Source of the DNA: Thermoanaerobaculia bacterium | GTDB taxonomy: Bacteria > Acidobacteriota > Thermoanaerobaculia > Multivoradales > UBA5704 | DNA: 58,848 nt | Assembly (NCBI GenBank): GCA_044226625.1 | Contig: JBGAGQ010000038.1 | Span: 1-58,848 of the forward strand | Direction of reading: 5' to 3' | In this document: piece after piece, positions 1 through 58,848 of the stretch | How the letters are laid out: each line of letters starts with the position of its first letter | Position numbering within the stretch: position 1 is the stretch's first letter | Translations under genes and position numbers: made by a program | The notes under the pieces: generated by a model | Seen by the model: the letters and a program-made list of their open reading frames with translations, nothing else | Told to the model about the DNA's origin: nothing | Databases searched by the model: none

Positions 1-467
1 TGCTCCTGATGTTCTATTTCCTCGGGCTCTCGAAGGTGGCCGAGCCGATCTATACGCTTCGCATGCCCGGTCCTCTTCGGAAGATTTGGAGCTGCGAGCG
101 GGAGGGAAGGCTCTACCGTAGGCTGCTCGTTCCCCAGTTCGGGCAGGTGTTGCGGGACACGCCGCTACGGGTCCTCAACCTGGCGGTCTATGTGAAAAAG
201 GGCCGGCCCGACCTGCGGGTGCTCGTCCGGTACGTCGAGGCGGCGGAGGCTTCCCATTTCTGGGTCTCCATTCCGTTCGTCCCTTACGTCTCCTACCTGT
301 TTTTCACGGGTCGTCCGGGGTTCGGCGTGTCGTTTCTCCTCGTCGAAATTCTGTTCAACGTCTACCCGGTGCTTCACCTGCGGACGGTGAGAGACCGTCT
401 CGAGAGGCACTTGTCGCGGCGGAGAAGTGCCTTGCCCGAAGCGCCACCGGCCGCCTCGGTGGGCTAG
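1..467 (+). CDS. Membrane protein, CrtO (glycosyl-4,4'-diaponeurosporenoate acyltransferase)-like; probably 5'-truncated by the window edge
   Basis: Hydrophobic segments and the motif AEASHFW...FNVYPVLHLRTVRDRL resemble the AE.xH / N.P...QR..R.RL pattern of CrtO-like proteins; stop at 467. Confidence 0.45.
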   Translation, partial: LLMFYFLGLSKVAEPIYTLRMPGPLRKIWSCEREGRLYRRLLVPQFGQVLRDTPLRVLNLAVYVKKGRPDLRVLVRYVEAAEASHFWVSIPFVPYVSYLFFTGRPGFGVSFLLVEILFNVYPVLHLRTVRDRLERHLSRRRSALPEAPPAASVG

Positions 468-659
468 CTCGACCAGCCTCCTCTCCACGATCGCCGCATG
501 GCCGCGCGCGGCAGGAATGAAGGAGTCCGGCGAACGAGCCGAGCTTCAGGGCTCTGCTTAGACCTGGCTCGATAGCTGCAACAGCTCCCGGCCCAACGCC
601 GACTTCCCCGCTCTCGGTTTGCAAGATTGAGATTGCGGAATTCCGCGGGCCGGAGGCTC

Positions 660-1109
660 ATGCAAACATTTGGTACCGCCCATCTGATCTTCTGGGGGCT
701 CGCGCTGGGGATGATGACCGTCGCGGTCGCTTACGCCGTGCTCGGCTGGCGAACCGCGCGAGCTGGAGATTTCGACACGCATCGGCGGCAAATGATCCGT
801 GCCTGCCTTTGGATCGTCGCCTTCCTGGTCGCCTACCTGGCAAAGGTGGCCTGGTTAGGGCATGAGGACCTGGCTCATTGGAGCCCGTTGCGCCATCTGG
901 TGATCAACGTCCACCGCTCGATCGTCTTTGCGATGCTCGGCCTGGGGGGCTTCGCCTGGGTCCTTGGTTCTCGAGTCCTGCCGCGCCGCGATGATTTGAA
1001 AAATGTTCACCGCTGGCTCGGCCGTGGAGCCCTAATCGCTGGAATCCTGGGATTGGCGACCGCGACGATCGTCTTCTGGCAGATGTTAGCGGCCGCCGCG
1101 CAGCCGTAG
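660..1109 (+). CDS. DUF420-family membrane protein
   Basis: GGAGG RBS before ATG 660; four hydrophobic helices; GW..AR.GD..THRRQM..A...AFLVAY and HRWLGR motifs. Confidence 0.7.
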   Translation: MQTFGTAHLIFWGLALGMMTVAVAYAVLGWRTARAGDFDTHRRQMIRACLWIVAFLVAYLAKVAWLGHEDLAHWSPLRHLVINVHRSIVFAMLGLGGFAWVLGSRVLPRRDDLKNVHRWLGRGALIAGILGLATATIVFWQMLAAAAQP

Positions 1110-1195
1110 TTCACCCGTAAGGGCTTCGTCCCGCCCTCTACCGACCGCTCCCGCTCTCGATATGATGGCTGCAACTTTCAATCGAGGGCCGAAAG

Positions 1196-2566
1196 ATGCC
1201 TCAGCCTCAGCGCGCGGTCGTCCTTTCCGATCTTCATCTGGGCCCTGACAACGGGCTCTGCAGCTTCTTGGATGACGAGCCGCTCGCGGCGCTTTTGGGG
1301 CGGATCGCGGAGGAAGAGGAGCCGCTCGAGCTGGTGCTCGCGGGCGACATCTTCGATTTCCTCCAGGGAACGGGCTACGACGGCTACCGGCCGGAGAAGG
1401 CGGAGGAACGGTTCGAGGAGATCCTGCGCGCGCCGCGGACGGCGCGGGTGGTCTCGGGCATCGCCGCCTGCGCGAAGAAAGCCTCGGTCGAGATCACGCT
1501 GCTGGCCGGCAATCACGATCCGGAGCTGCTCCTTCCCGCGGTTCGGCGCCGGTTCGAGCGGGCGATCCAGCGGCTGGGCTCGGTGCGCTATCCCGAGGAC
1601 GAGCCGCTCGTCCCGGCGCGGGGGGAGCCGGACGAGCGTTGGGCCGTTCACGGCCGGCGTTTGGGCGATCCGGACGATCCCCATCGCGCCGTCTGGGTGG
1701 TTCACGGCGATCGCTGGGATTCGAGCAACGCGGTCGACCGGGAGGCGTTCCTCGGCGTCGCTCGGCCGGAGCGGGATCCCGTTCTCCCGTCGGGGTCCCA
1801 TCTGGTCTACGAGGTGCTCCAGCCGCTCAAGGGGGATCATCCCTGGATCGACACGCTCAAGCCCGAGGTGGCGGTCCTGTTGCTGCTGCTCTATCTCGCA
1901 CCCGAGGCGGCCGGGAACTTCCTTTCGAAGCACCTCGGCCTCTCCCGCAACCTGCTGCGCGGCGCGATCGAGGCGCGACTCGGACGCGGCCCGCTGCTCC
2001 GGGTACCTGCGGCGCCCGCGGAGAAGGAGCCGATTTCGGTGGGCGAGGAGCTCGCCGAGCTGCTCGCCGAGGACCTCGAGGAGGAGGGGGGCGATCCCGA
2101 TCTCCGGCTCGCCGATCTCGACGCGCTCCTGCGCGGTGATGGCGGCGTACGTGCGGGCACCCTGGCTGCCCACGGGGGCGCCGCGCGGTGGGCGGTGCGG
2201 GCGGCGCTCAAGCGGCTACGGAAGAAATCCGAGGCGCTGTTCGGCACCGAGGGGGACGGCATCCTGGAGAACGCCTGGCGGGTAGCTCCCGAGGGGCTCT
2301 CCGGGATCGTCGCCGGTCATACCCACGACCCGCGCGCCGTAGCAGAGGGCTTCCCACGCTACGTCAATACGGGGACCTGGCTGCCGATCGCGCGGGTGCC
2401 GAGCGGCGACGTCAAAGAGCTGATCGACGATCTGGACGAGAAGCGACCCTGGCCGTCCTCGACGCCGCGAACGTTTGCGCGCGTCGCCTGGGGCGAAGGG
2501 GTGCCTACCCTCTCCCTGCGGGCTGCGGACGAGCGCGGGATCGAGAGGGTGCTGGCCGATGTCTGA
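1196..2566 (+). CDS. Calcineurin-like metallophosphoesterase
   Basis: All five motifs present: SDLHLG, GDIFD, GNHD, HGD, GHTH; NTGTW near the C-terminus. Confidence 0.9.
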   Translation: MPQPQRAVVLSDLHLGPDNGLCSFLDDEPLAALLGRIAEEEEPLELVLAGDIFDFLQGTGYDGYRPEKAEERFEEILRAPRTARVVSGIAACAKKASVEITLLAGNHDPELLLPAVRRRFERAIQRLGSVRYPEDEPLVPARGEPDERWAVHGRRLGDPDDPHRAVWVVHGDRWDSSNAVDREAFLGVARPERDPVLPSGSHLVYEVLQPLKGDHPWIDTLKPEVAVLLLLLYLAPEAAGNFLSKHLGLSRNLLRGAIEARLGRGPLLRVPAAPAEKEPISVGEELAELLAEDLEEEGGDPDLRLADLDALLRGDGGVRAGTLAAHGGAARWAVRAALKRLRKKSEALFGTEGDGILENAWRVAPEGLSGIVAGHTHDPRAVAEGFPRYVNTGTWLPIARVPSGDVKELIDDLDEKRPWPSSTPRTFARVAWGEGVPTLSLRAADERGIERVLADV

Positions 2567-4805
2567 GGTGATCCTGCGCGTCGACGCGCTCGATCCGGGC
2601 AAGACCTGGAGGGTGGAGATCGAGGACCAGCGCGGCCGGGTCTTCGATCGTTGCGTAGCGCTCGCCGACGCGGACCTCGCGGCGATCCCCGACCTCGCGG
2701 CGGCGCACCGGACCTGGCGTGGCTTCGTTGCCGGTCTCGCGCCGGGCGGCGCGTTTCGACCGACGCCGGAAAACTTGAAGGCCGTGGGTCAGCTGGTTCG
2801 CGAGCGGATCTTTTCCAACAACAAAGTCGAGCAGCGGATCGAATCGATCCAAGATCTGATCGAGGGGAGGGAACGCCTGCGGGTCGCAATCGAGGTCGAC
2901 GAGAGCGACCCGGCGCTCGCCGTGGTCCCCATGGAGCTCGCCTGGCAGCCGAGCGCGTTCGTTTTCAAAAGCGACGATCGGGCGGTTTTCCGCGTCCTTC
3001 CTTCGTGCTCGAAGGCGAACCTGCGCATCGGCCGCGGCTCGCGGGTCCTGATCGCCACCGCGCACGCGGACGACATTCCGCCGCTCCCCGCGGAGCTGGC
3101 CGCCCACGCGGAAAAGATCGAGGCGGCCCTGCAGGCCGCGGGCTTCGAGGTGGAGATCCTCGCCGACGCCACCGCCGATTCGTTGTTCGAGCGCCTCGGG
3201 GCCGCGCCCGGTTTCGACCTCCTCTACCTCGTGGCTCACGGGGTCGAGGACGCCGGTAAGGGCGGGCTCCTCGTGCTGCGCGGCAAGTCGCTCTCCGGCG
3301 ACGAGCTGTCCAAGAGGCTGCTCGCCGTGGGACGACGCCGCAAGACGCTCCAGGCGGTCGTCTTCTGCTCGTGCGGTTCGGCCCTCGCGGAGCACGGCAC
3401 CCTCGGCCTCGCGCAGCGGCTCGTCCTGCCCGCTTCGGACAGCGACGCGCGGCCGGCCGCGCTCGCGACGATCGGCTTCCGGGCGCCCGTTGGCGTCGGG
3501 TTCGCGCTCCGCTTCTTCGAGCGGCTGTTCGCGAGCCTTGGGCGCGAAGGAAGCCTCGAGGACGCCTTCGCGGAAGCTCGGTTCCAAGAGGAGGACTCCG
3601 AGCCGCAGTGGGTGCTGCCGCTGCTTTACAGCCGGCATCCGCTGCCAGAGGTGGCGCCATCCCTCGAGGGCGATCCGATGCGCGGGCCGACCACCCGGGG
3701 CGAGCGGCCGAGGGAATTCGACCTCGAGCTCGGGCGCCTGCCGGGCGGCCTGCCTTTGGAGCTTCGGCGAGCTTCGGCGCATCGCTCCGGCCTGCCGCGG
3801 CAACCGCGCCCCGATTTCGTGGACCGCGTGCAGGCGCTCGACGATCTCAGGGAATGGCTCGGCCCGAAACGAAGCCCGTCGAGGCTCGCGATTCAAGGTG
3901 TGGCCGGTGTCGGCAAGACGGAGCTGGCGCTTCAGTTCGCGCGAGAGACGGAGGAAGAGTGGGGTCGTCTCGGCCACGGGCTCGTGGTTTGGCTGGACCT
4001 CTCGGGGCTGGCCGTGCGCGATGCTCTGTTCGAGATCCTAGAGCTCGCGGGCGTGCGGCTTCCGGAAGGTGACCTGACGACCGGCGAGCTGTCCGTTTCG
4101 GTTCAGGAGACCCTGGGGGCGCAGCGAGGCCTGTTGATCCTCGACGACCTCGAAGACCCCGAGCTCGCCTCGATCCTCACCCCCGGTCCCCGCTGGAAAG
4201 TGCTCGCCACCACTCGGTACGCGGGCTTGCTCGGGCAGGCGGTGGAGATCGGCCTCGATCCCCTGGATTGGCACGACGCGATCGAGATGCTGTCGCGGAT
4301 CGTCTGGGGCCTCGACGAGCCTCCCGCCGAGGGCTGGAAGGAGCGGAACGCCGTCGAAGGGATCATCGATCGGTTTGGAGGGCTACCGCTCGCCCTCCAG
4401 GTGGCCGGCTCCACGATCCGGCGGGAGTCGAAGTCGGCGGCGGAGTATTTCGCGAGCTTCGCCCGCGGTCCCTTCCCCGGGGAAGAGAAGGGATTGGAGG
4501 AAATCTTCCTTCGAGCGCTCCGCTCGATGGACCAGGACGACGAGCGAACGCTCCTCGCCCTCGCGAATCTGCCGTCCCGGGGCGTGACGCTCGGCGCCCT
4601 TGCGGCGGCCACGGACGTGGGGGTGCTTCCGGCCTCGCGGCGTGTCGAGCGGTTGGTCAAGAACGGCCTCGTCGCCTTTTCGCCGGAGCGCGGGAGGTAC
4701 GGCCTCCACGGCCGCCTCCGGGAGCTCGTCCAGCGCCGCTTGGGAAGCGCTCCGCTCCCGCCGCCGGCGCCGGCGTCCGAACCGTCGAGCGCGGCGGAAG
4801 CCTGA
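2559..4805 (+). CDS. CHAT (caspase-like) protease fused to a STAND/NB-ARC NTPase with winged helix and no C-terminal sensor repeats
   Basis: ATG 2559 overlaps the upstream stop. CHAT features: PMEL, LYLVAHG, VVFCSCGS, WVLPLLY. NB-ARC features: FVDR, Walker A GVAGVGKT, Walker B LLILDD, ATTR, GGLPLAL, MHD-like LHGRLRE. Confidence 0.8.
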   Translation: MSEVILRVDALDPGKTWRVEIEDQRGRVFDRCVALADADLAAIPDLAAAHRTWRGFVAGLAPGGAFRPTPENLKAVGQLVRERIFSNNKVEQRIESIQDLIEGRERLRVAIEVDESDPALAVVPMELAWQPSAFVFKSDDRAVFRVLPSCSKANLRIGRGSRVLIATAHADDIPPLPAELAAHAEKIEAALQAAGFEVEILADATADSLFERLGAAPGFDLLYLVAHGVEDAGKGGLLVLRGKSLSGDELSKRLLAVGRRRKTLQAVVFCSCGSALAEHGTLGLAQRLVLPASDSDARPAALATIGFRAPVGVGFALRFFERLFASLGREGSLEDAFAEARFQEEDSEPQWVLPLLYSRHPLPEVAPSLEGDPMRGPTTRGERPREFDLELGRLPGGLPLELRRASAHRSGLPRQPRPDFVDRVQALDDLREWLGPKRSPSRLAIQGVAGVGKTELALQFARETEEEWGRLGHGLVVWLDLSGLAVRDALFEILELAGVRLPEGDLTTGELSVSVQETLGAQRGLLILDDLEDPELASILTPGPRWKVLATTRYAGLLGQAVEIGLDPLDWHDAIEMLSRIVWGLDEPPAEGWKERNAVEGIIDRFGGLPLALQVAGSTIRRESKSAAEYFASFARGPFPGEEKGLEEIFLRALRSMDQDDERTLLALANLPSRGVTLGALAAATDVGVLPASRRVERLVKNGLVAFSPERGRYGLHGRLRELVQRRLGSAPLPPPAPASEPSSAAEA

Positions 4806-4900
4806 CGCCACCGTAGGAGAGATCGATTGGGGAAGATCTAAGGCCTTCTTCTCTAACGGTTTCGGCACGGCATTGAAATCGTCTTGTAAGGCGAGGCTCG

Positions 4901-5833
4901 CTACCCGCCCAGGGCTCGCAGCGCGTCCGGCCGGATCCGTTGCTCGATCGATCCGAAGCCGTCCCAGGGATCTTTCTTGAGCCGCTTGAGGCGGCGGGGC
5001 ACGGTCGCGTAGTCGAAGTCCCCGGCATGGCTCTTGGCGAGCTCTTTCCAGGTGAGCGGGGTCGCGACGGTCGCGCCCTCGCGGGCCCGGGTGGAGTAGG
5101 GGACGACCGCGGTGGCGCCTCGAGCGTTGCGCAGCCAATCGATGAAGATCTTCCCCTTTCGGGCGGCTTTCGAGGCCTGGCTCACGTAACGGTCGGGGGC
5201 GATCGAGACCAGACGCTCGGCGTAGCGGCGGGCGAATTCCTTGACCTCCGCCCACGGGCGCGTGCGGTCGAGCGGCGCCACGACGTGGAGGCCCTTCCCG
5301 CCGGTGGTCTGGACGAAGCTTTCGATTTCGAGATCCTCGAGCCCGTGGCGGACCAGCTGGGCCGCCTCGACCAACGAATCCCAGGGGACCGACGGATCGG
5401 GGTCGAGGTCGAAGACCAACCGGTCGGGATGCTCGACGTCGTCCGCGCAGGCCCCCCATCCGTGCAGCTCCAGCACCCCGAACTGGACGAGCCCGACGAT
5501 GCCGGCGAGGTTCTCGACGTAGATGTAGGGCTCGCGCTCCCCCCCTTCCTCTTCGATCGGCACCGAGCGGATCGCCTCGGGCATTCCGTCCCGGTAATGC
5601 TTTTGGTAGAAGCACGCCTTCTGCCGCCCTTCCGGGCAGCGCACCAGGGTGAGCGGGCGCTGGCGGGCGTGGGGAAGGATCCAAGGCTCGACTGCCTCGT
5701 AGTAACGGGCGAGACCCGCCTTCGTCACCCCCTGTTCGGGATAGAGCACGCGGTCGGGATGGCTCAGGCGGACGCCTGCGACCTCGATCTCGCCCGGGGC
5801 CGGGGGTCGCGTCGCGACCTTCTTTCCGTTCAT
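4901..5833 (-). CDS. Stand-alone LigD polymerase/primase (PrimPol) domain
   Basis: SHPDRVLYP, RPLTLVRCPEG, FYQKH, DRLVFDLDP, TTGGKGLHV, KIFIDWLRN, PYSTRAR motifs. Confidence 0.9.
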   Translation of the reverse strand: MNGKKVATRPPAPGEIEVAGVRLSHPDRVLYPEQGVTKAGLARYYEAVEPWILPHARQRPLTLVRCPEGRQKACFYQKHYRDGMPEAIRSVPIEEEGGEREPYIYVENLAGIVGLVQFGVLELHGWGACADDVEHPDRLVFDLDPDPSVPWDSLVEAAQLVRHGLEDLEIESFVQTTGGKGLHVVAPLDRTRPWAEVKEFARRYAERLVSIAPDRYVSQASKAARKGKIFIDWLRNARGATAVVPYSTRAREGATVATPLTWKELAKSHAGDFDYATVPRRLKRLKKDPWDGFGSIEQRIRPDALRALGG

Positions 5834-7188
5834 GGAAGGGCGGACCTCTGATCCACCGCGGTCACCCGCCAGATGACGTTGCCCACGTCGTCGGCGAGCA
5901 GCAGGGCGCCGCGCCGATCGATCGCAACGCCCACCGGGCGGCCCATCGCGTCGCCTTTCTCGGTGACGAAGCCGGTGAGCACGTCGATCGGTTCGCCTGC
6001 GGGGGCGCCTTCGGCGAACGGCACGAAAATCACTTTATAACCGCTGCGGGGTTTGCGATTCCAAGAGCCGTGCTGCCCGACGAACATGCCGCGCTGGAAC
6101 CGGGAGGGGAGGGTGGTTCCCTCCGCGGAGGCGAGCCCCAAGGAGGCGGTATGGGGCCCGAGTGCGTAGTCGGGCACGATCGCCTTGGCGACCAGATCGG
6201 GGCGCTGGGGCTTCACCCTCTGGTCGACGTGCGCGCCGTAGTAGCTGTACGGCCAACCGTAGAAGCCGCCCTCGCGCACCGAGGTCAGGTAGTCCGGCAC
6301 CAGATCGCTGCCGAGCTCGTCGCGCTCGTTGACCACCGTCCAGAGCTTGCCGCTTTCGGCCTCCCAGGCGAGACCCACGGGGTTCCGCAGGCCGGTGGCG
6401 AAGACGCGGTGGCGTCCGGTCGCGGCGTCGATCTCCCAGATCGCGGCGCGGTCCTTTTCTTCCTCGATGCCGTTCTCCGCCACGTTGCTATTCGAGCCGA
6501 CCGTGACGTAGAGCTTCCTACCGTCCGCCGAGGGGATGACGTTCTTCGTCCAGTGATGGTTGCGCGGCCCCGCGGGCAGGTCAGCGACCTTGGTGCCCGC
6601 GGCTGTGATTTGAGTGGTGCCGGGGCGATAGGGGAATTTCATCAAAGCGTCGCTGTCGGCGACGTAGAGGTCGTCGCCGACCAGGGCCATGCCAAACGGA
6701 GAGTAGAGACCGGAGAGGAGGACCGTTCGCGTCTCAGCCCTGCCGTCGCCGTCCGCGTCGCGCAGCAGCGTGATCCGATTGGCGCTCGGCGCAGCGCCGC
6801 CCGCTTTCTTCTGGAACAGCTTGAAGAAAAACCCTTTGAATCCCCGATTGTCGCGCGGACGCTCCGGCGCGTTGGTCTCGGCGACCAGCACGTCGCCGTT
6901 CGGCAGGACGTAGACCCATCGCGGATGCTCGAGATCTCGGGCGAACGCGGCAACGGCGGTTCCCGGCGCGGCGACGGGCGTCTGCCCCTCGGACCACCCT
7001 TTCGCTTTGACGACGTTCACGAGCGGGATGAGTGACTTCGTGGGCGGTGGCAGGGTCGGGTTCGGGCCGGTTCCGGCCGAGACGGGAAGGCGAGCCTTGC
7101 CGGTCGCGCAGGCCGAAACCAGGGCTCCGACGACCACCAGGCAGACCACGACCACCAGGGCGACCAGGACCTTCATCGCATTACGCAT
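5830..7188 (-). CDS. L-sorbosone dehydrogenase / PQQ-dependent sugar dehydrogenase family beta-propeller, exported (possible lipoprotein)
   Basis: GGAGG RBS before ATG 7188; hydrophobic N-terminus ending LVSAC; HHWTKN, GSNSN, GLRNPVG, NERDELG, FYGWPY, HGSWNR. Confidence 0.85.
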   Translation of the reverse strand: MRNAMKVLVALVVVVCLVVVGALVSACATGKARLPVSAGTGPNPTLPPPTKSLIPLVNVVKAKGWSEGQTPVAAPGTAVAAFARDLEHPRWVYVLPNGDVLVAETNAPERPRDNRGFKGFFFKLFQKKAGGAAPSANRITLLRDADGDGRAETRTVLLSGLYSPFGMALVGDDLYVADSDALMKFPYRPGTTQITAAGTKVADLPAGPRNHHWTKNVIPSADGRKLYVTVGSNSNVAENGIEEEKDRAAIWEIDAATGRHRVFATGLRNPVGLAWEAESGKLWTVVNERDELGSDLVPDYLTSVREGGFYGWPYSYYGAHVDQRVKPQRPDLVAKAIVPDYALGPHTASLGLASAEGTTLPSRFQRGMFVGQHGSWNRKPRSGYKVIFVPFAEGAPAGEPIDVLTGFVTEKGDAMGRPVGVAIDRRGALLLADDVGNVIWRVTAVDQRSALP

Positions 7189-7284
7189 CGATTCACCTCC
7201 GCGGGGCGGATGAACGGCGGCGGCGCCGCGCGCCGCTCTTGAAAACAGCAAGATCCAGGCCGCGCTCCGATGGGAAAGGAAATG

Positions 7285-7794
7285 TCATCTCGGGCCGGGC
7301 GCCTGCCAGAGGGTGGAGCCCCGCCTCCGGTTCTTGACCCACCGGGGAAGGGCGAACCAGAAAATCGCGAAGACGAAGAGGAGGGCGGTCGCCAACAGCG
7401 TGGAGAGGTCTCTTGCCTCGGTCACCATCAGGGTCACGACGTAGAAATCGAGGGCGATGCCCAACGCGAGCGGAACCATGCTGATCAAGAGGAGACGGGT
7501 CGACAACCGGATGAACGTGTCGGTGATCTCGCGCGCACCCATGGTGCGATGGATCGCCGCCGGCGTCATGATCAAAGCCACCGCAACGGCGACCAGGGCG
7601 GTCGCCAGGAGATGGAGACTTTGATCGGTTTCGATGAGCCTTTCGGAGAACGTGGGGTTGAACGTGGCGATCAACTGGAAACCGAACAGAGCCTGAATTC
7701 CGGGCAGCACCATCCGGCATTCCTCGAGCAGGAACTCGACGGCGCGTGTAAGCGGGAGGACCTCGCGTTCCGAGGTCTGGACCTGTGGGCTCAT
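7285..7794 (-). CDS. DUF6328-family membrane protein
   Basis: LLEECRMVLPGIQALFGFQL..TF and PAAIHR motifs; several TM segments. Confidence 0.75.
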   Translation of the reverse strand: MSPQVQTSEREVLPLTRAVEFLLEECRMVLPGIQALFGFQLIATFNPTFSERLIETDQSLHLLATALVAVAVALIMTPAAIHRTMGAREITDTFIRLSTRLLLISMVPLALGIALDFYVVTLMVTEARDLSTLLATALLFVFAIFWFALPRWVKNRRRGSTLWQAPGPR

Positions 7795-7901
7795 TGGGAT
7801 TTCCCTGGCGTTCGGAGAGGAGAACTCTGCAAAAGCCGCCGGGGAACGCCCGTGGACGTTCCCCGGCTATATATTGAGTCAACGGGTCTGGCGTTCCGAG
7901 G

Positions 7902-8393
7902 TCAAGCCGCGGCCAGATTGTTGACGGAAGCCTCGGCGACCTCGCTGAGTTTTTCGTCCGCCTCTTTTTCCTCGGCGAGCGACTGCTCGAGCAGCTCCGC
8001 CGCTTCGGTGTGGCCGAGCCGACGGGCGAAGGCACAAAGAGTGCCGTAGGCGGCGATCTCGTAATGCTCGACCTTCTGGGCCGCCGCGATGATGCCGGCG
8101 TCCAAGACCTCGGCGCTCGCGTCCTCCTTGAGCAGCTCCGATCCCTCTTCGAGCAAACCTTCCATTCCCTTGCACTTCTGCCCGCGACCGCTCACCTCAA
8201 GACCCTCGAGGACGGTCTCGAGGCGCTCCACCTGCTTCTCCGTAACCTGCCGATGCTCTTCGAGCGCCATGCTGAGCTCGTCGTTCGAAGCGGCCTTGAT
8301 CATCTTGGGCAATGCCTTGAGGATCTGGCTTTCGGCGCTGTAGATGTCTTTGAGCTCGTGTACGAAGAGCTGTTTCAAATCCGTGAGTTCCAT
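7902..8393 (-). CDS. yciF: Ferritin-like stress protein, DUF892 (YciE/YciF family)
   Basis: GGGAGA RBS before ATG 8393; ELKDIYSAE.QI.KALP, C.GMEGL, AAQKVEHYEIAAYG, EEK.AD.KL. Confidence 0.88.
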   Translation of the reverse strand: MELTDLKQLFVHELKDIYSAESQILKALPKMIKAASNDELSMALEEHRQVTEKQVERLETVLEGLEVSGRGQKCKGMEGLLEEGSELLKEDASAEVLDAGIIAAAQKVEHYEIAAYGTLCAFARRLGHTEAAELLEQSLAEEKEADEKLSEVAEASVNNLAAA

Positions 8394-8467
8394 TTGATTC
8401 TCCCTGCCTTGATTCTCCGGCCCGGGTCCGACGGGCGTCGAAACCGGTTGGTTGGGTTGGACTGTGC

Positions 8468-8668
8468 TTAGAGCACGTACCTCGTCGGGTCGACTCGCGA
8501 GGAGCGGACCTGCAGTCCATCGCGCTCGCGTTCGTCGGAGGTTTCGTCGTCGTCCTCCTCGTCGATGCGCGGCTCGATGACGTCGTCCTGCCGACGCTGC
8601 CGTTCGCGCTCCTCGTCGGAACGGCCGGAATCCTCCCAGGTCTCTCGGTTCTGCGGTTCGTTGCTCAT
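8468..8668 (-). CDS. Small acidic hydrophilic protein (66 aa)
   Basis: AGAGGAG RBS upstream of the ATG; D/E/R-rich, likely disordered; stress-island context. Confidence 0.55.
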   Translation of the reverse strand: MSNEPQNRETWEDSGRSDEERERQRRQDDVIEPRIDEEDDDETSDERERDGLQVRSSRVDPTRYVL

Positions 8669-8803
8669 CTGCGGCTCCTCTCGTTCGGTCTCCCGCGGTA
8701 CGACAGCTCAGAAAGCGAGTCGATGCCAAGGGCGTGGGTGGAATTCGCTGCGTCGGGAAGAGCCCGGGCGGGCGGTGAGACCGCCCGGACCGCGACGGCC
8801 TTT

Positions 8804-8986
8804 CTACCGTTTCTCCGTACCGCGGGACGTCTCGCGGCCATGCTCGCTGCCGCCCGGCGCCTCGCGTCGCGAGGTCTCGGTGCGATCGCCCGCCGTACGG
8901 GTGTCGAGTTCGCCCTGGTTGCGCTCTTGTCGCTCGCCGGACGTGCTCTGCTGGTTTCCGCGATGGCTCTCGTTCCTGTCGGGCAT
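8804..8986 (-). CDS. Small hydrophilic (hydrophilin-like) protein, 60 aa, MPDRNESHRGNQQ...
   Basis: AAAGGAGA RBS before ATG 8986; sigma54-type motif upstream; leader similar to that at 22500. Confidence 0.6.
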   Translation of the reverse strand: MPDRNESHRGNQQSTSGERQERNQGELDTRTAGDRTETSRREAPGGSEHGRETSRGTEKR

Positions 8987-9043
8987 GATGAATCTCCTTT
9001 TGGAGTTCGTGCCAGCGGGATTGCCGACGTATTCGAGCTGAAG

Positions 9044-9061
9044 TGCAAGGTGAATGCCCGG
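9044..9061 (-). promoter_or_regulatory. Putative sigma54 -24/-12 promoter
   Basis: Minus strand CCGGGCATTCACCTTGCA = GG-N10-GC with GGCA...TTGCA, about 58 nt upstream of ATG 8986. Confidence 0.6.
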
Positions 9062-9305
9062 TCCGACCGAAAGGGTTTTCCGCGGCGTCGCCCCTTGCCT
9101 ACTCTCCGTGCCCAAGCCCTCTCCGGCCGGCCGGACGATCCTGCGCTTTCCGGCCGGCAAGCCTTGCTTCGGCGCCGCTACGCGGCCGCACAAATTGCAG
9201 CGTTGTGGCGTGCGATCGAAGGACGGGAAGGCTCTCTCGACCCCTCCCCCCTGCAAGCGGTTCGATGGGAGCCTCGACCCCAGCGCAAGCGCGGCGGAGG
9301 GAGTT

Positions 9306-9322
9306 GGGGCATATCTCTTGCT
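9306..9322 (+). promoter_or_regulatory. Putative sigma54 -24/-12 promoter
   Basis: GGGGCATATCTCTTGCT = GG-N10-GC, upstream of the DUF2231 gene. Confidence 0.55.
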
Positions 9323-9404
9323 CGCATCGAGAGCACCGAAAAGAAAAGCACCCTTCTCGGCAGCTTGCCAACGGCGGATCGATTCGAACCAAGAGGAGAT
9401 GAAC

Positions 9405-9875
9405 ATGAAGCTGCTCGGTCATCCCGTCCATCCGATGCTGGTCGTCTTCCCTCTAGGGCTCCTCGGCACGTCGGTCGTTTTCGACATCGCGCGCTGGGTG
9501 ACCGCATACGAAATGTGGGCTTTGATGGCGTATTACCTGATCGCCGTGGGCCTGCTCTCGGGTCTGCTCGCCGCGCCCTTCGGGTTGATCGACTGGTGGG
9601 GGCTCCCCGCGGGCACGAGGGCACGGCGAATCGGACTGATCCATGGCTGCGTCAACCTCGGGGCGATGGCGCTGTTCCTGATCAGCTGGCTGCTGCGTCG
9701 CGACGTTCCCACGTCTCCGGGCGGAACCGAGGTCGGTTTCTCCGTCGCGGGCCTGGCCCTGGCGCTCGTCGGGAGCTGGCTGGGCGGGGAGATGGTCAAC
9801 CGGCTCGGCGTCGGCGTCGACGAAGGAGCGCACCTCGATGCGCCGAATTCGCTCACCGGTCCGGTGCGGCGCTGA
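9405..9875 (+). CDS. DUF2231-family membrane protein
   Basis: GAGGAG RBS; GHPVHPMLVVFPLGL, GLIDW, IHG..N, GSWLGGEMV..LGVGV. Confidence 0.85.
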   Translation: MKLLGHPVHPMLVVFPLGLLGTSVVFDIARWVTAYEMWALMAYYLIAVGLLSGLLAAPFGLIDWWGLPAGTRARRIGLIHGCVNLGAMALFLISWLLRRDVPTSPGGTEVGFSVAGLALALVGSWLGGEMVNRLGVGVDEGAHLDAPNSLTGPVRR

Positions 9876-9990
9876 ACGAACGCGCTGTCGGCGGGTTTCT
9901 GGAGGATTTCCATTGGGACTCCAGCGTGTTCGGGCCCTACGGGTGGACAGCCGCTGAGAGTCTCGAATACTGCGGGGAGGAGCTTGGGGG

Positions 9991-10006
9991 TGGCATCCAT
10001 ATTGCC
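9991..10006 (+). promoter_or_regulatory. Putative sigma54 -24/-12 promoter
   Basis: TGGCATCCATATTGCC = TGGCA-N6-TTGC, about 38 nt upstream of ATG 10044. Confidence 0.65.
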
Positions 10007-10043
10007 CCTCGTCCGGACGTGGCAACTACTTCAGGAGATCCCC

Positions 10044-10592
10044 ATGAGCCAGAAAAGACGGATAAACACCAAGGGTTCGAGCATGGTCGCCGCCGCGGCT
10101 TTCGTAGTGTTAGCCGCCGCTTCCACTGCGCAGATGCAGCATGACAGCGGTCTTTCGGCCTCCGATCAAAAATTCCTTCGCGAAGCAGCGCAGGGAGGTA
10201 TGGCGGAAGTGGAGCTCGGCCGCCTGGCGACCGAGAAGGCGGCCAGCACGGACGTGAAGAGCTTCGGCCAGCAGATGGTCGACGACCACGGGAAGGCCAA
10301 CGACCGCTTGAAGGCTCTGGCTACCGCCAAGTCTTTCGATCTGCCGGACGGCATGAGCCCGGAACAGAAGCAGATGCGGGACAAGCTCTCGAACCTGTCC
10401 GGCGCTTCATTCGACCGCGAGTACATGAAGCACATGGTGATGGACCATAAGAAGGATGTCGCCGAATTCGAAAAGGAAAGCCAAGGGGCGAAGGACGCCG
10501 AGGTCAAAGCGTTCGCGACCTCCACCTTGCCGACGCTCAAGGATCACCTGAAGATGGCTCAGGAGGTGGCCCCGAAGGTCGGGGCTCGCTAA
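10044..10592 (+). CDS. DUF4142 domain secreted ferritin-like protein
   Basis: AGGAG RBS; signal peptide; D.KFL.EAAQGGMAEVELG.LA, MVDDHGKAN, FDREY..HMV.DH, LPTL..HL.MA. Confidence 0.88.
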   Translation: MSQKRRINTKGSSMVAAAAFVVLAAASTAQMQHDSGLSASDQKFLREAAQGGMAEVELGRLATEKAASTDVKSFGQQMVDDHGKANDRLKALATAKSFDLPDGMSPEQKQMRDKLSNLSGASFDREYMKHMVMDHKKDVAEFEKESQGAKDAEVKAFATSTLPTLKDHLKMAQEVAPKVGAR

Positions 10593-10803
10593 GAGGCTAC
10601 GGGATCGTCCCCCGGGTTCGCCGGGCTCGTTTCGCCCGTTTCGTGGCGAGCGGGCCTGGCGAGCCATTAGGGAAGAATCCCGCGCCGATTGCCCCTGGCA
10701 TTGGCGAGGGAACGATCGGATCGAGAGCTAGAGTTTGCAAAGAGTGCGCAAACTGTGATCCATTCCGGTTGCGAGGTTTTTGAGGTCTACCTTGGAGACG
10801 TCC

Positions 10804-13610
10804 ATGCCGGCCGACGGATCCGCCACCGCCTCATCGGAAGAAGGAACGATTGCTCCCATGCATTCGCGTGGCGAACCGGGTGCGCAGGATGGGCAGTCCC
10901 CCTTTCCGATCGTCGGGATCGGCGCCTCGGCCGGGGGTCTTGAGACCTTTACGGCGCTTTTGAAACATCTTTCGCCCCAGATCGGCATGGCTTACGTGCT
11001 GGTCCAGCATCTGGACCCTACACACGAGAGCCACCTGGCGGACCTCCTGGGGAAGGCGACCTTGATGCCGGTCCTTACGGCGACCCACGGGCTGGCGGTC
11101 CGCCCGAATCACGTGTACGTCATTCCGCCGAACACGAATCTGGCGATCTCGCGCGGGCTGCTTCACCTCACGCCCCGACCGATGGAGAGGGGGCCCCACC
11201 TTCCCGTCGATTTCCTCTTGCGGTCGCTCGCCGAGGAGCAGCAGAGCAAGGCGATCGCGGTGATCCTTTCGGGGTCTGGGTCGGACGGTACGCTCGGGTT
11301 GTGCGAGGTCAAGGCGGTGGGGGGGATCACGTTCGCTCAGGACGAGCGTTCGGCCAAGCATGCTTCGATGCCCCAATCCGCGATCGACAGCGGTTGCGTC
11401 GACTTCGTCATGAATCCGGAGGAGATCGCGGATCGATTGGCCGAAATCGGCGGTCATCCTTACCTGAAATCCGAACGGAAAGCCGAGCCGAGCGAACAAG
11501 AGCTGGAGCCGGCGTTCCGTAAGATCCTTGGCATCGTGCGTGCCGTAATGGGGGTCGATTTCAGTCTCTACCGGACACTACGATCCGCCGCCGGATCATG
11601 CGCCGCATGGCGTTGCACTCCGATCGTTCGTGGTCCGACTATGCGCGCCGCCTCCAGGAGAACCAACCCGAGGTCGAGGCGCTCTATCACGATCTCCTGA
11701 TCAACGTGACGAGCTTCTTCCGCAACCCCGAGCTCTTCGACGCGCTCCAGGCCAAGGTATACCCGGAGCTGATCAAAGGAAGGTCTCCGACGGCGCCTCT
11801 GCGCCTCTGGGTCCCAGGATGCTCGACCGGACAGGAGGCGTACTCGCTCGCGATCAGCCTGCTCGAGTTCTTCGGCGAGCGGGCACCGCGACCGCCGATT
11901 CAGATCTTCGCTACCGATCTGGCCGATCAGACCGCGCTCGACAAGGCGCGAGCCGGCGTGTACCCCGAAAGCATCGAAGGAGAGGTTTCCCCTGAGCGCT
12001 TGCGACGCTACTTCCAGCGAGAAGACCATATTTACCGGATCAACAAGACGATCCGCGACATGTGCGTGTTCGCTCGCCAGAATGTCACCACGGATCCGCC
12101 GTTCTCCCACGTCGACTTGATCAGCTGCCGCAACGTCCTGATCTATCTGTCGACCCCGCTGCAAAAACGGGTCTTGCCCACCTTCCATTACGCCTTGAAC
12201 GTGCCGGGCTTCTTGGTCCTCGGAACCGCCGAGACGGTCGGGGAGAACGCCGACCTGTTCGAGCTCGTGGACCGCGGCTACAAGATCTATTCGAAAAAGG
12301 TCACCCCGGCTCGGGTATCGACCTTCCTCGGATTCGAGCGGAGCGCGGAGGTGGAGATCTACGCTGCGAGGCGTTACGGAGCCGCGACCCCGACGCCCGC
12401 CGACTTCCAGCGTGAGGCGGACCGCCTTGTGCTGCGCCGGTATGCGCCGCCCGGCGTCCTGGTGGACGAGAATCACGACGTCGTCCAGTTTCGCGGGCGC
12501 ACGAGCGCGTTCCTGGAGGTACCGTCGGGAGAGCCGACGACCAACGTGCTCAAGATGGCGCGTGAAGGGCTATTCCTCGAGCTGCGAGGAGCGCTCGCCG
12601 ATGCGAGGCGGTCGAATGAGCCCGTGTTCCGTCGGGGAGTGCGTGTGCGTTCGGAGGACGGGATCCGCGAAGTGGCTCTCGAAGTGATCCCGGTGCGTCC
12701 ACCGGGAGGAGGCGAAGGATGTTTGCTGATCCTTTTCGACGATGGATCGATCCGGCCCGCGGCGGGCGACAGGGTTGCCGCTCTGACTCCACCGGAATCG
12801 GTCGGCACGGTGGACGGGGGCGTCCGCGGATCTGGATCCGATGGCGAAGGAGAGCTGGCTCGCCTGCGCCAGGAGCTTGCCGCGACGAAGGAATACCTCC
12901 AGTCCCTGGTCGAGCAACAGGATGCGGCAAACGAGGAGCTGCGCTCGGCGAACGAGGAGATTCTCTCGAGCAATGAAGAGCTGCAGAGCACGAACGAGGA
13001 ACTGGAAACTGCGAAGGAAGAGCTTCAATCGGTCAACGAGGAGCTCACCACGGTCAACGAACAGTTGCAGAACAGCAACGTCGGATTGACGCGACTCACC
13101 GACGACCTGACCAACCTGATGACGAGCACCCAGATCCCCGTCGTGATGGTCGGCGGAGACCTCAGGATCCGTCGGTTCACCGCGGCGGCAGCCCAGATGA
13201 TGAGCCTCCTGCCCGGCGACGTCGGACGTTTGATCCGCGACCTGAACCCGTTGATCCAGGTGGCCGACCTGGACGCGCTGATCGCCGAGGTCATCGACCG
13301 CACGCGACCGGAGGAACGGGAGGTTCGCGATCGCGAAGGCCGTTGGTACAGGTTGCGCGTCTCTCCCTACCGCACGGGAGACGGCAAGATCGAAGGCGCG
13401 GTGCTCGTCCTGATGGACATCGACCAGATTCGCCGCACGCAAGAGGATCTCTCTCGCCACGTGGCGCTCCTGGACCTTTCCCTCGACGCGATCGTCGTGC
13501 GCGATGGGGAGAACGTAGTCACCTATTGGAATCGTGGCGCGCAGGTAATGTACGGCTGGTCTGCTCGGCACGCCTCCGGAGGACTGGGCCGAGCTCAACG
13601 AGCAGCTCGA
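10804..13610 (+). pseudogene. CheB/CheR-PAS fusion (chemotaxis-like sensor), frameshifted at about 11573 and truncated in the second PAS domain
   Basis: CheB motifs VGIGASAGGLE, VQHLDP, LSGSGSDG. CheR motifs INVTSFFR, WVPGCSTGQEAYS, DLISCRNVLIY. Coiled coil NEELQS repeats and PAS follow. The frame breaks at CTCTACCGGACACTACG (LYR-DTTIRRR needs one extra G); the kinase/receiver part is absent. Confidence 0.8.
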
Positions 13611-14095
13611 GCGCTGATCAACGTCGGGAGCGAATGTCGGAAGCCGTGGTTCCGTATCAGGGGATGTATTCCGCGACCAAGCATGCGGTCAAGGGATTCA
13701 CCGACTCGCTCCGGGTCGAGATCTCCGAGGTTGACGGCTGGCCGGTCTCGATCACCCTGATCCAACCGACGGCGGTCGATACGCCATTTCCTCAACACGC
13801 GCGGAATTACATGCCGTGCGAGCCGAAGCTGCCCGATCCGAAGATCGAGCCGGACAAGGTCGCCGAGGCGATCCTCGACGCCGCCGAGAAGCCGCAGCGT
13901 AACGTGAAGGTCGGCTCGGTATCGGCCCTCAACACGATGATGTGGAATCTGGCGCCGTCGATCGCGGAGGGGATGTCCGCCAAGCAAGCCGACCGCCAGC
14001 ACTACGAGGAGGCACCGCGCAATCCGGAGGGAATCCTCTTCACTCCAGGCGAGGACGGCCGAACCCACGGTCCGGGCGGCGTCGAGAAAGAGTGA
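13611..14095 (+). pseudogene. C-terminal half of an SDR oxidoreductase (N-terminal Rossmann fold missing; internal frameshift)
   Basis: ALINVGSE / SEAVVPYQGMYSATKHAVKGFTDSLRVE (YxxxK) lie in different frames; no TGxxxGxG N-terminus. Confidence 0.75.
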
Positions 14096-14108
14096 GAGGG
14101 GCGAATCG

Positions 14109-14297
14109 ATGAAAGCGCTCACCTATCAAGGCAGCAAAGACGTCCGCGTCGAGAACGTTCTCCATCCGAAGATCCAGGATCCTGGCGACATTTTGTTACG
14201 CGTGACCGCAACGGCGATCTGCGGCTCGGACCTTCACATCTATCGCGGAAAGATGGAAGACGGCGACATCCTCGGCCACGAGTTCAATGAAACTTGA
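14109..14297 (+). pseudogene. N-terminal fragment of a Zn-dependent alcohol/formaldehyde dehydrogenase
   Basis: [33 protein letters not shown], then a stop after 62 aa. Confidence 0.8.
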
Positions 14298-14323
14298 AGG
14301 CTCGAGCGGTGGTGCTGACGCCG

Positions 14324-16195
14324 CTACCGTCCGCGCAGCCGAAGTGACGCTCCTAGCTGGATCATGCGCGGGGCACCGAGGTTTTCGAGGGGCGTTCGAC
14401 CGGTGACGACTTTTTCGTCGAAGAGGTTCTGGATCGAGAGGGTCACCGCGATCCTCTCGTGCACGTTGCGGCGCAACGAGAGATCGGCGACGAGGTACGG
14501 ATCCAAGCGAAGCTGGTTCTGATCGTCCTCGAACTGCGAGCCGGCGCCCCGCGCTTGGAAGGAGACGAGCACGGGACCATTCCACGCGAGGGCGAGCGAG
14601 GCCTGCTGTTCCGGAACCTGGGGAACCCGCAATCCCGTCCGTTGGCGGGCACGGCTGTAGAGGTAGGACGCCCGTGCTTGCCAATTCGAACGGAGTCGCA
14701 TCGAAAGCTCCGACTCGAAACCGTAGAGGTCGATCCGGTCCAGATTCCTCCGCTGGCGGAGGATCCTTTGCGGATCGACCGAAATCGTCACGTTCCCGAT
14801 GCCGTGGCTCAACCGATTCCGAAAGACGTTCGCGTGCCAGGTGAGCCCGGAACCCGCCGTGAGGTCGACGCCCAGCTCGGCGCCGACGAGGCTCTCTTCC
14901 CCGAGGTCGGGATTGTTCAGGGTCTCGACGTTGCCGACGCGAAAGGGGCGGTAAAGCTCGTTGAGCGTCGGCGCTCGAAAGCCCCTATAGGCCGACGCTC
15001 GAAGGAGGACGGACTCGGACGCCCTGTAGACCAGGCCAAGCCGCGGATTGAAGCTCGATAGGATCTCCTCGCTGCGCCAGCCGTCGAGCCGAGCTCCCCA
15101 GCTGAAATCCAACCTTGAGGTCGGGCTCCAGGTGTCTTGAAAGTAAATCCCGCCGAAGGTCTGGCGCCGCTCGGTCCAGGACGTGCGGCGCAGATCGCCG
15201 CCGATCAGCGCGCCTCCCTCAAACCGTCGGGAGGCCGAGCCGCCCCAATCCTCGAGGCGGACGTCCTGTTCTGCCGTGAGGAATTCTTCCTTTCGGTTCG
15301 GAAGGACGCGCGAGAACGTGCTGTCGAAACGTTGCCTCTGTCCGTAGACGTCCCACCGCCAGCGGGAGCCGTCGAATCCGCCGGCGACCGAGCCGAGCCG
15401 CGTCTCATTCCGCTGGAGGGCGGTGCCGTTGTTCCGCCGCTCCTGAAAGGCGTTCAGGCTGACGTGATAGCCGCCGATCCGCAGGATGCCGTAGAGAGTG
15501 TCGAAATCGACCCCCGCCGGTCGATCGACCGCACCGCGGTCCGTGGGCGAGAGGACGAAGAAGCCATCCGTTTCGAACGCGCGGCCGGCCAGGCTCCAGC
15601 TCCAGGGACGCCCGCCGTTGGAGCGATCGGCGGCGAAGACTTGAGCATCTCGGGTTCCTCGATCCCCGAAGGCGATCGATCCCAACACCGACGCCGGCTC
15701 CGGCAGGCGGGGAAGGAGCTGGATGACGCCTCCCATCGCGGCGCTGCCGAACCATTGGGAGAGGGAGCCGCGAGCGATCTCTACCTTCTCGAGCGCGAGC
15801 GGCGGCACTCGGTTCCAGTAGACCCAGCCACCGAACGGATCGTTGAGGGGCGACCCTTCGAGAAGCACCAGCGTGCGGCTCGCTCCGCTCGCGCCCAGAC
15901 CGCGCAGGGAGATCCCCTGGGAGGTCGGGTGCGCCGAAAGGCTGCTGGAGCGGCGCAGGAGACTGAGCCCCGGCACCTGACGAAGCTGCTCATCGAGGGT
16001 CGGAACGGACGATCGCGCGATCGTCTCGGAGTCGAGGACGGTAGTCGAAGCCGCCTCGTCGACCACCCGTACCTCGTCGCGCGAGCCGGACACCACGAAC
16101 GTCTCGGAGAAGCGGGGATCCACCGGCGACGGGGCCGGAGCTCCGTACATCCCGACCCAAAGGGCGAGCTGGGCGAAGCTCACGGCGAGGGACAT
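14324..16195 (-). CDS. TonB-dependent receptor
   Basis: Signal-like N-terminus; TonB-box-like ETFVVSG; plug SLRGLG...RTLVLLEG.PLND; FRAPTLNELY; NLFD; C-terminal beta strand. Alternative upstream start at 16300. Confidence 0.85.
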   Translation of the reverse strand: MSLAVSFAQLALWVGMYGAPAPSPVDPRFSETFVVSGSRDEVRVVDEAASTTVLDSETIARSSVPTLDEQLRQVPGLSLLRRSSSLSAHPTSQGISLRGLGASGASRTLVLLEGSPLNDPFGGWVYWNRVPPLALEKVEIARGSLSQWFGSAAMGGVIQLLPRLPEPASVLGSIAFGDRGTRDAQVFAADRSNGGRPWSWSLAGRAFETDGFFVLSPTDRGAVDRPAGVDFDTLYGILRIGGYHVSLNAFQERRNNGTALQRNETRLGSVAGGFDGSRWRWDVYGQRQRFDSTFSRVLPNRKEEFLTAEQDVRLEDWGGSASRRFEGGALIGGDLRRTSWTERRQTFGGIYFQDTWSPTSRLDFSWGARLDGWRSEEILSSFNPRLGLVYRASESVLLRASAYRGFRAPTLNELYRPFRVGNVETLNNPDLGEESLVGAELGVDLTAGSGLTWHANVFRNRLSHGIGNVTISVDPQRILRQRRNLDRIDLYGFESELSMRLRSNWQARASYLYSRARQRTGLRVPQVPEQQASLALAWNGPVLVSFQARGAGSQFEDDQNQLRLDPYLVADLSLRRNVHERIAVTLSIQNLFDEKVVTGRTPLENLGAPRMIQLGASLRLRGR

Positions 16196-16235
16196 GCCGA
16201 GGACGACCCCTCCTCTTCCGGCTCTGCGACGCGGT

Positions 16236-17447
16236 TTATGCGGCCCGTGGGACGCCGAGCGCCGGGATCGAGCCGACCGGCCAGAGGCGGGATTTCGCAT
16301 CGATCAAGGCCGACATGCGTCGCCACGTCTCGTCCCAGGAGCTCCCGGCGAGATGACGGTCGACCTGGGCGAGCCAGTTCTCCCGATCGCGGTCGGCGAG
16401 GCATCGTTCGATCGCCTCGGCGAACTCGCCGGCATCGAGCCCGATCTCGACCAGGCCTCGCCGTCCGTAGGTGTCCACGACGTCGCGCACCGGCGTCGAG
16501 ACGACGCGTCGGCCGCCGGCGAGATACTCCGGCGTCTTCGTCGGGCTGATGAAACGGGTGGATTCGTTGGCGGCGAAGGGAAGCAGCGCGACATCCCACC
16601 CGGCGAGGTAGGCGGGCAGCTCGGCATAGGGCTTGGCGCCCAGATAATGGATGTTCGCGGCCCGCGGCAGTGTCGAGGGATCGATCTTCACCACGGGTCC
16701 GATCAGCACCACCTGCCACTGCGGATTGGCGGCGGCGAGATCGCCGATCAGATCGCGGTCGAAGCGCTCGTCGATGACGCCGAAGAAGCCGAGTCGAGGC
16801 CGCGGGATCGTCGCCTGGTCGGCCGGCTCGGCCGCCCCTTCGAGCGCGCGCGCCCGGCCGAAATGCTGCGCGTCGATGCTGCTCGGAAACAGATGGACGG
16901 AGGAATGCCGGCGACGCTTCGCCTCGAACATCGAAGGCCCGCCCGCGAACACGAGGTCGGCGCACGAGAGAAGCCTCTGCTCCCTTTCCAGGAGCTCGAT
17001 CGGAGCGCCGGCGAAGAGCGAGAGCTCGTCCATGCAGTCGTAGACCACGACCTCCGGCTCGAGCCCGGTGGCCCAGGGGAGCGCCATCGGTGTCCAGGTC
17101 CAGAGGATCGGCCGCGAGATGGCATGTTCCCTCGCAAACTCGGCGAGCAGATCGGCGATCGCGCGATCGGCGGCGTCGAAGTCGCGGCAGAGCGTGTCGG
17201 GGAGGTGGGGGACGGCGACGGTAACCCCTTCGGGCCGCGGGCTCGTCTCGAGACGCGGAGCGGAACCGTCGTCATGCCAGAGCGGCTCCTCGACGAAAAG
17301 GACGCGGCGTTCTCGAGCACAGCGGGTCATCAGATGTTGCGGGCGTTGGGTGACGAAATCCCAACGGAGGTGAGACAGGGCGACGAGGTCGCGCTCGATC
17401 GCAACCGCACTGCCGTTGGAGCGGTGGAGCTCAGCCGATGTGTGCAT
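16236..17447 (-). CDS. Glycosyltransferase (GT-B, GT4-like) associated with UDP-galactopyranose mutase
   Basis: SHLRWDFVTQRPQHLM, VYDCMDELS, GFFGVIDER, FISPTKTPEYLAGG; AGGAGG RBS before ATG 17447. Confidence 0.88.
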   Translation of the reverse strand: MHTSAELHRSNGSAVAIERDLVALSHLRWDFVTQRPQHLMTRCARERRVLFVEEPLWHDDGSAPRLETSPRPEGVTVAVPHLPDTLCRDFDAADRAIADLLAEFAREHAISRPILWTWTPMALPWATGLEPEVVVYDCMDELSLFAGAPIELLEREQRLLSCADLVFAGGPSMFEAKRRRHSSVHLFPSSIDAQHFGRARALEGAAEPADQATIPRPRLGFFGVIDERFDRDLIGDLAAANPQWQVVLIGPVVKIDPSTLPRAANIHYLGAKPYAELPAYLAGWDVALLPFAANESTRFISPTKTPEYLAGGRRVVSTPVRDVVDTYGRRGLVEIGLDAGEFAEAIERCLADRDRENWLAQVDRHLAGSSWDETWRRMSALIDAKSRLWPVGSIPALGVPRAA

Positions 17448-18663
17448 GACGATCCTCCTGGGCGGAATGAAAGATCGATTCGTAGGGTGACTCGGCAGGA
17501 ACCGAGGGGAGCGGGGAGAGAAGGCTTTCGTCGGCGAACAGGGCTTGTTGGCGAGCGACCTCGAGGGCGAGCGGCTCGTAGAGCTCTCGATGCCCTCGAT
17601 CGTCGGCGGTGCCCCAGAGGCCGGTCCGGCAAGATCGGTCGTCGTCCCAGCCGGGATAGTCGAGGATCGGGTAGAGGCAGATCCCGTCGATCGGGATTCC
17701 CCGGCGCATCGCAGCTCGGACCTCGTCGCCGACGTAGGCGAGCCAGCTCGCGCGGCGGTCCCCTTCCGCCCCGGTCTCGGTGAGGACCAAGCGCCGGCCA
17801 TAGCGCGAGTGGACGTTCGCGAGCAGCCGACGGAGGGACCGGTAGTGCGGCTCTCCGGGATCGAGCTGGCGACCTCCGAGGACCCACTGGTTGTGCGGGT
17901 AGAAGTTCACCCCGACCCAATCGATACAGCGTTCGTTACCGCCGAGCTCGGGCCAGAGGCGTCCGGAGATCGCGTCCAGCGCTTCGAACTGGGCTCGGCG
18001 AAAACCGGCGGCCGCGTCAACGTCCTCCGGTAGCTCGGTGGGAGCGGCAACGTGGATCAGCGGCTCGCAATGGAGGATGCGCGCGGCCGAATCGACCTCC
18101 CGCACCGCATCGATCGCGGCCAAGGCTGCGCGCACCAGCTGCCTCTTGAGCTCACGTCCGCGCTGGAAGCCGAAAGGATTCATGCAGGCGGCGTCGCCAC
18201 CCGCCCAGCCCCAGTAGGAGATCTCGTTGACGGGGGTATAGATCGGCGGCTCGTCGGTTTCGTCGGCGAGGACCCGCGCCACCGCCCGCGCGTACCGGGC
18301 GAAGGCGCGGACGAAATCCCCGCTCCAGAGATCGAGCCCGTCGGGCCAACCGAAATGGCAGAGGTCCCAGATCACCTGGACTCCGGTCTCTCTCGCGGCG
18401 ACTACGCGAGACCGCAGCGCCGAGAGGTCGAAACCGAAGGGTGTCCTCGCTGCGCGAGGCCACGAGACCGAATCTCGGGCGGCCGAAAAGCCGTGGGCGA
18501 CGAGGCGTCGATAATCCGCCGCGGCGAACCGGTCGTGGCGGGTGGCCGCCACCAGGTCGAGGCGCCGGCCGCCGCCCAATCGATGGCACGACGCCTCGAA
18601 CCCGCCCACCCAGAAGCTTTTCAAGGCACTGGCGGTCGTCGCATGGGAAATCGCGTTTGACAC
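17431..18663 (-). CDS. GH1-like beta-glucosidase-family protein
   Basis: SFW.GGFEAS, WDLCHFGWP, TPVNEIS (acid/base), GVNFY, TETG (nucleophile). Confidence 0.8.
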   Translation of the reverse strand: MSNAISHATTASALKSFWVGGFEASCHRLGGGRRLDLVAATRHDRFAAADYRRLVAHGFSAARDSVSWPRAARTPFGFDLSALRSRVVAARETGVQVIWDLCHFGWPDGLDLWSGDFVRAFARYARAVARVLADETDEPPIYTPVNEISYWGWAGGDAACMNPFGFQRGRELKRQLVRAALAAIDAVREVDSAARILHCEPLIHVAAPTELPEDVDAAAGFRRAQFEALDAISGRLWPELGGNERCIDWVGVNFYPHNQWVLGGRQLDPGEPHYRSLRRLLANVHSRYGRRLVLTETGAEGDRRASWLAYVGDEVRAAMRRGIPIDGICLYPILDYPGWDDDRSCRTGLWGTADDRGHRELYEPLALEVARQQALFADESLLSPLPSVPAESPYESIFHSAQEDRHAHIG

Positions 18664-18664
18664 C

Positions 18665-19831
18665 TTAGGCCACCCGTTCCACCACCGCGGCCGGCAGAAG
18701 AGAGGGGATCGGGAGGTTCGCTCGCGTCGCCTCGGCGCGCCGACGGCCGCAGATCTTGCCGTAGAGCGTGAGCGACTGGGCCACGACCTGATCCATGTTG
18801 TAGTAGCGGTAGGTCGCGAGGCGCCCCGAGAACATGACGTTCGGCGTCGCCTCGGCGAGCGCCTGGTACTTCTGGTAGATCTCCGTGTTCTCCCGGCGCG
18901 GAACCGGGTAGTAGGGATCGCCTTCGTCTTCCGGGTATTCGTAGACCACGCTGGTCTTGGCGTGGCGCTGTCCGGTGAGGTACTTGAACTCGGTCACGCG
19001 GGTGTAGGGATGCTCGTTCGGATAGTTGATCACCGCGGCGGGCTGCGCCTGCGCTTCCGACCAGGTTTCGTGGACGAAGCGGAGGGTCCGGTAGGGAAGC
19101 TTGCCGTACCGCATGTCGAAGAACTCGTCGATCGGCCCGGTATAGATCATCCGCCGATAGGGGATCACGCCGTCGATCTCCCGATAGTCGCAATTCAGGA
19201 GAACCTTGATGTTGGCGTGGTCGAGCATGTTCTCGAACATCCGGGTATAGCCGTGCAACGGCATCGCCTGATAGCGGTCGGTGAAGTACCGGTCGTCGCG
19301 GTTGAGCCGGACCGGGACCCGGGCCGTGACCGAGGCGTCGAGCTCCGAAGGATCGAGGCCCCACTGCTTGCGCGTGTAGCCGCGGAAGAACTTCTCGTAG
19401 AGCTCGCGGCCGACGCGCGAGACCACGACGTCCTCGGAGGTTCGGATCGCCTCGCGAGGCTCGGCGAGCGTGGCGAAGAAACTCTCCAGCTCGCTACTGG
19501 AGAGTCGCAGTCCGTAGAGGTGGTTGATCGTGTCGAGGTTGATCGGGATCGGGACCAGCTGACCGTCGACGCTCGCCTTGACGCGATGCTCGTACGGACG
19601 CCAGGCCGTGAAGCCGGAGAGATACTCGAACACCTCCGTGGAATTGGTGTGGAAGATGTGGGGCCCGTACCGATGGACGAGGATTCCCGCCTCGTCGTAG
19701 TGGTCATACGCGTTGCCGCCGATGTGCGGCCTGCGGTCGACCAAGAGGACCTTGAGGCCCGAGCCCCGCGCGAGGCGCTCCGCCAAGACGCTCCCGGCGA
19801 ACCCCGCTCCTACGATCAGATAGTCGAACAT
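18665..19831 (-). CDS. glf: UDP-galactopyranose mutase
   Basis: IVGAGFAG, HIGGNAYD, HRYGPHIFHT, YT.KQWG, PYYP, GRLATYRYYNMDQ. Confidence 0.95.
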   Translation of the reverse strand: MFDYLIVGAGFAGSVLAERLARGSGLKVLLVDRRPHIGGNAYDHYDEAGILVHRYGPHIFHTNSTEVFEYLSGFTAWRPYEHRVKASVDGQLVPIPINLDTINHLYGLRLSSSELESFFATLAEPREAIRTSEDVVVSRVGRELYEKFFRGYTRKQWGLDPSELDASVTARVPVRLNRDDRYFTDRYQAMPLHGYTRMFENMLDHANIKVLLNCDYREIDGVIPYRRMIYTGPIDEFFDMRYGKLPYRTLRFVHETWSEAQAQPAAVINYPNEHPYTRVTEFKYLTGQRHAKTSVVYEYPEDEGDPYYPVPRRENTEIYQKYQALAEATPNVMFSGRLATYRYYNMDQVVAQSLTLYGKICGRRRAEATRANLPIPSLLPAAVVERVA

Positions 19832-19884
19832 CTAAGACTCCTCGCCGAAACGCTTGCCGGCGCGTGAAGGTGAAGGGCGCCTGC

Positions 19885-22170
19885 TCAGCGAGGAACCGCC
19901 CGGTCCCAGTTGCGATGTCTACCCACCGCGGCGATGAATCCGTCGAGGTCGCGCGCGATGGCCCAATCGGACGCGTCGTCGGTCGGGATCTCGGCCCGCG
20001 CGGCGACGTCCTCCCCGCCGCCCGCGACCAGGATCGCTTTGCAGTGGCGGTATTGGTCCTTGAGAAACTCGATCACCGGCAGAGAAGCCGGTCCGTTCGT
20101 CTCGCCGCCGGCCACCACGACCGCGTCGAAGAGGACCGAAGGCATGGTTTCCAGCGTCGCGTCGGCCGCGAGCATGCTGCCGTCCGCCGTCGTGACGGTA
20201 CCCAGGCGGAAGCCGACCAGTCGAGTGATCGCTCCACCCCGGGAGAGGCTCTCGCGAATTCGGGTCACCGTCCGGCCCTGCGACTGCGGACCGACCAAGA
20301 TCGCGACCTTGCGCCCCCGGATTCCACCGTCCCCGGGTCGGAACGTGAGGGAGAGGGCGGGCGAGCGTTCGACCTCCGTCGCGGGCGGGTCGATCAGGCG
20401 CGGCATCGGCTTGGGGAGCGGAATTCCGAGCCCGTCGGCGACCGCCTGGGCCAGCTCGTCCGAGACGTTGCGCAGCATGGAGACCGTCCGCTCCCGGATC
20501 GCCGGCACCTGCACCTTCGTCAGCTCGAACCGGAAGCCGCGGATGATATGGGCCCGCTCGTACGCCGTCTGGCTGTTCCAAAACAGGGTCGCCTGCGAAT
20601 AGTGGTCGGCGAACTTCTCCGGCTTGCCGCGCACCTTGTCGCCGACCACCGGCTCCGGAAACGTGACGAATCCGCCCTTGCCCATCTGGAACGGACAGCC
20701 GCCGCCGAGCGAGTTCGGCTCGTACGCCACGCGGCCGCGATGGATCGCCTGACGGTGCATGCCGTCACGCTGGTTGTTGTGCGCCTGGGCGACGGGTGAG
20801 TTGATCGGAACCTCGTGGAAGTTCGGCCCGCCCAGGCGTGACAGCTGGGTGTCGAAGTACGAATGGATCCGCCCCGCGAGCAGCGGATCGTTCGAAAACT
20901 CGATGCCGGGGACGAGGTTCTGCACGCCGAAAGCGACCTGCTCGGTCTCGGCGAAGAAGTTGTCGGGGTTGCGATCGAGGACCATGCGGCCGACCGGGAT
21001 CACGGGAACGAGCTCTTCCGGAACGATCTTGGTTGCGTCCAGAACGTCGAACGCGAACTGGTCGGCCTGTTCCTCGGTGAAGATCTGCAGGCCGAGCTCG
21101 TACTCCGGATAGATTCCCGCCTCGATCGAATCCCAGAGCTCGCGGCGATTGAAATCGGGATCGGCGCCCGAGATCTTGACCGCCTCATCCCAGTCGAGCG
21201 AGTGGGTTCCCGCCGTGGGCGTCCAATGGAACTTGACGAAGCGCGAGGCGCCGCGAGCGTTCACCAGACGGAACGTGTGGACACCGAAGCCCTGCATGGT
21301 GCGATAGCTGCGCGGCAGGGCGCGATCTGACATCACCCACATCAACATGTGCGTCGATTCGGGCATCAACGAAACGAAATCCCAGAAGGTGTCGTGCGCG
21401 CTCGCGGCCTGCGGGATCCCCTGGTGCGGCTCCGGTTTGAGCGCGTGGACGAGGTCGGGAAACTTCATCGCATCCTGGATGAAGAAGACCGGGATGTTGT
21501 TGCCCACCAAGTCGAAGTTTCCCTCTTGGGTATAGAACTTCGTGGCGAAGCCGCGGACGTCGCGCGGCGTATCGGTGGAGCCCCGTTCTCCCGCGACGGT
21601 TGAAAACCGCACGAACACCGGCGTGCGAAGACCCTCGGCGGACAGGAAGGCGGCGCGGGTGTATTTCGCGAGCGAGCGATAGCACTCGAAGTAGCCGTGC
21701 GCTCCCGAACCGCGGGCGTGGACGATCCGCTCGGGAATGCGCTCGTGGTCGAAGTGGGTGATCTTCTCGCGCAGGACGAAGTCTTCCCAAAGGACCGGTC
21801 CGCGCAGACCCGCCTTCAACGAGTTCTGGTTGTCGGAAATCGGCTGCGCGAAATTCGTGGTGAGCGGTTGTCCCGTCGAGTCGACGCGAACACGCTCCAA
21901 CGCGGCGTCGGTCGTGTTGAAGCCGACTGTCGCAGGCGAGCCCGCTTTGGCCGAACCGCTCTTGTCTTCGCTCGAGGTGCTCGCCAACACCGCCGGATCC
22001 GGAGGAGAGGCGGTCCGTCCGGGCTTCGCGCCGCGGTCGCCGATCTCGTCGATCTTGTCTCGGTTGAACGGAAACGCCGACGCGAGGGGATCGATCTCGA
22101 TCCCTTTCCGCGCGGCCGGTTCTCCGCTCTCGGACTGCAAAGCCTTTTTCTTCTCCGGGCTCTTCGCCAT
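19885..22170 (-). CDS. katE: Large-subunit catalase HPII with C-terminal DJ-1-like domain
   Basis: [39 protein letters not shown]; C-terminal KVAILV...[10 protein letters not shown]. Confidence 0.95.
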
Positions 22171-22319
22171 GTGAAGCCTCTCTCCATTCGTTCGCGGCGT
22201 CCGCATCTTTTGCCGCTTTTCGTTTCCGGCAACTGAAAAGTTCCGATCGGTTCCGTGAGGGGGGACCCGTGGGTCCGGACGGAACGATCCCGCCCGGCCC
22301 CACGGGGCTCGAAGCGGAC

Positions 22320-22500
22320 CTAGCGGTTGCTGCGGGAGCCGGAGGACGAGCCGGAGGAAGAGCCGCGATCGGTGTCCCCGCGGCCCGATTCCGAGCGGCG
22401 CGAGGACGAATCCTTCTCACTTCCGGACTGGCGTTCGTCCTGACCGCCGCTCTTGGAGGTGCCGGTCTTCTTGCGATCGTTGTTCTTTGTTTTCGGGCAT
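22320..22500 (-). CDS. Small S/G/R-rich hydrophilic protein with a probable 1-nt frameshift near 22485
   Basis: AAGGAGA RBS + ATG 22500 (MPENK). Removing one A in AACAAAGAAC joins this start to NNDRKKTGTSKSGGQDERQ...SRSNR ending at 22320. Its leader resembles that of 8804-8986. Confidence 0.5.
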
Positions 22501-22557
22501 GATGTGTTCTCCTTGGAGTGCCTGCCAGCCCAAATGCCGACGACGGCAGGGTCGGAC

Positions 22558-22575
22558 TGCAAGGTAAATGCCCGG
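22558..22575 (-). promoter_or_regulatory. Putative sigma54 -24/-12 promoter
   Basis: Minus strand CCGGGCATTTACCTTGCA, identical at 17 of 18 positions to 9044-9061. Confidence 0.6.
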
Positions 22576-22813
22576 TGATCGAAGCGAAATTTTTACTTTG
22601 CTTTTTCCATCCGAATTCTTCCTACGTCCTTCTGGATGGATCCACGAGGTCGCGGCGCCCGGACGGGCCTCCGGCGGTGCCTGGCAGGGTTGGAACGAAG
22701 CGGTGCCCAGCGCCCCGGGAAAGCGGAACTTGTGAATCGAATGTTAACTATATATGCGACGGGGTTCGGTCGAGCGCAACGAGGGCGGGTACCGCGAGGG
22801 GTGGAACGAGCGA

Positions 22814-22888
22814 TGGAGCGGGAGACGGGATTCGAACCCGCGACCAACAGCTTGGAAGGCTGTGACTCTACCCCTGAGTTACTCCCGC
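22814..22888 (-). tRNA. tRNA-Gly (anticodon TCC)
   Basis: GCGGGAG acceptor stem, anticodon loop CTTCCAA, GGTTCGAATCC T-arm, encoded CCA end. Confidence 0.97.
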
Positions 22889-23036
22889 GGCTCAGTTCCG
22901 GCGGGAGTGTAGCCGATACGGACGCGGGGCGCTAGGCGCGGGGCCCGTCGGCACCCTGCCTCCGCCCATCGACCGGCGCGGCGGCCCGCGTAACATTCCA
23001 AGCCTTCCCGCGTACAGGGCGAGAGGAGGGCAGACC

Positions 23037-25577
<2,541 letters not shown>

Positions 25578-25613
25578 GACGGAGCGAGCGAGACCGAGGA
25601 GCCGGGCGCGAGG

Positions 25614-26102
25614 TCAGACCTCGTCGACCGGCTCCTTCTTCGCTTTGGGCTTGATCCGCAGGAACCAGGTGAGGGCGGCGATCACCAGCGCGATCGCCGC
25701 GCCGTAGGGGAGCAGATTCCGCTGGCCGTCCCAACCGGCGATCTGGCCGAGGAACAGGACGGCGAGGACGACGATCACGACGCTCGTGAGCTTGCTCTTG
25801 AGGTCGTCGAGGTGGCGGATCTCAAGCCACTCCGGCAGGTCGAGCTTGTCGTCGATGAACAGCTCGTAGAGGCCGAGGGCGATGATCAGGACGACGGTCC
25901 CGAGCAGGAACAGGTCGACCGTCTCGATGCACGCGATCATCAACGTCTTGGCCTTGACCGGTGCAGCTCCGGACAGCAGGTCGAAAACCAGGCGGCCGAT
26001 TTCCACCAGACCGTAGATCAGCAGGCTGGTCGCGGCCAGGAACGAGCCGGCGACCGCGATCAAGACCAGATAGCGCGACTTGGCGAGCCCGCGGGTGAGC
26101 AT
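25614..26102 (-). CDS. YqhA (UPF0114) family membrane protein
   Basis: DLFLLGTV.LI.ALGLYELFI, WL.I.HLDDLK.KL; extended -10 (TGT-TACGAT) 9 nt before ATG 26102. Confidence 0.85.
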   Translation of the reverse strand: MLTRGLAKSRYLVLIAVAGSFLAATSLLIYGLVEIGRLVFDLLSGAAPVKAKTLMIACIETVDLFLLGTVVLIIALGLYELFIDDKLDLPEWLEIRHLDDLKSKLTSVVIVVLAVLFLGQIAGWDGQRNLLPYGAAIALVIAALTWFLRIKPKAKKEPVDEV

Positions 26103-26242
26103 GGAGGCGGGATCGTAACAGAGCGGGGCGCCGATCCCTGCCTCGGCGTCTTCGAGGCGGGCGTTCCGGATTCGTCGATTCGGGAGGTCGTGGGGCCCAC
26201 GGCTCGAGGGGAGCCGTGGGCCGGGCGCTTCGACGGGCCTTC

Positions 26243-27463
26243 TTACGGCCGGCAGACCGGCGACAGGTAGTAGTTGTTCCCCCAGAGGAAAGGCAGTTGG
26301 TTCCCGCCCGGTCCGAGCTGGACGACGCAGTGGGCGCCGTCGTACCAGGGCTGGATGCTCGCCCCGGTCCAGTTGTTGTACGCCTCGTGCGGGCAGAGAC
26401 CGTCCGGGTGCCAGAGGGAGTTGTAATACATGTTTTCGTTCCAGACGAACGGGGTGACCCCGGGCCAGGTGAACATGTAGCAGTTGGCGCCGTCGTAGGT
26501 GCCGCCCCAGGGGCAGTGGTTCGGGCCGGCGACGGCCGAGATGTAGTAGTTGCCGCCCCAGAGGAACGGGTTCGGACCGCCGTTGGCCGAGGCGATGTAG
26601 CAGTTGGCGCCGTCGTACCAGGGCTGGATGCTGGTGTTGTTGAACATGTCCCACACCTTGTGCGGGCAGGGACCGTTCGGATGCCAAACCGGCTCGTAAT
26701 AGAACGCGCCGTTCCAGATGAACGGATCGTTGCCCGGCACCGACCACATGTAGCAGTTCGCACCGTCGTACACGCCGCCGGTCGGGCAGGGGTTCGTGCA
26801 GTTGTCGGGGTAGCGGTTCACCGAGCAGCGCAGCGCGTCCTTGTCGTCGTTCTCGAGCGTCCGCGCGTTGTCGAAGTAGGTGGCCCGCATGGTCGGCCGG
26901 TTGAAGATCGGATTGATGTTCGTGTGGTGGATGCCGAGCGAGTGCCCGAGCTCGTGGGCGGCGACGCTGCGGATGTCGAAATTGGTGTTGCTGGTGGTCC
27001 AGTTGACGTTCGTGTTGAAGGTGATGTCGGTCTCGACGATCACCTGTCCCGCCTGGAGCGTGAGCGCCGTGAGCGCGAGGCACGTCCCCGTGCAGCCGTT
27101 GCCCGAGGCCCAGATCATCGTGTTCCGGCCGTCGGTGGTGAAGCCCGCGTTGGTCGAGCTGCCGCGCGCGAGGTGGTAGTCGGAGCCGGAGACGCCGTTC
27201 CATTGGTTGATCGCGTAGTCGACGCCGCCTCCCGCGCCGCCTCCCTCGTTCGTGGGATTGATCCGCCAGACGAGGTTGCGGATGCCCCAATGGGTGAATC
27301 CGCCGGGGTCGTCGCAGGGGACCGCGGCTCCCGCGGTGACCGTTCCCACGGTCGTGTTCTGGATCATGCGGAAGGCGTGCGCGGAATCGGCGAACCCGCC
27401 GAGGAGGACGACGGCGAACGCCGCCGAAGCGACGGTCGAAACCCGCGCTCGACGCGCGCTCAC
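26243..27463 (-). CDS. Secreted matrixin-family (M10-like metzincin) protease with C-terminal Cys/aromatic repeats
   Basis: Signal peptide ending AHA; HELGHSLGIHH and Met-turn PTM; four CP...YDGA[NH]C...PF.W...YY repeats. Confidence 0.85.
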   Translation of the reverse strand: MSARRARVSTVASAAFAVVLLGGFADSAHAFRMIQNTTVGTVTAGAAVPCDDPGGFTHWGIRNLVWRINPTNEGGGAGGGVDYAINQWNGVSGSDYHLARGSSTNAGFTTDGRNTMIWASGNGCTGTCLALTALTLQAGQVIVETDITFNTNVNWTTSNTNFDIRSVAAHELGHSLGIHHTNINPIFNRPTMRATYFDNARTLENDDKDALRCSVNRYPDNCTNPCPTGGVYDGANCYMWSVPGNDPFIWNGAFYYEPVWHPNGPCPHKVWDMFNNTSIQPWYDGANCYIASANGGPNPFLWGGNYYISAVAGPNHCPWGGTYDGANCYMFTWPGVTPFVWNENMYYNSLWHPDGLCPHEAYNNWTGASIQPWYDGAHCVVQLGPGGNQLPFLWGNNYYLSPVCRP

Positions 27464-28065
27464 TTGTCACCTCCCTGCCGGACCAGTTCTTCGATCGACC
27501 GGGTGAGCTCGTCGAGGCTCATCCCCTTGATGCCCCCGGGCACGTCGACGCCGTCTTTCGGATCTTCCTCGTCTGGGATCAACGCCTCGCCCGCGGCCTG
27601 GCTGGTCGCCCAGAGGACGCCGTCGCGATCCTCGAGGTCGAACACCCCCTGGCAGTGCTCCGCGACCGTGGTCACCGCTTCGGTGCCGGGCAGCGGCTCG
27701 TCGCGCAGGAAGAGGAGGTAGCTGCGGCCAGCCTCGAGCGCCGCGCCCCCCGGGATCAGCGTCGTCATGTCGCCGGCGGTGCCGCCCATCAGCGTGAGCG
27801 CCAGCTCCCCGTCCACCCGGCCTTTGAGCACCTTGGTGGCCCGCAGCCGGTAGTCGGTAAGGATGAAGCTCGCGTCGCGATTCCAGTACGACTTGGCGCC
27901 TTCGACCGTCGCGACGACCACCGTGGCGTTGGCCGCCACCAAGTCGTCGAGGCCGGCTCGGATCAGGGTGAGCGCTTGGGCGGGGCGCGACGCGACGGCC
28001 ATCGCGACGATCCCCGCGGCCGCCAGGGCGAAGGCCCGGGCTCGGGTTTTCCTTGTGCTTCTCAT
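27460..28065 (-). CDS. Secreted protein, translationally coupled to the matrixin (possible stand-alone pro/N-terminal domain)
   Basis: AAGGAG RBS; signal peptide ending AQA; LDDLVA..ATVVVATV, VLKG, GG..G, GRSYLLFL, QGVF; stop overlaps the next GTG start. Confidence 0.7.
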   Translation of the reverse strand: MRSTRKTRARAFALAAAGIVAMAVASRPAQALTLIRAGLDDLVAANATVVVATVEGAKSYWNRDASFILTDYRLRATKVLKGRVDGELALTLMGGTAGDMTTLIPGGAALEAGRSYLLFLRDEPLPGTEAVTTVAEHCQGVFDLEDRDGVLWATSQAAGEALIPDEEDPKDGVDVPGGIKGMSLDELTRSIEELVRQGGDK

Positions 28066-28209
28066 CGTCTCGCTCCTTCTCGAGGTCCCGTGAAGGCAAA
28101 GGCCCGGACGATCGACGTCCGAGCCCGGGGACCGGTTCATGGGAGAGTGCGCAAGACGATCGAGGTTTCCCTCACGGCGGCGGACGGAGGGTTGGATCCG
28201 GCCGGCCGA

Positions 28210-29394
28210 TTACGGGGTGCCGCGCTGGTAGAGCAGGTCGGTGTTGCCCGCGATCAGCACGTCGCCGAAGCCGTCGCCGTTCCAGTCGCCGAACGCCAGG
28301 TCGTAAACCCCCGGATTCGGCAGCACCGTGTCGTCGTAGGGCAGGAAGCTCCCAGCGCCGTTGCCGAACGCCAGGCTGTAGCGGGTGCCGATACCGTGCG
28401 GCGCCGCGATGTCGAGGTCGCCGTTCTCGTCGAAATCGACGCCTCGGATGCGGAAGGTCCAGGCCCAGGTGAGCCCATAGGGGTGAGAAGTGAAGCCGCA
28501 AAGCCCGTTGCTGGTCGCCGGGGCGAGCCGCGACCACGAGGAGGCCACCGTCGCGTCCGCCAGCCCGTCGCCGTCGAGGTCGCCCGAGGCGATCGCCTGC
28601 GGCTCCATCGGGCCGACCATCGGATCGAACAGCGGCAGCGACGAACCGACCGGCGCGCTCAAACCCCCGGCGCCGTTGTTGCGGCGGGCCATGAGGAGCG
28701 TCGCCGTCCCCTGGCCGGTGTAGTAGAGGAGATCGGCCCGCCCGGAGGCGTCGCAGTCGCCGAGCGCGATGTCGTCGGTGTCGCCGACGGCATAGTTGAC
28801 GCCCGCGGCGAAGCCGCCGGCCACCGCGAGGCGCACGGTCGCCGTATGGCTGCCGAGATTGAGCGCGACGAAGTCGGCGCGAGCGTCGGCGTTCAAACGT
28901 GCCGCGAGCACGCGCACCGGCTGCACCCCGACGGGAAAGTTGATGCCGGTCGTGAAGTTCGTGCCGCCCTGATTGGTGCGCACGAGCACCTGATTGCCCA
29001 ACGCGTCGGCGAGCGCGAGATCGAGGTCGCCGTCGCCGTCGAAATCGCCGGCCGCGACGTCGCGGAAGGAGACGCCGACGTAGGTGCGGAACGTCCAGGC
29101 GCCGAACCCCGCGCCGGTGCCCAGGCGCACGAAGCTCTGGGTGGCGGTGGCGGCCGCGACGTCGAGAATGCCGTCGGCGTTGAGGTCGGCCGCGATCACG
29201 GCGACCAGGGGCGTGCCCGGAGACCAGATCGAAACCGGGGGGGCGACGCAGACTTCGCCGGCGTCGACGACGCCGTCGTTGCAGACGGCGCGCGCGGCGG
29301 TTGGCGAGGCGAGCATGGCGAGAGCGACGAGCGGAGCGAAGAACGACGAAGCGAGTCGGGGGAATCGGGCGGTGCGGTATGGGGCCATGTCCAT
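28210..29394 (-). CDS. Secreted FG-GAP/VCBS-repeat beta-propeller protein
   Basis: Signal peptide; CNDGVVDAGEVC Cys motif; repeated GD(L/F/W)(N/D)GDG..D(V/L) motifs. Confidence 0.85.
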   Translation of the reverse strand: MDMAPYRTARFPRLASSFFAPLVALAMLASPTAARAVCNDGVVDAGEVCVAPPVSIWSPGTPLVAVIAADLNADGILDVAAATATQSFVRLGTGAGFGAWTFRTYVGVSFRDVAAGDFDGDGDLDLALADALGNQVLVRTNQGGTNFTTGINFPVGVQPVRVLAARLNADARADFVALNLGSHTATVRLAVAGGFAAGVNYAVGDTDDIALGDCDASGRADLLYYTGQGTATLLMARRNNGAGGLSAPVGSSLPLFDPMVGPMEPQAIASGDLDGDGLADATVASSWSRLAPATSNGLCGFTSHPYGLTWAWTFRIRGVDFDENGDLDIAAPHGIGTRYSLAFGNGAGSFLPYDDTVLPNPGVYDLAFGDWNGDGFGDVLIAGNTDLLYQRGTP

Positions 29395-29590
29395 CTCCTT
29401 GTCTTGAGGTTCGGTCGTTGCGCCGTCGCGCTACCGAGAATCGAAACCGAAGCTCGAACGGCGACGTCATCACCCCGAACGACGGGCGGCGGCCGATTCC
29501 CTCACCGCCTCCTCGCGAGCCGTGGAATACGCCGAGCGGGTCGGACCGTTGGGCTTCCAGGATTTCGACCGAAACGACCGAGGAGACGCG

Positions 29591-30127
29591 ATGTCCGACA
29601 GGGCCCTGATCCAAGACCTCTCCACCCTCTTCCTTCGCGATCTCGACGGCCTCCGCCGCGAGATCGAGCTCTACCCGGACGACGGCTCGCTTTGGGCCGA
29701 GATCCCCGGACTGCCGAACCGCGGCGGCACCCTGGCGCTCCATCTGGCGGGGAACCTCCGCCATTACGTCGGCGCGGTCCTCGGCGGCAGCGGCTACGTC
29801 CGGGACCGGCCGCTCGAGTTCTCGGCGCGCGACCTGCCGCGGGCCGAGGTGCTCGACCGGATCGCCGCCGCGCGCCGAGAGGTTCAGGCCGCCCTCGACG
29901 CCCTCCGCGAGCGTGACGCGAACGACCTGAAGGACGCCCTCGACGCCGATTTCGCCGATCCGCTCGGCGGCCGGGCGATCTCCACCCGCCTCTTCCTCGT
30001 CCACCTCGCGATGCACCTCACCTTCCATCTCGGGCAGATCGACTACCACCGGCGGGCGGCGACGGGCGACTCGACCTCGGCCGGGGTGATCCCGCTCGCC
30101 GCGCTCGGCCGCGCCGCGTCCGCCTGA
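29591..30127 (+). CDS. DinB/DUF1572-family protein
   Basis: AGGAG RBS; N.GGTLALHLAGNLRHY, RDRP.EF, HL..HL..HLGQIDY. Confidence 0.85.
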   Translation: MSDRALIQDLSTLFLRDLDGLRREIELYPDDGSLWAEIPGLPNRGGTLALHLAGNLRHYVGAVLGGSGYVRDRPLEFSARDLPRAEVLDRIAAARREVQAALDALRERDANDLKDALDADFADPLGGRAISTRLFLVHLAMHLTFHLGQIDYHRRAATGDSTSAGVIPLAALGRAASA

Positions 30128-30215
30128 AATCCGCTGTAACGCCGCGCCCCCTCGTTCGCCTGAACCGGAGAACTGCGAAGGTGGCGGACCGGACGGCCGC
30201 CGAGGGGAGCGAACC

Positions 30216-33200
30216 ATGGCGGACGAGGCGGGGGCGGAAGGGACGCTGGTCTTTTCGGTTCGGGCGAAGCGGGGGGAGAAGGTGGCCGCCGTCCGCGGCT
30301 TGCTGACGAAGCTGGTCGTGGGGGCTTCGGACGGCGCCTCGCCACTCTTTGCGCGGCGCATCGCGATCGACGGTCGGGATGCGTCGCCTTTCGAGTTCCG
30401 GCTCCCGATCCCGGCCGGCGAGTACGGCAAGCTCACCGTCGGCCTCGCCGAGCTCACCCTCACCACGGTCGACCAGAAGGACCAGCCGGTCCCCCTCGCC
30501 GTCGGGGAGTCGACCTTCGCGGTCGACCTCTCGGTCTCGGCCGGCGTCGCGACCCGCCTGGTCCTCGACCTCGACCTCGACGCGCTGCCCGTGGCGAAGG
30601 CGCCGGGCGACGTCCTCGCCCTCCGGCTCGACGACGACGTGCCGGCGCAAACTTTCAAGGCGCCTCCTGTGGGGGAGACCGCGACGTTTCGGCTCGGGCT
30701 CGCCGCGGTCGCGCTCGAGGCACGCTCGCTCCCCCCGGGAGCCGCGGTGTCGCTCCGCGCCCCGGGGGGGGACGACCTGCCGCCCCTGTTCCGCCGCCAG
30801 GTGCGGGTCGGGACGCCGCTCCACGTCCATGCGGCGGCGAAGCTCGCGGCGCCGGCCGAGGTGACCGTGCCGTTCGACGCCGCGGACCTCGCCGCGGCCG
30901 GCCGCCGCGCGGACGAGGCGGTGGTGCTGCAGCTGGACGAGGCCCGGACCGTTTACCGCGAGCTGCGGCCGGTGCGGATCGACCGGGAGGCCTCGACCCT
31001 GACGGTACGGGTGCGGTCGTTCTCGACCTTCTGCGCCTGCTGCCCGGGGATCGAGATCCGTTCGCCCGAGCTCGCCGCCGACGGCTTCGGCCGCGTGGTC
31101 GGGCTCGTCGACGGGGAGACGGTGGGGCTCGTCGGCCGCGTCCTCGACCCGGAGGGGGAGGTGGCCCTGCTCGATCCGGCTCCGAGCGATCCGGCCGCAC
31201 CGTCCCTGCTGCACGGCGGCTGGTTCGCCTTCGAGGGGATTCCGCTGCCGCAGGTGGAGACCCGGGTGGCGCTGGAGGCGCGGGCGCCGGACCTGCTGCC
31301 GCACGTCTGCGAATTCGTGCTGCGGCGCGCGATCGTGCCGCGGCGGATCACCGATCCCCACCGAACCTTCGGAGCGGCGCTCGCTTTGACCGAGTCCGGG
31401 GCGCCGCACGTGACCACTTCCGTAAAGTTCAAGCGCTTCTCCGACGACGATCTCGTCGAACCGCTCGCCGCATGGCAGCGGAGCTTCGAGCGGCTCGGTC
31501 CCTTCCTGTTCCGCCCGACCGCCGAGCGGGACGGGTGGGTGTTTCGCCACCTGCTGCACCCCACGCATTTCGAGAACGAGACGGCGGCACTCGCGATCCG
31601 ACTGCTCGCGCCGTTCGTCGCGGTGCCGATCGACGCGGCGGCGCCCGAGCCGGTACGCGCGCTCCGGTCGCTCGCTTCGTTCGTCGGAGGGATGCCGCCC
31701 GACGACCTCCGGCGGCCATCGGTCGACCGCGCGCTCGAGCTCGCCCGGCCGCTGCTCGGTCCGGAGAACCTCTCGCTCTCGCCGCGCGCTCCGCTCGTGG
31801 CACTCGACGGAGAAAGGATCGGAGCGGCGTTCGTCGCGGCGACGTTGGACTCGACGGATCAGGCGCTGCAGAGCACGCTCGGCGGCTTCATCCAGAATCT
31901 CTACGCGGCGCTCACCGACGAGCGAGACGCTCGTCCGCGGGCGCGCGCAGGGCGGCTGTTCTTCGCCCTTGGCAGTTTCGACGAGATCGGACGGGAGATC
32001 GTCGCCGACGGCATCTGGTGCCCGGGGCTCGCGCTCGCGATCGACCCGATCGACGGTCAGCCGACGATCGCCGCGATCGGCGTCGCCCCGGACGTGGAGG
32101 TGATCCGGCCGGACGGCGTGCACGTCCGCGAGCCGCGCAGCCGGCTGCTCCTGTTCCACCGGCAGGACGACGGCGGCTGGTCCGAGGAGCTCGTGCTCGA
32201 CGACCGGCCGGTGGTCGACGTCGACCTCGCTTTCGGCCCGGACGGCGTGCCGCGTCTGGTGGCGGCAATCGCCGCCACCGCCCACCTCGGGCAGAAGACC
32301 CATCTGATCTCGCTTCGAAGAGCCGCGAGCGGCTGGACGGCGCAGCCGGTCGCGATCGAAGTGGAGGTCGAGGGGCGGCGGATCCGGACCGACCGCGGCA
32401 TCTGGCCGCGTCTCGCGGTCGACGCCCGCGGGCGGAGCGTTCTGGTCTTCGCCCAGTGGGGCGCGGAGTGGCGCTGGCACGTCGCGGTCGAGGCCGCGGC
32501 GGGGGAAGACGGCGCCTCGGGGGGCTTTCGCGCACGGACGCTGCGGACCGCGCGCTGGGTCGACTTGCAGGGCTCTCGGCTCGCGCCGGAGGGGGACCGG
32601 CGTCTCCAAGAGTCGCTGCCGGTCACGCTCTCCGGTCTGAGCGTCGCCCACTGGGCGCCATCGATCGCGCTCGACGGCGCGGGTAGGCTCTGGTGTGCCT
32701 ATCCGAACGGCATGCTCCAGCTCGCCCGGATCGATCTCGCCACGTTGGAGATCGAGGACGAGCCTGTCGCCGTCGATCGCTCGGTCGGTTTCTTTCCCGC
32801 GCTCGCGCTACGCCGCGGCGGGGCGCCCGCCGTCGTTTTCAAAGACACGGCAAGCCCCGACGGCGGCGACGGCGACCTCTTCTACCTGGCCGTCGACGAC
32901 GGCGCCGTGGTGCCCGGAGCGGTCGACGGCGGGAGCGCGCGTTTCGGACGGCCGCTTCCGCCGTTCCGCGTGAGCGACCTTCCGACCGGCGGCTTCGCGC
33001 CGCACGTGCCGCTCGACTGCGACCGGATCAAGAACCTCAACGAATTGCCGGCGCTCCTCGGTTCGGTCCTTCGAGATCGTCGCTTTCATTTCGAGATCTA
33101 CCCGGACGGCGGTCTCGGCCTGCCGCCGTATCTCCCGAGCCTCGAGAGCCATCCTTTCCTGTTTCATCTCATCCGGCGCCTGCCTTCCTTGCCGACGCTG

Positions 33201-35318
33201 GCGGTGCTCACGATCGACAACCGCGACTTTCCCGACGAGGGGATCGACAAGATCGTCATCACGAGCTTTCCAGAGCCCGTGCTGCGGATCGGCGCCTCCC
33301 TGGCAGAGGGATTGGGCGGCGGGCTCGACCAGGGCGTCGTTCCCGTCGCGATGCGCGGCATTCTTTTGAACCAAGGGATCGCCCTCCATCAGGGCTTCAC
33401 CACCGTGACGGTCGTCGAGCCCGGTAACGCTTGGGACGTCTTCGACGAGCGCGCCGCCGGAGCGGGGCTTCGGTTCATCTCGCAGCGCTACCACTTTCGG
33501 CGCGGCGTCGAGCCCGGGACGGGCCTTTCGGTGATCGAGATCCGGCTGCCGGCGGTGCTCTCGGTCGTCGCGCGCGGCGAGGTGCCGCGCGACGATCTCG
33601 GCCGTCCCGCTCCGTGCGATACCGAGCAGGAGGATTGGGATCTCCTCGCGGGGCCGTTCGTCCAGCGATTCGGCGGCGCGCCGATCGCTCTGCCCTCGGG
33701 CTCTCCGGGCCGGATCGTCTTCCTCAGCCTCAAGGACATTCGGCTCGCGGGTTTCGAGCCGCACGATCCGGAGGGGAGCGCACAGCAAGGAGGCGTCCGC
33801 TTCACGATGGAGATCCCGCGCCTCGCCGGGCGCAACGAGGATCCGGGCGCCTTCCTGTTCTCGGTCGAGCCGTCGAGCTTCTCGGTCACCCTGGCCCCTT
33901 CGGTGGTCCGAGGGAAGGTGCGGTGGTGGGTCCGCGAGGTCGAGGCTCGGGCGGGACGGGTCGAGGCCGACGTCGACTACGGCGGCTTTCGCGCGCTGTT
34001 CTGGATCCTCGCCGTGATTCCGGGCATCGGCTTCCTGCTTCCGCTCGCCGATCCGATCGTCGACGCGGTCGCGACGTCGGAGGTCAACGACGGGCTCCGA
34101 GGCCAAGCTCCCGGGGGCTTCCTGGGTCTTTTCCTCGAAGCGCTCCAGAGCTGGTCGGACGAGGCGCTCGCGGATCACCCGGCGATCGAATCGGTCTACC
34201 TGCGCGACGGCGTCCTCCACCTCTGGTCCCGCTCCGTCCGGCCGCTCGTGCCGGCGCTCGAAGTCCTTCCGGCTCCCGGCCTGTCGTTCGGCACGGTCCG
34301 GCTCGGGGAGCCGCCGGTACGGCGAAACCTGCTGCTCACGAGCGTCGGCGGCGCGCCGTCGGTGATCGAAGCGGTGCGGATCGTTTCCGGCGCGCCCGAG
34401 ATGCGGATCGACGGCGCTTTCCTCGCGCCGCTCGTGCTCGAGCCGGGGGCGGCGGTCGCCGTGCCGCTTGAATTCGAGCCGGGGGCGCCCGCCGGGTTTC
34501 GTTCCGGCGAGATCGAGGTGATCGCCGACGGCGGGCGGAGGAGCGCGGTTCGTCTGGATGGCATCGCCGCGGCGGCGCTCGAGCCGCGCCTGCGCCTTCG
34601 CCCGGATCTGCAGCTGTCGTTCGGTGCCGTCTCGATCGGCATCCGCAGGGAGGAGACGGTCGAGATCGCGAACGATGGCCAGGAGCCTCTTCTGCTCGGA
34701 CCGCCGCGGATCGAGGGCGAGCCGACCGAGGCGGCGGCCTTTTCGCTCGTCGCGCCGCCGACCCGCGTCGAGCCCGGTCAGACGTCGATCCTCCGCGTGG
34801 CGTTCCAGCCGCAGCCGGGCGGCACGGCGGCGCATCGGGCAACCCTCGGGATCTCGAGCAACGATCCGCTCCGGCCTCTGATCGAGCTGCCACTGGTCGC
34901 TTTCGCCGTCAGTCCCGGCTCCGTCTACGTCGAGTCGCGCTCGCTCGCGTTCAACGACACCCTGATCGAGGCGCTCCAGCCGCCGCTTCCCCCCGGTCTG
35001 CCGCCGACGATCCATCGCGGCTCGACGCGCCGGCTGCGCGTCGTCAACCTGGGCGCCGGAACGCTCACCCTGTTCGGGACGACGTTCCAGGCTCTGATGG
35101 GCCTCGGCGGGGCTTCTCCCCATTTCCATCTCTGGCTCGCCGACGGCACCGTGGCGACGCCGGTGAGCCGGACGATCGCCGCGGGGCAGGCGTTCGAGCT
35201 GGTCGTCCAATTCCTCCCGGTCGCCGTCGGGACCCATCGGGCGACGGTCACGATCCGCAGCGGCGATCCGGCCGAGCCCGAGATCCCGATCGCCCTGATC
35301 GGCGTCGGGGTCCAATAG
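30216..35318 (+). CDS. Large multidomain protein (1700 aa): ZU5-like/Ig region, propeller-like region, hydrophobic hairpin, three C-terminal ASH/choice-of-anchor-D Ig-like domains
   Basis: GGGGAG RBS; typical high-GC codon use; VRSFSTF motif; repeated LSFG.V..G...L.N.G..P...F.P...G...ATL.I.SNDP units. Confidence 0.75.
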   Translation: MADEAGAEGTLVFSVRAKRGEKVAAVRGLLTKLVVGASDGASPLFARRIAIDGRDASPFEFRLPIPAGEYGKLTVGLAELTLTTVDQKDQPVPLAVGESTFAVDLSVSAGVATRLVLDLDLDALPVAKAPGDVLALRLDDDVPAQTFKAPPVGETATFRLGLAAVALEARSLPPGAAVSLRAPGGDDLPPLFRRQVRVGTPLHVHAAAKLAAPAEVTVPFDAADLAAAGRRADEAVVLQLDEARTVYRELRPVRIDREASTLTVRVRSFSTFCACCPGIEIRSPELAADGFGRVVGLVDGETVGLVGRVLDPEGEVALLDPAPSDPAAPSLLHGGWFAFEGIPLPQVETRVALEARAPDLLPHVCEFVLRRAIVPRRITDPHRTFGAALALTESGAPHVTTSVKFKRFSDDDLVEPLAAWQRSFERLGPFLFRPTAERDGWVFRHLLHPTHFENETAALAIRLLAPFVAVPIDAAAPEPVRALRSLASFVGGMPPDDLRRPSVDRALELARPLLGPENLSLSPRAPLVALDGERIGAAFVAATLDSTDQALQSTLGGFIQNLYAALTDERDARPRARAGRLFFALGSFDEIGREIVADGIWCPGLALAIDPIDGQPTIAAIGVAPDVEVIRPDGVHVREPRSRLLLFHRQDDGGWSEELVLDDRPVVDVDLAFGPDGVPRLVAAIAATAHLGQKTHLISLRRAASGWTAQPVAIEVEVEGRRIRTDRGIWPRLAVDARGRSVLVFAQWGAEWRWHVAVEAAAGEDGASGGFRARTLRTARWVDLQGSRLAPEGDRRLQESLPVTLSGLSVAHWAPSIALDGAGRLWCAYPNGMLQLARIDLATLEIEDEPVAVDRSVGFFPALALRRGGAPAVVFKDTASPDGGDGDLFYLAVDDGAVVPGAVDGGSARFGRPLPPFRVSDLPTGGFAPHVPLDCDRIKNLNELPALLGSVLRDRRFHFEIYPDGGLGLPPYLPSLESHPFLFHLIRRLPSLPTLAVLTIDNRDFPDEGIDKIVITSFPEPVLRIGASLAEGLGGGLDQGVVPVAMRGILLNQGIALHQGFTTVTVVEPGNAWDVFDERAAGAGLRFISQRYHFRRGVEPGTGLSVIEIRLPAVLSVVARGEVPRDDLGRPAPCDTEQEDWDLLAGPFVQRFGGAPIALPSGSPGRIVFLSLKDIRLAGFEPHDPEGSAQQGGVRFTMEIPRLAGRNEDPGAFLFSVEPSSFSVTLAPSVVRGKVRWWVREVEARAGRVEADVDYGGFRALFWILAVIPGIGFLLPLADPIVDAVATSEVNDGLRGQAPGGFLGLFLEALQSWSDEALADHPAIESVYLRDGVLHLWSRSVRPLVPALEVLPAPGLSFGTVRLGEPPVRRNLLLTSVGGAPSVIEAVRIVSGAPEMRIDGAFLAPLVLEPGAAVAVPLEFEPGAPAGFRSGEIEVIADGGRRSAVRLDGIAAAALEPRLRLRPDLQLSFGAVSIGIRREETVEIANDGQEPLLLGPPRIEGEPTEAAAFSLVAPPTRVEPGQTSILRVAFQPQPGGTAAHRATLGISSNDPLRPLIELPLVAFAVSPGSVYVESRSLAFNDTLIEALQPPLPPGLPPTIHRGSTRRLRVVNLGAGTLTLFGTTFQALMGLGGASPHFHLWLADGTVATPVSRTIAAGQAFELVVQFLPVAVGTHRATVTIRSGDPAEPEIPIALIGVGVQ

Positions 35319-35397
35319 AGAGAGCACCGCGGCCTCTCCGCGGCGGCCTTCCCCCCACTCGGGGCGCGTTATGCTGCGGGCCTCCTCAGAGGACGCC

Positions 35398-36018
35398 ATG
35401 GACCCGCACGCCGCCGCCGCCGCCGACGAAGCCGTCTACGCCATCGACCGCCCGAACCCCCGGTTGTTCCCGTACTACGTCCTGCTCTCGTTCCTGGCCG
35501 GACCGGGGATGCCGTTCCTGCTCGCGTACCTCTATTTCCGCTACCACACGATGCGCTATCGCTTCGACGCGCAGGGCATCTCGATGAGTTGGGGCATCCT
35601 GTTCCGGCGTGAGATCAACCTCACCTACGCGCGCATCCAGGACATCCACCTGACCAGCAATCTGGTCGAGCGCTGGCTCGGTCTCGCGCGAATCCAAGTC
35701 CAGACCGCGAGCGGCAGCTCGGGAGCCGAGATGACGATCGAGGGGATCCTCGAGTTCGAACGGCTGCGCGACTTTCTCTACTCGAAGATGCGGGGAACCA
35801 AGGGCGCGGCTCCGGGGGCGATTCCGGGCCTCGCGTCCGTTCCCGCGTTCCCCGGCGCCCCGTCGCCGGATTTCTCCGAAGGCGCCGAATCGGGCGACCT
35901 CGCCGCGCTGCTGCGCGAGGTGGCCGCCGAGGTGCGCTCGTTGCGCGCCGCGATCGAAGCGCACGGCGGCCGCCCCGATCGGGCCACGGGTGGACCGGGA
36001 GGAGGCGCCGATGTCTGA
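35398..36018 (+). CDS. Bacterial PH (bPH_2) domain membrane protein
   Basis: TM helix then RYRFD..GI.MSWGILFRRE....Y.RIQDI.L...VER.LGLA.I.VQTA. Confidence 0.85.
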   Translation: MDPHAAAAADEAVYAIDRPNPRLFPYYVLLSFLAGPGMPFLLAYLYFRYHTMRYRFDAQGISMSWGILFRREINLTYARIQDIHLTSNLVERWLGLARIQVQTASGSSGAEMTIEGILEFERLRDFLYSKMRGTKGAAPGAIPGLASVPAFPGAPSPDFSEGAESGDLAALLREVAAEVRSLRAAIEAHGGRPDRATGGPGGGADV

Positions 36019-36793
36019 GCTCGACCGCCGCTCTCGCGCCACGGCGTTCGTCGAGCGGGTGCTCAGAGTTCCGCCGCCTCCCGACGCTCCGGCGGGGACG
36101 CACGAGTCGATCCGCGTCTTCCGCGGCGCGCCCGGGCTCTACCGCTACCAGCTATTGGTCTGGTTGGTCCGGCAGCTCGCGACGGCCGCCGGCCTCGCGG
36201 TGGGCATCTCGGTGCTCGCGGCCATTCCCCATTTCCCGACCAAGAAGCTGCTCGAGCTCCTCGAGTGGATGGGCGTCGCGATCTTCGTCGCGAGCCTGCC
36301 GTTCACCTTCCTCATGGTCCACCTCGACTACCAGCTCCGCTGGTACATCGTCACCGACCGTAGCCTGCGCATCCGCGAAGGGCTCTGGAAGGTGAACGAG
36401 CGGACGATGAGCTTCGCCAACATCCAGAACCTCTCGGTTCGCCAGGGCCCCATCCAGCGCCTGCTCGGCATCGCCGATCTCGAAGTCCATTCCGCGGGCG
36501 GGGGAGGCGCGCGGCGCCAGGGGCACGAGAAACACCAGGAGGATCTCCACGTCGGCAAATTCCGGGGCGTGGACAACGCCGAGGAGATCCGCGACTCGAT
36601 CCTGGCCCGCGTACGGCAGCTCCGCGATTCCGGATTGGGTGACCCCGACGCGGTCCATCACGAGTTGCCCGCGGAGGCTCCGGGCCGACAGGAGGCCGCC
36701 GCCCGCGAGGCGATCGCGGCGGCGCGCGAGCTGCTCGCCGAGGTGCGGGCGCTGCGGGAGAGCTGGCACCGCGCGAGCCCCGTCGCTCCCTGA
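36011..36793 (+). CDS. Bacterial PH (bPH_2) domain membrane protein
   Basis: GGAGG RBS; RWYIVTDRSLRIREGLW...E.TMSFANIQN.SV.QGPIQRLLGIADL.V.SAGG. Confidence 0.85.
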   Translation: MSELDRRSRATAFVERVLRVPPPPDAPAGTHESIRVFRGAPGLYRYQLLVWLVRQLATAAGLAVGISVLAAIPHFPTKKLLELLEWMGVAIFVASLPFTFLMVHLDYQLRWYIVTDRSLRIREGLWKVNERTMSFANIQNLSVRQGPIQRLLGIADLEVHSAGGGGARRQGHEKHQEDLHVGKFRGVDNAEEIRDSILARVRQLRDSGLGDPDAVHHELPAEAPGRQEAAAREAIAAARELLAEVRALRESWHRASPVAP

Positions 36794-36822
36794 CCCTGCC
36801 GGGGCATCGGGCCGGCGCGCCG

Positions 36823-37221
36823 CGCTCCCGCGGCCGGGATCAACGATCCCTCGCGAAGGACCAACGCTCCCGCGGCCGGGATCAGCGATCCCTCGCGAAG
36901 GACCAACGCTCCCACGGCCGGGACCAGCGATCCCTCGCGAAGGACCAACGCTCCCACGGCCGGGATCAGGGATCCCTCGCGAAGGACCAACGTTCCCGCG
37001 GCCGGGACCAGCGATCCCTCGCGAAGGACCAACGCTCCCGCGGCCGGGATCAGCGATCCCTCGCGAAGGACCAACGCTCCCGCGGCCGGGATCAGCGATC
37101 CCTCGCGAAGGACCAGCGCTCCCGCGGCCGGGATCAGCGTTCCCTCGCGAAGGATCAGTGATCCCGGGCGAAGGATCAATGATTCCGCGCGAAGGATCGG
37201 TGATCCCGCGGCAGGGAACAG
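36823..37221. repeat. Intergenic tandem array: 8 x 42 bp (two diverged 21-bp halves) plus 3 degenerate 21-bp units
   Basis: Unit CGCTCCCGCGGCCGGGATCAG-CGATCCCTCGCGAAGGACCAA starts at 36823, 36865, 36907, 36949, 36991, 37033, 37075 and 37117; no unique spacers. Confidence 0.95.
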
Positions 37222-37312
37222 CCGGCCGGGTTGCGCGACGGTCCCCGCGGTCTACGGTTTCCCACCCCGCCGAGCGGGTAATCGGCGCTTCTGCACCCAC
37301 CTTTCCGGCCCG

Positions 37313-37341
37313 TTGACACCCCCTGGAGGCCAAGACACAAT
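37313..37341 (+). promoter_or_regulatory. Sigma70 promoter of the nuo operon
   Basis: TTGACA-N17-CACAAT. Confidence 0.75.
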
Positions 37342-37411
37342 CCCGCCAGCTTGAGACGCAAGATGTCCGGAGAGTCGGCCTCCTGAGACGTTCGTGGCTC
37401 TAGGAGAACCA

Positions 37412-37736
37412 TTGGCGAATTACCTCCCGATCCTCGTCTTCGTCGTGATCGCCGCGTTGTTCCTGGCGTCGACGCTGCTGGTCGCCCGGCTCCTGCGGCA
37501 CCGGCGGGGCAAGGACACCGACCTCGATCCCTACGAGTGCGGCAACGAGGTGGTGAGCTTCGCGCACGACCACCGGTTTTCGGTTCGCTACTATCTGATC
37601 GCGGTCCTGTTCGTGGTGTTCGACGTCGAGACCGTCTTCCTGCTGCCGTGGGCGGTGCTGTTCGACAAGCTCGCGCTGTTCGGGTTCGTCGAGATGATGG
37701 TCTTCCTCGCGATCCTGGTCGGCGGCTACGCCTATC
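37412..37736 (+). CDS. nuoA: NADH-quinone oxidoreductase subunit A (3' end lost at an apparent deletion)
   Basis: AGGAG RBS + TTG; [28 protein letters not shown]; the expected final xWxKGAL.W is missing. Confidence 0.85.
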
Positions 37737-38232
37737 GAGCGACCGGGACGCCGAGGGCGGGAGCGAGGGCAACGTCCTCACCACGACCTACGACAAGATC
37801 TTCAACTGGGCGCGCCGCTCGGCGATCTGGCCGATGCAGTTCGGGCTCGCCTGCTGCGCGATCGAGATGATGGCGGTGCTCGATCCGCGCCACGACATGT
37901 CGCGCTTCGGCGCCGAGGTCTTCCGCGCGACGCCGCGCCAGAGCGATCTGATGATCGTCGCCGGCACCGTGACCGAGAAGATGGCGCCGATCGTCAAGCG
38001 CCTCTGGGACCAGATGCCCGAGCCGAAGTGGGCGATCGCGATGGGCGCCTGCGCGACCTGTGGCGGACCGTACCGAACCTACGCGGTGACCCAAGGGGTC
38101 GACCGCGTGATCCCTGTCGACGTCTACGTCCCGGGCTGCCCGCCGCGGCCGGAGGCGCTCCTCTGGGGCCTCCTCCATCTGCAGCGGAAGATCGACCGGA
38201 TGAAGGGCGGCCTCGCCGGGAGCGCGCGATGA
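37737..38232 (+). CDS. nuoB: NADH-quinone oxidoreductase subunit B (start codon lost at an apparent deletion)
   Basis: [49 protein letters not shown]. Confidence 0.92.
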
Positions 38233-38912
38233 GCGAGACGCACGGGGCGGCTACCGCGGACAAGCCGGCGTGGGAGAAAGATCCGGTCGCGCCGGAGTGG
38301 CTCGCCGCCGACGGCGATCCGCTGGTCGAGGCGCTGCGATCCGCGCTCCCCGACGCGATCCGGACGGCGCGTACCTTTGCCGGCGACCTCACCCTCGACG
38401 TCGAGCGCGAGCGCTGGGCGGACGTGGCGCGGGAGCTCAAAGAGAACCATGGCTTCACGTTGATCGTCGACCTCTGCGGCGCCGACTATCCGAGCCGCGA
38501 GCGGCGGTTCGACGTCGTCGCCCACCTCGCGGCCGTGCCGCCGGGCAACGCCTACCGCGTCGTGCGGTTGAAGGTCGAGACCGACGAGGCGACGCCGGTG
38601 CCCACGCTCACGGGGGTCTACCGCGGCGCGAGCTGGCCCGAGCGCGAGGTGTTCGACATGTACGGCGTCCGCTTCGACGGGCATCCGGACATGACGCGCA
38701 TCCTCACCTGGGAGGGCTTCAACGGCCATCCCCTGCGCAAGGAGTTCCCCGTCGAGGGGATCGACACGGGGGCGGCGATCTATCCCGAACAGTACGGCGA
38801 GACCGCCGGCCCGGTTGCCGGCACCGGCACCGGCTGGAAGGTGCCGAAGCCGAAGGTGGCCGAAGATCCCGACGCCGGCAAAACGGCCGCTCCGAAAGCG
38901 GAGGGCGCATGA
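38229..38912 (+). CDS. nuoC: NADH-quinone oxidoreductase subunit C
   Basis: [28 protein letters not shown]. Confidence 0.92.
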
Positions 38913-40060
38913 GCGTTCGGGTCGATCCCCCCAGGGATTCGTCGGCCGATCCTCTGTTCGCCGGCGAAGAGATGGAGCTGTCGTTCGGGCCGCAGCATCC
39001 GGCGACCCACGGCGTGCTGCGGCTGAACCTGAAGATCGAGGGAGAGCGGATCGTCGGTTGCTATCCGATCATCGGCTACCTGCATCGCGGGACCGAGAAA
39101 CTGTTCGAGCTCCACCCGTTCTTCCAGAACGTGCCGCATACCGACCGGATGGACTACGTCGCGGCGGCGACCAACAACCTCGCGTACGTGGGCGCGGTCG
39201 AAAAGCTGGTCGGCCTCACCGTGCCGCCGCGGGCTCGTTACATCCGAACGATCCTCGCCGAGCTGCAGCGGATCTCCTCGCACCTGGTCTGGCTCGCGAC
39301 GCACGCAATCGACATCGGGGCGATGACGCCGTTCTTCTACTGCTTCCGCGAGCGGGAGCGGGTGCTCGACCTGTTCGAGCAGTATTGCGGCGCGCGCTTG
39401 ACTCTCAATTGCATGCGCCCCGGCGGCCTGCCCTACGACCTGCCGGCCGGTTGGGTGGATACGTGCCGGCAGCTGTGCCTCGACTTCCCCGCGGCATTCG
39501 ACGAGTACGAAGGGCTGCTCACGGAGAACCGGATCTGGAAGCGGCGCACGGTGGGCGTGGGCGTGCTCTCGCCCGAGGCGGCGCTCGATTGGGGGGTCAC
39601 CGGGCCGATGCTGCGGGCGAGCGGGATCGACTTCGACCTGCGCAAGGCGCGCCCTTACGAGGCGTACGGCGAGGTCGAGTTCGACGTGCCGACGGCGAAG
39701 AACGGCGACACCTACGACCGCTACCTGGTTCGCATGGCCGAGATGCGCGAGGCGAACAAGATCGTCCTCCAGTGCCTCGACCTCCTGGCCGCGACCGAGG
39801 GCGGACCGATCATGGCCAAGCGCCCGCGCGTGCTCAAAGGGCCGAAGGCGGAGATCTACCACGGCATCGAAGGGCCGAAGGGGGAGATCGGCTTCTACAT
39901 CGTGGGCGACGGCACGCCGAACCCCTACCGCTGCCACGTCCGGCCGCCGTCGTTCATGAACCTGCAGTCGCTGCCCGATCTCGCGAGCGGCCACATGGTG
40001 GCGGATCTGGTGGCGTTGATCGGCTCGACCGACATCGTCCTGGGCGAGGTCGACCGATGA
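38909..40060 (+). CDS. nuoD: NADH-quinone oxidoreductase subunit D
   Basis: GPQHPATHGVLR, GYLHRG.EK, DRMDY, DIVLGEVDR. Confidence 0.95.
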   Translation: MSVRVDPPRDSSADPLFAGEEMELSFGPQHPATHGVLRLNLKIEGERIVGCYPIIGYLHRGTEKLFELHPFFQNVPHTDRMDYVAAATNNLAYVGAVEKLVGLTVPPRARYIRTILAELQRISSHLVWLATHAIDIGAMTPFFYCFRERERVLDLFEQYCGARLTLNCMRPGGLPYDLPAGWVDTCRQLCLDFPAAFDEYEGLLTENRIWKRRTVGVGVLSPEAALDWGVTGPMLRASGIDFDLRKARPYEAYGEVEFDVPTAKNGDTYDRYLVRMAEMREANKIVLQCLDLLAATEGGPIMAKRPRVLKGPKAEIYHGIEGPKGEIGFYIVGDGTPNPYRCHVRPPSFMNLQSLPDLASGHMVADLVALIGSTDIVLGEVDR

Positions 40061-41172
40061 TCCCGATGATCCCGACGAGCCCGTTCGCGCTCTCCCTGGC
40101 GGCGCTGCCGTTCGGCCTCGAATCGCTGCGCCAGATGGCGGGGGACACGCTGTTCTATTACGCGATCTCGCCCGCGTTGAAGATCCTCGGGCTGGTGTTC
40201 CTCGCGATCCTGCCGCTGATCACCTATCTGGTGCTCGCCGAGCGCAAAGTGCTCGGCTATCTCCAGGTACGCGTCGGCCCGAACCGGGTGGGACCCTGGG
40301 GGCTGTTGCAGCCGGTCGCCGACGTGATGAAGCTGCTGGTCAAGGAGGACACGATCCCGAGCCGCGCGGTGCGCTGGGCGTTCGTGCTCGCCCCCTGCCT
40401 CGTGGTCGCCCCCGCGCTGGTGATCTTCTCGGTCGTGCCGGTCGGCCCGCCGGCCGCGACGCCAGGCGGTCTCGCGGGCTACGTCACCGACGTCGACACG
40501 GGCGTGCTGTTCGTGATCGCGGTCGCGACGATCGGCGTGTACGGCTTGATCCTCGGCGGCTGGGCGTCGAACAACAAGTTCTCGCTGATGGGTGGCCTGC
40601 GGGCGGCGGCGCAGATGATCTCGTACGAGGTGCCGCAAGGGCTCGCGATCGTCGGACCGTTGATGCTCGCCGGGACGCTCTCGATGGTGGGGATCGTCGA
40701 GGCGCAGCGCGACGCGAAGATCTGGTACGTCGTACCGCAGATCGTCTCGTTCTTCATCTATCTGGTCGCCGGCGTCGCCGAGACGAACCGCAATCCGTTC
40801 GACCTGCCCGAGGCGGAGTCCGAGTTGGTCGCGGGCTTCCACACCGAGTACAGCGGCATGCGCTTCGCGCTGTTCTTCCTCGGCGAGTACGCGAACATGA
40901 TCGCGGTGTCGGCGGTCGCGACGACGCTCTTCCTCGGCGGCTGGCTGCGCCCCTTCCCGAGCGTCGCCTGGCTCGCGCCGCTCGACGTGGTGCCGGGGGC
41001 GATCTGGTTCGCGCTCAAGGTGTTCGGCTTCCTGTTCCTCTACATCTGGTTCCGCGGCACGTTTCCGCGCTATCGCTTCGACCAGCTGATGGCGCTCGGG
41101 TGGAAGTGGCTCCTGCCGCTCGCGCTCGCGAACATCCTCGGAACCGCCCTGATCAAGCTGTGGCTACGGTGA
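40057..41172 (+). CDS. nuoH: NADH-quinone oxidoreductase subunit H
   Basis: ERK..G..Q.RVGPNRVGP.GLLQP.AD..KL..KE, NR.PFDLPEAESELVAG. Confidence 0.95.
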   Translation: MIPMIPTSPFALSLAALPFGLESLRQMAGDTLFYYAISPALKILGLVFLAILPLITYLVLAERKVLGYLQVRVGPNRVGPWGLLQPVADVMKLLVKEDTIPSRAVRWAFVLAPCLVVAPALVIFSVVPVGPPAATPGGLAGYVTDVDTGVLFVIAVATIGVYGLILGGWASNNKFSLMGGLRAAAQMISYEVPQGLAIVGPLMLAGTLSMVGIVEAQRDAKIWYVVPQIVSFFIYLVAGVAETNRNPFDLPEAESELVAGFHTEYSGMRFALFFLGEYANMIAVSAVATTLFLGGWLRPFPSVAWLAPLDVVPGAIWFALKVFGFLFLYIWFRGTFPRYRFDQLMALGWKWLLPLALANILGTALIKLWLR

Positions 41173-41200
41173 GCGGACCGGTGACCCTCGGGTGAGCAAA

Positions 41201-41743
41201 ATGTCGGCCTGGAAGCGTTTCCTCGACAAGTTTCTCCTGCTCGACCTGTTCGCCGGGCTCGGGATCACCGGCCGCGCGCTGTTCCGCAAGAAAGAGACGG
41301 TCCAATATCCGGAGGAGCGGCTCGCGCCGGCCCACCGCTTCCGCGGCATGTTCCGCCTCGACGCCGAGCGGTGCATCAAGTGCACGCTCTGCTCGCGCGA
41401 CTGCCCGATCGACATCATCTACATCGATTGGCACCAGGAGGTCTCGGAGGCGACGGGCAAGAAGGAAAAGAAGCTCGACCGCTTCGACATCGACCTCGAG
41501 CGCTGCATGTTCTGCGGCCTGTGCGAAGAGGCCTGTCCGACCGAGCCGAAATCGATCTGGCTCACCACCAAGACCTACGAGCTCGCGACCTACGACCGGT
41601 GGCAGCATCTGTTCGTCGACATGGAACAGCTCGAAGGATGGCAGGGGCGCCCGGCCTACACCGATCGGGAAGTGGGACCGCAAGGGAGCCAGGCGCCGAG
41701 GAACGACGGAAGCCGCGAGGCGGGAGAAGGGGAGGGCCGATGA
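41201..41743 (+). CDS. nuoI: NADH-quinone oxidoreductase subunit I
   Basis: T.QYPEE, RFRG, two CxxCxxCxxxCP motifs. Confidence 0.93.
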   Translation: MSAWKRFLDKFLLLDLFAGLGITGRALFRKKETVQYPEERLAPAHRFRGMFRLDAERCIKCTLCSRDCPIDIIYIDWHQEVSEATGKKEKKLDRFDIDLERCMFCGLCEEACPTEPKSIWLTTKTYELATYDRWQHLFVDMEQLEGWQGRPAYTDREVGPQGSQAPRNDGSREAGEGEGR

Positions 41744-42276
41744 GCTTCCTCTCGACGCATGGGGCCGCGATCCTGTTCTACCTGTTCGCGGGGCTCGCGG
41801 TCGCCGGCGCGATCGGAGTCGTGGCCGCGAAGAGTCCGATGAACGGCGCGCTTTCGCTGCTCGTGACGTTCCTCTCGGTCGCCGCGCTGTTCCTTCTGCG
41901 GCACGCGGGGTTCGTCGGCATCGTCCAGATCTTCGTCTATGGCGGCGGGATCATGGTGCTCTTCCTGTTCGTCATCATGCTGGTCAACCTTTCGCGTCTG
42001 GACGCCGCGGAGCGCGTCTGGCGCCAGACGCCGTGGGCGGTCCTGTTGTCTCTCGGATTCGCGCTCCTCTTGGGGTTGGTCGCCCGCGCGAACTGGGGGG
42101 CGGTCTCGACGGCATCCTCCGCCGAACGGCTGCGCACGTTCGGCGGCGAGCTCGTCGGCAACCCCAAGGCGCTCAGCTTGGACCTGTTCCTGAACTACCT
42201 CCTGCCGTTCGAGATCGCCTCGCTCTTCCTGCTCGTCGCGATGATCGGAGCGGTGGTGCTCGGGAGGCGCGAATGA
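41740..42276 (+). CDS. nuoJ: NADH-quinone oxidoreductase subunit J
   Basis: VQI.VY.GGIMVLFLFVIML, YLLPFEIAS..LLVAMIGAV. Confidence 0.93.
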   Translation: MSFLSTHGAAILFYLFAGLAVAGAIGVVAAKSPMNGALSLLVTFLSVAALFLLRHAGFVGIVQIFVYGGGIMVLFLFVIMLVNLSRLDAAERVWRQTPWAVLLSLGFALLLGLVARANWGAVSTASSAERLRTFGGELVGNPKALSLDLFLNYLLPFEIASLFLLVAMIGAVVLGRRE

Positions 42277-42596
42277 ACGTGCCGAGCCTCTGGAACGTGG
42301 GCACCGAGCACTACCTGGCACTCTCGCTCGTGCTCTTTTCGATCGGCCTGTTCGGCGTGATCAACCGCCGCAACCTGATCACGATCCTGATGTCGATCGA
42401 GCTGATGCTGAACGCGGTGAACCTGAACCTGGTGGCGTTCTCCTATCAGCGGGGCGATCTGCTCGGCCAGGTGTTCACCCTGTTCACGATCACCGTCGCC
42501 GCCGGGGAGGCGGCGGTGGGCCTGGGCATCCTGCTCGCCATGTTCCGCCTGCGCCGGACGACGCGGGTGGACGAGGCCGCGGAGCTCAAGGGCTAG
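42273..42596 (+). CDS. nuoK: NADH-quinone oxidoreductase subunit K
   Basis: RRNLI.ILMSIELMLNAVNLN, VAAGEAAVGL. Confidence 0.95.
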   Translation: MNVPSLWNVGTEHYLALSLVLFSIGLFGVINRRNLITILMSIELMLNAVNLNLVAFSYQRGDLLGQVFTLFTITVAAGEAAVGLGILLAMFRLRRTTRVDEAAELKG

Positions 42597-42609
42597 GCGG
42601 ACTCCGATC

Positions 42610-44709
<2,100 letters not shown>

Positions 44710-44756
44710 GGATGGGCTAGGGATCGCCAGGGATCGGTTCGAGTCGAGGGAAAACC

Positions 44757-46358
44757 ATGTTCGACGCTGTGCACGGAGTTCCGATCCTTTCTCTCATCTG
44801 CTTCCTGCCGATGGCGGGAGCGGCGGTCGTCCTGTTCGCCCTGCGCGACCCGGCGACCATCCGCCGCTTCGCTTTCGGCGTGGCGGTCGTCGATTTCCTC
44901 CTGTCGCTGCCGCTCTGGTTCGAGTTCGACCGGCAGGGGGAGCTGTTTCAGTTCAAGGAATCGCTCGACTGGATCCCGTCGATCGGCGTGCGCTACGAGA
45001 TGGGCATCGACGGCATCGCCCTCTTGCTCGTTCTGCTCACGACGCTTCTCGGCGCCCTCGCGTTCCTCTCCTCCTGGAGCGCGATTCAGGAACGCGAAAA
45101 GGAGTACTACACCTGCCTGCTGCTCCTTCAGACCGGCATGCTCGGGGTTTTTTCCGCCCTCGACTTCTTCCTGTTCTACGTCTTCTGGGAGGTCATGCTG
45201 GTGCCGATGTACTTCCTGATCGGCATCTGGGGCGGTCCGCGCCGGCTGTACGCCTCGATCAAGTTCTTCCTCTACACGCTGGTCGGCTCGGTGCTGATGT
45301 TGCTCGGCATCCTTGCCCTCTACTTTTGGAACGCCGGCGGTTTGTTCGGTTGGGCGGGGGCGGGCAACCCGCTCACCTTCTCGATCGAGCAGCTTCAGCG
45401 AGTCGGGCCGTCGATTCCGGCGGATCTCCAGGTTCTGATCTTCCTCGCCCTGTTCGTCGGCTTCGCGATCAAGGTGCCGATGTTCCCGTTCCACACCTGG
45501 CTGCCGGACGCGCACGTCGAGGCGCCGACGGCGGGCTCGGTGATCCTCGCCGGCATCCTGCTCAAGATGGGGACGTACGGTTTCGTCCGCTTCTCGCTGC
45601 CGATCCTCCCCGAGGCGACGCGCCGTCTCGTGCCCTGGATGATCGGCCTGTCGATCGTCGCCATCCTCTACGGCGCTCTCTGCGCAATGGCGCAGCGCGA
45701 CATGAAGAAGCTGGTCGCCTACTCCTCGGTCTCCCACCTCGGCTTCGTCACGCTCGGCCTGTTCGCCTTGAACGGTCCGGGGCTTTCGGGCGGCGTCTTT
45801 CAGATGATCAACCACGGCCTCTCGACCGGCGCGCTGTTCCTGCTGGTGGGCGTCCTCTACGAGCGGCGGCACACGCGAATGATCGCGGACTACGGCGGGG
45901 TCTCGGCCGTGATGCCGCGCTACGCCACGATCTTCCTGATCGCGACGCTCGCGTCGATCGGCGTGCCGGGTCTCAACGGCTTCGTCGGCGAGTTCACGAT
46001 CCTGATCGGCGCGTTCGCAAAGAGCTGGGCCTGGGCGATCGCCGCGACGCTCGGCATCGTGCTCGGTGCGGCCTACATGCTCTGGATGTTCCAGCGCGTC
46101 TTCTTCGGCCCGGTGACCTCGGAGGAGAACCGCAAGCTCGTCGACCTCTCCGGGCGCGAGCTCGCCTACCTCATACCGATCGTCCTGCTCTGCTTCTGGA
46201 TCGGTCTCTATCCCAAGCCGTTCTTCCAGGTGCTCGAAAAGCCCGTGGCGTTCCTCGTGGAGCGGGTGGCGCCGCCGCAGTTCCCTGACGCCGGAGAGCC
46301 GGAAGCCGTCACGGATCCGGGCACCGACCCGGTCGCGGCCCCGGCCCAGGGGCGGTGA
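44757..46358 (+). CDS. nuoM: NADH-quinone oxidoreductase subunit M
   Basis: FYVFWE.MLVPM, KVPMFPFHTWLPDAHVEAPT.GS..LAGILLKMG. Confidence 0.95.
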   Translation: MFDAVHGVPILSLICFLPMAGAAVVLFALRDPATIRRFAFGVAVVDFLLSLPLWFEFDRQGELFQFKESLDWIPSIGVRYEMGIDGIALLLVLLTTLLGALAFLSSWSAIQEREKEYYTCLLLLQTGMLGVFSALDFFLFYVFWEVMLVPMYFLIGIWGGPRRLYASIKFFLYTLVGSVLMLLGILALYFWNAGGLFGWAGAGNPLTFSIEQLQRVGPSIPADLQVLIFLALFVGFAIKVPMFPFHTWLPDAHVEAPTAGSVILAGILLKMGTYGFVRFSLPILPEATRRLVPWMIGLSIVAILYGALCAMAQRDMKKLVAYSSVSHLGFVTLGLFALNGPGLSGGVFQMINHGLSTGALFLLVGVLYERRHTRMIADYGGVSAVMPRYATIFLIATLASIGVPGLNGFVGEFTILIGAFAKSWAWAIAATLGIVLGAAYMLWMFQRVFFGPVTSEENRKLVDLSGRELAYLIPIVLLCFWIGLYPKPFFQVLEKPVAFLVERVAPPQFPDAGEPEAVTDPGTDPVAAPAQGR

Positions 46359-46361
46359 GCC

Positions 46362-47897
46362 ATGCCCCCGGCCGCGGTGTTCTCGCTGCGTGACGTCGCG
46401 CTGATCGGCCCGGAGGTGCTGCTCGCCGCCGCGGGCCTGCTTCTGCTCGTCGCGGGGGCGATCGGCAGGGGACTGTCGCGGCGGGATTCGTTCCGGGTTT
46501 CAGGGTTAGGCGTCGCACTCGCGACCGTCCTCCTGATCGAGGTGCGGATCTCGGAAGGGGGCGCCGCGCGCCTCTTCGGCGGCAGCCTGGTGCTCGACGG
46601 CTACGCGTTCTTCTGGCAGATCCTTCTGCTCGGCGCGCTGGCGCTGGTGCTGCTCGCCTCCACCCGGGGGATCGAGGCGCTCGGCCCGGAGGCGTCGGGG
46701 GCAGGGGGCGGATCGACCGGCGGTTCTGGCCGAGCCGTGGGCCGCGCTTCGGAATATTGCCCGCTGCTCCTGATCGCGTCCGCCGGGGCGATGTTGATGG
46801 TCGCGGCGGCGGATCTCCTCTCGCTCTGGATCTCTCTCGAGACGATGGCGCTCGCGAGCTACGTCCTGGTCGGTATCTTCACCCGGGAGCGGGCCTCGAA
46901 CGAGGCGGCGATCAAATACTTCGTCCTCGGCGCCTTCTCTTCGGCGATCCTGCTCTACGGCGTCTCGCTCCTCTACGGCGCGACCGGCACGCTCGACTTC
47001 GAGGGTCTGGCGCGGACGGTCCCCCAGGCGATCGCCCAGGGGAGCCGGATCGCTCCGCTCGGCGGGCTGCTGCTCCTGGCGGGGTTCTTCTTCAAGGTCG
47101 CCGCCGCCCCGTTCCATGCCTGGGTGCCGGACGTCTACGTCGGGGCCCCGACGCCGGTGACGGCGTTCCTCGCCGGCCTCTCGAAGCTCGCCTCGTTCGC
47201 CGCCCTCGGGCGGATTCTGCTTTTCGCTTTCGGCGACGCCCGAGGAGATTGGCAGCCGGTGCTCGCCGGGGTCGCGGTGGTGAGCATGATCTGGGGCAAC
47301 GTCGGCGCGCTCACCCAAACGAGCGTGAAGCGGCTGCTCGCCTACAGCTCGATCGCCCATGCCGGCTATCTGCTCCTGGGGATTCTCGCGGCGTCCGAGA
47401 CCGGTCTTTGGGCCGCGATGTTCTACGCCGCCGCCTACCTGTTCATGACCGTGGGCGCTTTTTCGGTCGTCGCGCTGCTCCACCGGGGCGAGCACGCGGC
47501 GGAGACGTGCTCGGACTACGCTGGGCTCGGCAAGCGGAGGCCGTACGTCGCCGCCGCGATGCTCGTCTTCCTGCTCGGCCTCACCGGCATTCCGCCGACC
47601 GGCGGCTTCTTCGGCAAGGTGTTCCTGTTCGCGGCCGCGGTGCAGGGAGGATGGACCTGGGCGGCGGTGGTAGGGGTGCTCACGAGCGCCCTCTCGCTCT
47701 ATTTCTATTTCCGGATCGTCGTCTTCATGTACTTCAAACCCGCCGATCTGGCGGAGGGGGTACGAGCCGAAACGGCGCCCACCCCCTGGGGGCTCCGCGT
47801 CGGGATCGGTGTCTCCGCGCTCTTGTCGCTGGGCTTGGGCCTCTATCCCGGGCCGCTGATCGATTGGGTGAAACAGAGCTTGCTCGCGTTGCGATAG
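46362..47897 (+). CDS. nuoN: NADH-quinone oxidoreductase subunit N
   Basis: EAAIKYFVLG, FKVAAAPFHAWVPDVY.GAPT, KRLLAYSSIAHAGY, GIPPT.GF.GK. Confidence 0.95.
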   Translation: MPPAAVFSLRDVALIGPEVLLAAAGLLLLVAGAIGRGLSRRDSFRVSGLGVALATVLLIEVRISEGGAARLFGGSLVLDGYAFFWQILLLGALALVLLASTRGIEALGPEASGAGGGSTGGSGRAVGRASEYCPLLLIASAGAMLMVAAADLLSLWISLETMALASYVLVGIFTRERASNEAAIKYFVLGAFSSAILLYGVSLLYGATGTLDFEGLARTVPQAIAQGSRIAPLGGLLLLAGFFFKVAAAPFHAWVPDVYVGAPTPVTAFLAGLSKLASFAALGRILLFAFGDARGDWQPVLAGVAVVSMIWGNVGALTQTSVKRLLAYSSIAHAGYLLLGILAASETGLWAAMFYAAAYLFMTVGAFSVVALLHRGEHAAETCSDYAGLGKRRPYVAAAMLVFLLGLTGIPPTGGFFGKVFLFAAAVQGGWTWAAVVGVLTSALSLYFYFRIVVFMYFKPADLAEGVRAETAPTPWGLRVGIGVSALLSLGLGLYPGPLIDWVKQSLLALR

Positions 47898-48026
47898 TCT
47901 CCCTCCGCGGCGGCGCGGTTCCGACCTAGGTCTTGCGGCGTCGGTTTTGCAGGAAGGTTCTGCCAGGAACCGCGCGGAACCAGCGTCGGTGGTAATGGAA
48001 GGTGCCGGATGGAGGGGAGAGCACCC

Positions 48027-48659
48027 GTGGCGAAAGAGAGCGGTGACCACCAGAAAGGGTGGGATTTCGAGGCGGCGGCGATGCCTTTCGTCGATGCGCT
48101 TTACAACACCGCCTATCGAATGACGCGCAATTCGGAGGACGCGGAGGACCTGGTCCAGGAGACGTATCTCAAGGCCTACCGCTACTACGACAAGTTCGAG
48201 GAAGGCACGAACTTCAAGGCGTGGCTCTTCAAGATCATGAAGAACACGTTCATCAACAATTACCGGAAGCGGCAGCTCGCTCCGGCGTTCTCCGACTTCG
48301 CCGACATCGAGGAGAGCTTCGAGAGCCAGGTGAGCGAGGAAGTCGCGCGCCAGAATCCCAATCCGGAGGAAGAGCTGCTCGAAAACGTGCTCGACGGCGA
48401 CGTCCAGCAGGCGCTCGACAAGCTGCCGCCGGACTATCGCATGGTCGTCATCCTCGCGGACCTCGAGAACTTCTCCTACAAGGAGATCGCCGAGATCCTC
48501 GAGGTGCCGGTCGGCACGGTGATGAGCCGTCTCTACCGTGGCCGCCGCCTGCTCGAGGCCGCGATGCTCGACTTCGCCCGCGATCACAACTATCTGCGGG
48601 GCGGCGAGCCGATGAAGATGAGAAGCCGGCCGGCGCCGGCGCCTCCGTCGACCAAATGA
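48027..48659 (+). CDS. ECF sigma factor (SigH/SigR-like)
   Basis: GGAGG RBS + GTG; [54 protein letters not shown]. Confidence 0.92.
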
Positions 48660-48680
48660 ACCGCGCTCGAGCCCGGGCGC

Positions 48681-48706
48681 GGAATTTCCCGAACGCTGGT
48701 CGAGTT
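48681..48706 (+). promoter_or_regulatory. Possible SigR/SigH-type promoter upstream of the anti-sigma gene
   Basis: GGAAT-N18-GTT; an alternative TAGAAT -10 lies at 48715-48720. Confidence 0.3.
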
Positions 48707-48789
48707 TTCGCCGTTAGAATCGAGAGAAAGAAACCGAGCTGAGCCCATGTCTTGCCATATCGATCGAAAATTCTCCGGGGACCGAGGCG

Positions 48790-49035
48790 ATGGACTGTAA
48801 GCGGGTCAGCGAAGTGATCTATCTCTTCTTCGACAACGAGCTGGCGGAAGATCAGCTCGCCCCTTTCCAGGCGCACGTCGATCATTGCCCGGAGTGCGCC
48901 GACCGGGTCGGCAAGACCCGGAGGGTTCTGGTTCTGGTGCGCGAGCGGTGCACCCGCTGCTGCGCGCCCGAGCACCTGCGGTTGAAGATTCTCACCAGTA
49001 TGCCTCATCGCCGCTCGCCGGCACGCCCCCACTGA
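48790..49035 (+). CDS. Zinc-binding anti-sigma factor (zf-HC2, RshA/RsrA-like)
   Basis: MDC...HVDHCPEC (HxxxCxxC) plus a CTRCC.AP motif; no TM; adjacent to the ECF sigma. Confidence 0.88.
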   Translation: MDCKRVSEVIYLFFDNELAEDQLAPFQAHVDHCPECADRVGKTRRVLVLVRERCTRCCAPEHLRLKILTSMPHRRSPARPH

Positions 49036-49049
49036 GGAGGGCTCTCGTC

Positions 49050-49511
49050 ATGCGCGTTTCCAGACACCTTCGGGTGGCTCTCGTTTTCGCCTCGTTCGCG
49101 CTCGCCGCCGTTACCGGCGCCGCGGCGCAAGGGTGGCGTCTGTCCGGCATCAACGGCGAAAGCCTTACCGATGCCGAGGTCGGTCAGGGGGCGACGGTCG
49201 TGGTCGTCTGGGCCTCCTGGTCGCCGAAATCGCGCGACATCGTCGACCGGGTGAACCAGATCGAAGGGCGCTGGGCGGGCAAGGTCCGCGTGGTGACCGT
49301 CTCGTTCCAGGAAGATCGGGCGGCGGTCTCCGGCTTCGTGGCCGGCAAGGGTCTGCGCGCGCCGGTCTTCCTCGACACCGACGGCGCGTTCTCGCGGAAG
49401 TTCTCGATCGCGACGCTCCCCGGACTGCTGGTGATCAAGGACGGCCAAGTCGCCTATCGCGGCAAGCTGCCCGAGGATCCGAACGCGGTGATCGCCGATC
49501 TGATCCGCTGA
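49050..49511 (+). CDS. Exported TlpA-like thioredoxin-fold protein lacking CxxC
   Basis: GAGGAGG RBS; signal peptide; VVVWASWSPKS (SxxS), V..D..G...R.F.I.TLP. Confidence 0.78.
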   Translation: MRVSRHLRVALVFASFALAAVTGAAAQGWRLSGINGESLTDAEVGQGATVVVVWASWSPKSRDIVDRVNQIEGRWAGKVRVVTVSFQEDRAAVSGFVAGKGLRAPVFLDTDGAFSRKFSIATLPGLLVIKDGQVAYRGKLPEDPNAVIADLIR

Positions 49512-49685
49512 TCCTCAGCGGCGGCGAGCCCCGTCGCCGCCGAGTTTCCGTTCGGTGCGCCCGAAAGCCCGTTCGGATCGAGTTCGCGGTTGCGGCAAGC
49601 GCAACCGGCCTGTTATCCTCCACGGCGGTCGCCGGCCGGAAGCCATCGACCGCCCACGAACAACGCGAGGAGGACCCACGGCCGG

Positions 49686-51074
49686 ATGGCTTTCCATAGG
49701 CATCACGCCCTCTCCGTATTGCGCACGGCGGTGCCCGTGGGTTTGGCGCTCGTCGGCTGGATGCTCCACCTGGCCACCGATCGGTTGGAGGCCTACAACC
49801 GGTCCCCCTTCCCCGTAACCAGCGTTCCTTCGTTCCGCGACGAATTCGCCCCTCGGTTGGCTTCGCCTACGGCCACCTCACCCTGGCTCGATCGCGCGCG
49901 GGTTCCCGTAGAGTACTCGCTCCGCCGCGGCGAAACCGTGCCCTCTCTGTTCGCCCGGCTGGGCGTCGAGGGAGACGAGGCCGAGCAAGCCGTCGCCGCC
50001 TTCTCGCGGGACCTCGACCCGCGGCGATTGAGGGCGGGGGATCGGCTGTCGGCGTTTTTCGGACCGAAGGCGAAGCTCGCGGCGCTCGATTTGACCGTGG
50101 CCGGCGTCGGCCGGCTCGAAATGGCGCGCGGCGTCGACGGGTGGCGATCGCGCTGGCGCGATTTCGCGCGGGCCTCCCGATTGAAGGTGGTGCGGGGTGG
50201 GATCGACGGCGCTTTCGACTCTTCGGTCCAGGCGGCGGGAGGGCCTCCCGCGCTCGCCTATAAAATCGCCGACATCCTCCAGTGGGACGTCGATTTCGCG
50301 CGCGATTTGAAGCGCGGCGACCGTTTCGAGGCGCTCTACGAAGAGGTGCTGGTCGACGGCAAGCCGTACGGCGTGCAGAAGGTGATCGCCGTCGCTTACG
50401 AAGGGGATCGGGGCCGCAAAGAGGCGATCCGCTTCGGCGCCGACGGCACCTACTACGACGGCCAGGGGCAGCCGCTGCGGAAGATGTTCCTCCGTTCGCC
50501 GCTGCGCTACTCGCGGATCACCTCGCGCTTTTCGAATCGAAGGTTCCACCCGGTGCTCGGCGTCTTCCGGCCCCATTACGGCATCGATTACGGCGCTCCG
50601 GTCGGCACGCCGGTCCAGTCGACGGCTTCCGGCGTGGTGGTCTCCTCGGGTTGGGAACGGGGCGGCGGCAACGTCGTCAAGGTCCGGCACGCGGGCGGAT
50701 ACGTCACCGCCTATCTGCATCTCTCCCGCTTCGCGCGCGGCGTCCGGGCGGGAGCGCGGGTGCGCCAGGGAGAGGTGATCGCCTACACCGGGATGACCGG
50801 CCTCGCGACGGGACCGCACCTCGACTACCGAGTGCAACGGCAGGGGCGCTGGATCGATCCGCTCGGCTTGACGAGCGTGCGCGACCAGGAGCTCCCTTCG
50901 CGTCAGCTCGCCTCGTTCCGGGGCTGGCGCGACGCCATCCGGAGAGCCTGGTCCTCGGGTCGGGTCGAAGCGCTCGGCCGTGTGCCGGGGATCGGTACGC
51001 CGATTCCGGCGACACCCCAGATCGCCGGGCGTCGAGTCCCCTCGGCTCCCTCGGCGACCGTCCTGGCTCGCTAG
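49686..51074 (+). CDS. M23 family peptidoglycan DD-metalloendopeptidase (MepM-like)
   Basis: ITSRFS.RRFHPVLG..RPHYGIDYGAP.GTPV, Y.T.YLHLS, G.ATGPHLDY. Confidence 0.92.
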   Translation: MAFHRHHALSVLRTAVPVGLALVGWMLHLATDRLEAYNRSPFPVTSVPSFRDEFAPRLASPTATSPWLDRARVPVEYSLRRGETVPSLFARLGVEGDEAEQAVAAFSRDLDPRRLRAGDRLSAFFGPKAKLAALDLTVAGVGRLEMARGVDGWRSRWRDFARASRLKVVRGGIDGAFDSSVQAAGGPPALAYKIADILQWDVDFARDLKRGDRFEALYEEVLVDGKPYGVQKVIAVAYEGDRGRKEAIRFGADGTYYDGQGQPLRKMFLRSPLRYSRITSRFSNRRFHPVLGVFRPHYGIDYGAPVGTPVQSTASGVVVSSGWERGGGNVVKVRHAGGYVTAYLHLSRFARGVRAGARVRQGEVIAYTGMTGLATGPHLDYRVQRQGRWIDPLGLTSVRDQELPSRQLASFRGWRDAIRRAWSSGRVEALGRVPGIGTPIPATPQIAGRRVPSAPSATVLAR

Positions 51075-51081
51075 AGAAAGC

Positions 51082-52065
51082 ATGCGCTGCCGCGCCTGGT
51101 GCCGCGTCGATTTCGCCGGCGGTACCCTAGATATCTGGCCGCTGGGCCTCGGTTTCCCTGGAGCGCGGACGGTCAACGTCGCGATCGACGTCGCGGTGAA
51201 CCTCGCCTTACGCCCGAGCTCCGACGGGAGGTATCGGGTGCGCCAGGGGAGAGAGACGATCCTTGCCGTCTCGCTCGCCGAGCTTTCGGCTCGACCGGAG
51301 AGCTCGTTGATCGGGGTCTTCGCCGAGGCGCTCGACCTGCCGCCTTTCGATCTCGAGCTCGCGAGCGACTCTCCCCGGGGCGGCGGTCTCGGCGGCAGCT
51401 CGGCGATCGGGGTGGCGTTCCTCGCTCTCGCCGAGGAGACGTTCGATCGGCCGCGCACCTCGTCGAGCGAGCGGGCGCGCCTCGCGCGTGACTTGGAAGC
51501 ACGTCTGATGGGGCTGCCGACGGGTCTCCAGGACCACTATCCGGCGCTCCTCGGGGGCGCGCTCGAGATCCTCCATCGACCCGGCGGCGAACGGGTTCGC
51601 CGTCTCGCGGTCGACCTCGAAGCGCTCTCGGATCACCTGCTGCTCGTCGATACCGGTGCGAGCCACTTCTCGGCCGGCCAGAACTGGCTCGTGGTCCGCG
51701 GCGCGCTCGAACGGGACGAGCGGGTTCGTTCGGCTCTCGGAGAGATCGCCGAGGTGTCGGCGGACATGTCGGTGGTGCTCGAACAGAACGACCTGCCAGG
51801 CGCAGGCCGGCTCCTCCGCCGCGAGTGGCAGGCGCGCAGCCGGTTGGCGGAAGGAATCTCCACGCCCAAGATCGAGGAGTTGCTCGACCGTTCGGCGGCG
51901 CTCGGCGGTTGGGGAGGCAAGGCCTGCGGTGCCGGAGCGGGCGGCTGCGTCGCCCTCCTCGTGCCGGCGGAGCGTAAAGCGACAATCGCCGCCGAGATGG
52001 AGAAGGCGGGGGGGCGAGTGGTACCGGCCCGTGCCGTCGGCGGACCTCTCGAGCTGTTCGACTAA
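51082..52065 (+). CDS. GHMP kinase (HddA/heptose-7-phosphate-kinase-like)
   Basis: RVDFAGGTLD, SPRGGGLGGSS, TGLQDHY, GK.CGAGAGG. Confidence 0.85.
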   Translation: MRCRAWCRVDFAGGTLDIWPLGLGFPGARTVNVAIDVAVNLALRPSSDGRYRVRQGRETILAVSLAELSARPESSLIGVFAEALDLPPFDLELASDSPRGGGLGGSSAIGVAFLALAEETFDRPRTSSSERARLARDLEARLMGLPTGLQDHYPALLGGALEILHRPGGERVRRLAVDLEALSDHLLLVDTGASHFSAGQNWLVVRGALERDERVRSALGEIAEVSADMSVVLEQNDLPGAGRLLRREWQARSRLAEGISTPKIEELLDRSAALGGWGGKACGAGAGGCVALLVPAERKATIAAEMEKAGGRVVPARAVGGPLELFD

Positions 52066-52074
52066 TCTCAGCTT

Positions 52075-52113
52075 CAAAAAGAAAAACCGGCCGAACCTTA
52101 CGGTCGAGCCGGT
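52075..52113 (-). terminator. Probable intrinsic terminator of the minus-strand HTH-TPR-secreted protein operon
   Basis: Imperfect hairpin AACCGGC...GCCGGTT flanked by AAAAAGAAAAA, which is a U-rich tract on the minus strand, just downstream of stop 52139. Confidence 0.55.
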
Positions 52114-52138
52114 TCTGGTTCCTGCCGAAGCCTTCGAA

Positions 52139-53515
52139 CTATCGGTTGCGCGCGCGCTGCGCCAGGATCTGCTCCGCCTGCTCCGGCGTCATGTTCGGCC
52201 CGAGCGCAATGCTCAGCACGTCCGTCCACCCGTCGTCGGTCGACTCCCGATAGAGGATCTTGTCGCCCTGCCGCCAGCTGACGATCAGCGAGTCGCCGTG
52301 GGTCGAGGCGTAAACGTTCGGCACGGCGTCGCCGGTGTCGGGGACGGGGAGGGATGCCGCAGTGTGTACGGACAACACATGTCCTGGGGCCGCTACGGTC
52401 GGTTCAGCAGTCGGCGAAGCGAGAACTTCGACCATCTGATAGGTCAGGTTTTGCTGACGCCCGCCTCGACCGCCGAAGGTGTCGGCTCCGATTTCAATGA
52501 TCTGCGCTCGGGTTGCGTCCGCAAGCCGTCGCACCTGGCCGGGGGAGAAACGGGCGCCGATCTCGATGATCTGCGCTCGTGTCGCGTCGGCGATGAAGCC
52601 GCGAATGCTGGGATGAAGGTTCGAGCCGATTTCGATGATCTGAGCTCGAGCCGCATCGGCAAGAGGTGTGATCGGAGAGGGAATCCGGGGATAGGTGAGG
52701 ATCTTCGCTCGCACCCGAGCCGCGATGTCGGATAGATCGACAGGAAGCGCGTCGATCTCCAAAGCGTTCAGTAACCCGGTTTCCGAGTTGACAAAGGTAG
52801 CGACGGTCGTCGAGCCGTCACCGATTTGAATCGAGGGCGCGTGAAGGAGCGGCCCGTTGGGAACGGTCGTCACCCGTAAATCGTTTGACTTGGAGAGATC
52901 GTCAAGCTGGAAGACTGGGTTCCATCCGATGTATTCGCCGTCAATGAGGACGACGGGCGCGTAAACCGCGCGGTCATCGCTACCGGTGGTCTCCCACCAA
53001 ACCGTTTCGACGATCGTGCGGTAATGGCGCGCCGGATTGCCGGTGGCGTCGGGAAGCTCGAAGCTGTCGTGGCTCACCGCGATCCGCGGTGAGCTCTTGA
53101 AGCTATACCGATCACTCGAGATCTGAACCACTTCGCCGAATTGGCTATTGGCAAGGCTGGTGAGGTAAAGAACCGAGTGAAGGGGATTGATTCGACTTTC
53201 CCAGACTAGAAAGATGCTCTTCGCCGATTCTTCGAAGAAGAGGGAAGGGGAGCTCTCGACGTCGTTGCCATTGGTTCCCGGAACCAAAAGGCGCTCCGTA
53301 AGCGGGCCGTTCGGGCCGGGCCTCGTGACATCCAAGGCGAGCACGTTCGAGTCGGATTGAGCGAGCGCTGTAGGGAAAAGATCCCTGAAAATGCCCGTTC
53401 GAATTCGATAGAGGTCGCCGTTGGCGCCAAGAGCGACATCATGGGATTCGCCGTAGGATGGCGAGATGCCAGCCAGCACCAGGACCACAAGGAGGAAGAT
53501 GTTTCGAATCTTCAT
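52139..53515 (-). CDS. Sec-secreted protein of unknown family with three ADA[AT]RAQIIEIG repeats
   Basis: Signal peptide MKIRNIFLLVVLVLAGISPSYG; repeats at 52625-52660, 52556-52591 and 52487-52522 (69-nt period). Confidence 0.85.
   Translation of the reverse strand: MKIRNIFLLVVLVLAGISPSYGESHDVALGANGDLYRIRTGIFRDLFPTALAQSDSNVLALDVTRPGPNGPLTERLLVPGTNGNDVESSPSLFFEESAKSIFLVWESRINPLHSVLYLTSLANSQFGEVVQISSDRYSFKSSPRIAVSHDSFELPDATGNPARHYRTIVETVWWETTGSDDRAVYAPVVLIDGEYIGWNPVFQLDDLSKSNDLRVTTVPNGPLLHAPSIQIGDGSTTVATFVNSETGLLNALEIDALPVDLSDIAARVRAKILTYPRIPSPITPLADAARAQIIEIGSNLHPSIRGFIADATRAQIIEIGARFSPGQVRRLADATRAQIIEIGADTFGGRGGRQQNLTYQMVEVLASPTAEPTVAAPGHVLSVHTAASLPVPDTGDAVPNVYASTHGDSLIVSWRQGDKILYRESTDDGWTDVLSIALGPNMTPEQAEQILAQRARNR
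52487..52660 (-). repeat. Intragenic 69-bp-period repeat encoding ADA[AT]RAQIIEIG x3
   Basis: Motif conserved at protein level with synonymous DNA changes; the 11-aa linkers differ. Confidence 0.9.
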
Positions 53516-53519
53516 CGTC

Positions 53520-54428
53520 TTATGCTTTCAGGTTAATCAGCTTGCGGACATCGATCGCAAGTAGAAAATCAGGAAGGTACTTGTCGCTGGGGAAGAAACG
53601 TTCCTGAAGAGTCCTGAAGTGCTCTCTCGCGCCTCGCGTATCACGTGCCAAGTTTGCCGCTTCACCGAGCAGGTACAGAGCATTCTTTGAGATGTCGTTA
53701 TCGCCGACCGATTCCGCGATTCTCAATGCGATGATGCCGTGCCGATAGGCTGCCTTATATCGCCCTATCTCCAGCATCGCGAAGCAGAGATCGATCCGAG
53801 GATAGCGCTCGAAACCTTTGGCACCCAAGGAACGAAGAGTCCTCAGCGACTGGTAGAGGTGACGGAACCCCTCAGCGTGGCGACCCTCGACAGTTCGGCA
53901 ATAACCGATGTTGTCGAGGATGAGCGCGCGCTCCAGCTTTCGCGAAGGTGGCATCAGCTCGAGAGCTTTCTCGTATTCCGCCAGCGCTTCGTCAAAGAAA
54001 CTGTCTGCGATCAGGATGTTACCGATGCTGTTGTGCGAAACCGCCTGCCAATCCTGCCGGCCGAGGACGATTGCCCGGTCGAGGGATATCCGAGCGTAAA
54101 AGAGGCCCTTCTTCGAGGCTTTCCGAATGTCATGAGCGTTCGCGAGGTTGTGAGCGGCGAGCCAACAATTCTCGAGATCGGTGTTGCGCATCAAAATTTC
54201 ACGCAAGCGGATGAGGTCGCCATCGGCGACCGTTCCCGTCTCGATCTCCAGCGCCGCGAGGTTGCAGAACGCACGATCGATCAGCCTCTCGTCTCCCTCC
54301 TCACGCGCTCGTTCCAATGCCTCTTCAAACGTGCGACGAGCGACATCAAGGTCGCCTCGATTGAGGGACTTGAGGCCGCGCTCTCTTAGGATCTCGTAGC
54401 TTTCGGGGACCTTGCCGATTTCAGCCAT
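53520..54428 (-). CDS. Tetratricopeptide-repeat protein (cytoplasmic)
   Basis: Repeated A..NLA, HNSIGN....FDEAL..YEKAL, LDNIGY, LYLLGE helices; no signal peptide. Alternative start 54449 overlaps the HTH stop (ATGA). Confidence 0.85.
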   Translation of the reverse strand: MAEIGKVPESYEILRERGLKSLNRGDLDVARRTFEEALERAREEGDERLIDRAFCNLAALEIETGTVADGDLIRLREILMRNTDLENCWLAAHNLANAHDIRKASKKGLFYARISLDRAIVLGRQDWQAVSHNSIGNILIADSFFDEALAEYEKALELMPPSRKLERALILDNIGYCRTVEGRHAEGFRHLYQSLRTLRSLGAKGFERYPRIDLCFAMLEIGRYKAAYRHGIIALRIAESVGDNDISKNALYLLGEAANLARDTRGAREHFRTLQERFFPSDKYLPDFLLAIDVRKLINLKA

Positions 54429-54445
54429 AGTCGCTTTATCCCCTC

Positions 54446-54817
54446 TCATACACCCGACTCATCGGTGCGGCGTTCGAGCTGCTCACGTTTGAAGGCCACG
54501 AAATCTTCGACCTCGCGCTGCGCGGCTTCGTCGAGCGCACTCAGATCACGGGCTACCCGGAGAGCGCGAGTCGAAACATCCGGGGCAGGATTCATCTCGT
54601 CGAAAAACTCGCCGATCGAGAGCTTGAACTCGGCGACGATACGAAACAGGGTATCCAGGCTGACCCGGTACTCCCCCTTCTCCATCCGGGAGAGATCGGA
54701 TTGCTGAATGCCGAGACGGGCAGAGAGCTCCACCTGCGTCAACTTGTGGTCGCGGCGAAGCTGCCGGATCTTCCGGCCGACGAGCTGGACCTGGCGAATC
54801 TTGGGAGAAGCGATCAT
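54446..54817 (-). CDS. XRE-family HTH transcriptional regulator
   Basis: VGRKIRQLRR..KLTQ.ELS.RLGIQQSDLSRMEKGE. Confidence 0.92.
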   Translation of the reverse strand: MIASPKIRQVQLVGRKIRQLRRDHKLTQVELSARLGIQQSDLSRMEKGEYRVSLDTLFRIVAEFKLSIGEFFDEMNPAPDVSTRALRVARDLSALDEAAQREVEDFVAFKREQLERRTDESGV

Positions 54818-54839
54818 CGGCTCATCTCGGACGAAGCGT

Positions 54840-54858
54840 CTATGTCAAAATGGCATAG
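54840..54858. promoter_or_regulatory. Imperfect palindrome, candidate operator
   Basis: CTATGTCA-AAA-TGGCATAG (7 of 8 complementary) between the HTH promoter and its start codon. Confidence 0.5.
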
Positions 54859-54877
54859 CGGCGTCGGTTTGGATTCA

Positions 54878-54906
54878 AGAATACCGGTGAAGGCGGCGCC
54901 CGTCAA
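54878..54906 (-). promoter_or_regulatory. Sigma70 promoter for HTH-TPR-secreted protein
   Basis: Minus strand TTGACG-N17-TATTCT. Confidence 0.7.
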
Positions 54907-54925
54907 ATCCGTACGGTTGGGTAAC

Positions 54926-54949
54926 GCCGTGCCCGACCTCGGGCACGGC
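54926..54949 (-). terminator. Strong hairpin just after the peptide stop (terminator or stabiliser; no U-tract)
   Basis: Perfect 10-bp stem GCCGTGCCCG-ACCT-CGGGCACGGC. Confidence 0.5.
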
Positions 54950-54957
54950 TCTGTGGC

Positions 54958-55116
54958 CTAACCGAAGTCGATGATTTCGGCCCGGATATCGGAATCCTGG
55001 TCCGAGGGATCCGGTGCGCCGATATCGATGATCTGAGACCGGATCGATCCGACGACAGCTTCCAATCGTGCCGCCGGTTCAGGCTGCTTGCTATCGGGCG
55101 AGGTGGTTTTCTTCAT
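54958..55116 (-). CDS. Unannotated 52-aa peptide MKKTTSPDSKQPEPAARLEAVVGSIRSQIIDIGAPDPSDQDSDIRAEIIDFG
   Basis: AGAGGAG RBS 7 nt before ATG 55116; TAG at 54958; two motif copies matching the repeats in the secreted protein three genes downstream. Confidence 0.8.
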   Translation of the reverse strand: MKKTTSPDSKQPEPAARLEAVVGSIRSQIIDIGAPDPSDQDSDIRAEIIDFG

Positions 55117-55196
55117 GGACCTGCTCCTCTTTTGGGTCCGCCCGAGGACGATTCCTCGGCGGGTGGCCCGCCCTCAGTGAATCGGCGGGATCTCTA

Positions 55197-55221
55197 ATTT
55201 TAGACAGTCGACGGTCGACTG
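55197..55221 (-). promoter_or_regulatory. Candidate peptide-gene promoter: -10 TAAAAT with a perfect palindrome over the spacer/-35 region
   Basis: TAAAAT at 55197-55202 (minus strand); CAGTCGAC-G-GTCGACTG at 55205-55221; no recognisable -35. Confidence 0.4.
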
Positions 55222-55408
55222 GGCGTTTCGAGGGACGAGTCGCGCGAAGGCCCCTACGAATCGCCTTTTCCGGAGGCCGTCATACGAGGCGATGCCGAAT
55301 TGGGACGGACCGAATAGACTCCGCCGCCGTGACCCACGTTCCCCACCCTTTGGACACGCTTCGCGGAAATGCGTTGACTCGACCGGCACGCTCGGAAAAG
55401 GCGGCGCC

Positions 55409-56098
55409 GTGAGCAGCCATCTCTTCCTCCTCAAGGAGCTCGTTCGGAGGGACGTCAAAGGTCGTTATGCGGGATCGCTCTTCGGCCTGGTGTGGTCGTT
55501 CGCGCAACCGCTTTGGATGCTCGCGCTGTTTGGATTCGTCTTTTCCTCGATCATGAAGGTCCCGGCGGTCGGAGTACGGACCGGCAATTTCGCGATCTTC
55601 CTATTCAAGCTGCGCTTCCCGTCCGAGATCCTGGGGATCGCCGTCGTGCTCGCAGCCCTGGTGCACGAAGGGATCGCGCTCCTGGCCTTCTTCGCCGCGG
55701 TCGCCTGGACCGGCGAGTTGTCCTGGCGCGGTCTGCCGCTCCTCTTGATCGCGATTCCGCTCCAGGTGGGGTTGACGCTCGGGGTCGGCTGGCTGCTCGC
55801 CGCGGTGCACGTCTTCTTCCGGGATGTGGCCCAGATCCTAGGCATGGGGCTCACCGCCTGGTTCTACCTGACCCCCATCGTCTATCCGGCGTCGTTCGTG
55901 CCAGAACGGCTTCGTCCCTGGATCGAGCTCAACCCGTTGACGGGGCTGGTCGGTCTCTATCGCGCCGCGTTGCTCGCCGATTCGCCGCGTCCTTCGGGTA
56001 TGGCTCTCGGCGCTCTCTGTGTCGCGGCGTTTGGATTTTTCGCTCTCGGGGGCTGGCTCTTCCGCCGCCTCAAAGGGAGCTTCGTCGACGAGATCTAG
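55409..56098 (+). CDS. wzm: ABC-2 polysaccharide export permease (Wzm-like) with an apparent in-frame internal deletion
   Basis: ELVRRDVKGRYAGS.FG.VWSF.QPL, FRDV.Q, WFYLTPIVYP, LNP, F.DEI; FAIFLF runs directly into KLRFPSE. Confidence 0.75.
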   Translation: MSSHLFLLKELVRRDVKGRYAGSLFGLVWSFAQPLWMLALFGFVFSSIMKVPAVGVRTGNFAIFLFKLRFPSEILGIAVVLAALVHEGIALLAFFAAVAWTGELSWRGLPLLLIAIPLQVGLTLGVGWLLAAVHVFFRDVAQILGMGLTAWFYLTPIVYPASFVPERLRPWIELNPLTGLVGLYRAALLADSPRPSGMALGALCVAAFGFFALGGWLFRRLKGSFVDEI

Positions 56099-56187
56099 AA
56101 TGGCGGTCGAATTCGGGCCTGAATCTTGCTGAACAGCGCCCGCGAGACGAACGACCGCTTCCCCTCAAGAACTTCCGGAGGAAACCG

Positions 56188-57924
56188 ATGTCCACGCCCA
56201 TCTTCCGCTCCTTCCTCGCCGTGGCCTCGGCGGCTTTGTTGAGCAGCCAGCTCCTGCATGCGCAGCCGCCGGCCGCGCCGGCCGCCGGCAAACCGGCGAC
56301 CACCGAGAAGGACGCCAACATCGCCGAAACCGCAAATCCGGCGCATCCGGCGGATGCGGCCTCCGATCTCGAGCCCGTCAGCACCGATGCGGCGCAGACC
56401 GGGCCCCAGCCTCCGGACGGCGTTTGGCTCAAGGACGAAGAAGGACGCGAGTATTTCCTCGACAAGCTCGCGAAGTCGGCGGGCCCATATAAGAAGAACG
56501 ACGCGGACCACACCGTTCGGACGGTTTGGGGCATCGTGCTCAAGGTCGAGAAGGAAGACGATCAGAACTTCTTTTACCGGGTCTATCGCCAGACCGCCGC
56601 GGATTCCCCGATGTCGGTGCGTCCAGAGCCGCCGAGCCCCGAAGTCCTCGAAGCCGCGGCGAAGAGCTACTCGAAGGTGGAGCAGACCGCGCGGACGAAA
56701 GCGACCTCGTTCGCCAAAGGCCTACCCACCGCCGGCCAGTGGCGCCATGGGTTCGCGATCGCGGATGTGAACGAAGACGGGTTCCTCGACGTCGTCCATT
56801 CCTCGGCCCGCAAAGCCTTGTCGCCGCCTCAGATCTTCCTTGGGGACGGCAAGGGGAACTGGCGCTACTGGTCCGAGGCGAAATACCCCTCGCTTCCTTA
56901 CGACTACGGCAACATCGCGGTCGGCGACTTGAACGGCGACAAGCACCTGGATCTGGTCTTGGGCGTCCATCTCCACGGTCTGATCGCCATGGTGGGCGAC
57001 GGCAAGGGGAATTTCAAGGAGTACGATAAAGGACTCGATTTCGTGGTGCCCAAGGACGGGGTGGCCCCGGGGTACTCGACCCGCGCCGTGGCGGTTTCGG
57101 ATTGGAACGGGGACAAGCGTCCCGACATCATCGCCCTGGGTGAAGGTCCGCGACTGGCGGTCGACCGGGCGAGCACGAATCTCGGCGACTCCAATGGCAT
57201 CGTTATCTATCTCAACCAGGGGAACGGCTCGTGGGTCCGGAAGGACCAAGGGACCGCGGGCGATCAGCTGTTCGGTGATGCGATCGTCCTCGGCGACCTC
57301 AACAAGGACGGGCGGAAGGACATCCTCACGCCGTCGAACTCGTTCAACCGCAAGGACATCGTGAGCTTCGCGAAGAAGGACGGCTCGTGGCAGGGGATCA
57401 ACATTCCCTCGATCCGCCCGGCCGCCTACATCCGAGGGGTAGCGATCGCAGACTGGAACGGCGACGGCCGCAACGATTTCGCGACCGGCTTCGTCAACCG
57501 GGAGTTCGGGGTTTGGCGCACGGGCGTCGACGCCCAGATCGCCCAGGCGGACGGCACCTGGAAGCGGGTTCCGATCTGGTTCGTCGAAGGGCGCGCCGCG
57601 GTGACCGCGCTCGCGGCGGGCGATCTCAACGGCGACAAGAAGATGGATCTGGTCGCTCTCACCGGAGACGGCGACACCTGGGTCTTCCTGGGCGACGGCA
57701 AGGGCGGCTTCGTCAAGGACGATGCCGGAATCCCGAAACTGACCGACTGCAAGGGGTACCACGCCGAGCTGGTCGACCTGGACAAGGACGGCCGGTCCGA
57801 GTTGGTGAGCGGTTTTGCCGGAGAGGGATCACCCCTCCTGGCACCGGGTCGTTGTCCTTCCGGGGGGGCGATCCAGGCCTGGCATTTCGCGGAGGGCTCG
57901 CCGGCCACCGGCACGAATCCCTAG
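56188..57924 (+). CDS. Secreted FG-GAP/VCBS-repeat protein
   Basis: GGAGG RBS; signal peptide; about seven D(V/L/W)N.DG..D repeats; GG-N10-GC motif at 56116-56129 upstream. Confidence 0.88.
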   Translation: MSTPIFRSFLAVASAALLSSQLLHAQPPAAPAAGKPATTEKDANIAETANPAHPADAASDLEPVSTDAAQTGPQPPDGVWLKDEEGREYFLDKLAKSAGPYKKNDADHTVRTVWGIVLKVEKEDDQNFFYRVYRQTAADSPMSVRPEPPSPEVLEAAAKSYSKVEQTARTKATSFAKGLPTAGQWRHGFAIADVNEDGFLDVVHSSARKALSPPQIFLGDGKGNWRYWSEAKYPSLPYDYGNIAVGDLNGDKHLDLVLGVHLHGLIAMVGDGKGNFKEYDKGLDFVVPKDGVAPGYSTRAVAVSDWNGDKRPDIIALGEGPRLAVDRASTNLGDSNGIVIYLNQGNGSWVRKDQGTAGDQLFGDAIVLGDLNKDGRKDILTPSNSFNRKDIVSFAKKDGSWQGINIPSIRPAAYIRGVAIADWNGDGRNDFATGFVNREFGVWRTGVDAQIAQADGTWKRVPIWFVEGRAAVTALAAGDLNGDKKMDLVALTGDGDTWVFLGDGKGGFVKDDAGIPKLTDCKGYHAELVDLDKDGRSELVSGFAGEGSPLLAPGRCPSGGAIQAWHFAEGSPATGTNP

Positions 57925-57928
57925 GCAC

Positions 57929-57958
57929 TTGACACCCGACGAAGCCGAACTCTATAGT
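57929..57958 (+). promoter_or_regulatory. Strong sigma70 promoter
   Basis: TTGACA-N18-TATAGT. Confidence 0.8.
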
Positions 57959-58210
57959 GCGGCAGCATAAACGCCCATGGCGTCCCCCTCGAACCGTAAA
58001 GAAACGGGTACGCGGGGTGGCGTCTGGTACGAACTGATCCAAGCATCGACACAACCGTTCGGGCCGTTTCGGCTCGAATGTCTGACAGGCATTTGAATCG
58101 CCAAACTTTGAACGGGAGGTGATGTTCCCAGGTTGGCACCGCCACCATGCAGTACCCATCGGATGGAACATCGCAGTTTTTCTCAACCACGTGCTAGGAG
58201 ATTGTCAACA

Positions 58211-58848
58211 ATGAAGAAGACGGTTAGCTGTCTCGCTCTTTTGGGCCTGTTGGCCCTGAGCGGCCAGGCCGTTGCGACGATCTGCACCATCGATGACGTG
58301 CCGGCGGCGACCCTGCTGCTGCCGTACTTCGAGGTGGATCTCGACAACCCGAACGGGATCAACACCCTGTTCTCCATCAACAATGCCTCGGCGACGGCGG
58401 TTCTTGCCCACGTCGTCCTCTGGTCGGACCTGTCGGTCCCGACCTTCGACTTCAACATCTATCTGACGGGCTATGACGTTCAGACCGTCAGCATCCGCGA
58501 CATCTTCAACGGCACGGTGCCGCGCACCGCGTCGGCGGGTCAGGACCCGGGTGACACCATCAGCCACAAGGGTGCCTTCTCGCAGGACATCAACTTCGCG
58601 AGCTGCACCGGCCAGCTGCCGCCGCCCGCGGTTCCGGCTTCGTTCGTGACCCACCTGCGTGCGTCGCACACGGGCCAGTTCTCGGCCATCCTCAACGGCT
58701 GCGCCGGTCGCGCCTTCGGCGACAACATCGCCCGTGGCTACATCACGGTCGACACGGTCAACAACTGCACCCTGCGCTTCCCGGGTGACGTCGGCTACTT
58801 CCTGTCCGGCGGCACCGGCGACGCGACGAACCAGAACGTGCTGTGGGG
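58211..58848 (+). CDS. Secreted, probable surface/S-layer-like protein (3'-truncated by the window; not in the ORF track)
   Basis: AGGAG RBS; signal peptide MKKTVSCLALLGLLALSGQAVA then TICTIDDVPAATLLLPYFEVDL...IYLTGYDVQ...GYITVDTV; open to the window end; strongly C/G-ending codons. Confidence 0.8.
   Translation, partial: MKKTVSCLALLGLLALSGQAVATICTIDDVPAATLLLPYFEVDLDNPNGINTLFSINNASATAVLAHVVLWSDLSVPTFDFNIYLTGYDVQTVSIRDIFNGTVPRTASAGQDPGDTISHKGAFSQDINFASCTGQLPPPAVPASFVTHLRASHTGQFSAILNGCAGRAFGDNIARGYITVDTVNNCTLRFPGDVGYFLSGGTGDATNQNVLW

Follow-up and report, generated by a model that had tools for sequence, protein, structure and literature searches.

Organization of the locus

A small open reading frame (ORF) encoding 52 amino acids lies on the minus strand of the window, by which we mean the whole stretch of 58,848 nucleotides of Thermoanaerobaculia DNA that was analysed. 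The ORF and the signals around it are as follows.

54958..55116, minus strand: small ORF, 52 aa, ATG start, TAG stop included; protein MKKTTSPDSKQPEPAARLEAVVGSIRSQIIDIGAPDPSDQDSDIRAEIIDFG
55142..55159, minus strand: inverted repeat CCGAGGA-N4-TCCTCGG, about 25 nt 5' of the ribosome-binding site; shared by all 5 loci, its stem letters changing between them (CGGGG..CCCCG in others)
55124..55130, minus strand: Shine-Dalgarno sequence AGAGGAG, 7-nt gap to the ATG; a purine-rich counterpart (GAAGGG/AAGGA) in 5/5 homologous loci
55045..55116, minus strand: residues 1-24, a basic N-terminus followed by L-x-x-V-x-G-S, putative double-glycine-type leader (from positions in the 20-member family)
55018..55044, minus strand: motif 1, IRSQIIDIG, residues 25-33 (translation and pattern scan)
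54988..55017, minus strand: Pro/Asp/Ser-rich linker APDPSDQDSD, residues 34-43; its length varies, with all indels in frame
54961..54987, minus strand: motif 2, IRAEIIDFG, residues 44-52, the exact C-terminus (translation and pattern scan)
54926..54949, minus strand: 10-bp GC-rich hairpin beginning 8 nt past the TAG, GCCGTGCCCG-AGGT-CGGGCACGGC; stem kept in 5/5 loci, loops varying

The ATG is the earliest start codon within the open frame. A preliminary description of this DNA had proposed a 52-aa ORF preceded by AGAGGAG-N7-ATG, two motifs 19 residues apart joined by a polar linker with the second forming the C-terminus, a hairpin 8 nt past the stop, and a separate promoter for the downstream HTH gene. 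Each of these features was recovered, with the ORF placed on the minus strand and the 19-residue spacing measured between the starts of the two R-x-x-I-I-D-x-G motifs. Among the 20 family proteins described below, the final residue is G in 17, two continue for another 2-4 residues and one has a terminal Y. A search for II[DE][IFLVM]G in all six translated frames of the 58.8-kb window returned five copies, two in the 52-aa ORF and three in an ORF of 458 aa.

The hairpin 3' of the small ORF has a predicted folding energy of -30.4 kcal/mol (z = -4.39 against shuffles), and 0/200 shuffled sequences were as stable. No T-run follows it, and it is therefore absent from terminator-scan calls. An Rfam scan of positions 54700-55400 gave a sub-threshold chance match only. 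The single metatranscriptome run that was found (X1) contributed a contig spanning only 54592-54872, at 95-99% identity and diverging beyond; this RNA represents the XRE gene of a relative and does not extend over the peptide ORF, on which it therefore says nothing.

Downstream of the hairpin lies a cluster of three genes that frames all further interpretation.

54878..54906, minus strand: predicted sigma-70-like promoter of the XRE operon, TTGACG-17-TATTCT, between the hairpin and the XRE gene; kept with or without the peptide
54841..54857, minus strand: near-palindrome TATGCCATTTTGACATA, likely XRE operator; invariant in all 5 aligned genus loci
54446..54817, minus strand: XRE-family HTH protein, 123 aa (PF01381, E 4.5e-12), 92-94% identical within the genus
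53520..54449, minus strand: cytoplasmic TPR protein; 309 aa if read from the first ATG in frame, 302 aa with the start at 54428 chosen by gene callers
52139..53515, minus strand: secreted beta-propeller-like protein, 458 aa, with a four-helix insert; 4 nt past the TPR gene and three genes downstream of the peptide
52487..52651, minus strand: span of three x-R-A-Q-I-I-E-I-G copies in the 458-aa protein, at 52625-52651, 52556-52582 and 52487-52513 (pattern scan)

Between the end of the peptide ORF and the XRE start lie 140 nt, and the XRE and TPR genes overlap. The TTGACG-17-TATTCT element is the sole promoter-like site in 54300-55500, where 0.2 would be expected. The near-palindrome TATGCCATTTTGACATA is found once in the window and nowhere else in the genome, and copies with one to three base changes are found in four loci of other genera. 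The ribosome-binding site, the hairpin stem, the XRE promoter and the pre-XRE palindrome are kept in 5/5 gene-bearing genomes. On the other side, an ABC-2 permease (55292..56098) and an FG-GAP repeat protein are encoded by divergently transcribed genes.

The TPR gene was detected in 272/301 genomes of the class, mostly in one copy, a tally that includes five genomes flagged unpublished. Its predicted structure (pLDDT 92.8) is a seven-repeat superhelix whose best fold matches are peptide-binding TPR proteins, namely LGN/Pins (TM 0.6-0.72), RapJ-PhrC (4gyo, TM 0.72) and RapI (4i1a), and many Asn and Tyr residues are invariant across the family. The 458-aa protein has a signal-peptide-like N-terminus and no Pfam domain. 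In its AF2 model (pLDDT 87.3), residues 27-256 and 360-437 are beta-rich, and Foldseek searches with these parts gave weak matches to six-bladed propellers (sialidases, GH93 and PLL lectins; E about 3e-4, TM 0.2-0.36). The model places a four-helix insert at residues 259-348, and the motif copies occupy the C-terminal ends of its helices. Copies from the same 458-aa protein do not differ in amino acids; their differences lie at synonymous sites and between species. A 458-aa homologue lies directly downstream of the TPR gene in all 30 loci fetched, and XRE was detected upstream in 21 of them.

Conservation and coding constraint of the small gene

Searching with the 52-aa peptide gave full-length, stop-free matches in four genomes of the same genus (G001, G003, G006 and G007; E 2.7e-6 to 8.1e-9), all of them upstream of the same XRE and TPR genes; in the 56 further genomes searched, the best E value was no lower than 0.03. 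A profile built from the five sequences found the small ORF in 5/8 genomes of the genus and, among 84 genomes from ten further genera of the family, in none; the six matches left over lay within longer frames (455-512 aa) and correspond to repeats of the 458-aa protein. Across 401 genomes of the class, the peptide profile detected small ORFs within the cluster only in G000, G001 and G011.

Protein libraries yielded 18 small family proteins, 13 of which were found among 5.8 billion clusters. An exhaustive HMM search of 1.84 billion representatives gave 19 matches: 12 are small proteins of 49-57 aa, four are of 458-aa-family length or fragments of it (P0046 and P0202 by inspection, P0201 and P0203 by length), and the remaining three, unrelated repeat proteins, were taken as spurious. 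A look-up of the peptide in the ESM Atlas returned no usable match. The homologues carry the name 'hypothetical protein' in public MAG records; the preliminary description, which had called the gene hidden, was thus right that a genuine small gene exists and overstated its concealment.

The same description had suggested examining ORF conservation and dN/dS, and both argue for translation. In the five gene-bearing genomes (5/8 of the genus) the frame contains no stops and every indel is a multiple of three. NG86 dN/dS lies between 0.14 and 0.75 in nine of ten genome pairs, mostly at 0.25-0.35; dS in those nine pairs starts at 0.3 and exceeds 1 at its upper end, and in the tenth pair it has reached saturation. 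Variable sites number 27, 17 and 35 (of 48 each) at codon positions 1, 2 and 3. These patterns in the sequence indicate that the 52-aa ORF is a real protein-coding gene. It evolves quickly, with about 50% identity among relatives versus 92-94% for XRE within the genus.

The gene is also dispensable, being missing in G002 and G004, two genomes that the identities of their 458-aa proteins place among the peptide-bearing ones. The gap between the XRE and ABC-2 genes spans only 120 nt in G002 and 385 nt in G004, and neither contains a motif-bearing frame. Remnants of the peptide were sought in the XRE/ABC-2 intergenic regions of these two genomes and of G009, G018, G114 and G115, and no motif-bearing frame was found. 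No peptide match was obtained in G005, an assembly that is 85% complete.

A leader-like N-terminus

We aligned the N-termini of 20 family members, 18 from the libraries and two from genomes, by counting back from their G-G or G-S. The composition at each leader position is given below.

Position -1: G in 19/20; S in the window's copy
Position -2: G in 20/20
Position -4: V in 17/20; Ala in the other three
Position -7: L in 18/20; V and I in the others
Position -8: acidic in 9/20; Arg in 8/20
Position -12: F, V or I in 7/20; L at -11 in 6/20

The leader carries a charge of +3 to +5 in 18/20 members and the core a charge of -2 to -6 in 18/20. The window's copy is the least canonical, with G-S, Arg at -8, Glu at -12 and a leader charge of only +1, and the subfamily of its genus is marked by Arg at -8 and Pro at -10 or -11. 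According to the accessible part of the eLife study of LahT150, leaders of C39-peptidase substrates end in Gly-Gly, Gly-Ala or Gly-Ser, ComA recognizes L(-12)-x3-E(-8)-L(-7), and V-4, L-7 and L-12 of the substrate occupy a hydrophobic groove of the peptidase (PMC6363468). Distant members of our family (for example ...RRLAEELALVQGG and ...EVAAAEIEVVHGG) match these published rules in full, and the genus subfamily matches them only at -1, -2, -4 and -7.

The preliminary description had excluded both a hydrophobic signal peptide and a double-glycine leader. The first statement holds by reading of the sequence, and a Sec or Tat signal is excluded on the same basis, there being no hydrophobic core and no twin-arginine motif. 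The second does not stand: L(-7)-x-x-V(-4)-x-G-G is the best-conserved N-terminal feature of the family, with G-G in 19/20 members and G-S in the window's copy. Because the family leader pattern matches C39-exporter recognition as set out in the accessible part of PMC6363468, the likely non-Sec route is the very one that had been dismissed.

Relatives outside the genus separate the leader from the repeat. In G011 and G073 (genus g5; 2/41 genomes, with the G011 sequence as query), an ORF of 46-49 aa lies about 110-150 nt downstream of the 458-aa gene and encodes E-L-x-x-V-K-G-G, a Pro-rich spacer and one C-terminal motif (CRTHIVDLG or AGAHIIDVG). Since these proteins retain the leader-like element and have no motif 1, its conservation is independent of the repeat. 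The family profile also cross-matches a Cys-containing GG-leader peptide in G089, encoded beside two ABC-transporter genes that have no C39 match. Curated leader and bacteriocin models gave no such signal: 0/13 members match Pfam at E up to 10, and the NCBIfam scan of the 13 produced a single unrelated weak match (YacG, E 0.19). In an hhalign comparison, the L..V of the peptide leader aligns to L..I of the first helix of the propeller insert, so that the leader resemblance could have been inherited.

A candidate exporter is present in the genome. G000 contains one gene combining C39, ABC_membrane and ABC_tran domains, with a D-C-G active-site motif and an HlyD-family gene before it (C93:130014-134380), on a different contig from the peptide. 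Such an exporter occurs in 89/92 genomes of the family, peptide or not, and its presence is therefore non-discriminating. The same genome encodes two clear GG-leader Cys-rich peptides elsewhere (C4:57634-58144).

Relationship to the propeller protein

The peptide resembles part of the secreted protein encoded three genes downstream. Comparison of the peptide profile with a profile of 57 members of the 458-aa protein (hhalign) gave a probability of 95.3% and E 2.4e-8, pairing peptide residues 14-52 with residues 258-297, the first and second helices of the insert. The peptide profiles also match the repeat region of 458-aa-type proteins in the genome and library searches. Taken together, this alignment and the placement of the motifs at helix ends in the AF2 model show the peptide to be a free copy of two helix units. 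The idea of a decoy, raised in the preliminary description, thereby gains a concrete basis in the homology between the peptide and the repeat helices of the cluster's own secreted protein.

The distributions of the genes point to the direction of descent. With TPR in 272/301 genomes and the 458-aa homologue in 30/30 loci, as against the peptide in 5/8 genomes of the genus and 0/84 of other genera, the sequence record indicates that the XRE-TPR-propeller trio is old and core and that the peptide is a young, lineage-restricted and dispensable add-on. The same distributions suggest that the peptide was derived from the large protein and not vice versa. The peptide motifs are identical to the 458-aa motif variant of their own genome in 0/7 genome pairs, which weakens the case for tight co-evolution with one shared partner.

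Possible functions of the peptide

The reading that we favour, while holding it only tentatively, is that the gene product is exported as a peptide of about 28 aa, which on its own mimics the repeat of the propeller protein. The precursor would be recognized by the genome's sole HlyD plus C39-peptidase ABC exporter and cut after Gly23-Ser24, and an acidic peptide of about 28 residues would be exported. In the envelope or outside the cell, it could serve as a soluble mimic or competitor of the repeated helix motif of the propeller, binding the surface usually taken by the propeller helices, or the partner of those helices. Cleavage, export, site of action and target are steps that we infer from the leader pattern and the homology described above. 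Modelling the peptide in a joint complex with the TPR protein and the mature 458-aa protein (score 0.08, mark 0.32) gave evidence neither way.

A different and, in our view, unlikely role is that of a cytoplasmic microprotein. The uncleaved 52-aa product would bind the TPR groove through its motif segment, alter the action of the TPR protein on the XRE repressor and thereby tune the operon, in a partner switch like that of Rap, Rco and Phr* of pLS20. Such a role would suit a peptide without a Sec signal, encoded directly upstream of the overlapping XRE and TPR genes, and a TPR family rich in invariant Asn and Tyr whose predicted fold is closest to peptide-binding TPRs. However, the TPR-XRE pair is near-universal in the class, mostly single-copy, and functions without the peptide in most genomes, and the peptide therefore cannot be the ancestral TPR ligand. 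The invariant G-G with V-4 and L-7 would also be left unexplained, and the peptide evolves fast (about 50% identity) next to an XRE protein conserved at 92-94%.

We consider it improbable that the gene encodes an RRNPP-like quorum-sensing pro-peptide with a split receptor, which would be exported, trimmed to its C-terminal motif, re-imported and sensed by the TPR protein controlling XRE, with the repeats of the 458-aa protein as a possible second, ancestral source of signal. In pro-peptides of the Phr, PapR and SHP types the signal lies at the C-terminus; here the motif is the exact C-terminus in 17/20 members, the gene adjoins HTH and TPR genes, and the modelled TPR fold resembles Rap proteins. 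Motif copies that are identical within the 458-aa protein and variable between species are likewise the pattern expected of multi-copy signal precursors. The RRNPP definition nevertheless fails on two counts, namely that the receptor is split and that receptor and peptide do not co-occur. The HTH protein (123 aa) and the TPR protein (309 aa) are encoded by separate genes and not as an HTH-TPR fusion, and the TPR gene belongs to the conserved core, mostly in single copy, of 272/301 class genomes and is no variable accessory, with most receptor-bearing genomes lacking the peptide that 5/8 genus genomes carry; the expected adjacency of pro-peptide and receptor genes is present, the peptide gene lying 140 nt upstream of the XRE start. 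Peptide and 458-aa motifs match in 0/7 same-genome pairs, and a survey, in the part of it that is accessible, places RRNPP systems in Gram-positive Firmicutes (PMC10075063). The boldest form of the signalling idea, a long shot in our judgement, would make R-x-x-I-I-D/E-x-G itself a peptide signal, with the propeller copies as released units, the GG-leader peptides as cheaper or interfering versions, and the split XRE and TPR proteins as the intracellular receptor.

There is also little to recommend a bacteriocin or RiPP precursor, that is, an antimicrobial or modified core served by unlinked enzymes and C39 export, its likeness to the repeat having no functional meaning. The double-glycine-type leader across the family, the exporter in the genome and the two clear GG-leader Cys-rich peptides encoded elsewhere would fit such a product, but modification enzymes, immunity genes and exporters are all missing from the locus. 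Cys and Lys do not occur in the core, and its few Ser or Thr residues fall outside conserved positions. Known class II bacteriocins differ from this acidic, Pro-rich core, and both subfamilies are fixed beside the XRE-TPR-propeller cluster.

Very improbable, too, is a non-functional peptide, either a partial duplication in decay or an upstream ORF translated only to control read-through of the hairpin into the XRE operon: the loss of the gene in G002 and G004, a hairpin so close to the stop (8 nt) that a terminating ribosome would overlap it, and a reverse-complement frame that is open too in 4/5 genomes, as is frequent in DNA of 67% GC, would suit it, whereas the amino-acid sequence and not the frame alone is conserved (dN/dS < 1 at dS up to saturation), codon position 3 is the most variable, 18 small library members and two relocated relatives share the architecture, and XRE's own conserved promoter and operator lie downstream of the hairpin. 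An attenuator leader ORF in particular does not fit with dN/dS below 1, the conserved motifs, and the conserved promoter and operator belonging to XRE itself.

Significance

If the favoured reading of an exported mimic is true, the locus offers a natural bacterial case of a gene fragment that has turned into a small gene of its own: the part encoding two helices of a secreted protein would have been equipped with a ribosome-binding site, a start codon and an export leader at one end and a terminator-like hairpin at the other, and the product would reproduce the interaction motif of its parent in soluble form. Mimics of this kind are familiar from plants, from animals and from laboratory work, and to our knowledge they are rarely documented in bacteria. 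The locus also draws attention to an uncharacterised XRE-TPR-propeller cluster, present across the class Thermoanaerobaculia, with a repeated motif evolving in concert, on which synthetic motif peptides would give a testable handle. Should the signal reading instead be true, it would represent RRNPP-like peptide communication in a Gram-negative phylum (Acidobacteriota, class Thermoanaerobaculia).

Comparison with known systems

A literature search, with supplementary files outside its reach, found no paper on the peptide family or the cluster. Arrangements with partial likeness have been described. On plasmid pLS20, RappLS20, RcopLS20 and Phr* likewise combine an XRE-type repressor, an HTH-less TPR protein and an adjacent small peptide gene, as far as the accessible parts of the reports go (PMC7641744, PMC7430634), and the TPR fold modelled here resembles Rap proteins. 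Phr precursors, however, have Sec signals and our peptide has none, and, unlike the RRNPP systems of Firmicutes, the TPR-XRE proteins form a class-wide core pair that mostly occurs without a peptide gene.

Closer likeness is found with the GG-leader peptides of PCAT/AMS exporters, such as ComC/CSP, class II bacteriocins and class II microcins. Like these, the family consists of precursors of 49-57 aa with a basic leader and a separate core; the leader has G-G (G-S here), V-4, L-7 and partly E-8, in agreement with the accessible part of PMC6363468, and an intact C39 PCAT with HlyD is present in the genome. The family differs in that it matches no curated leader model, that the gene is not adjacent to its putative exporter, and that the core is an acidic, Pro-linked double motif apparently copied from a secreted neighbour, neither bacteriocin-like nor pheromone-like.

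In its probable origin, the peptide is comparable to microProteins and dominant-negative fragments, small single-segment proteins homologous to part of a larger one that are expected to act via the shared interaction surface, according to the accessible portions of two sources (PMC9638782, PMC9245647). Those are mostly mimics of eukaryotic transcription factors or laboratory fragments, whereas here the parent would be a secreted bacterial propeller of the same cluster and the mimic carries an export-type leader. On the sum of these likenesses, the peptide would work most like a PCAT-exported GG peptide, and its origin is most like that of a microProtein.

Motif copies, and peptide-family ORFs at a second site

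The 458-aa secreted beta-propeller-like protein carries its motif copies in a short stretch of the window, and members of the family of the 52-aa peptide lie next to its gene in another genus (genomes G011 and G073).

52487-52651 (-), motif copies of the 458-aa protein
G011:C94:14380-14526 (L083:1501-1647) (-), single-motif peptide ORF immediately downstream of the 458-aa gene
G073:C57 (L086, about 1501-1638) (+), single-motif peptide ORF immediately downstream of the 458-aa gene

Homologues of the protein (loci L022-L025 and L030-L034, library proteins P0001-P0059) hold 2-4 motif copies each. Within one homologue the copies share the same or almost the same amino acids and differ at synonymous sites; the motif variant itself changes by species (RAQIIEIG, RSEIIDFG, RSAIIDIG, RSHIIDIG, RNQIIEIG, RAQLVDLG and others). 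This pattern is concerted evolution, its cause being either selection or old gene conversion. The ORFs of G011 and G073, each just 3' of the gene for the 458-aa protein, combine one motif with a putative GG leader. They represent a second location for the peptide family, seen in 2 of the 41 genomes of that genus. In several genomes of the order (for example G028:C263, G038:C4, G050:C1, G059:C19 and G251:C1) the TPR gene occurs twice on a single contig, at a spacing of 2-5 kb, which suggests tandem duplication of the TPR and propeller genes as a module.

Putative regulatory DNA and the divergent permease gene

Three features flank the XRE and peptide genes.

54841-54857 (-), near-palindrome TATGCCATTTTGACATA, downstream of the XRE promoter and ahead of the XRE start
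55142-55159, inverted repeat shortly before the ribosome-binding site of the peptide gene
55292-56098 (+), ABC-2 permease gene, divergent from the XRE gene

The near-palindrome, probably an auto-regulatory operator of the XRE protein, is unchanged among five aligned genus loci, recognisable in four other-genus loci with one to three bases changed, and single-copy in the entire 6.6-Mb genome (searched at up to 2 mismatches). The inverted repeat is kept in 5/5 loci, its stem reading CCGAGGA/TCCTCGG here and CGGGG/CCCCG elsewhere; it may serve as an operator or as a structure in the 5' UTR. The peptide's upstream region varies among genomes, since G001 and G003 (L005, L004) have about 1.3 kb of additional DNA between the peptide and ABC-2 genes, and this DNA holds, on the opposite strand, a conserved ORF of 122-151 aa. 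As the ABC-2 and XRE genes are divergently paired in 19 of 30 order-level loci, the permease gene may belong to the same unit; the window's permease lacks about 27 in-frame residues (SGLLPWMAVQEG...SLVK) present in its G006 and G007 orthologues.

Exporter and two GG-leader peptides

Elsewhere in the window's genome (G000) lie an exporter pair and two further peptide genes.

C93:130014-134380 (+), HlyD-family gene and C39-peptidase ABC exporter gene
C4:57634-57819 and 57956-58144 (+), two tandem GG-leader peptide genes

The HlyD-family gene, which bears an N-terminal GAF domain, precedes the genome's only C39-peptidase ABC exporter; no precursor gene was noticed adjoining the pair. Both C4 peptides have a clear-cut GG leader (...ETVRRL.G.E[ML]AA[VI]AGG) and a Cys-rich core. 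Likely precursors of bacteriocins or RiPPs, they are candidate substrates of this single exporter.
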